NCBI GenBank assembly: GCA_964573245.1
Contig: CAZNJA010000005.1
Span: 1-34,825 of the forward strand
Origin: an uncultured bacterium
GTDB taxonomy: Bacteria; CAIJMQ01
Direction of reading: 5' to 3'
DNA: 34,825 nt
Position numbers and translations under genes: made by a program. Shown here piece by piece: positions 1 to 34,825 of this stretch; within the stretch, counting starts at the first letter, position 1; each line of letters opens with the position of its first letter. The notes under the pieces were generated by a model. That model did no database searches. It saw only the letters and a list, made by a program, of their open reading frames with translations, and had not been told where the DNA came from.

Positions 1-759
1 ACGGAAGCGATGCGGAATGGTGCTTCAGCATATATAAACAAACCATTCAGCAAAGATAAACTGGTAGAAATTATCGAAGAAAAAATCAAAAAAAGAGAAA
101 AAAGCAGGAAGAAGAAGAAAAGATTAGTGGAATTGGAAAATATGAAAAAATCGCTTGATGGAAGAACCAAAGAATTTTACTCGTCTACTGTCAGTTCACT
201 TTTGGCAGCGATACACGCCAAAGACGGATATACTTCCATCCACTCCGAACAGGTCGCCCGTTATGCTATGTTGATACTTGATGCATGTGCTTCCTTTATA
301 AAATTAAAACCCGAAAAAAAGGAGATTTTTCGTTATTTAGTATCGCTTCACGATATTGGGAAAATCGGTATCCCTGAAAGTATATTAGGCAAAAACGGGA
401 GACTAGATTCCGAAGAACTAAAAATTATTCAAAAACATCCCGAAATAGGTGTTTCCATAGTAAATCCGATACTAAATCCGATGAGTTCATGGAAAGATTA
501 TATGTGCGTGATACAGGACCATCACGAAAAATATGATGGCACAGGGTATCCAAAAGGTAAAAAAGGCAATGAGATACCTTTACTTGCTTGTATAATATCC
601 ATTGCCGATGTTTATCATGCTATGCGTTCAGATAGACCTTATCGTAAAGCTTTAAGTAAACAAAAGACTTTGAAAAATCTTAAGTCTGGAAGAGGAACAC
701 ATTTCCATCCGAAGGTTCTTGACATTGCTTTGAAAGTTTTAGAGAATTACGGTGACTGA
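1..759 (+). CDS. Response regulator / HD-GYP c-di-GMP phosphodiesterase (RpfG-like), 5'-truncated by the window edge
   Basis: Frame is open from base 1. Receiver-domain tail (GASAYINKPF) followed by the HD-GYP motifs LHDIGK, HHEKYDGTGYP and DRPYR. Confidence 0.9.
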   Translation, partial: TEAMRNGASAYINKPFSKDKLVEIIEEKIKKREKSRKKKKRLVELENMKKSLDGRTKEFYSSTVSSLLAAIHAKDGYTSIHSEQVARYAMLILDACASFIKLKPEKKEIFRYLVSLHDIGKIGIPESILGKNGRLDSEELKIIQKHPEIGVSIVNPILNPMSSWKDYMCVIQDHHEKYDGTGYPKGKKGNEIPLLACIISIADVYHAMRSDRPYRKALSKQKTLKNLKSGRGTHFHPKVLDIALKVLENYGD

Positions 760-767
760 TTGGATAT

Positions 768-801
768 GATTACACAGATTTCAGACAACGATTACACAGA
801 T
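768..801 (+). repeat. Direct repeat GATTACACAGAT x2
   Basis: Exact 12-mers at 768-779 and 790-801; related GATTAC units occur at 21935-22061. Confidence 0.7.
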
Positions 802-840
802 AGATGTAATAAGTATGTATATATAATAGGAGAAATTAAT

Positions 841-2091
841 ATGATAAAAAAATTGTTAGTGCCTGTCTTTTTTATTTTTTTGTTTTCAAATTGTTATTCT
901 GCGAGTATGCAAGCGCCTTCAATTGGCGCGCGAGCTACAGGAATGGGTGGCGCGTTTGTGTCGGTTGCGGACGACCCTTCTGCTCTTTTTTGGAACCCTG
1001 CGGGGTTGGGCTTGTGCGAGGGCACTATGCTTATGAAAAGTTCTGCTTTTATTGCTCCGTATTCATATTACGAGGCTGATGGAGCAACAGACGACGATAA
1101 AAGCACTACCACTGTTCAGATGATACCCAATCTTTTTTTTACGCATAATTTCAATGATTCTGTGAGTATGGGGTTGGGATACTATGTCCCTTTTGGTTTG
1201 GGACAAAGATGGAAAGATGACGCTACTTTGAATTATAACTCTACTCGTTCCGAAATATCACTAAGTAACCTTCAAGCAGGAGCATCTTTTAGGTTGGCGG
1301 ATGGATTTATAGTCGGAGCGGGTTTGGCAAACGGCTTTGCCAAAATGAATACCAAATCATATTCCATTGTAATTCCTGACGGGGGAACATTTCCCAGCGA
1401 AGCGTATGTGAAAGCTTGGGGGGAAGGAAGCGGAGTTTCCGGCAATATGGGTTTTTTATGGTTGCCTTCCGAGAATTGGACAGTAGGCGGTGTATGGAGA
1501 AGCGAAACAAATATCAAATTTAAAGGGGATGTTGATATTGGTTCCAATGCTTTTTCTACATTCGACAGAGAAATTTCTATGGACTTTATATTTCCTCAAA
1601 CAGCGTGTTTAGGAGGTAGTTATTCGGGTTTTGACAGATGGCTTTTGAGCGGGCAGGTTGACTGGGTAAATTGGTCAAGAATCGATACCATTACCCAAAA
1701 GTTAGACGACCCTGTAACTTTTTTTAGCCCACCTGCTACAGTTATTCCTACAGATGAAATAGAAATTTCCCGCGATTGGAAAGATAGATATATATTCAGA
1801 GTAGGGGCAGAATATGAAGTAACTCCTGAATTTACTTTGAGGGGCGGATATATGTGGGACCCTTCTCCTGTGCCTGCGGAAACATTAGACCCTTTGATGT
1901 TTGATGTGTCAACTAATAGATATTCTTTGGGCGCAAGTTTTCAGGTATGGATAATGCAGATAGATGCAGCATACTCTTATGCTCAAGGCATAAGGACAGA
2001 AGCGGAAGATAGTGATAATTTGCCTCCTACCGATGGCGATTACTGGGGACATTCGCATATGTTCGAAATTTCCACGACTTATGCTTTTTGA
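841..2091 (+). CDS. FadL/OmpP1/TodX family outer-membrane transporter
   Basis: ATG at 841 after AGGAG; signal peptide; motif GARATGMGGAFVSVADDPSALFWNPAGL; C-terminal beta-signal ending in YAF. Confidence 0.9.
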   Translation: MIKKLLVPVFFIFLFSNCYSASMQAPSIGARATGMGGAFVSVADDPSALFWNPAGLGLCEGTMLMKSSAFIAPYSYYEADGATDDDKSTTTVQMIPNLFFTHNFNDSVSMGLGYYVPFGLGQRWKDDATLNYNSTRSEISLSNLQAGASFRLADGFIVGAGLANGFAKMNTKSYSIVIPDGGTFPSEAYVKAWGEGSGVSGNMGFLWLPSENWTVGGVWRSETNIKFKGDVDIGSNAFSTFDREISMDFIFPQTACLGGSYSGFDRWLLSGQVDWVNWSRIDTITQKLDDPVTFFSPPATVIPTDEIEISRDWKDRYIFRVGAEYEVTPEFTLRGGYMWDPSPVPAETLDPLMFDVSTNRYSLGASFQVWIMQIDAAYSYAQGIRTEAEDSDNLPPTDGDYWGHSHMFEISTTYAF

Positions 2092-2121
2092 GGATGGGGA
2101 ACAAAAACAATTATTTGTTGA

Positions 2122-2406
2122 TTAACCGCGCGTGATTATTGTCCACAGAACCGAGGTTGAAATTAAAATAGGAAGGATAAGCCCGAGTCCGCCCAAAATT
2201 ATTCCTGCGATAGCAAGTCCTTTCCCTTTTATTTTATCTGCGCTTCGATTGATTTTTCGTATGCCAATGCCACACAGAACGATACTTGATAGAGGAATAA
2301 TCCCGAAACTTGATAACCCAAGTCCGTAGATTAGTCCGATAATGGATAATATAAAACCGATGATTGCTAATTTACTCCAACGAGAATTGCTATTTTTATT
2401 TTCCAT
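2122..2406 (-). CDS. Small membrane protein, DUF4190-like
   Basis: SKLAIIGFILSI...GKGLAIAGIILG pattern with hydrophobic helices. Confidence 0.8.
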   Translation of the reverse strand: MENKNSNSRWSKLAIIGFILSIIGLIYGLGLSSFGIIPLSSIVLCGIGIRKINRSADKIKGKGLAIAGIILGGLGLILPILISTSVLWTIITRG

Positions 2407-2428
2407 TTTTCTTTTCCCTAAATATCTT

Positions 2429-3622
2429 TCAGGTTATTTTATCCGTGAATTCTTGTATTCTGTGTAACCCTTCTATAATATTTTCCATTGAGGTTGCATA
2501 TGACAATCTGATGAAATTGTCATCTCCAAAAACGTATCCAGGAACAACCGCGGTTTTTGCCTTTGTCAAAAGAAGTTCAGTTAATTCCAAGGAGTTATTA
2601 ATTTTTTTGCCGTCAAAAGTTTTTCCTACGATTTGGGATATGTCCACAAAACAATAAAATGCTCCTTGCGGCTTGGTCGTAGAAATAAGTTTCATTAAAT
2701 TTATTTTCTCTACCATATAATCGCGTCTTTTTTTGAATTCTTCAACCATAAGTTTTAAATCTTCTTGTTGTCCTGTTAGTGCTTCTACGCCGGCAAATTG
2801 GCAGATGGATGTAGGGTTGGAAGTGGAATGGTCTTGCAGATTAGTCATCGCTTGAATAATTTCTTTTTGTCCTGCGGCATAGCCCAACCGCCATCCTGTC
2901 ATTGAATAAGATTTTGAGAAGCCGTTTATTACGATTGTTAATTTTTTGATACCATTTCCTAGAGAAGCGATGCTTATATGTTCCATGTTGTCGTAAATGA
3001 TTTTTTCGTATATTTCGTCAGAGATACAAGAAATATTTTTCTGTATCAAGATTTTACTTAAGTTTAAGAGTTCTTCTTTTGTGTAGACTGCACCTGTGGG
3101 ATTGGATGGAGAATTAAGTATTAATACTTTTGTTTTTGGGGTAATAGCTTTCAGCAATTGTTGTGAGGTAGTTTTAAAATTACTGTCGCGTGTTGTTTTT
3201 ATGAATATGGGTTTTGCGCCGGCGGCTTTGATCATTTCACGATAACTTGTCCAATAAGGAGAAAGGATAATCACTTCGTCTTCCTCGTTACATAACGTAA
3301 GAACAGCGTTGAAAAGGGAATTTTTTGCTCCGCATGAGACAATGATTTCATCGGGCGAATAATCAAGCCCGTTGTCGTTTTTTAGTTTTTGGCAAATGGC
3401 TTCTTTTAATTCTTTTATGCCGGAAGTGGGCGTGTATTTTGTATGTCCGTTATCTATGGCTTTTTTAGCGGCTTGTTTTATGTTTAGCGGCGTGTCAAAG
3501 TCCGGTTCACCGGCTCCGAATCCAATTATATCAATACCTTCCATTTTCATTTTTTTTGCCTTTGCCGTTATAGCTAATGTTGCGGAAGGACTGATTAATT
3601 TTATTTTTTGCGAAATAGGCAT
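2429..3622 (-). CDS. aspC: Class I PLP-dependent aspartate aminotransferase
   Basis: Motifs GEPDF, NSPSNPTG, SDEIYE and NGFSKSYSMTGWRLGY (PLP lysine). Confidence 0.92.
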   Translation of the reverse strand: MPISQKIKLISPSATLAITAKAKKMKMEGIDIIGFGAGEPDFDTPLNIKQAAKKAIDNGHTKYTPTSGIKELKEAICQKLKNDNGLDYSPDEIIVSCGAKNSLFNAVLTLCNEEDEVIILSPYWTSYREMIKAAGAKPIFIKTTRDSNFKTTSQQLLKAITPKTKVLILNSPSNPTGAVYTKEELLNLSKILIQKNISCISDEIYEKIIYDNMEHISIASLGNGIKKLTIVINGFSKSYSMTGWRLGYAAGQKEIIQAMTNLQDHSTSNPTSICQFAGVEALTGQQEDLKLMVEEFKKRRDYMVEKINLMKLISTTKPQGAFYCFVDISQIVGKTFDGKKINNSLELTELLLTKAKTAVVPGYVFGDDNFIRLSYATSMENIIEGLHRIQEFTDKIT

Positions 3623-3645
3623 GAATTATCGTTTTATAGAATGGT

Positions 3646-4146
3646 TTACTTTTTAACCAACTTTATATTTTTTTCTTCTACTTTTTTAGCAATATTTTTC
3701 TTATGTTTTTTTACTTTCTCTCGTATTTGCGGATATTTTATGCCAAGCATTTGCATTGCCAGTATTGCGGAATTTTTTGCTCCTGCTTTTCCTGTGGCAA
3801 CCGTAGCAACCGGGACTCCCGAAGGCATCTGAACGATGGAAAGTAAAGAATCCAAACCTCCGGAAACAGAAGTCGGCATAGGAACTCCTATTATGGGAAG
3901 AGATGTCCATGCTGCCATTACACCTGCAAGATGTGCGGCTCCTCCTGCAGCGGTAATGATTACTTCCAATCCTCTTTTTTCGGCGTTTGTGGCGTATTCA
4001 TAAGCTTTTTTAGGGGTGCGATGTACAGATATTATATTTAATTCATATCCTATACCAAACTCTTCCAAGGTTTTTGTTGCCTCTTTCATTATTTCCATAT
4101 CTGAATCGCTTCCTATAACAATGCCTATAAGGATTTTTTTATCCAT
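3646..4146 (-). CDS. purE: N5-CAIR mutase
   Basis: Motifs GSDSD, SVHRTP, AGGAAHLAG and GLDSLLSIVQMPSGVPVATV. Confidence 0.96.
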   Translation of the reverse strand: MDKKILIGIVIGSDSDMEIMKEATKTLEEFGIGYELNIISVHRTPKKAYEYATNAEKRGLEVIITAAGGAAHLAGVMAAWTSLPIIGVPMPTSVSGGLDSLLSIVQMPSGVPVATVATGKAGAKNSAILAMQMLGIKYPQIREKVKKHKKNIAKKVEEKNIKLVKK

Positions 4147-5476
4147 TTTTGCCGACCTCCTCTGTCAATTTCTGATATCCATAATACGCTATTAAATTAT
4201 CTAACAATATCATTGCCGTATAATTCTCTGCTACAGGCCACGCTCTTCCCACAATAGTTGGGTCGCGTCTTGTTATGGCGGCAAGTTCTTTGTTTTGGAG
4301 AGTATACTTGTCAATTGTGTGTTGTTTCTTATTAATTGTGGACGTCGGTTTTAGTGCCAAATTGATGATTATTGGTTGTCCCGTTGTAAGTCCGCCTGTT
4401 ATTCCACCTGCGTTATTAGAATCAAAAACGACTTTTCCTTTTTCGGAATGCATTTGGTCGTTGTTTTCAGAGCCGGTCATATCTTTGACTTTAAAACCTG
4501 CACCGATTTCTATGCCCTTAACAGCTCCGATCCCAAGCATTTTCCCCAATTCTGCGTCAAGTTTATCAAATACAGGTTCGCCTAATCCTATTGGAGAGCC
4601 GAGGACTACTACCTTGACGATTCCACCAGCTGAGTCGCCTTTTGATGATATTTTGTTGCATGCGTTAATCATTTCTTTAGCCGCTTTGATATCTGGGCAG
4701 TTTAAAATGTGATGCACATTGTATTTATCTATAATTTCTTGTGGATTTGGGCTGGGCGTTTTGCCGCGTATTGCTTCTATTTCTTTTTCAATTTCTGCGA
4801 AGACTCTAATTTTTTCAAGAAATCGCATGTTCATATTAAGCCGTTTTTTTACGTAAATTTCCTGATAGAAGGAATCGCAATCATGGCGCATTTGTTTGTA
4901 AGATTCGGTGTATTTTAGCGCTTTTAAGTGGTCTATTTCGGGACACTTAACCGAAGCAAGTTCTTTTACATAAGAAAAAACATCGATCCCGCATTTCTTA
5001 AGGATTTTTTTGGCTATATATCCGGCTGCTACAATAGTAGAAGTGTATCTTCCACTAAATATTCCTGCCCCAATTGCGTCATCGTTTGGTCCGTATTTGG
5101 TAAACGAAGCGTATGACGCATGCCCGGGTCTGGGTGTTCTATTTGTATCCTGATATTGTTTTATATGAATAAAATGCCGGTCGAGATTTGGAATAAGAAT
5201 GGATAAAGGTGTTCCATTAGTTTTGTTTTTATTGCCGGCGTTTTCGATTGTGTCTGCTGCGTTTAACCCTGTATAAATAATCGGCAGGTCTGGCTCTTTT
5301 CTGGGAGAAGAAAGTTCATCAGCTCCGGGTTTACGAAGAAGCAAATCCCCGTAAATTTCCCGCTCAGTAAAACTCATACCTGGCGGAACTCCCTGGATAA
5401 TTGTGTTCAATCCGTCTTGATACGAACCTCCTGCTACGGTTACTTGGAATAATTTTCCAAAATGACATCCGAACAT
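4139..5476 (-). CDS. aroC: Chorismate synthase, divergent and long
   Basis: PRPGHA, GLGEPVFDKLDA, AVKGIEIGAGF, SNNAGGITGGLTTGQPI and KPTST; several signature residues altered (see findings). Confidence 0.85.
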   Translation of the reverse strand: MFGCHFGKLFQVTVAGGSYQDGLNTIIQGVPPGMSFTEREIYGDLLLRKPGADELSSPRKEPDLPIIYTGLNAADTIENAGNKNKTNGTPLSILIPNLDRHFIHIKQYQDTNRTPRPGHASYASFTKYGPNDDAIGAGIFSGRYTSTIVAAGYIAKKILKKCGIDVFSYVKELASVKCPEIDHLKALKYTESYKQMRHDCDSFYQEIYVKKRLNMNMRFLEKIRVFAEIEKEIEAIRGKTPSPNPQEIIDKYNVHHILNCPDIKAAKEMINACNKISSKGDSAGGIVKVVVLGSPIGLGEPVFDKLDAELGKMLGIGAVKGIEIGAGFKVKDMTGSENNDQMHSEKGKVVFDSNNAGGITGGLTTGQPIIINLALKPTSTINKKQHTIDKYTLQNKELAAITRRDPTIVGRAWPVAENYTAMILLDNLIAYYGYQKLTEEVGKNG

Positions 5477-5612
5477 CTTCCCTCCTTATTTTAAAGAATA
5501 TTATTATAATGTCCGTTAAATATCAACTTTGTCAGTGATTGCGTCGTGTATTATTAAAACGATTATACAAGCAAAAAGGGCTATATTTTAAAAAGTGTCC
5601 AAAATCGCATTT

Positions 5613-6086
5613 TTATCTTTTTATCTTTATTATTTTGTACTTTAAAACTCCCGCAGGTATTTTGATTTCGACTGTTTCGTTTTCTTTATGCCCCAACAAA
5701 CCTTGCCCGATAGGAGAAGCAGTGGAAATTTTGCCTTGGTCGTAATCTGCTTCTATTTCTGAGACAAGGGTATATTCTGTTCCTTCACCTGATTTTAAAT
5801 TTTTTAGTTTTACCGTTGAGCCGATAGAAACCTTGTTCTTGGGGATATTCGTTTCCTCTTCGAGGATTTTTACTTTTAGCATTTTTTCTTCCAATTCGGC
5901 GATTTTTATTTCATTCAGCGCCTGATCGTTTTTAGCCGCGTCATATTCCGAGTTTTCTCTTAAATCCCCCAGAGAACGGGCATAGTGTAATGCGTCTGCG
6001 ATTGCTTTTCGCTTGACGGTTTTTAATTGTTTCAGTTGCTCTTTTAGTTTTTCGTGCCCTTGCCTGGTTATATAGATATATTGCAT
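5613..6086 (-). CDS. greA: Transcription elongation factor GreA
   Basis: ARSLGDLRENSEYDAAK and ISTASPIGQGLLG. The ATG at 6086 gives the typical ~157 aa length. Confidence 0.95.
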   Translation of the reverse strand: MQYIYITRQGHEKLKEQLKQLKTVKRKAIADALHYARSLGDLRENSEYDAAKNDQALNEIKIAELEEKMLKVKILEEETNIPKNKVSIGSTVKLKNLKSGEGTEYTLVSEIEADYDQGKISTASPIGQGLLGHKENETVEIKIPAGVLKYKIIKIKR

Positions 6087-6151
6087 ATCATTCTCTTTCT
6101 GAAAATTTCCCAACAGCCATTTTTATAAATAAGTTCTAAGAAAATTTTTTG

Positions 6152-7042
6152 CTAAATATTTTCTTCGGCAATCATCTTAAGAGCTTGCATATATTTTTGA
6201 GTTGTTTTTTTGACTATATCTTGGGGCAACTGTGGCGCAGGGGGTGTTTTGTTCCATCTTGTTGATTCTAAGTAATCCCGAACAAATTGTTTGTCGAAGC
6301 TGGATTGCGGCTTGCCTGGTTCGTATTCGTTTTTTGACCAGAATCTGGAAGAGTCAGGAGTAAGAATTTCGTCTATGAGAATAAGTTCATTCTCATGGAG
6401 CCCGAATTCAAATTTTGTGTCGGCAATTATTATGCCTTTTGATTGAGCGTGTTCGGAAGCTTTTTTATACAATGTTATACTTATGTTTCTTAATTCGGTT
6501 GATATGTCCTTCCCGAATTTTTTCTGAATATATTCTTGGGTCACATTTATATCATGCCCAACTTCTTCTTTTGTTGATGGAGTAAAAATTGGCTGTGGCA
6601 GTTTATCCGATTCTTTTAAACCTTCGGGTAGTCTTATTCCGCATACAGATTTGGTTTTTTGGTATTCTTTCCAACCTGAACCAGACAGATAACCTCTGAC
6701 TACACATTCGACTGGTATGGGTTTGGTTTTTTTTACCAGCATGGAACGTTCCTTTAAAATTTCTTTATGTTTTTGTAATTGTTGCGGAAATTCGTCGGCA
6801 TTATCGGTGATTAAATGGTTTGGTATGATATCTTCAGTAAATTTAAACCAAAATGATGAAAGTTTAGTTAGCACTTTTCCTTTATTGGGAATACAGGTTG
6901 GAATAATCACATCAAAGCAGGATATTCTATCAGTGGAAACGATTAATAGTTTATCCTTTAAATCATAAACATCCCGTACTTTGCCTCTTTTAAAAAGGTT
7001 TATATCTGAAAAATTTGTTGAATCTATTAATTCATTCTGCAT
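6152..7042 (-). CDS. purC: SAICAR synthase
   Basis: Motifs [47 protein letters not shown] and [10 protein letters not shown]. Confidence 0.96.
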
Positions 7043-7052
7043 ATTAATTTGT

Positions 7053-8942
7053 CTATTTTATCGTTTCTAGATTTAGCGGACTAACGTGTTCTCCAAATTT
7101 TTCTTTAATGTTGAGCAACCGCTTTTTTTGTTCCCCAAGAACTTTAAAAAGTTCTGAAGGCACATCGTTTACATTTTGGCGGTAAAATTTTTCTACACGT
7201 TCTAATTTGGTGAGATTTTCAGGAACACGGATAGTAAACTGTTCAAGGTAATCTTCTTTTGAATAATTTTTATTCAAAACTTTTTGAAAAAGGGTTTTTA
7301 AATCTTCATATTTTGGAATCCAACCGGTTGGAGAATTTATTACTTCTACATCATTGTGCGCGCGCAGTTCCATCCATTTTATCCATACATGTTTATCACG
7401 CACACCATTTAAAAACTTGCCGTCTTTGTCCCTAAGGAAGTAATTGACACCGAATATAAGGGGTGCTTTTTTAACTTTTTTGCCAAACTCTAAATTATTG
7501 CGAACGTATTTCCCCAAAGAAATGGAGATAAAATCCTGTATGCTCATCACGTTTATCTCTGATATCCCCTCCTTTCCAATAACAGCAAAAGTTGTTTCGG
7601 TTTCCAGAGAAGCGCCATAAGCTATAATTCCGTGTTCCCAGCTAAAACTCTGCTGAACAGGCACGTAACCGTTAGCATCCCTTCCGCCATACATTATGCC
7701 TGCCAAGTTTACGCCTAAAGGATTGTTCAGTTCAGGATCAACATTCTCAAGCGCTTTTAGTGCTACAGTATAACGAGCATTTTTATGAGCCGGCGGTATT
7801 TTATTACCTTCGTTGTTGGTCTTGTTTTCGTGCCATATGCCGGAAAAATTTATTCCGTCTTTGGGGAGTTCACAGTCCATGCCTAACCAGTAAGGTTTGC
7901 CGTCTTTTACTAATGTGTTGGTGAAAATTACTTCTCCCGGCATGGTAAGCACTTTATAAATTACAGGGTCGTCATTGGCACTGACATTTTGGATAATGCC
8001 GAATATTCCCGATTCGGCATTAACCGCTCTGATTTTTCCGTCGATATTACGGAAATAAGCGATGTCATCACCCAAAATCTTTTCATTCGGTAACATTGCA
8101 GTGGATGTTTTGCCACAGGCGCTCGGAAAAGCTCCTGCGAAGTAGGTCTTGCGGCTATTTGGTCCATGTACTCCCATTAGAAGCATATGTTCAGCAAGCC
8201 ATCCCTCTTGGTTGGCTTTTCGAATGGTAAGCCGAAGTGCGGGTTTTTTCAATCCTATAGTATTGCCCGCATACTGGGTGTTTACGCTATAAATGGTATC
8301 TTGCAGATAATCAATATAAATGCGTTTTTTATCAGATTCTGCGCTTACCATATGTTTATTTAATTTTCCTGCAGAGTGTAAAAAATAGAAAATTTCGGAT
8401 TGCAGCGTTTGCTTCTCGAACATTACATAGGCTGAACGGTAAAGTAGGTCTTCGCTATGAGCCACATACCATGAGTCTGTGCATTGCAGACATGGAATGC
8501 TGAAAATTGAATCGGTTGGACCTAAGCAAAGGAAACGAACAATCATAGTGTGATTTTTCATCGCACCGTTTAATAAATTATTAATCTCCGATAGACCTTC
8601 TTCGCGCTCAATTTGATTGAGCGTTTTACTTAAAGCATCGTTTTTGGGGACAAGATACTTGGTCACTTTCCTGTCACGGCCTTGGTCTTCTATTCCGTCG
8701 AAATGACAGGTGTGACCTGGTATTGATAGTCGCTTTTCTTCTCCAGTTGCTATGGCTTGCTGGCGTACATAGGAAATATCTTCGCCAGAATCGCTGCAAA
8801 TAAATATCTTGTCAGGATTGCATAACTGCGCAGACTCATATATGAACTTATGGACATTAGGATTGGCTATCTTGCGCAGTTTTTCGTAATTTTTTTCATC
8901 AAGGTTGGATTTCAATATTTCCAAATAATTTTTCGCATCCAT
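7053..8942 (-). CDS. pckG: Phosphoenolpyruvate carboxykinase (GTP)
   Basis: Motifs [44 protein letters not shown] and HKNARY. Confidence 0.93.
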
Positions 8943-8977
8943 ATTTAGTCTTTCTTTTAAAAAGTTAACATCTTATA

Positions 8978-9046
8978 TCAAAAACAAAAAAAGCCAACAA
9001 CGTCTTCTGTCTTAGCGAAGATACCCGAAGGGTTTTATGTTGGCTT
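8978..9046 (-). terminator. Putative intrinsic terminator in the pckG leader
   Basis: Minus strand: AAGCCAACA...TGTTGGCTT stem (8991-8999 / 9038-9046) followed by a T-run. The loop contains a cUUCGg hairpin. Confidence 0.65.
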
Positions 9047-9107
9047 ACTCTGCAACTAATTATAATCTTTGCTCCAGTCTGCCACTACCTAGCATTAACC
9101 AACGCAT

Positions 9108-9135
9108 ATTATAACAAAATAATATGAGCGGTCAA
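9108..9135 (-). promoter_or_regulatory. Sigma70-type promoter for the pckG leader
   Basis: TTGACC-N16-TATAAT with extended -10 (TGnTATAAT) on the minus strand. Confidence 0.6.
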
Positions 9136-9209
9136 CCCCATTAGAAATTAAATAAATTGTTAATTGAGTGTTATATACTATTGCGTCTTGGTCAAAAAGT
9201 TACTTGGGA

Positions 9210-10499
9210 TTATTCACTTTCGGGTATTGAGTGAATATCTCCGCCGATTTTTTTAATGCAGTCCGAAAAATTTGGAAAAGTTATAGCTACTGCTTCTGCA
9301 GTGTCAATAGTTGTTTCTCCTTCAATTGCAGTGCCTGCTACAGTTAAAGCCATTACTATTCTATGGTCAAAATGTCCATTTACTTTACAAGGATTAAGTT
9401 GGCTTTCTTCTATTTCCAACCCATCCTCAAGTTCGCGGATTTTCGCGCCCATTTTTGTTAATTCTTGAATGATTATTTTTATCCTGTCGGTTTCTTTAAT
9501 GCGGGCTTGAGGAACATTTAGCAATCTGGTTTTTCCTTTAGCAAAACATCCTACTACTGCCATCATCGGAAGTGCATCAGGTGTAGCATTCATGTCTATG
9601 TCTATCCCTTTTAAAAGTGCGGCTTTTACGCGGATGAAATTTTTGTTTATGTTTATGTCTGCTCCCATGTTTTTGAGGTAATTGACTACAGCTTTATCTC
9701 CTTGTTTATCTTCGAAGTCCAGACCATAACAAGTTATTTCGTTGTTTGCTAAAGCGCCTGCTGCAAGAAAAAATGTTGCCGATGAAAAATCCGAGGGGAT
9801 TTTTCTTTCAAAAGCAGAATAGGATTGTTTGCCATATATTTTGAACCTTTTCATGTTTTTGTTTTCAAATTTAATTCGCCCGTTTTTTAGCCATTCCAAT
9901 GTCATTTCCACATATGGTTTTTCATATAATAGGAGCACATCTATTAAACTTGTCTCATCAGCCAAAGGTGTGTTTATTAAAAGACTTGTCAAGTATTGGC
10001 TCGAAAGAGCTTTAAGAGTTGTTTTTCCGCCTTTTAATTTTCCTTTTATGAGGAATGGGGGATATCCCTGCTTTTCGGTAGATGATATGGACGCGCCAAG
10101 GTCGTTGAGTGATTGCATAAGAGCTGCAGCAGGTCGTTTTTTTATTTGTTCGTCTCCGGTAAGAAGTATTTCTCCATTTTGGCTCAAAGCACAGGAACCC
10201 ATAACAATATTTAGAGTTGTTCCCGAATTTTTTACATCAATGTGGTTTTTGGTGAGGATAGGCTTACCTGCGAACCCATCGATTGTCCATGGGTCTTTTC
10301 CGATTTCTATTTTTGCACCTAGCGCTTTGTACGATTCGACAGCTGCAAGAGTGTCTTCGGAAACAAGCGGAGAAAAAATTTTGCTTTTGCCTTTTGCTAA
10401 ACTTGCGATGGCAACCGCTCTTATAGTATGCGATTTGGATGCTGGAATTTCCACTTCACCGGATAACCTGGATTTTTTAACGATAAAAGATTTGTTCAT
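9210..10499 (-). CDS. aroA: EPSP synthase
   Basis: Motifs PASKSHTIRA, NSGTT, SSQYLTSLL, DFSSATFF, ARIKETDRI and DHRIVMA. Confidence 0.96.
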   Translation of the reverse strand: MNKSFIVKKSRLSGEVEIPASKSHTIRAVAIASLAKGKSKIFSPLVSEDTLAAVESYKALGAKIEIGKDPWTIDGFAGKPILTKNHIDVKNSGTTLNIVMGSCALSQNGEILLTGDEQIKKRPAAALMQSLNDLGASISSTEKQGYPPFLIKGKLKGGKTTLKALSSQYLTSLLINTPLADETSLIDVLLLYEKPYVEMTLEWLKNGRIKFENKNMKRFKIYGKQSYSAFERKIPSDFSSATFFLAAGALANNEITCYGLDFEDKQGDKAVVNYLKNMGADININKNFIRVKAALLKGIDIDMNATPDALPMMAVVGCFAKGKTRLLNVPQARIKETDRIKIIIQELTKMGAKIRELEDGLEIEESQLNPCKVNGHFDHRIVMALTVAGTAIEGETTIDTAEAVAITFPNFSDCIKKIGGDIHSIPESE

Positions 10500-10528
10500 A
10501 TCTCTGTTACTAATTTTGAATTTGCAAA

Positions 10529-11587
10529 TTATCCTCTTGGATAAGAACCTAATATCTTCAAGAATGTGCAGAGTGGCTTTAATTCTTCGATTGCCTGTCT
10601 TACTCTTTTTTCTTCGCAGTGTCCCTCTAAATCAACAAAGAAGTAATATTCCCATATCTTTCTTTTTGACGGACGGGATTCTATTTTTGTCAAATTGATT
10701 TTATGTTTGTAAAAAGGGTTAAGACTGGAATACAAAGCTCCGACTTTATCTTTTAAGGAAAAAATAAGAGAAACCTTGTCGTCGCCTGTAGGTCTGCTGG
10801 ATTCTTTGCCTATTACTAAGAATCTCGTTACATTTACTGAGAGGTCTTCAATGTTTTTGGCTATTACAGGTAAATTATATAGCCGAGATGCCAACTGCGA
10901 GGCGATTGCCGCCGAAGATTTTTCTTTTGTTGCTAATTTGACCGCTTGGGCTGTTGAATATACGTCTTTTAATGGCACTCCCTGAAGATTCTTTTGTAGC
11001 CATATACTGCATTGGGCTAATGCCTGGTCTTTAGAATATACTTTCTTTATTGCCTTTTTTTTTGACATAGATAGGAGACAATGTGAAATGGGTAAAAGAA
11101 TCTCGTCGCATATCTTCACGTCGGACCCTATGAACATATCCAGAGTATGAGTTACTACTCCTTCCGTTGAATTTTCCACAGGCACAATGCCGAAATCGGC
11201 TATCCCTTTTTCTACCGCTGAAAAAATTTCTTTCATATTTGTCAAGGGTTTATAGTCAGCAGATAAACCGAATTTTTTTGTGGCTGCCTCGTGAGTATAA
11301 GTAGCTTCAGGTCCAAGATAAGCGATTGTCAGTTTTTTTTGAAGATTCATTGAAGCGGACATTATTTCACAGTATATGTTTTTAATTGCATCAGAATTTA
11401 AAGGTCCCAGATTCTTTTTTATCAGGGAACTTATAACATCTCTTTCCCTGTCAGGCATATAAACGGATACTCTTGTCTTTTTCTTGTTCTTGCCTATATT
11501 TATTGCGACTTTTGCTCTTTTGTTCAGCAAGTCGAGAATTTTATCGTCTATTTTGTTTATTTCTTTGCGTAATTTTTCTATTTCCAT
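10529..11587 (-). CDS. pheA: Chorismate mutase / prephenate dehydratase (P-protein)
   Basis: N-terminal chorismate mutase (LRKEINKIDDKILDLLNKRA), PVENSTEG, NVTRFLVIG and ACT-domain LTKIESRPS. Confidence 0.96.
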   Translation of the reverse strand: MEIEKLRKEINKIDDKILDLLNKRAKVAINIGKNKKKTRVSVYMPDRERDVISSLIKKNLGPLNSDAIKNIYCEIMSASMNLQKKLTIAYLGPEATYTHEAATKKFGLSADYKPLTNMKEIFSAVEKGIADFGIVPVENSTEGVVTHTLDMFIGSDVKICDEILLPISHCLLSMSKKKAIKKVYSKDQALAQCSIWLQKNLQGVPLKDVYSTAQAVKLATKEKSSAAIASQLASRLYNLPVIAKNIEDLSVNVTRFLVIGKESSRPTGDDKVSLIFSLKDKVGALYSSLNPFYKHKINLTKIESRPSKRKIWEYYFFVDLEGHCEEKRVRQAIEELKPLCTFLKILGSYPRG

Positions 11588-12184
11588 TTATTCTTTCCTA
11601 TTTATCTCGTTGAAATAGGCCTCGACCTTTTGGATAGGCTTTTCCACGAGGCTTTCCGTTTTTATGGAGTTATCGCTTAACTGTTCTATTTTAGGCAACT
11701 CCGAGGTAGAATTCAACCCGAAATGTTTCAGAAAGAAAGATGTTGTCCCGTATAGAAGGGGTTTGCCTATAACATCTTTCTTGCCGACAATCTTTATGAG
11801 ATTTTTTCCGAGCAGATTTCTGATGACGCCTGTCGAGTCCACCCCTCTTATATTTTCGATTTCCAATCTTGTTATGGGCTGTCGATAAGCTATCATAGCC
11901 AATGTTTCTAACGATGGCGACGATAGTATTATGGGTTTTGTTTTTACCAGTTCCTTTAAGTATAAGGAAAATTCACCCAAAGCATAGAATTGGTATCCCC
12001 CCGCTATTTTCCTGATGCGGAAACTCCTTTCTGTTTTTTCGTAATCTTGATTTAATTCTTCGATAGATTGCGTAATTTCTTTTCCGCCTACTTTCGTGAT
12101 TTCTTTTATTCTTTCGGGATTTAAGGGCGCTGAAGAACAAAATATCAAGGACTCTATTATTGTTTTTAATTTCGGGTTATCCAT
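11588..12184 (-). CDS. scpB: SMC-Scp complex subunit ScpB
   Basis: LETLAMIAYRQPITRLEIENIRGVDS and GKPLLYGTT. Confidence 0.95.
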   Translation of the reverse strand: MDNPKLKTIIESLIFCSSAPLNPERIKEITKVGGKEITQSIEELNQDYEKTERSFRIRKIAGGYQFYALGEFSLYLKELVKTKPIILSSPSLETLAMIAYRQPITRLEIENIRGVDSTGVIRNLLGKNLIKIVGKKDVIGKPLLYGTTSFFLKHFGLNSTSELPKIEQLSDNSIKTESLVEKPIQKVEAYFNEINRKE

Positions 12185-12188
12185 GTTT

Positions 12189-12923
12189 TTAAATTTTATT
12201 TCCCGTCTTTAGTGGCATTTGCAAGCTTGAGTATAACCAAATTTCGCCAAAATGGGAACTCTGTTTTATTATTATTTCTTTTAATCTTATCAGTTCCAGC
12301 AACGCCATAAAAGTTACAACCATTTCCTGTTTGCTTTTTGCTTTGGAAAACAAAGATAAAAAAGTCACTTTTCGGGATTTTTTTAGGACGTTTTTGATCA
12401 GGACTATCTTATCGTTTACCGTTATGTTTTCTTCTTCGATTTCCAAGATATGTTTCTTTTCCGCCTCCTTCAATATTGCAGAAAAAGCGTCGAGAAGATC
12501 AAATAAAGTCGCTTCTATTTGGATATTTTCTTCTTTCTTAAGGAATGGCTCTCTTGCGAATAATTGTTTTTCATAGCGCTGGCGCTGTTCCAATTGCGAA
12601 GCTAATTGTTTGAATTTTTCGTATTCGGCTAATTTTTCTCTTAATTCTTGCAGTTGTCTTTCCTCGTCTAATATTTCTTCTTCTGTTTTTCGTTCCGTGG
12701 GCAGAAGGCTTCTGGATTTTAGATACATTAAAGTTGCAGCGTACATGATAAATTCTCCTGCTATTTCCAAATTTAATTCCTTGACCATTTCTATATATTT
12801 TAAGTATTCATCCGTAATTTGCGCGATAGGTATTTTGAAAATATCCAATTCGTTTTTTCTGACCAGATGAAGAAGTAGGTCAAGAGGACCTGCAAAATTT
12901 TCCAATTTTATACTGTATGTCAT
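12189..12923 (-). CDS. scpA: Segregation/condensation protein ScpA
   Basis: FAGPLDLLLHLV, AATLMYLKSRSLLP and VVTFMALLELIR. Confidence 0.95.
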   Translation of the reverse strand: MTYSIKLENFAGPLDLLLHLVRKNELDIFKIPIAQITDEYLKYIEMVKELNLEIAGEFIMYAATLMYLKSRSLLPTERKTEEEILDEERQLQELREKLAEYEKFKQLASQLEQRQRYEKQLFAREPFLKKEENIQIEATLFDLLDAFSAILKEAEKKHILEIEEENITVNDKIVLIKNVLKKSRKVTFLSLFSKAKSKQEMVVTFMALLELIRLKEIIIKQSSHFGEIWLYSSLQMPLKTGNKI

Positions 12924-12925
12924 AT

Positions 12926-13606
12926 TTATTTGCCTAGTAATTTTATGGCGGCTGGCACAAAATTGATTTTAAATAATTCAGTCCACAAGTAAATAATAGG
13001 ATATATTATTAATCCGAGTACACCTGTTATCCACATAAAGATTAGAATGAAAATTGAAAACGATTGAATTTTCATATATTTCATTTCTGCTTGGGGGGAT
13101 AAAAACCCCGCCAAAATATGAGAACCGTCCAATGGCGGTAGGGGAATAAGGTTGAATATTCCAAGTACCAAATTTAAAAGTATTGCAAATGCCACAAAAG
13201 ATTCCGCCAAAGAATTGGCAGGCAGAATGCCTGTTTTAAAAATAATGGTGAAACAAAAAGCAAGAGTGAGATTGGTCAAAGGCCCCGATGCTCCTATCAG
13301 CATCATGTCTTTTTTTGGATTTTTTAGATTATAAAGGTTTATAGGAACGGGTTTTGCCCATCCAAAGAGAAGTGCTGTGCCTGAAAAAAAGACAGCGTTA
13401 AATAATAAAAAAAGCGGCAGTATTACGGTCCCGACGATATCGATATGGGGCCTCGGGTCTAAAGTTAATCTAGAAGAAAGAAGAGGGCTTTCGTCTCCTA
13501 ATTTTCTGCCCATCCATGCGTGAAAATATTCGTGAAAAACAACCGAACCAAGCAAGACAATATAAGCGGATATAACCTGCAGTAAGAGCAAATTTAAACC
13601 TTTCAA
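12926..13606 (-). CDS. Site-2 (M50) intramembrane metalloprotease
   Basis: HEYFH, GWAKPVP, ASGPLTN and FNLIPLPPLDGSHI. Confidence 0.93.
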   Translation of the reverse strand: MKGLNLLLLQVISAYIVLLGSVVFHEYFHAWMGRKLGDESPLLSSRLTLDPRPHIDIVGTVILPLFLLFNAVFFSGTALLFGWAKPVPINLYNLKNPKKDMMLIGASGPLTNLTLAFCFTIIFKTGILPANSLAESFVAFAILLNLVLGIFNLIPLPPLDGSHILAGFLSPQAEMKYMKIQSFSIFILIFMWITGVLGLIIYPIIYLWTELFKINFVPAAIKLLGK

Positions 13607-13679
13607 AATTTTGGAGAGAGATTTTGTAAGATAAATTTACAAAAATCGCCAAAACAAAAGACAGATAGAGAAAAGGGTA

Positions 13680-14303
13680 TTAGTTATGGCCTATGAATTC
13701 ATTAGTCTCTTCGATTAAGCTCTCTGCCTGACTTTTTGTCTGTTGAGCAGATTGAATAAGAGAGTTTGCCGTTTCTTCAATTTTTGCGCTTTCTTCTTTA
13801 TCTGTAGGCAAAATTGCTCCTATGCTGCTAATAACTTTATTTATCTGGGGAATTTCTTTGCCTTGCAGATTGAAAGCAAGTATAGATACGGAAAAGGCAG
13901 AAATTATAAAAGCCACAATTAGCAAAATAGCAGGCCAGTTTCCCAGGGAACTGGCTTGCGACTTGTTAAGGGATTTCAAGAATTTTCCGGGCGATTGCTC
14001 AGCTTCGAAACTAGACCCTTTTGAACCGGTTCTGTTGAGGCCTATTCTTGTTGTTTCCCTAGGGGGTTCTATTACCCGTGTAGAACCCTCTTGTTGTGCC
14101 TTGATAAAAGACGGTTCTTCTTTTGTGGGAGGTGCTACAGGTGGCTCTACGGTTATTTTGGAAATTTCGCTTAATTTAATCTTTCTGACGCTTTCCTGGT
14201 ATAGCGGCGCCAATTTCCCTTCCTTGACGTATTTTTCCAATTGAGCTTTATTGACTTTCAACAGTTTTAAAGCTTCTTCTTCGTTTAAGAGTTCTTCTTT
14301 CAT
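13680..14303 (-). CDS. Membrane protein with N-terminal excisionase-like HTH
   Basis: ATG at 14303 after GGAGG. EEALKLLKV...YVKEGKL resembles HTH_17; Pro-rich linker; one TM helix. Confidence 0.65.
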   Translation of the reverse strand: MKEELLNEEEALKLLKVNKAQLEKYVKEGKLAPLYQESVRKIKLSEISKITVEPPVAPPTKEEPSFIKAQQEGSTRVIEPPRETTRIGLNRTGSKGSSFEAEQSPGKFLKSLNKSQASSLGNWPAILLIVAFIISAFSVSILAFNLQGKEIPQINKVISSIGAILPTDKEESAKIEETANSLIQSAQQTKSQAESLIEETNEFIGHN

Positions 14304-14334
14304 TTTTCCTCCCTGTTTTGAAGTAATATCATTA

Positions 14335-15147
14335 TTATTCTTCAACCCATAGTACTAATTTTACATTGTCTCCACTCTTGATGTTGTAATCGTGTTTTTC
14401 TATATCCATTTGAGCGACCATGATTGTGTTGTAAACATCCCCAAGAGACAACTTGGCTTTTACTTGGTCCGAATCTATTATGTAAAAAGTTGTCCCTTTT
14501 TGAGGTTTTATACTGCCTTTGAAATTAATGGCAATTACCCCGTTCTGCTTAATATCTACGACTTTTCCTTCTATTTCTTTAACAACTTGAGGGGTTCCTT
14601 CTCCAGCAACAGATGATTCTCTTTCCATGAGTATTCCCAAAGCTTCAAGTGTAGCAAGTTGGTCTTGTGCAATGGAAAGTTTATTTTCTGTTTCTTTAAG
14701 TTTCCTTGAGAGTTGAGATACCATTGATTCTAAATCTGTCCCATCTAGTATTATGTCATCAACTCCTTCCTCTGAGTATTTTGCTAACTCATCAGTTAAT
14801 ATGACAATTTTTGCTCTCGCTTGCTGCAGTTCAGTATTCAATCTTCTATTTTCATTTGTTACTTCCGCCAAATCTCTTTCTGCCTTTTCTTTGTCTGCTA
14901 TGGCATTGGCTGTTTCTTCTCTGAGTTGTTCAGCGAGAATTCTTAAGGAGCCTATTTCGTCTTTTGCAAGATTTATGGTCTTAGTTAGCGAATCTATAGT
15001 ATTCTGCAAAGATGAAACATTGTCTTGCAGTGACGTAATCAGCCCCTTTTGCAATTCAATCCTGTTAATACTTTTAGCGGCGAAAAACAAAAAACCTATT
15101 GAAACTATAAGAACCAAAATTGCAGCTATCTTTGTAACTTTTTCCAT
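14335..15147 (-). CDS. Membrane-anchored coiled-coil hypothetical protein
   Basis: N-terminal TM segment, long heptad region and C-terminal beta-rich domain. Confidence 0.75.
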   Translation of the reverse strand: MEKVTKIAAILVLIVSIGFLFFAAKSINRIELQKGLITSLQDNVSSLQNTIDSLTKTINLAKDEIGSLRILAEQLREETANAIADKEKAERDLAEVTNENRRLNTELQQARAKIVILTDELAKYSEEGVDDIILDGTDLESMVSQLSRKLKETENKLSIAQDQLATLEALGILMERESSVAGEGTPQVVKEIEGKVVDIKQNGVIAINFKGSIKPQKGTTFYIIDSDQVKAKLSLGDVYNTIMVAQMDIEKHDYNIKSGDNVKLVLWVEE

Positions 15148-15264
15148 TTTTCTACCTCTTTTTATCCTATCAAATATCTTGCAAGAGAACTTGCTGATAG
15201 GGTTAATGGTTACATTTTATATTTTCTAAAATCTCCTTTTTCGCAAAGAACCGAGTAAAAAATT

Positions 15265-15558
15265 CTAAGTAATTACATCCTCTTCAACAAATATAGACAA
15301 ACAAGTTCTTCACGCAAACACTATTGCATCGGAAAACTCGCAATCTGCTGTATTTAGTTTTTGGACTACTTTGACTGAAAGTTTAGCATAGAAAGTATTG
15401 TTTTTCAACCCATTTATGCAAATTTTGGAAACTTTAGTGTTCACCTTTTCCATGACAGTTTTTGCTAAATTGCGGGTTAAAGAATAGGGGAAAATTACTC
15501 CGTCCGGTTTTAAACCTGTGGCGTTGGTTCCTTTCGTTTTAATCGTTGTCTTTGCCAT
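15265..15558 (-). pseudogene. Bifunctional nuclease (DUF151) remnant
   Basis: NNTFYAKL...FSDAIVFA*RTCLSIFVEEDVIT* follows the DUF151 consensus across the internal TGA at 15310-15312. The N-terminal part is missing. Confidence 0.7.
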
Positions 15559-15727
15559 TGTTTTCAGTTTTATCATCCTCCAAGGGTGAGGGTATTTTAT
15601 ATTTGTTGTCAAACCATTTTTCTAAATCTAGTAATTTACATCTTCTGCTGCAAAAAGGAAAGTTGACCGAAGATTCCTTTTCGTTTTTATGTATGCCTTT
15701 CCCGCATCGAGGACATTTTGCTATCAT
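15539..15727 (-). CDS. yacG: DNA gyrase inhibitor YacG
   Basis: CPRCGK...FPFCSRRCKLLDLEKWFDNKYKIP. Confidence 0.92.
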   Translation of the reverse strand: MIAKCPRCGKGIHKNEKESSVNFPFCSRRCKLLDLEKWFDNKYKIPSPLEDDKTENNGKDND

Positions 15728-15740
15728 TTAGCGATTTTTG

Positions 15741-16451
15741 TCAATTGACCGAAGCTAAGTTCTCTTTGTTTTCCGTTTTTTGTTTGTTGCCATGATTTAT
15801 ATTTTCTATCTCATCTTCGCCTATTTCCACTTCCCATTTATTGAAGTCTATGAAATGAGTCCAACTTTTATGTCTTTGAGTTTCAATGTGTAAATTCTGC
15901 AAGGGATAGCGTAAAGGCGCGCGCGGTTTTTGTAAAAGTTTCATGCCGGTTTCAGGCAGGATTTTTCCGCCTTTTTTTAAATTGCAGCCAAAACAACAAC
16001 TGACAACGTTTGTCCAAGTGGTTTTCCCCCCCCTGTGTCTAGGGAGTATGTGGTCGATATTCAGTTTTTTTTGGTCTAATTTCCTGCCGCAATATTGGCA
16101 GGTGTATTTATCTCTTTTATAAATGTTTTCTCTGGATAACTTAATTCTCAAGTTTGGATAACCTAAATAAAAACTTAAAATTATTATGTTGGGTTTTTTG
16201 AGCAAATAAGAAACGGAATGTATGAAACCGTTATTGTGGCTTTCATCGTCTTGTGTATTGCTGGAAAAAAATTTGTTTTGGGAATATTCCAACCATTTTG
16301 AGAAATCGTATAATTCATAATTGTCGTTTTGAGATTCGACAGCTTTGGCGTGTCCCGTATAAAGGAAGCATACAGCGCGTTTTGCACTGCATACATTTAT
16401 TGCCTGCCAAAGTCTGTTCAAAACCAACACTTTTTCTTCTAAAAGATTCAT
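15741..16451 (-). CDS. HNH endonuclease (McrA-like family)
   Basis: VLVLN N-terminus; SRENIYKRDKYTCQYCG, DHILPRHRGGKTTWTNVVSCCFGCNLKKG. Start taken at the ATG at 16451. Confidence 0.9.
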   Translation of the reverse strand: MNLLEEKVLVLNRLWQAINVCSAKRAVCFLYTGHAKAVESQNDNYELYDFSKWLEYSQNKFFSSNTQDDESHNNGFIHSVSYLLKKPNIIILSFYLGYPNLRIKLSRENIYKRDKYTCQYCGRKLDQKKLNIDHILPRHRGGKTTWTNVVSCCFGCNLKKGGKILPETGMKLLQKPRAPLRYPLQNLHIETQRHKSWTHFIDFNKWEVEIGEDEIENINHGNKQKTENKENLASVN

Positions 16452-16605
16452 GGTCGGGATGATAGCATAGCAATAATTTTTTATCAATTTAATTGCGCAA
16501 TATTTTATGTCTTTATAAGTTGCAATAATTTTTATTTTTCTTTTGAAGCAATTTTTTACATATCATAAAGGTAACACTTATTATAAGAAAAATCGCCTAA
16601 GAAGT

Positions 16606-17952
16606 TTATGGGAAAACCAGCACGGCAATTCTAAAATAAACCAAAAGCGTAACAATATCTACAATGCTCGCAATAAACGGACCGGACATTAAAGCGGGGT
16701 CCAGTTTCATTCTCTTGAATAGTAGAGGAAGCACGGCTCCCAGTGTGGTTGCTACGACAACTGTTGCAATCATAGCGCTTCCCACGGTTATTGCCAAAAG
16801 CGGGTCTTTATTTAAGACTAAGGCTCTAAATGCCGCTAATATTCCCATGGCTAATCCTACTATGCCACCTATGGATAATTCCTTTAAAAAAATCTTAAGG
16901 ATGTCTCTCATGTGTATTTCGCCTGTCGCCAATCCCCGAATGACAACGGTGGAGGATTGAGTCCCTGCGTTTCCTCCCGAACCGCAAAGAAGCGGGATGA
17001 AAAATGCCAGCGCAACGACTGCTTGTAACTGATAGGCATATTTCTCCATCACCATTCCCGAAACAAAACCCATAGCAACTAACACAAGTAGCCATATTAT
17101 TCTGTGTTTAGCGATAAGGCGAGGAGGAGAACCCATGTAATCAATGTAATCTCCGGCGGCTCCATATTTATAAATGTCTTCAGTATGTTCTTGCTCGATA
17201 ACATCTACCACATCGTCGACTGTTACAATGCCGATTAGTTTATTGTCCGTATCAACGATGGGTATTGCTAACAAGTCATAGTCGGATAATTTTTTTGCCA
17301 CTTGTTCTTTGTCGTCATCAATATGTGCATTGATAATATTTGTATGCATTATGTTCTTAATCAATTCGGTTCCATTGGCAATTAGTATGTCTTTTAAGGA
17401 AATAAATCCGAGAAGTTTACGTTCGCTATCTATAACATAAACATAATAAATAGTTTCCCTGTCGAAAGCTTGTTTTTTAAGTTGGTTCAAGGCTTCGCTT
17501 GCTGTAATGTCCTGCGAAAGAAAAGCATATTCTGTGGTAAGTATCGAACCAGCAGTTCCTTCTTTGTATTGGAGAAGTTTTTTTATGTCGTTGCGTTCGG
17601 CTTGAGCGATAAGCGGAAGAATTTGTTCGGTTTTTTCTTTGGAAAGAGCTTTTATGAAATCAGTTCTTTCGTCAGGAGCCATGTTTTCCAGTATATTAGC
17701 CATCCATTCTTTGGAAAAATGGCGAAAAATTTCTCGTTGACGTTTGGTTTTAAACTGTTGAAAAAATTCGATACCTAAAGGACTTTCCAATGCAATGACT
17801 ATTTGAGCATTTTGCTGCGGCTCCAAATCTTCGCAAAGCGTGGAAATTTCTCGCGGATGCAAGTCTAAGAAAAGTTTTCGAATTTCCGCGTCTTTATTAG
17901 GCAATTTCAAAACTTCTTCTATTTCCGGGGAGATAATAGATTTTCTGTGCAT
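16606..17952 (-). CDS. mgtE: Magnesium transporter MgtE
   Basis: CBS pair (GTAGSILTTEY, GIVTVDD), GGNAGTQS and DPALMSGPFIASIVD. Confidence 0.96.
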   Translation of the reverse strand: MHRKSIISPEIEEVLKLPNKDAEIRKLFLDLHPREISTLCEDLEPQQNAQIVIALESPLGIEFFQQFKTKRQREIFRHFSKEWMANILENMAPDERTDFIKALSKEKTEQILPLIAQAERNDIKKLLQYKEGTAGSILTTEYAFLSQDITASEALNQLKKQAFDRETIYYVYVIDSERKLLGFISLKDILIANGTELIKNIMHTNIINAHIDDDKEQVAKKLSDYDLLAIPIVDTDNKLIGIVTVDDVVDVIEQEHTEDIYKYGAAGDYIDYMGSPPRLIAKHRIIWLLVLVAMGFVSGMVMEKYAYQLQAVVALAFFIPLLCGSGGNAGTQSSTVVIRGLATGEIHMRDILKIFLKELSIGGIVGLAMGILAAFRALVLNKDPLLAITVGSAMIATVVVATTLGAVLPLLFKRMKLDPALMSGPFIASIVDIVTLLVYFRIAVLVFP

Positions 17953-17978
17953 CGAGCATCCTCCGCTAATACAAACGC

Positions 17979-18007
17979 ATAATATAAAAAAAATAACAAT
18001 GTTTCAA
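17979..18007 (-). promoter_or_regulatory. Candidate mgtE promoter
   Basis: TTGAAA (18007-18002)-N17-TATTAT (17984-17979). The -35 box lies inside the CRISPR-like repeat. Confidence 0.45.
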
Positions 18008-18115
18008 TCTTTATTTTAATGGAATCTATTCTTTAACTATACCAACCACGTTAAAATCTTTGATTTTTTACATGGTTTCAATCCTTGTTTTATTTTAATA
18101 GAAGTTATTTTTAAT
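18001..18115 (-). CRISPR. Degenerate orphan two-repeat CRISPR-like remnant
   Basis: 37-nt GTTTCAATCTTTATTTTAATGGAATCTATTCTTTAAC, a 37-nt spacer, then GTTTCAATCCTTGTTTTA(TTTTA)ATAGAAGTTATTTTTAAT. Both repeats end in ATTGAAAC on the minus strand. No cas genes in the window. Confidence 0.55.
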
Positions 18116-18131
18116 CGGACTAACGCGGTTT

Positions 18132-18303
18132 ACCCTCTTAGAGATAATTCCGATGTAACATCGGAATGTTCAGTTGCCATTTGGCAATCACACTTTTTAT
18201 CTTTGTTTCTGAAACGTTGAGATAAATCATAAACTTTTTTTAAACCCCGCCTTGCTCGCCTCGCTTCGCGGGCGAAGCGGACCGTCGAGGCAGGTTTAAC
18301 GGG
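18132..18303 (-). mobile_element. ~130-bp CCCGTTAGA-family palindromic element (inverted copy) with a nested CCTGCC element at 18246-18294
   Basis: Minus strand reads TCCCGTTAAA[insert]...TTATGATTTATCT...TCCGATGTTACATCGGAATTATCTCTAAGAGGGT, which is collinear with the kdsB insertion. Confidence 0.7.
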
Positions 18304-18439
18304 ATTTGTCCCGTTAGAGATGAAATAAAGAGTTACGATTTATTTTGAGAATTTGGAGATAAAAAAAGACGACATTTAAATCAAAGCTGGTTTACGATTG
18401 CCGAAGATACGACGGCAACCTATCTCTAACGGGACAAAT
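18304..18439 (+). mobile_element. CCCGTTAGA-family element with perfect 18-bp terminal inverted repeats
   Basis: ATTTGTCCCGTTAGAGAT (18304-18321) / ATCTCTAACGGGACAAAT (18422-18439), plus a subterminal CCG..CGG hairpin like the one in the kdsB insertion. Confidence 0.8.
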
Positions 18440-19796
18440 ATTTTTCTATAAATTCGGGACGGATTCGTTTAAGTTCTTCCTTGGGAAGTTTAGCAAGCAG
18501 TTTCCAGCCCAAATTTAAAGTTTCTTCTATTGTTCTGGATTTAGATTCGTCTTGCTGAACATATTCTTTTTCGAAAGTCAGGGCAAAGTCGAGATAAAGT
18601 TTATCCAACTCGGATAAACTTTCTTGTCCCATTATCACTGCCAGTTCTTGCGCTTGTTTGCCTTTTGCGTATGCTGAAAAAAGTTGGTTGAAAAGGTCCG
18701 AATGGTCTTCTCTTGTTTTGCCTTTTCCGATTCCTCTGTCTTTAAGCCGCGACAGAGAAGGCATTACATCTATGGGCGGATAAATCCCTTTCCTGTGCAG
18801 GTCTCTTGAAAGAATTATTTGCCCTTCGGTAATGTAACCGGTAAGGTCGGGGATAGGGTGCGTCTTGTCATCTTCGGGCATTGTAAGAATAGGCACTTGT
18901 GTAATTGAGCCCTTTCTGCCTTTTATTCTTCCTGCCCGTTCATATATGCTTGCAAGGTCAGTATACATATATCCGGGATATCCTCTTCGTCCCGGCACTT
19001 CTTTTCTCGCAGCAGAAATTTGTCTAAGCGCTTCGCAATAGTTCGTCATGTCCGTTAGAACTACAAGAACGTGCATGTCATGTTCGAAAGCCAAAAATTC
19101 AGCCGCAGTGAGCGCTGCTCTCGGAACAGCGATTCTTTCTATTACCGGGTCGTCAGCTTTATTTATAAAAAGGACCGTTCTTTCCATTGCCGCGCCTTCT
19201 TGGAAATTTCTTATAAAGAAATCTATTTCTTCGAAAGTAATGCCGATGGCGCCAAAAACAACAGCGAAGCTCTCTTCTTTTCCCAATATCTTTGCTTGCC
19301 TGACTATTTGCGCGGCAACTCGAGAGTGGGGGAGTCCAGAACCTGAAAGTATCGGAAGCTTCTGTCCTCTAACCAGTGTGTTTAATCCATCAATGGCCGA
19401 AATTCCTGTTTGTATAAATTCATTTGGGTAATCTCTTGCAATAGGATTTATTGGGCTTCCGTTTATGTCCAAATATTTTTCGGGAATAATTTCGAAACTT
19501 CCGTCTAATGGCTCACCCAATCCGTTAAAGACTTTTCCCAAAATATCCAAAGACACGCCTAATTCTATGCCTTTGCCTAAAAACTTAACTCGGCTTTTTA
19601 CTATGTCGATGCCGCTGGAAGCTTCAAAGAGCTGGACTAATGCTTTGTCGGAAGAAACCTCCAGAACTTTACCTCTTCGTTTTTCGCCGGATGCAGTGGT
19701 AAGTTCTATCAATTCATCATATTTAACTCCTGAAATTTCTTCCACGAGCACCAGAGGTCCTGATATCTCTCTTAATGTCAAATATTCTTTAGCCAT
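18426..19796 (-). CDS. atpB: V/A-type ATP synthase subunit B
   Basis: [47 protein letters not shown] and [16 protein letters not shown]. Confidence 0.96.
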
Positions 19797-19809
19797 GTTA
19801 ATAGTTATT

Positions 19810-20107
19810 AATAATCAAGAGACCTGCCCGCAAACCTGCCCGCTTCGCCCGCCATTGAATCAGTGGCGAGGCAAGCAGCAGGCGGGGAATTGGCAGGCGG
19901 GCAAGAAACAATAACCAAACAAATCGCAATTCCCAAATTTCAATAACCAAATGGCTTGTTCCTTTGAATAATTATTTTTGTTTGGTGTTTGATTATTGGT
20001 CATTGTTTATTTTTTTGCCCTCTGGAATTTCGTAGAAATTCCGAGGATTTAGTCCCCGCAATCTTTCAGATTGCAGGGGATCTCTTATTTCTTGGTTATT
20101 GGTATTT
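19810..20107. repeat. Inverted 7-nt-periodic arms (AATAACC-type / GGTTATT-type) with nested palindromes
   Basis: CAATAACCAA... left arm and ...TTGGTTATTGGTATTT right arm. Nested CCTGCC elements at 19823-19901 and a bipartite hairpin at 20017-20080. Confidence 0.7.
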
Positions 20108-21917
20108 CAGCCGTTTCTTTTGTTTTTATTTTCTCTATTTCCTCATCTATTTTCTTTTGTATTTCTATGAATTTTTTTCCTGCCTGCTTATTTTGCTTTG
20201 AAGCGGACAGGCCTTTTCCTTTTTTTTCTTCAGGAATTCTTTTCATTCCCGTTATATCTTCTTTTATTTTCATATTCAAAAGTTTTTCTATCGGGGTATT
20301 TTCTTCCGTTGCCTGCAGCATTTTATGATGCAAGTATAATATGGTTCTGGTCATCAAGAACTGTTTTTTAAAACTCGTATATGTGTCGATGCTGTCAAAT
20401 GCGTTTTGATGGAGGAAATCGTCTCTTATGGAACTTGCTGTATATAAAGTTATCCTGTCCTTTGGCGAAAGCGTTTCCGCGCCCACAAGCCGAACTATTT
20501 CCTGCAAATTTGCTTCCTCTTGCAGTATGCGCATACATTCCTTTTTGTTTTCCTCCCAATCTTTGCCGAACTGGTCCAAATAATGTTGTTCAAGATTGTC
20601 CACATAAAGCGAATAGGAAGTAAGCCAATTTATTGCGGGAAAATGCCTTTCGTATGCGAGTTTGTCTTCCAATCCCCAAAAAACCTTGACTACTTTTAAT
20701 GTGGATTGGACTACCGGGTCTGAAAAATCTCCTCCGGGCGGGGAAACAGAACCTATTACAGATAGACTACCGGTTCTTTCTTCTTTTCCCAGACATTGGA
20801 CTTTGCCTGATCTTTCGTAAAACTCCGCAAGTCTTGAAGCAAGATATGCGGGATAACCTTCTTCTCCGGGCATTTCTTCCAATCGTCCTGAGATTTCTCT
20901 GACTGCTTCCGCCCATCTTGATGTGGAATCCGCCATTACGGCAACGTTATATCCCATATCCCTGAAATATTCCGCAATTGTTATTCCTGTGTATATCGAA
21001 GCTTCTCGTGCGGCAACAGGCATATTTGAAGTATTGGCTATAAGAACAGTGCGGTTTATCAAAGGCTGGTCTGTATAAGGGTCGATTAACTCCGGAAATT
21101 CCATCAAAACGGATGTCATTTCATTGCCTCTTTCTCCGCATCCTATATAAACTATAATTTGAGCGTTGCTCCATTTCGCGAGTTGGTGTTGAAGGACTGT
21201 TTTGCCGCTTCCAAAAGGACCCGGCAGGCATGCTGTTCCTCCTTTTGCCAACGGAAAAAGAAAATCCACTACTCTCTGTCCCGTTATTAAAGGGTTGTCA
21301 GGAGCAAGTTTCTTTTTATATTTTCTTTTTGTTCTGACAGGCCATTTTCTTAGCATATTTATATCTTTTTTATTTCCGCCTTCTGTTTCTATCTGCGCAA
21401 CGGTTTCTTCTACTGTATATTCTCCTTCATTTATTTTATTTACTTTGCCTTTTACTGCCAGCGGAACCGTTATTTTATGTGTAATTACCGATGTTTCTTG
21501 GACTTGTCCTATGATATCGCCTTCTTCTACTTTGTCGCCTTTCTTTACGGTAGGTTTAAATTTCCATTTCTTTTCTCTGTCAATTCCCGGAAGTGTCAGC
21601 CCTCTTGAAATATAATCGCCCATTTTTTCTCTTATAACATCCAAAGGGCGCTGAATGCCGTCAAAAATGGATTTCAGAAGTCCGGGGCCAAGTTCTACGG
21701 AAAGAGGAGCGTTCGTTGATTCAACAGGTTCCCCTGGACCGATGCCTGATGTTTCCTCATAAACTTGAATGGATGCATTATCGCCTTTAAGCTCTATTAT
21801 TTCCCCGATTAAATTTAAGTTGCTGACTCTGACCATATCATACATGCGCGCATCAGGTATTCCTTTTGCTATTACAAGCGGTCCGGATACTTTTATTATT
21901 TCGCCTTTTTTGTTCAT
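20085..21917 (-). CDS. atpA: V/A-type ATP synthase catalytic subunit A
   Basis: Walker [32 protein letters not shown] and [12 protein letters not shown]. No intein. Confidence 0.96.
20179..20211 (-). mobile_element. 33-nt CCTG..CAGG palindromic element in frame in atpA
   Basis: CCTGTCCGCTTCAAAGCAAAATAAGCAGGCAGG encodes [11 protein letters not shown]. Confidence 0.75.
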
Positions 21918-21934
21918 ACTTTTTTAATTTTTTT

Positions 21935-22061
21935 GATTACAGCGATTTCTAAAATACGAGATTACAGGGATTAACCCCATCAGAAACCCCGACGTAACGT
22001 CGGGGCGAGGTAAACTAAATCTTTAATCGCTGGAATCTTTATTTCTAATCTCCGTAATCTT
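21935..22061. repeat. Inverted GATTAC-type arms enclosing a CCCCGACGTAACGTCGGGG palindrome
   Basis: GATTACAGCGATT / AATCGCTGGAATC and AGATTACAGGGATTA / TAATCTCCGTAATCT pairs. AACCCCATCAGAAA is a variant of the CCCGTTAGA end. Confidence 0.65.
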
Positions 22062-22063
22062 CA

Positions 22064-22672
22064 TTATATTGTTTGTCTTCCTTTAAACGCTTCTTTTAAA
22101 GTAAGTTCATCGACATATTCAATATTTCCGCCTACAGGAATACCTTTTGCCAGGCAGGAGACCTTAACTTTAAAATTTTTCAGCAATTTTACCATGTAAT
22201 GCAGAGTAAATTCTTGGTTTGTCGCCAATATTATTTCTTTTATATGGTCTTCCTTTATTCTCTTAATGAGTTTGTCCACTTTTAAATCCTGGGGATTTTT
22301 GCCTTCAAGCGGCGCAATGCTTCCGTGCAGGACATAATAAAGCCCTTTGAAGATTCCGCTTTTTTCGATTAGAGCTACTTGATGCGGCTCTTCCACAATA
22401 CAAATCTTGTGTTTATCTCTTTGGGGATTTTCGCAAATAGAACAGAGCCCGCCTTGACTCGCTGTATTTGGCGAGGCAGGCTTTCCTTCAGTAAAAGAAT
22501 TACACTTATCGCAATACCCTATTCTTTCAAGATTTTTTATTGCTTTTATAAGCGGTTCAATTTTATGCGGTTTATCGAGCAAATGCAGAGCGACTCTTTC
22601 AGCCGACTTCGGCCCCAAAGAAGGCAGTTCCGTCAAACGCTCGATTAACTCTTCTATGCTTTTTGGATACAT
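22064..22672 (-). CDS. recR: Recombination mediator RecR
   Basis: LPSLGPKSAERVA (HhH), CxxC...CxxC zinc finger, ICIVEEP and GIPVGGNIEYVDELTL. Confidence 0.93.
   Translation of the reverse strand: MYPKSIEELIERLTELPSLGPKSAERVALHLLDKPHKIEPLIKAIKNLERIGYCDKCNSFTEGKPASPNTASQGGLCSICENPQRDKHKICIVEEPHQVALIEKSGIFKGLYYVLHGSIAPLEGKNPQDLKVDKLIKRIKEDHIKEIILATNQEFTLHYMVKLLKNFKVKVSCLAKGIPVGGNIEYVDELTLKEAFKGRQTI
22448..22480 (-). mobile_element. 33-nt CCTGCC..GGCGGG element in frame in the recR zinc finger
   Basis: CCTGCCTCGCCAAATACAGCGAGTCAAGGCGGG encodes PASPNTASQGG; same ends as the element at 18246-18294. Confidence 0.85.
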
Positions 22673-22698
22673 AACTATCTCTCACTGCGTTCGAGATG

Positions 22699-22751
22699 AA
22701 ATTAAAAATTAAAGATTAAAAATTAAATATACATATTAAATATCAAAAATT
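22699..22751 (+). repeat. 7-nt-periodic arm (TAAAAAT-type), left of the nuclease gene
   Basis: TAAAAAT TAAAGAT TAAAAAT TAAATAT ACATAT TAAATAT CAAAAAT. Confidence 0.7.
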
Positions 22752-22848
22752 GATAGCTATTATACCTTATCGCTGTGTAGGTAGTAATTTTTAACCCCAT
22801 GTCATTCCCACGCAGACTGGAATCTAAAAACAAAACTACAAAACTCTG

Positions 22849-23886
22849 TTACTCATTAAATGATACTTCTGAACCAATTTCTAATACTTTTAAATATTTT
22901 TTATACTCATCTCTTAATTCCGAAGTTAATTCTGAGAAGGTCTTTATAATTGCATCTTTTGAAAGGGTAAATGTTGAATCTTTTTCATATCCATATAAAA
23001 AACAATGAATATTGCTTGCATTGGGTTTATGTTTCTGGATTAAAGCTTTATAGGTAAGTACTTGCCCGATATCTGCAGCTTTTAATTTAATCCCGGGTGC
23101 TTTTAATTCAATGATTACAACGTCTTGCGTATACGGAACCACTTTCGCAATAATGTCTGGTCGTTTTTTTGTTTCAGGATCATCCTTTAAATTCATGTCT
23201 AAATATTTTGACAACGGTTCATCACTAGAAACAATATCAAAGTTTTTTCCTAAAAGCCATGTATGGTTTTCAAATATATGATGAACATCTGCCTCTTGTT
23301 TTTCTGGGTTTTTTATAATTTCTTCAAGCAAATCTATAATCTTCAATTTTTGATAAACGAGAGATGTCATCATTGAAACTTGATTTAGGCGGAGATCATT
23401 TAAAAGTGCGCTAAATTTGGAAAGATCTACAGATGTTGTTTCTGATATTTTTTTTAAAATTAAATCTATTTTTTCTGCTTTTATTTCATATATCTTAACA
23501 GCAATTCTATCAAGTGATTCAAAACTAGATTCACTTAATTTTAAAATATTAGGATTAGCTAGAACTTTTTCAAATACATCTGGATCTTGTTCAATTAATT
23601 TTTCAAAACCTTTACTATCTGTTACATTGATTGTTTTCTGCCAACCAGTAAAATTAATTAAATCACCATCAATAAGTTTTTTAAGATTCTGCCAATCAGT
23701 AAAATGAAGATTAAACCTTTGGTCTTTATTTTTGGTTTTCCCCCAGAAGTTTTTTTCAAAAATAATATAGTTTTTATCTGGTTTATCTTTCCAACCGATT
23801 ACAGCAAATTTAACTCGTCCACTATTCCATTGACGAGTATCTGCTTTCAATTGTTTCGGTCTATTGTCTTCCCTTTTTTCAATCAT
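22849..23886 (-). CDS. Stand-alone PD-(D/E)xK nuclease, putative anti-phage defence protein (Shedu-like architecture)
   Basis: C-terminal EADVHHIFENHTWLLG...KRPDII...IIELKAP...IGQVLTY. Interrupts the normally adjacent ybaB-recR pair and looks AT-richer than its neighbours. Confidence 0.7.
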   Translation of the reverse strand: MIEKREDNRPKQLKADTRQWNSGRVKFAVIGWKDKPDKNYIIFEKNFWGKTKNKDQRFNLHFTDWQNLKKLIDGDLINFTGWQKTINVTDSKGFEKLIEQDPDVFEKVLANPNILKLSESSFESLDRIAVKIYEIKAEKIDLILKKISETTSVDLSKFSALLNDLRLNQVSMMTSLVYQKLKIIDLLEEIIKNPEKQEADVHHIFENHTWLLGKNFDIVSSDEPLSKYLDMNLKDDPETKKRPDIIAKVVPYTQDVVIIELKAPGIKLKAADIGQVLTYKALIQKHKPNASNIHCFLYGYEKDSTFTLSKDAIIKTFSELTSELRDEYKKYLKVLEIGSEVSFNE

Positions 23887-23951
23887 ATTATGCTACTACC
23901 ATTTCTTTATCTCTGATTTTGGGTGTGTGGCATTACTTAAAGGTTTCAGAG

Positions 23952-24005
23952 AATTTTTAAATTTTGATTTGTATTTTTGATTTTTGATATTTAATTTTTT
24001 ATTTT
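23952..24005 (-). repeat. 7-nt-periodic arm, inverted partner of 22699-22751
   Basis: Reverse complement TAAAAAAT TAAATAT CAAAAAT CAAAAAT ACAAAT CAAAATT TAAAAAT has the same register, including the single 6-nt unit. Confidence 0.7.
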
Positions 24006-24009
24006 ATTA

Positions 24010-24324
24010 TTATGTCAGCCCCGGAATATTCATTCCCCCTGTGACTTGTGAAAGTTCTTCCTGCATCATTTCGCGCGATTTTCTTGTTGCTTCGTTTATA
24101 GCCGCCTGAATTAAAGTTTCCAGCATCTCTATATCATCGGGGTTTACTACTTCTTTGTCTATTTTTATTGACACCAGTTCCTGTGCCCCATTCATTTGGA
24201 CTTTTACCATTCCGCCGCCGGCTGTGGCTTCAACTTTTTTGGAAGATAATTCTTCCTGAACTTTTGCCATTTTCTCCTGCATTTTTTGCGCTTCTTTTAA
24301 AAGTTTACCCATGTTCTTAGCCAT
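24010..24324 (-). CDS. ybaB: YbaB/EbfC nucleoid-associated protein
   Basis: [23 protein letters not shown] and [17 protein letters not shown]; lies downstream of dnaX. Confidence 0.95.
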
Positions 24325-24348
24325 TTTTTATCTCCCGTTTATCTTTTA

Positions 24349-24458
24349 CCCACGCACCAGTCCTTCCACTAATATAATGGTGGACGGTGCGGCCCAGCAC
24401 CAGAACAAAGTTCGGTGCTGGATTAGTCCCATACCAAAGCAAATCTTTTGGTGCGGGA
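24349..24458. repeat. Three tandem GCACC..GGTGC hairpins (REP/BIME-like)
   Basis: Units at 24349-24392, 24393-24421 and 24427-24458. Confidence 0.7.
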
Positions 24459-24485
24459 GGTTTCGTCTTCCCCTAAAGGAGAATC

Positions 24486-26096
24486 CTATTCCTTCTGGGA
24501 AGGCTTCACTATTCGAGCATTAAATTTTTTAATGGTTTTTTCGATTATATCCTCTTTTTTGTCTTCTTGTTTCTCATGATGGATGAATTCTACCTGGATT
24601 TCATGCCCGATTTTTTCTTTGATTTTGCTTTGTATAAACTTTTTGCTTTTTTCCAAAGTAGTTTTAAAGTAATTGTTTGTTACGGGCAGTTCTATTTTTA
24701 CTATATTGTTGACCGCTTCAATTATTTTGCTGTTTGCAAGCAGTGTTGCAAGTGTTGTGCTTTTGTCTTTTATATCTTTTAAAATTCCCGCCCATATTGC
24801 TTTTAAGTTTTCGAAATTGATTTCGTCATACTTTTTTTTATTTTCCTGCACAGCAGGGTTGGGGGGGGGCGAATCGGAATCTTGGGTGTTTTTGGTGTAG
24901 GAGGCTGTGTTTGGGTCTTTTTTTTCTTTTGGTTCTTCCGCTTTTTTTTGTGTTGTTGAAATTGTCTTGTCGTTTTTTAAGGGGGATGTGGCTGCATTTT
25001 GCGAGTCCAACTGTTTAATCAAGCCCAGCATATAAATTTCCAAATCCATCAGCATGGATTCGCTTCTTTTTATTTTATAGGATATGGAAGATAATGAATC
25101 TATCAAAAAGAGGATTTGTTCTTCGCCGAAACTTTTTGAAAGTTCTTTTAATTCTGTCCGGTGATTTGGACTTGTGTCAATCAGGTCGAAAAATTCGTCC
25201 CCTTCTTTTACCAAAAGCATGTCTCTTAAAAAATGCATAAAGTCTTTAAGAAGTTTCGGGATGTCTTTGCCGCGCTGATTCAAATCGTTTAACAACTGCC
25301 ACATTTTTGCCGCGTTTTTTTCCGTAAAAAGTTTTGCAAGGTCGAAGAATATTTCTTCATCCACCAGCCCCAAAAGTTCTTTTGCTTTGTCTATTACTAT
25401 GTTACCGTTTGTAAATATCGATAGTTGTTCGAGTATGCTCTCGGCGTCTCTTAAACTGCCTTGAGAAAATTTTGCTATCAGGAACAAACTGTCGGAGTCT
25501 ATCTTTATTTTTTCTTCTTCAGCTATCGTTTTAAGTTTTTTTTCTATTAGACTTGTGGGAATCCTTTTAAAGTCGAAACGTTGGCACCGCGAAAGAATGG
25601 TAAGTGGGATTTGGTGCGGCTCAGTGGTTGCGAATATAAATTTCACATGGGAGGGCGGTTCTTCCAATGTTTTTAAAAGTGCATTGAATGCTTCTTTGGT
25701 CAACATGTGAACTTCGTCTATTATGTAAATTTTGAATTTGGATTTTGATGTGCCAAATTTTATGTTTTGCCGCAGATCTCTTATTTGCTCAATGCCGCGA
25801 TTCGAAGCGCCGTCTATTTCTATAACATCCAAGCTTCTGTTTTCCGTAATTTCCAAACACGAAGAGCAACTGTTGCATGGCTCTGTTTTTGTGTCTTTCT
25901 CACAGTTTATGGCTTTAGCTAAAATCCTTGCTGTGGTGGTTTTTCCGATACCTCGGGGACCTGCAAATAAATATGCGTGATAAACCCTATTTTGTTTTAA
26001 GGCGTTTTGCAGGGTGAGAGCAATATGTTCCTGTCCTAAAATATCACCGAATTTTTGTGGGCGCCACTTCCTCGCCAAAACTTTATATTCCGCCAT
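24486..26096 (-). CDS. dnaX: DNA polymerase III subunit gamma/tau
   Basis: YKVLARKWRP, GPRGIGKTT, IIDEVHML, FNALLKTLEEPP and TILSRCQRF. Confidence 0.97.
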   Translation of the reverse strand: MAEYKVLARKWRPQKFGDILGQEHIALTLQNALKQNRVYHAYLFAGPRGIGKTTTARILAKAINCEKDTKTEPCNSCSSCLEITENRSLDVIEIDGASNRGIEQIRDLRQNIKFGTSKSKFKIYIIDEVHMLTKEAFNALLKTLEEPPSHVKFIFATTEPHQIPLTILSRCQRFDFKRIPTSLIEKKLKTIAEEEKIKIDSDSLFLIAKFSQGSLRDAESILEQLSIFTNGNIVIDKAKELLGLVDEEIFFDLAKLFTEKNAAKMWQLLNDLNQRGKDIPKLLKDFMHFLRDMLLVKEGDEFFDLIDTSPNHRTELKELSKSFGEEQILFLIDSLSSISYKIKRSESMLMDLEIYMLGLIKQLDSQNAATSPLKNDKTISTTQKKAEEPKEKKDPNTASYTKNTQDSDSPPPNPAVQENKKKYDEINFENLKAIWAGILKDIKDKSTTLATLLANSKIIEAVNNIVKIELPVTNNYFKTTLEKSKKFIQSKIKEKIGHEIQVEFIHHEKQEDKKEDIIEKTIKKFNARIVKPSQKE

Positions 26097-26107
26097 ATCT
26101 ATAACCA

Positions 26108-26317
26108 TTTCGGAATGCGGATTTCGGAATGCGGAATGAATAATCTAAAAAGCGCAAGCCGAAATTTACAATCCAAAATCATTTTTATATTTTTGTATTA
26201 ATTTTTTATTCTGCAATCCCTGCCCGACAATATTTGGCAGGCGGGCGTATTCCGAAATCCGCAATAGTTTCTTCAGTTGTTTGTTTCTCCGCATTCTAAA
26301 ATCCGAAATCCGCAATT
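26108..26317. repeat. Inverted 7-nt-periodic arms (ATTTCGG/AATGCGG vs ATCCGCA/ATCCGAA) with a nested 27-nt CCTGCC element at 26219-26245
   Basis: ATTTCGGAATGCGGATTTCGGAATGCGGAAT left arm; ATTCCGAAATCCGCAAT and ATCCGAAATCCGCAATT right arms. Confidence 0.75.
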
Positions 26318-26321
26318 GAAA

Positions 26322-26603
26322 CGGTGATCATGCACCTTCTTTTCGTTCTTCCTTTCTCGGCAATTATCAAGCAGGTAACTCCAGCCAGACTAAACCCTGC
26401 GGCGCCCAGAGTTTTTTACTTACCGCTGCTTCCTTCCAGACCTGACGGGGTTCGTAAATCTCTGTCGCACAGGAGCTAGCTTTCATTGTCCCTTGCTTAA
26501 ATCTTAAACCCAGAAAGAATAAGACCTCCAAGAAGGAATTAAGCCCTGCTGTAGCGGATTGCAGGTTCAGGGCACCGCTATCTCCCCGCTTAGCATGACC
26601 ACC
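26322..26603 (-). ncRNA. ffs: Large (Alu-domain) bacterial SRP RNA
   Basis: 5' GTGGTCATGCTAAGCGGGGAGATAGCGGTGCCCTGAACCTGCAATCCGCT; helix 8 CCGTCAGGTCTGGAAGGAAGCAGCGG; complementary 3' GCATGATCACC; lies upstream of dnaX. Confidence 0.93.
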
Positions 26604-26610
26604 AGCGGCT

Positions 26611-26639
26611 ATAATAACCAAAAGGAAATTTTAAGTCAA
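26611..26639 (-). promoter_or_regulatory. Sigma70-type promoter of the SRP RNA
   Basis: TTGACT-N17-TATTAT ending 7 nt before the RNA 5' end. Confidence 0.7.
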
Positions 26640-28867
26640 TTTGTTCTATTAATTGGTTTATTCATGTCAATTGTAACGATGGTCTCTTTTTTAGATTCAA
26701 TAGTAAAAGTTTCAGAAGCTGCATATAATGGTTTCTGGAAGTTATAGGTAATTATGCCTTTCCTGTCTTCTCGATATATCTCAATATCTGCTTTATATTC
26801 CCCTTTTTCCAATGTGTCTATAGAAAAGCTTCTCTTGTTTAGTTCTCCTTCAAAGAATCCAATAATTCCGTTTTGGTTCCCATGGAAAAGAGTTTTTAAG
26901 GCAAATTTTCCATCTGTTCTTTTTAGTCTTAAGGTCATATAAAGAATTCCTGAAATCGGTATCAATGGTTCAATTAGTTTAAAGGAAACTTTTCCGGCAG
27001 CTTTCAGTTCTATAGTTATGTTAGAGGCTTTGTTGTTCGAAACTTCTATTTCTTTTTTATCTGAAAAAAGATAATCTGAACCTCCAGCCATAATATAGTA
27101 TTTGCCGGGTTTGAGATTTTCAATTGTTATTCCCCCATTCATTATAAACTTATTGTAATAATTATTAAGCATATAATCAGTTTCTGTATAAAGGGCAATA
27201 CTTGATTCTTTTATTGGCTGTTTGGTTTCAGAGCTAATGACTTTAATATTTACTTTGCCGGATTGATTAATCTGAATAAGGATATCTTTCATTTCCGTAT
27301 TTTCTTCAATAGTGATTAAGCCTGTAGCAACTCGATTATCAGAATCATATTTTCCGGCAAGTATAATATACTCACCGGAAGCTAAATTCTCTAATCTAAA
27401 ACTTCCATCAGCTAAAGTTGTAACTTTTTGTAAAGGTCTCCAGAGCCATCCTTTTTCTGGAGCTCCAATATCATCTTTGCTAAAAATTTCACTCCATGCA
27501 GCTTTTTTATATGCTCTAATAAGAATATTAGAAAGAGTTTTTCCTGTCCCAAAGTCTTTCACTACACCACTCAAACTCGCATATGGAAAAGTAAAGTCTA
27601 ACTTGACCTTTTCTCCTTCTAACTCAATTTTTTTCTTAAGATATAGTTTATTTGGATCTGTCCACTTTCCTTTTTGAGCATTGATTTGGTATTCTTTTGA
27701 CTCAAGCCCTATAATTTCGTAATTTCCATTCTTGTCAGTAATGGTGCCGGCAATTACAAACTTCATGGATTCATCAATTACCGAGACTGACACTTCATCT
27801 AAGGGGGTTCCTTTATGCTTAACTGTTCCATAGAGCTTTACACCTTTTTCTGATCCAAAATCTACTTTTTTCATTTCTCCGGGTTTTAAATCTATCTCTT
27901 TTAATCGGTCAAATCTAAGTCCTTCTAATCTTGTTAATCGCCATTTGCCAGATGGAAGATTATCAAATTGGTAATGACCTTTCTCATCAGTAGAGACTTG
28001 ACCATAATGTTCTTCTAGTTCTTCTAAATCTCTTTTTAAATAAAGTTCCATTTGAATATTTGAAAGTGGTTTTTCTGTTTTATCATAAACCGTCCCTTCA
28101 ATTTTCCCTGCAGGGTCTATGGAAAGTTTTAATTCTTTTTGGTTCTTTTCTTGAGATAAGTCAACCTCCAAGAGGCGAGTACTTGAATAATCCGGATGTG
28201 TGACGAGAACATCTAATTTTGTTGGGTTTATACCCGAGAATGAGAATTTTCCTTCCTTATCTGTTTCTGCTTTTTTGACTGAGTAATTTGCCTCATAAGA
28301 GTTTTGCCATGAAAACCATCTGTAATATCCACCTAAAGAATCAAGAAGAGTTACTGTTGCTTCAGAGATGGGTTTCTGTTTAATAGAGTCAACGACAATA
28401 CCTTCTATCGTTACTCCATGTTTTAATATGAAGACAGCATTGAAACTCTTATCAGAACTTGGCTTCACAGTGACCCTGTCTATGTATGCAGGGATAAAAT
28501 CCGGAGCTTCGACAATAACCCTAAGGACTGAGTTAGTGGTTAGGTATAGGATTGAGAATGTTCCGTTTCCATTACGAATAGTAATACCGTTGTGCATTAA
28601 ATCATAGCTTAGTCCTGTTTGGCTGTCTTTTATGTCTTCTGGTTTTTGTTCTTTAGGCATAGCAAGTCTAACAGTGAAATTTCTTATCGGAGCTCCTGAA
28701 CCAGATTCCAGCACTTTCCCGTATATATGACCACTAAAATCGGTTTCTGTAATTGTTCCCTCGTTTTCACAATATGCCGATATCCCTACCAAACTAAATA
28801 AAGTTAACCCGATTATTACATTAACCAAAAACTTTAAACTGATCTTTCTATGATTTTCTTTAAACAT
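26636..28867 (-). CDS. Exported protein with tandem carboxypeptidase-regulatory-like (CnaB/transthyretin-like) domains
   Basis: N-terminal signal/TM segment; repeated GxVxD...PI..A.V...TDxxGxF/Y..L..GxY units. The ATG at 28867 overlaps the upstream stop. Confidence 0.8.
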   Translation of the reverse strand: MFKENHRKISLKFLVNVIIGLTLFSLVGISAYCENEGTITETDFSGHIYGKVLESGSGAPIRNFTVRLAMPKEQKPEDIKDSQTGLSYDLMHNGITIRNGNGTFSILYLTTNSVLRVIVEAPDFIPAYIDRVTVKPSSDKSFNAVFILKHGVTIEGIVVDSIKQKPISEATVTLLDSLGGYYRWFSWQNSYEANYSVKKAETDKEGKFSFSGINPTKLDVLVTHPDYSSTRLLEVDLSQEKNQKELKLSIDPAGKIEGTVYDKTEKPLSNIQMELYLKRDLEELEEHYGQVSTDEKGHYQFDNLPSGKWRLTRLEGLRFDRLKEIDLKPGEMKKVDFGSEKGVKLYGTVKHKGTPLDEVSVSVIDESMKFVIAGTITDKNGNYEIIGLESKEYQINAQKGKWTDPNKLYLKKKIELEGEKVKLDFTFPYASLSGVVKDFGTGKTLSNILIRAYKKAAWSEIFSKDDIGAPEKGWLWRPLQKVTTLADGSFRLENLASGEYIILAGKYDSDNRVATGLITIEENTEMKDILIQINQSGKVNIKVISSETKQPIKESSIALYTETDYMLNNYYNKFIMNGGITIENLKPGKYYIMAGGSDYLFSDKKEIEVSNNKASNITIELKAAGKVSFKLIEPLIPISGILYMTLRLKRTDGKFALKTLFHGNQNGIIGFFEGELNKRSFSIDTLEKGEYKADIEIYREDRKGIITYNFQKPLYAASETFTIESKKETIVTIDMNKPINRTN

Positions 28868-29540
28868 TGTTGGTCTTCTTGTTGGTTTGTTTCTCAAAAA
28901 GTTCTTTCAGTTTCTTAATTCTCTCTTCGGCACGTACTGCATCTTTCAATTTCGGGAATTTTTGTGTTATTTTTGTCAACTCTTCAATTGCTTTAGCCCT
29001 GAATCGAGCTCGCTCTGGTTCAGGGTTGGAATAGTCTTCATTTGCCAGGTAGATATCTACTTTTCGGTTTATGGCAAATATCATGTCGGTGTCTTCTCTG
29101 GCATATTCCTCCATTTTTTCGTAGTATTTGAAAGCGGTGGAGTAGTCTTTTAATTTTTCGTGATAAATATCCGCAAGTTCACAGTAAGCCGTAATGTCGG
29201 ACTTGTCTTCATTTAGGAGTTTCTCGTAAATTTTTATTGCTTCTTCGGTTTTATTCTGTGCAAGTAACGCGCGTGCTTTGGAATAATATTTAGGCTTGGA
29301 GATTTTTTCTCCGGATTGCAAAAGGAATGAAGCGAAAGGTTCACTGATTTGGTCGCCGAACAGGTCCCAGATAATAAAACCGATTAAAAGCAGTGGCAAA
29401 ACGAACAGGGGGACTTTGTATATGGCGTCGTTGCCCGTTGAACTTATGGCAACAATTCTAAGTTTTAAAGCAATAATAACTAAAATAATCAGGGCGATAA
29501 TTTTTAGAAATATAAAAATTTTTCTATCTTCCGATTTCAT
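28860..29540 (-). CDS. Membrane-anchored TPR protein
   Basis: Two TM helices followed by TPR-like repeats (EEAIKIYEKLL, AYCELADIY, AIEELTKITQKFP). Confidence 0.8.
   Translation of the reverse strand: MKSEDRKIFIFLKIIALIILVIIALKLRIVAISSTGNDAIYKVPLFVLPLLLIGFIIWDLFGDQISEPFASFLLQSGEKISKPKYYSKARALLAQNKTEEAIKIYEKLLNEDKSDITAYCELADIYHEKLKDYSTAFKYYEKMEEYAREDTDMIFAINRKVDIYLANEDYSNPEPERARFRAKAIEELTKITQKFPKLKDAVRAEERIKKLKELFEKQTNKKTNNV
28995..29027 (-). mobile_element. 33-nt CCCTGAA..TTCAGGG palindrome in frame in the TPR gene
   Basis: AACCCTGAACCAGAGCGAGCTCGATTCAGGGCT encodes NPEPERARFRA between EDYS and KAIEEL. Confidence 0.75.
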
Positions 29541-29548
29541 TTTTTATT

Positions 29549-30871
29549 TTAAGGGGTCCGATTGTAGGTTGGATTTGTTTTCTGGTGTTTAATTTGTTCC
29601 TCCCCGGTTAAAGGCGGCTCGGCTTTTTTAACTTGGTTTCGTCCTCCTTCTTTTGCGCGATAAAGCGCCTCATCAGCTCTTTTCAATGTCTGTAAAATAC
29701 TTTCGCCTTTATGTTTGGTTGCCACTCCTATGCTTACTGTCAATATCTCTTTTTTGTTTTTTGCCATGGGAATAGATGTTTTTCCCACCGCTTTGTGAAT
29801 CCTTTTTGCTATTGCAACGGCTTTATATAAATTTGTATGCGGGAAAAATATTGCGAGTTCCTCTCCACCATAGCGGCAGGTAATGCCCCTTGGCATTGCA
29901 TATCCGCGCACTACTTGAGCAATAGTGTGCAAAACCCTATCACCGGCTTCATGCCCATATGTGTCATTGATTCTTTTGAAGTAGTCGATGTCTAACATGG
30001 CAACGCAGAATTTGCTTCCCAAGTTGATATTTGCATGCCCATGTATAATATTGTTGCAGAATCCCCTTGTATAAATGTTGAGAACAGGGTCGTATGATAC
30101 TCTGTAAGAAAGTCTTGTGAGCCAGTTGTAAAGGATAATTATTGTTAGTAATAGAGGGGTGGACAACCACACAACATTTTCAATTGCAGTGTTTCTGAAC
30201 ATATGGCCTAAAATGTAATAAAAAGCAAGCCCTGAAATTCCGCCGCCCAAACCATAGTTATTTCTTGAGAAGAACCAGCTTGTTATGATGATTACCGCAC
30301 ATAATGGAAAAATCCAGACCCCATATGTTAAAGCAAAATCAAATATGGCACTTCCTTTTTCTAACAGCAGCATTACCAGCCCCAATTCCGTTGATATGGC
30401 TATTGCGCAAATAATTCTGTTGGTTTCTCTGCGTATGAATCCGGGAACAATGCTTATTATCAACAGATTAAACATTACTAAAAAATACAAAGGTGTCAAA
30501 TGTCCAAAATTTTTGAAGTACGGAGCATTTGCAAGTCTGAATGCGTACAGTATTCCGCTTATCATAAAAAGGTGACCTAAAAGCGAAATCTTTAAATTCG
30601 GGACATGGGGAAAAGATATTATAGTTACAAACAACATTATTGCTAAGCCGAATATATAGTAGAGAAACATAGGCCCTATTCCCAATAAATAACTTGTTTG
30701 AAAAAAAGAAAATTTTTCCGGTTGAGTTATTTGATAATACCATGGGATAGCCAATATCAACGGAAACATCAGGAAAGGCAATAATCCCCATATCTCGGGA
30801 TGGAACGGAGTTTGTGAGGTACGTTTTTTTATATTTAGTAGCCAGAATACAAAAAGCAGAAAAGGTTTCAT
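29549..30871 (-). CDS. Membrane diguanylate cyclase (GGDEF)
   Basis: Multi-pass N-terminus; DIDYFKRINDTYGHEAGD, RYGGEEL and ADEALYRAKEGGRN. No RxxD I-site. Confidence 0.92.
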   Translation of the reverse strand: MKPFLLFVFWLLNIKKRTSQTPFHPEIWGLLPFLMFPLILAIPWYYQITQPEKFSFFQTSYLLGIGPMFLYYIFGLAIMLFVTIISFPHVPNLKISLLGHLFMISGILYAFRLANAPYFKNFGHLTPLYFLVMFNLLIISIVPGFIRRETNRIICAIAISTELGLVMLLLEKGSAIFDFALTYGVWIFPLCAVIIITSWFFSRNNYGLGGGISGLAFYYILGHMFRNTAIENVVWLSTPLLLTIIILYNWLTRLSYRVSYDPVLNIYTRGFCNNIIHGHANINLGSKFCVAMLDIDYFKRINDTYGHEAGDRVLHTIAQVVRGYAMPRGITCRYGGEELAIFFPHTNLYKAVAIAKRIHKAVGKTSIPMAKNKKEILTVSIGVATKHKGESILQTLKRADEALYRAKEGGRNQVKKAEPPLTGEEQIKHQKTNPTYNRTP

Positions 30872-30974
30872 TTTCAGTTATATTATATACTATATATTAG
30901 CAGTTAGTAATTATTTATTGATACGATAGACAATCTTGCAATGGGAGTGTTAAAATAATGGTTAGAAATAAAAA

Positions 30975-31916
30975 ATGAAATTACCTGTAATCACGATAAA
31001 GGGCGAAAACATCGCAGAAATTTGGGAAAAAAGCCTTGTAGCTTTATGGGAAAAAGGTACAGAAAATAAAACCGAATACGATAAAAAGTCAGACCCTCCA
31101 AGTAAAGACGCAACAATGATTATGGCTATAAATCAACCGTTTTCCGAGCCGAGAATTCATCTTGCGTTTCCCGGCGGGATGGAAGATTTGGAAAAATACA
31201 GACAAGAAATAGTTTTTGGTGTTCACGATGATTGGATAAACCCCGAAGAAGGTAAGTGGACATATACTTATCACGATAGACTTTTTAATTATCATTTGCC
31301 GCAGAATCCGAAAGAAGCCGTTCACCCCGTTAGAAGTAGGTCACCTTTAGGTGACCGTACGGAAATGCCAAAGGCACTTCCTACTTCTAACGGGGTGAAT
31401 CAAGTGGAAAAATTAATAGAAAAACTTTCTAGTACTTACTATTCGAGAAGGGCCCAGGCAATTACATGGATACCTTTTTGCGATGCCGATACCAACGATC
31501 CGCCTTGTCTTCAGCGAATATGGTGCAGAATTTTTGAGGAAAACAGCGAACTTTATTTGACGATGAATACACATTGGCGTTCAAGAGATGCTTACAGAGC
31601 GGCTTTTATGAACCTGTTTGGTATTACGGAACTTCAAAAATATATTGCTGAAGAGATTTCCAAGAAAATTGACAGGAAAGTAAATATTGGAAGATATGTG
31701 GATATTTCCGATTCTTATCATATTTATGGGGAAAGTTTTCCCGATTTTAAGAATAGGTTTTTGAATCTTTTGAGCAAGAGAGAATTTTATAATTCAGAGA
31801 TTTCCAAAAGCAGGACTATCAGGAGCGATGACGCGATAGTGGTGCAGGGTTTTGAATACGGGAAAAAACTTTTGGAAATGGAAAAGCAAACAGGCAAAAA
31901 AGGCGCGACATTTTAA
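30975..31916 (+). CDS. thyA: Thymidylate synthase (archaeal-type ThyA)
   Basis: YTYHDRL, SRRAQAITW, DPPCLQ (catalytic Cys), WRSRD and SYHIY. Confidence 0.85.
   Translation: MKLPVITIKGENIAEIWEKSLVALWEKGTENKTEYDKKSDPPSKDATMIMAINQPFSEPRIHLAFPGGMEDLEKYRQEIVFGVHDDWINPEEGKWTYTYHDRLFNYHLPQNPKEAVHPVRSRSPLGDRTEMPKALPTSNGVNQVEKLIEKLSSTYYSRRAQAITWIPFCDADTNDPPCLQRIWCRIFEENSELYLTMNTHWRSRDAYRAAFMNLFGITELQKYIAEEISKKIDRKVNIGRYVDISDSYHIYGESFPDFKNRFLNLLSKREFYNSEISKSRTIRSDDAIVVQGFEYGKKLLEMEKQTGKKGATF
31321..31399. mobile_element. CCCCGTTAGA-family element in frame in thyA
   Basis: Perfect 20-bp inverted repeat TTCACCCCGTTAGAAGTAGG / CCTACTTCTAACGGGGTGAA with two internal hairpins. Confidence 0.9.
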
Positions 31917-32275
31917 ATGAAAGTAAAAAATTAAAATGCCCTTAGAGATTGCAAAGCAATCTCAAGGACTGGGTCCCGGAAATCCTTTGGATTTCTCGGG
32001 GCAAAAGGCAAAATAACAAATCAAAATTAATAATCAATCACCAGACAAAAATTTAGAGAAAAAACAATTTGGTTATTGGAATTTAGGATTTAAATGTTGT
32101 TTAGTCATTGTGTCTTGTTTTTAGCTATTAAGAATATTCTATTTACATTTTAATATGTAATTTCCCTCTGGAATTTCGTGGAAATTCCGAGGACTTAGTC
32201 TCCCTAGAAAGGGACTAAATCCCTGGAATGCTCTGCATTCCTAGGGGTGATATTTGATTTTTGCATTTTACATTG
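31916..32275. repeat. Composite of inverted 7-nt-periodic arms with bipartite hairpin elements at 31938-32002 and 32164-32247
   Basis: AAAAT-type left arm and ATTTT-type right arm, each interrupted by a GC-rich element. 32164-32200 matches 20018-20054 at 35 of 37 nt. Confidence 0.75.
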
Positions 32276-32290
32276 ATTAGGAGGGGTATT

Positions 32291-33172
32291 TTGAAAGTTT
32301 TCGGGATTATTCCGTCAAGATTTGGTTCGACCAGAGCAAGAGGAAAACTTTTGCGTAAAATTTTAGGCAAGCCATTGATTGAATGGGTTTGGCAAAACGT
32401 TTCGAAGATGTCGTTTTTCGAAGGTGTTTTTATTGCAACCGACAGTGAAGAGATAGAAGGCACGGCAAAAAACTTTGGCGGAAAAATAATCAAAACTTCT
32501 TCATTGCATAAATGCGGCACGGACAGAGTAGCAGAAGCCGCCAGAATTCTGGATATTGCCGATGAGGATGTAATTGTTAATATTCAGGCGGACGAGCCGT
32601 TGATTTCTTCTTTATCAATAGAAAATCTTGTATTGTCTTTGAGGAAAGCAAGAACAATCGACATGGCAACATTGGCATATCAATCGTCAAATATAGAAGA
32701 ATTTACTAACAGTAATGTGGTAAAAGTAGTCGTTGATAATAAAAATTTTGCTCTTTATTTTTCGCGTTCACAAATTCCTCATTATCGCAACGGAGTGAAA
32801 AAAGGTTTTACCCCGTTAGAGATAAAAAAGAAAAATTATGACTTATCTAACTGCTTTATAAGTAAAAAGAAAGAGAGCCCGAACCTTAAGCGTAATTTAC
32901 GCTCCGACGTATCGTCGGAGCCATCTCTAACGGGGTTTAAATTTTTGAAACACTTGGGTATATATGCTTATAAAATGGATTTCTTGCAAAAAATTACTAA
33001 CTTACCCCTTTCACAATTGGAAGAAAAAGAAAAATTGGAACAGTTAAGGGTTTTGGAGAACGGCTATAAAATTAAGATTGTAATCAGTTTATTTGATTCC
33101 GAAAGCGTCAATACGGAGGAGGACTTTAAAAAAGTGGAAGATACATTGCAAACGCGGGTTCAAAATAGTTAA
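32291..33172 (+). CDS. kdsB: CMP-KDO synthetase
   Basis: TTG start after AGGAGG; IIPSRFGSTR, GTDRVAEA, NIQADEP, ALYFSRSQIP, KHLGIYAY and EKLEQLRVLENG. Confidence 0.93.
   Translation: MKVFGIIPSRFGSTRARGKLLRKILGKPLIEWVWQNVSKMSFFEGVFIATDSEEIEGTAKNFGGKIIKTSSLHKCGTDRVAEAARILDIADEDVIVNIQADEPLISSLSIENLVLSLRKARTIDMATLAYQSSNIEEFTNSNVVKVVVDNKNFALYFSRSQIPHYRNGVKKGFTPLEIKKKNYDLSNCFISKKKESPNLKRNLRSDVSSEPSLTGFKFLKHLGIYAYKMDFLQKITNLPLSQLEEKEKLEQLRVLENGYKIKIVISLFDSESVNTEEDFKKVEDTLQTRVQNS
32810..32938 (+). mobile_element. 129-nt CCCCGTTAGA-family element in frame in kdsB
   Basis: 14-bp inverted repeat ACCCCGTTAGAGAT / ATCTCTAACGGGGT; internal CTCCGACGTATCGTCGGAG hairpin; adds 43 codons. Confidence 0.9.
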
Positions 33173-33180
33173 CTGTGTAG

Positions 33181-33209
33181 TTGACTATTGATTAGATGTT
33201 TGGTATCTT
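33181..33209 (+). promoter_or_regulatory. Candidate promoter for pilB
   Basis: TTGACT-N17-TATCTT with a preceding TG. Confidence 0.5.
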
Positions 33210-33274
33210 TCCGTTTTAACACTCTCTAAAATACTTGAGTTATTTGGTTTTAGATAAAATAAAGAGCAATTGAT

Positions 33275-34825
33275 ATGAAAAAAAGAGAGCAACAAATATT
33301 TAGAGACACATTGGTAAATATGGGTTTGGTAAGCGAGAAACAGCTTGAAACTGCGCTAAAAGAACAACAAGAAACCAGTGATAGATTAGGCGATATTTTA
33401 GTAAGACTTGAATTCATTAGCAGAGAATCTCTTACTAAAGCGTTAGCTTCCCATTTTGGTTTAGTTCCTATAAACCTTAAAGAATATAATCCCCCCAAAA
33501 AAGTTATTAATCAGGTGTCTGCAACTGTCGCAAGAAGATATAAACTTTTGCCTTTGGAATTCAAAGATGACACTTTGACAGTTGCTTTGGCTGATCCTTT
33601 GGATTTTTTGTCGCTTGATAATCTTGAAAAGATAATAGGTCATAAAATCAACCCCTTATTAGCAAAAGAACAAGATATGGAGCCAAAGCTTACTCAATAC
33701 TATGGGGTAGCGGAGGAAACATTAAGCACCTTAGTTACTGAAATAAGCGAATCAAATTTATCTATCGCGGGATTGGAAAATGTGGAGGAAGACGAAAATC
33801 CCGAAGATGCCCCAATAATAAAATTTGTAAGCATGCTCATTTTGGAAGCGTTCAAAATGAGGTCTTCTGATATTCATGTTGAACCTCTCATTAATAGGCT
33901 TCGTATAAGATATAGGATTGACGGAGTTCTTCAGGAAATGCAAGCACCCCCAAAGAAAATACAAGCTTCTGTTTTGTCTAGAATTAAACTGTTGGCGGGT
34001 ATGAAAATAGAAGAGAAAAGATTGCCGCAAGATGGAAGAATTCTCGTTACTATAATGGGAAAGACACTTGATTTGCGTGTTTCGGCTTTACCTGGTATTC
34101 ACGGGGAATCGATTGTCATGAGGATTCTGGATAAATCAAGCCTTCTGCTTGGGCTTGGAGAGTTAGGTTTTCTGGGTGAAGACCAAAAAAAATGGTCTGA
34201 GGTAATAAAAACGACAAATGGAATCATTTTGGTTACAGGACCGACAGGTTCGGGGAAAACAACTTCTCTTTATGCGGTGCTGAATGAACTTAACACTCCT
34301 GACAAAAAGATTATAACCGTTGAGGACCCGGTGGAATATCAGCTTTCCGGGATAAATCAAGTGCAAGTAAAACCACAGATAGACCTCACATTTGCTAATG
34401 CTCTTAGAAGTATGTTGCGGCAAGCTCCAGATGTTATTCTGGTGGGAGAAATTCGCGACACTGAAACCGCAGAAATAGCAGTTAGGGCGGCATTGACGGG
34501 ACATCTGGTTTTTTCGACTTTGCATACCAATGATTCTGGCAGCGCGCTTACTCGATTGATAGATATGGGAATAAAACCATTTTTGGTATCTTCTTCCGTT
34601 CAGGCAATAATGGCGCAAAGATTGGTTAGAACGATATGCAAGAAATGTGCTGAAGTCTATCAGCCCTCTGAAGACATTCTCGAGGTCATAGAGCAAGAAA
34701 TGGGTAAAGATATACTGAAAACAGCAAGTTTCAAGAGGGGCAGGGGATGCGAGGAATGTAATTCTACAGGATACAAAGGAAGATTGGGGATATTTGAACT
34801 CTTGATTATGTCCGACAAAATAAGA
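33275..34825 (+). CDS. pilB: Type IV pilus / T2SS assembly ATPase PilB/GspE, 3'-truncated by the window edge (absent from the ORF track)
   Basis: Manual translation from ATG 33275: MshEN-like N-terminus, SDIHVEP, RLPQDGR, GPTGSGKTT, EDPVEY, LRQAPDVILVGEIRD, TGHLVFSTLHTN and CxxC..CxxC. Confidence 0.93.
   Translation, partial: MKKREQQIFRDTLVNMGLVSEKQLETALKEQQETSDRLGDILVRLEFISRESLTKALASHFGLVPINLKEYNPPKKVINQVSATVARRYKLLPLEFKDDTLTVALADPLDFLSLDNLEKIIGHKINPLLAKEQDMEPKLTQYYGVAEETLSTLVTEISESNLSIAGLENVEEDENPEDAPIIKFVSMLILEAFKMRSSDIHVEPLINRLRIRYRIDGVLQEMQAPPKKIQASVLSRIKLLAGMKIEEKRLPQDGRILVTIMGKTLDLRVSALPGIHGESIVMRILDKSSLLLGLGELGFLGEDQKKWSEVIKTTNGIILVTGPTGSGKTTSLYAVLNELNTPDKKIITVEDPVEYQLSGINQVQVKPQIDLTFANALRSMLRQAPDVILVGEIRDTETAEIAVRAALTGHLVFSTLHTNDSGSALTRLIDMGIKPFLVSSSVQAIMAQRLVRTICKKCAEVYQPSEDILEVIEQEMGKDILKTASFKRGRGCEECNSTGYKGRLGIFELLIMSDKIR

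Follow-up and report, generated by a model that had tools for sequence, protein, structure and literature searches.

Introduction

Integron cassettes are promoter-less single genes in one orientation with imperfect inverted repeats; they stand in arrays near an attI site and an IntI-type integrase, and every ORF has on its 3′ side an attC site, a complete imperfect hairpin with conserved core sites that IntI recognises. In Neisseria, minimal mobile elements consist of strain-variable genes between conserved flanks and are exchanged by homologous recombination of those flanks. Cyanobacterial STRR are intergenic tandem repeats of heptamers.

Other heptamer repeats include the TAACTGA repeats of the Beggiatoaceae, with 169 direct sets and one indirect repeat reported in PMC4679880, and the heptanucleotide elements of Geobacter, described as intergenic heptamer repeats (PMC2700814). 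Intergenic palindromic repeats of the REP/REPIN and MITE type are treated in PMC3116915, and the term "minimal mobile elements" occurs in PMC3787668 and PMC3082526. In PMC4990558, the intervening sequences (IVS) of 23S rRNA are low-GC, ORF-bearing inserts with stem-forming complementary termini inside an essential transcript; they are inserted in helix 25 or 45 and excised by RNase III.

Here we analyse a 34,825-nt stretch of DNA from an uncultured bacterium (the window), in which a gene stands between inverted heptamer arrays (the arms) at the ybaB–recR junction. The locus resembles an integron cassette in having promoter-less single genes in one orientation with imperfect inverted repeats. 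It differs in that, unlike in attC, the complementary halves sit 5′ and 3′ of the cargo ORF, and no IntI-type integrase lies near the window. No cassette array was seen, and neither spacer folds on itself (self scores 20 and 14) as an attC-like hairpin 3′ of the ORF would. Like minimal mobile elements, the locus has variable content between the same conserved flanks and no mobility gene, but bounding repeat arrays are foreign to that concept, and natural transformation is not known for this organism. With the repeats of Beggiatoaceae, Geobacter and cyanobacteria it shares tandem 7-nt units, intergenic enrichment and a frequent position just upstream of starts; those repeats are described as direct repeats of one or a few units, whereas here the pairs are inverted, the heptamer class changes between congeners and genes lie between the arms. 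REP/REPIN and MITE sequences are comparable as short, dispersed, lineage-specific inverted-repeat hairpins in intergenic DNA, present or absent at orthologous sites. The present arms, however, are tandem degenerate heptamers of many classes, some of whose loops hold whole genes, and no intact RAYT-type transposase was found here. The likeness to 23S IVS extends to four-helix-bundle IVS-type genes of this genome that also occur between heptamer arms. At the present locus the host is instead a protein-coding operon (ybaB-recR) and not rRNA, the cargo is a putative nuclease, the arms are heptamer arrays that are 80% paired, and RNase III was not found in this class of bacteria. No description of inverted heptamer arrays around genes was found in the literature covered, to which subscription journals and supplements did not belong.

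Results

Inverted heptamer arms enclose one gene between ybaB and recR

G000 denotes the source genome; the genus comprises four genomes (G000–G003) and the class nine, including G004–G008. Part of the stretch is present in 12 DNA sequencing runs, and the number of RNA runs listed with it is zero. All features of the junction lie on the minus strand, with ybaB (24010..24324; PF02575, E 1.4e-34) as the upstream and recR (22064..22672; Toprim_4, RecR_C and RecR_HhH) as the downstream flank. The original prediction took these two genes to be normally adjacent, and outside the genus they are indeed separated by 11–213 nt in 19 of 27 loci; the remaining eight have no ybaB within the 1.5-kb flank.

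The ybaB-side arm (23952..24007) is A-rich on the coding (minus) strand and begins at the ybaB stop codon (array start at −2 nt relative to the stop). The recR-side arm (22696..22751), found by TRF and an inverted-repeat search, is T-rich on the coding strand and ends 26 nt before the recR start. Both have period 7 in TRF (22699-22751 and 23953-24005; 7.7 copies each, score 57, 4% indels) and are the top-scoring period-7 rows in a window with 37 TRF rows. In the inverted-repeat search they form a pair of 56 nt each, 80% complementary, ungapped and 1200 nt apart, and thereby have the terminal inverted repeats that characterise a MITE. A single ORF, the cargo (23886..22849), is enclosed, separated from the ybaB-side arm by a spacer of 65 nt before its start codon (23887..23951) and from the recR-side arm by one of 97 nt after its stop (22752..22848).

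That the arms are reverse complements in register was borne out, with pairing at 45 of 56 positions and a local score of 57. This score was reached in none of 2000 composition shuffles of both arms (mean 27.6, sd 4.7) and in 25 of 2000 shuffles of the 7-nt unit order in one arm (mean 41.0, sd 6.3); the observed pair thus lies above 1975 of the latter. Ungapped identity is 0.80 in register against 0.64–0.71 at offsets of ±7 and ±14, so a complementary unit consensus gives much of the pairing, as it would if two independent AT-rich slippage arrays happened to flank an inserted gene. The genome-wide match counts of adjacent spacers, given below, also fit such a coincidence. Standing against it are the shuffles, the full-length alignment of both arms to a repeat family with a fixed order of unit variants, and the near-identity of the recR-side arm across species. 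We regard coincidence as very improbable, already disfavoured by the shuffles and the family alignment. Secondary identity peaks (0.67–0.76) at offsets −27, −20, +20 and +27 reflect a one-base phase slip, the "shared 6-nt unit" of the original prediction. The slip falls within a segment kept in all 11 aligned family copies; because of this conservation it is a family trait and no sign that the arms co-evolved.

A scan of 22000-24600 gave 13 promoter-like sites (9.8 ± 3.0 in shuffles), none of them on the coding strand within the arms, and two terminator-like sites (1.6 ± 1.1 in shuffles), leaving a role of the arms as promoters or terminators unsupported.

The arms are copies of a dispersed, genus-restricted repeat

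Both arms are copies of a dispersed repeat of about 50 nt made of degenerate heptamers. A profile seeded with 11 copies gave 17 nhmmer matches at E<0.01, and matched the ybaB-side arm at 24003-23956 (22.9 bits). Allowing up to two mismatches, the genomes of the genus contain 10, 3, 4 and 5 instances of its 20-nt core and G004–G008 none; three of 32 more distant genomes have a single instance each, with two mismatches. The family is therefore restricted to the genus, and the recR-side arm is kept in all genus-level lineages examined. In a comparison of 16 arrays, the left arm scored 67, 59 and 56 against other AT-rich arrays of the genome and the right arm 72, 68 and 68; the arms are no private pair, as for each of them other family copies match no worse than the partner does. 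The orientation of the repeat is constant, with the outer end always toward the flanking gene and the inner end toward the loop or cargo.

The repeat is part of a wider abundance of heptamer arrays. Across the genome TRF reported 109 rows at period 7, 71 at period 14 and 25 at period 21, as compared with 6 and 12 rows at periods 7 and 14 in a Markov-shuffled control; it was used in place of a strict period-7 detector, whose yield the degeneracy of the units limited to 14 arrays. The 156 merged period-7 arrays fall into several heptamer classes and mostly occupy spacers within one operon; 102 of them lie at most 20% inside ORFs, which make up 91% of the genome. A lag-7 excess above 0.1 was present in 114 of 692 spacers of at least 40 nt. 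The median distance of A-rich arrays from the preceding stop is 8 nt, and that of T-rich arrays from the following start is 19 nt. The usual layout, clearest in the AT-rich class, begins with an array directly at the upstream stop, continues with a short loop and closes with a complementary array that ends 10–25 nt before the next start codon; A-rich-then-T-rich as a general composition rule is true of the AT class and fails for the others. A hairpin of a different class (period 7/14) lies in the same operon at 26107..26316 (minus strand), between dnaX and the gene for SRP RNA, which is the sole Rfam match in the window; its arms (26107-26138 and 26288-26316) enclose a loop of 149 nt. At orthologous junctions the hairpins differ in heptamer class or are missing, and hairpin scores there are clearly above shuffles in only eight of 13 genus spacers of at least 40 nt.

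Bracketing of a gene by complementary arrays is not a general rule. Among 656 pairs of adjacent spacers, 14 are complementary and 15 directly similar at a score of at least 32 (random pairs, six of 656).

The cargo is a putative nuclease gene of foreign origin

The cargo (22849..23886, minus strand) encodes 345 aa of a putative PD-(D/E)XK-like (Shedu/NucS-like) nuclease. It is a horizontally acquired, low-GC gene, with a GC content of 0.25–0.34 between the arms and 0.38–0.45 in the flanks. None of 40 relatives has a match to it. It is 85% identical to a gene between mod and res of Type III R-M operons in two other metagenome-assembled genomes (L046/L047), both armless. Nucleotide similarity to these is confined to the ORF, starting near cargo codon 6, and the 65-nt spacer has no similarity to the Type III donor context. 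At ybaB–recR the mod and res neighbours are absent, and the source genome contains no close Mod homologue. The cargo is thus foreign, as it had looked in the original prediction, and stands without its usual neighbours.

Several subthreshold matches bear on the putative assignment as a nuclease. SduA_C matched with 17.2 bits (E 0.006), below the Pfam cut-off of 27, and NF050001 matched residues 143–287 with an E of 5.2e-9, far below that model's cut-off; the translation has a PD...ELK arrangement near residues 243–265. Some Atlas neighbours of the cargo (score 0.91–0.92) carry SduA_C or NucS_C and serve as a lead only. PADLOC models did not match the cargo, nor did a PDB sequence search at E up to 1, and a single-sequence AlphaFold model (mean pLDDT 45.6) was unusable.

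Two candidate traces of earlier events were examined around the cargo. The last 15 nt of the 97-nt spacer agree with the end of the cargo of G001 at 13 positions, which is not significant alone as a remnant of G001-type cargo (score 20, shuffles 18.2 ± 2.2), and a suspected second copy of the ybaB 3′ end, lying downstream of the cargo, is put down to chance, with 113 of 1000 shuffles reaching its score. Similarity of the inner spacers to the slots of G001, G003, L049 and L051 was likewise not above that of shuffles.

Contents of the slot differ among congeners

Inside the genus the ybaB–recR slot holds at least three unrelated contents, in line with the expectation that its cargo would differ across strains. 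G000 has the nuclease gene and G001 an unrelated 211-aa ORF; G003, L049 and L051 share a gene of about 450 aa with 60–65% mutual identity, to which L049 adds an NYN gene. The expectation that paired arms mark swappable slots was not sustained. L049 and L051 carry the recR-side array alone, with no ybaB-side partner (inverted score equal to that of shuffles), and the two arrays bounding the lysS slot of G001 are of different heptamer classes. In L049 the recR leader and the first ~11 recR codons recur as a truncated copy; behind it come new cargo, another new array and then the complete recR, whose 5′ region is of the G000 type. We read this as a signature of recombination. One L049 insertion lies outside the arm, within the recR 5′ end, at odds with cargo being bounded by arms.

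Two further junctions vary in the same manner. At gatC|gatA the two genes are 6 nt apart in G001 and 5 nt apart in G004; arrays occupy the junction in G002 and G003, and an arm-HNH-arm block, missing as a whole from G001, in G000. The lysS|ftsX-like junction of G004 has a length of 36 nt; at this position G000 carries a 177-aa ORF, G001 a NucS_C+EVE gene, and G002 the genes for HicA, PIN/RHH and DUF3800. The contents of ybaB–recR and of both these junctions thus differ among congeners.

Across the genome, arms of at least four heptamer classes bracket the nuclease gene, the HNH gene, two to three IVS-type genes and a HEPN/nucleotidyltransferase pair. The association with 23S-IVS-type four-helix-bundle genes named in the original prediction holds clearly for two of the six in the genome, with one further case borderline. 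Against paired arms as the mark of a cargo slot, the housekeeping genes for PFOR alpha/beta, SecD and Der are bracketed by equal or better arms. Because about half of all genes enclosed by arms are housekeeping genes, any loop bias toward accessory genes rests on few cases.

Mobility enzymes and insertion signatures

In a true arm-dependent cassette, a trans-acting enzyme would recognise the arms as folded ssDNA or a cruciform and move arm-cargo-arm units; integron attC cassettes, REPIN/RAYT elements and transposase-less insertion cassettes would be comparable. Set against G001, G000 has acquired the HNH gene at gatC|gatA along with both of its arms, as such a system would have it; absence of the block from G001 agrees equally well with insertion of a unit and with capture into a hairpin already in place. 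The arms of several classes around typical selfish or defence genes, the constant outward facing of the repeat's outer end, reminiscent of terminal inverted repeats, and the presence of one gene with a Y1_Tnp domain in the genome also favour this reading.

Candidate enzymes and insertion traces, however, point the other way. The mobility-enzyme search covered Y1_Tnp, RVT_1 and Phage_integrase. A REPIN/RAYT system would call for a single-copy RAYT with intact HUH and catalytic Tyr, flanked by the repeats. The sole Y1_Tnp match (30–33 bits, profile positions 13–86 of 121) is a protein with a membrane segment and, in the sequence as printed, without the two histidines of HUH, and no heptamer element was found in the 520 nt upstream of its gene. 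Reverse transcriptase (RVT_1) was not found in the genome. The locus was predicted to be integrase-free, and G000 has only two tyrosine recombinases, on C13 and C42, away from the window; PF00589 matches number two each in G000, G001 and G002 with similar scores (E ~1e-55 and 1e-47 to 1e-49) and four in G003. Target-site duplications were not evident at the 12 elements inspected with their flanks, whose AT-rich ends could hide very short ones. Cargo genes are unique to one genome (none of 40 relatives has the nuclease gene; the one full-length relative of the HNH gene, with 42% identity, is in another genus), and arms are absent or non-complementary in L049, L051 and the lysS slot of G001. For hairpin cleavage by SbcCD as the origin of insertions into loops, SbcD_C is uninformative: it matched none of the four genus genomes, but this narrow model matched just five of 14 control genomes. 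Nothing shows that the arms themselves move the gene, and we consider an arm-dependent cassette unlikely.

Pairing of the arms in the transcript

Alternatively, the arms may pair in the operon transcript, where they would insulate the flanking cistrons from the insert or make up a stalk whose processing frees the cargo mRNA, analogous to RNase III processing of ORF-bearing 23S rRNA intervening sequences. A minimum free energy fold of the 1360-nt sense RNA pairs 43 of 56 arm bases with the other arm (ensemble expectation, 35.8 pairs), and the arrays abut stop and start codons. In congeners these junctions have hairpins that differ in sequence, a possible effect of selection on structure, and 23S IVS offer a precedent (PMC4990558). 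On the opposite side, the sense duplex is weak (−16.7 kcal/mol; shuffles −9.2 ± 2.5) and the antisense duplex stronger (−29.9). In 12 heptamer hairpins of tandem spacers, wobble-compatible mismatches number 16 for the sense and 18 for the antisense strand, with 78 fitting neither. RNase III was found neither as PF14622 (none of the four genus genomes) nor as PF00636 (none of nine genomes of the class; present in 11 of 12 more distant genomes). The original suggestion that the cargo is looped out in RNA therefore keeps the support of predicted folding and lacks that of strand-specific wobble pairs or an RNase III. As the explanation of the locus, RNA pairing seems to us distinctly unlikely.

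Discussion

We probably see in the heptamer-hairpin junctions tolerated landing sites, at which cargo is exchanged by recombination. On this account ybaB–recR would carry the usual junction hairpin element, with the foreign gene in its loop position, and incoming DNA would become fixed at such elements without breaking the operon. Cargo may be gained and lost through homologous and homology-facilitated illegitimate recombination, the anchors being the conserved flanking genes and arrays and not a dedicated site-specific recombinase. The arms may in addition pair in the transcript, where they are predicted to keep the ybaB stop close to the recR start on either side of the insert. Exchange is deduced from end states in five to six lineages, with no event caught in progress.

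A farther-reaching version, which we think rather unlikely, would have the heptamer-armed hairpins as operon punctuation of an undescribed kind. They would be renewed by a templated process in 7-nt steps; the two arms would thereby change in concert, and the class at a given junction would vary from species to species. As docking sites that need no recombinase, they would take single defence or selfish genes into housekeeping operons and keep these genes from disrupting their neighbours.

A class with no RNase III match and yet many long inverted repeats within operons is a testable lead, and the occurrence of arms with four-helix-bundle IVS-type genes bears on the origin of 23S intervening sequences. 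Intergenic heptamer repeats have been noted in several phyla without explanation; the landing-site account, if true, would give them a function. Small, streamlined genomes are thought to offer little space for accessory DNA. In the present case single defence and toxin-antitoxin genes are found within essential operons (dnaX-ybaB-recR, gatCA and lysS), always at heptamer-array junctions. If the arrays make these junctions safe or recombination-prone, this would account for the sampling of defence genes by such genomes in the absence of islands, integrases and phages.

Paired heptamer arrays enclose a gene between ybaB and recR

Reading along the minus strand, the SRP RNA gene (26598..26328) is followed by dnaX (26108..24486), ybaB (24324..24010), an ORF of 345 aa (23886..22849; the cargo), recR (22672..22064) and lastly the gene for V-type ATPase subunit A. 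The cargo lies between two 56-nt arms, one at 23952-24007 on the ybaB side and the other at 22696-22751 on the recR side, and the GC content of the insert is 0.25-0.34 versus 0.38-0.45 in the flanks. Each arm was detected by TRF as a period-7 array with a score of 57. The original prediction of arms that are reverse complements in register held up: complementarity is 80%, ungapped, over 56 nt, and identity is 0.80 in register versus 0.64-0.71 when the arms are offset by one or two units. The arm-arm local score of 57 was reached by 0 of 2000 composition shuffles (mean 27.6, SD 4.7) and 25 of 2000 unit-order shuffles (mean 41.0, SD 6.3). The shuffle and offset controls thus confirm both the arms and their register; the complementary unit consensus accounts for most of the pairing between them.

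At 26107-26316, downstream of the SRP RNA gene and ahead of dnaX, lies a second heptamer hairpin, of another unit class (period 7/14); its arms span 26107-26138 and 26288-26316, and the 3' arm stops about 11 nt ahead of the dnaX start of relatives. RecR (22064-22672) has 202 aa versus 191 aa in congeners, with 11 additional residues within the zinc-finger region.

The arms belong to a genus-wide repeat family

The two arms are members of a repeat family and not a private pair. In a comparison of 16 arrays, one arm scored 67, 59 and 56 and the other 72, 68 and 68 against further AT-rich arrays of the genome, versus 57 between the two arms. Eleven copies align across ~50 nt with an identical order of unit variants; the 6-nt unit noted earlier as shared by the arms is indeed present in them but falls in the segment common to all 11 copies. 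A profile built from these copies gave 17 matches at E<0.01. The repeat's outer end always points toward a gene end, a few nt past a stop or 7-26 nt ahead of an opposite-strand start. With ≤2 mismatches allowed, the four genomes of the genus contained 10, 3, 4 and 5 copies of a 20-nt core, the five class genomes outside the genus none, and 3 of 32 more distant genomes one copy each, at 2 mismatches; the reversed pattern, used as control, gave 0-1 matches.

Genome-wide, periods 7, 14 and 21 accounted for 109, 71 and 25 of 541 TRF rows, and periods 7 and 14 for 6 and 12 of 152 rows in a second-order Markov-shuffled control genome. Merging produced 156 arrays of several heptamer classes, 102 of which lie ≤20% within ORFs, by a crude ORF call that covers 91% of the genome. 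Lag-7 autocorrelation across all intergenic DNA was 0.317 versus 0.284-0.290 at neighbouring lags, with an excess above 0.1 in 114 of the 692 spacers that are ≥40 nt long. In same-direction spacers, A-rich arrays (n=40) are placed a median of 8 nt past the upstream stop and T-rich arrays (n=22) lie a median of 19 nt ahead of the next start; array placement is not a simple composition rule, because the remaining classes each keep a fixed polarity of their own. Many arrays form within-spacer hairpins: self-complement scores of ≥36 were found in 67 of 758 spacers, a set that includes ordinary GC-rich terminator-like hairpins, versus 2 of 758 shuffled. A GC-rich palindromic element of 65-67 nt has at least three near-identical copies (C44:10520-10586, C25:9394-9460, C16:21357-21421), two within loops of AT-class heptamer hairpins and one adjoining an IVS-type gene.

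Besides the cargo (contig C5; inverted score 57), complementary arrays enclose, among others, an HNH gene (contig C9; 45), a 177-aa ORF (C57; 42), 23S_rRNA_IVP genes (C15 and C42; 34-35 and 31-35), a HEPN/nucleotidyltransferase pair with neighbours (C48; 35), and the SecD (C15; 55) and Der (C59; 37) genes. The top inverted pair of the genome (C3:39610-41536, locus L058; 74), of another heptamer class, encloses the housekeeping genes for the alpha and beta subunits of pyruvate/2-oxoacid:ferredoxin oxidoreductase (PFOR). A score of ≥32 was reached by 14 of 656 adjacent spacer pairs in inverted orientation, by 15 of 656 in direct orientation and by 6 of 656 random pairs. Given these counts and the housekeeping genes between arms, bracketing is neither a general rule nor limited to foreign genes. 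The expectation that similar arms flank four-helix-bundle IVS-type genes proved true in part: among the six 23S_rRNA_IVP genes of the genome, the flanks of two exceeded all 200 shuffles and those of one were borderline.

The cargo is a recently acquired putative nuclease

Pfam gave only sub-threshold matches to the cargo (SduA_C at 17.2 bits, and HSDR_N_2), and neither PADLOC nor a PDB sequence search gave a match. The restriction enzyme family NF050001 of NCBIfam aligns to residues 143-287 (E 5.2e-9), part of the Atlas neighbours carry SduA_C or NucS_C, and a PD...ELK arrangement is visible in the translation. With moderate confidence, the cargo is a putative PD-(D/E)XK-type nuclease. Two other MAGs contain an 85% identical homologue between a Type III methylase gene (domains N6_N4_Mtase and TypeIII_RM_meth) and a ResIII helicase-nuclease gene. 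Heptamer arrays are absent beside the homologue in both, and nucleotide similarity begins near codon 6 and does not extend past the stop codon. At these loci (L046:1007-6487, L047:1302-6704) the homologue is a third gene, placed between mod and res and overlapping the mod stop, an arrangement that suggests an accessory nuclease of Type III mod/res systems. The cargo gene was found in 0 of 40 relatives and the source genome has no close copy of the homologue's methylase; the cargo is therefore a recently acquired orphan, in line with its earlier description as foreign-looking.

Junction contents differ among relatives

Outside the genus, ybaB and recR are 11-213 nt apart in 19 of 27 loci, the other eight having no ybaB inside the 1.5-kb flank. 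Among lineages within the genus or close to it, the slot holds the 345-aa nuclease in the source genome (G000) and in a metagenome contig identical to it (L048), an unrelated 211-aa ORF in G001, a 449-aa gene in G003, a 474-aa gene in locus L051, and a 458-aa gene plus an NYN-domain gene in locus L049. The interval thus carries different cargo in different lineages, as anticipated. Conserved arms around it were borne out on one side only: the recR-side array is kept in all lineages, nearly identical between G000 and G001, but its partner beside ybaB has not been conserved. Across the slot, inverted scores were 57 in G000, 29 in G001, 31 in G003, 16 in L049 and 18 in L051, versus shuffle means of 15-20. 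In L049 the array is followed by a truncated copy of the recR leader with the first ~11 codons, more cargo, a second array and an intact recR, which resembles the G000 type in its 5' region. We read this arrangement as the scar of a recR-anchored recombination event.

The ~450-aa genes of G003, L051 and L049 share 60-65% identity and are members of a multi-copy family; a search of four family-level genomes gave 2-6 matches in each, with three more distant matches in G005. Copies include L044:2341-3690 and relatives, and C11:8330-9652, C20:6142-7464 and C10:23110-24429 of G000; the G003 copy has a hydrophobic N terminus.

Two further junctions vary similarly. gatC and gatA are separated by 6 nt in G001 and by 5 nt in G004, which belongs to another genus; G002 and G003 have arrays there (100-127 nt) and G000 an arm-HNH-arm arrangement. 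Between lysS and the ftsX-like gene, G004 has 36 nt, G000 the 177-aa ORF between arms, G001 a NucS_C+EVE gene bounded by arrays of different heptamer classes, and G002 HicA, PIN/RHH and DUF3800 genes; the T-rich array ahead of the downstream gene is retained in G000, G001 and G002. Four hairpin-only junctions of G000 were traced in G001-G004. Congeners have 85-150-nt spacers with other heptamer classes or nearly no spacer (down to 1 nt, at one junction in G001), and G004 has spacers estimated at 0-32 nt at all four. Similarity between species is restricted to the spacer ends, and hairpin scores clearly above shuffles were obtained for 8 of the 13 genus spacers that measure ≥40 nt.

RNA-level and enzymatic explanations

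A purely RNA-level role of the arms would accord with the predicted fold of the sense transcript, in which 43 of 56 arm bases are paired. The sense duplex is weak (-16.7 kcal/mol versus -9.2 ± 2.5 for shuffles and -29.9 antisense), and across 12 heptamer hairpins the transcribed strand has no excess of wobble-compatible mismatches (16 versus 18; other mismatches, 78). RNase III was not found with PF14622 in the four genus genomes or with PF00636 in the nine class genomes (completeness 64-96%); PF00636 did match 11 of the 12 relatives searched at greater distance. We consider a purely RNA-level role unlikely.

Among enzymes that a dedicated cassette machine recognising the arms might use, searches gave two tyrosine recombinases in each of G000, G001 and G002 and, in the source genome, one degenerate Y1-transposase-like gene; a search there for reverse transcriptase was negative, as was one for SbcD_C with a narrow model. 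We judge such a machine an unlikely explanation. In the 436-aa Y1-like protein (C12:23859-25169; L057:2360-3670), the N-terminal domain lacks the HUH histidines; the protein also has a membrane segment and a long C-terminal part. Also encoded in this bacterial genome is a protein homologous to the archaeal chromatin protein MC1 (PF05854, E 3.6e-22; C57, L007:3807-4103).

Heptamer-array hairpins as probable landing sites

The closest known systems include REP/REPIN and MITE-type hairpin repeats and minimal mobile elements. Also among them are ORF-bearing 23S intervening sequences (PMC4990558) and intergenic heptamer repeats (PMC4679880, PMC2700814). None of these systems is known to unite heptamer arms with a position at operon junctions and with genes lying between the arms, and our literature search returned no description of such an arrangement. 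The ybaB-recR arms and their cargo are one case of genus-wide heptamer-array hairpins at operon junctions, some of which have a gene at the position of the loop. We favour the reading that these junctions are probably tolerated landing sites, with cargo turned over by recombination.
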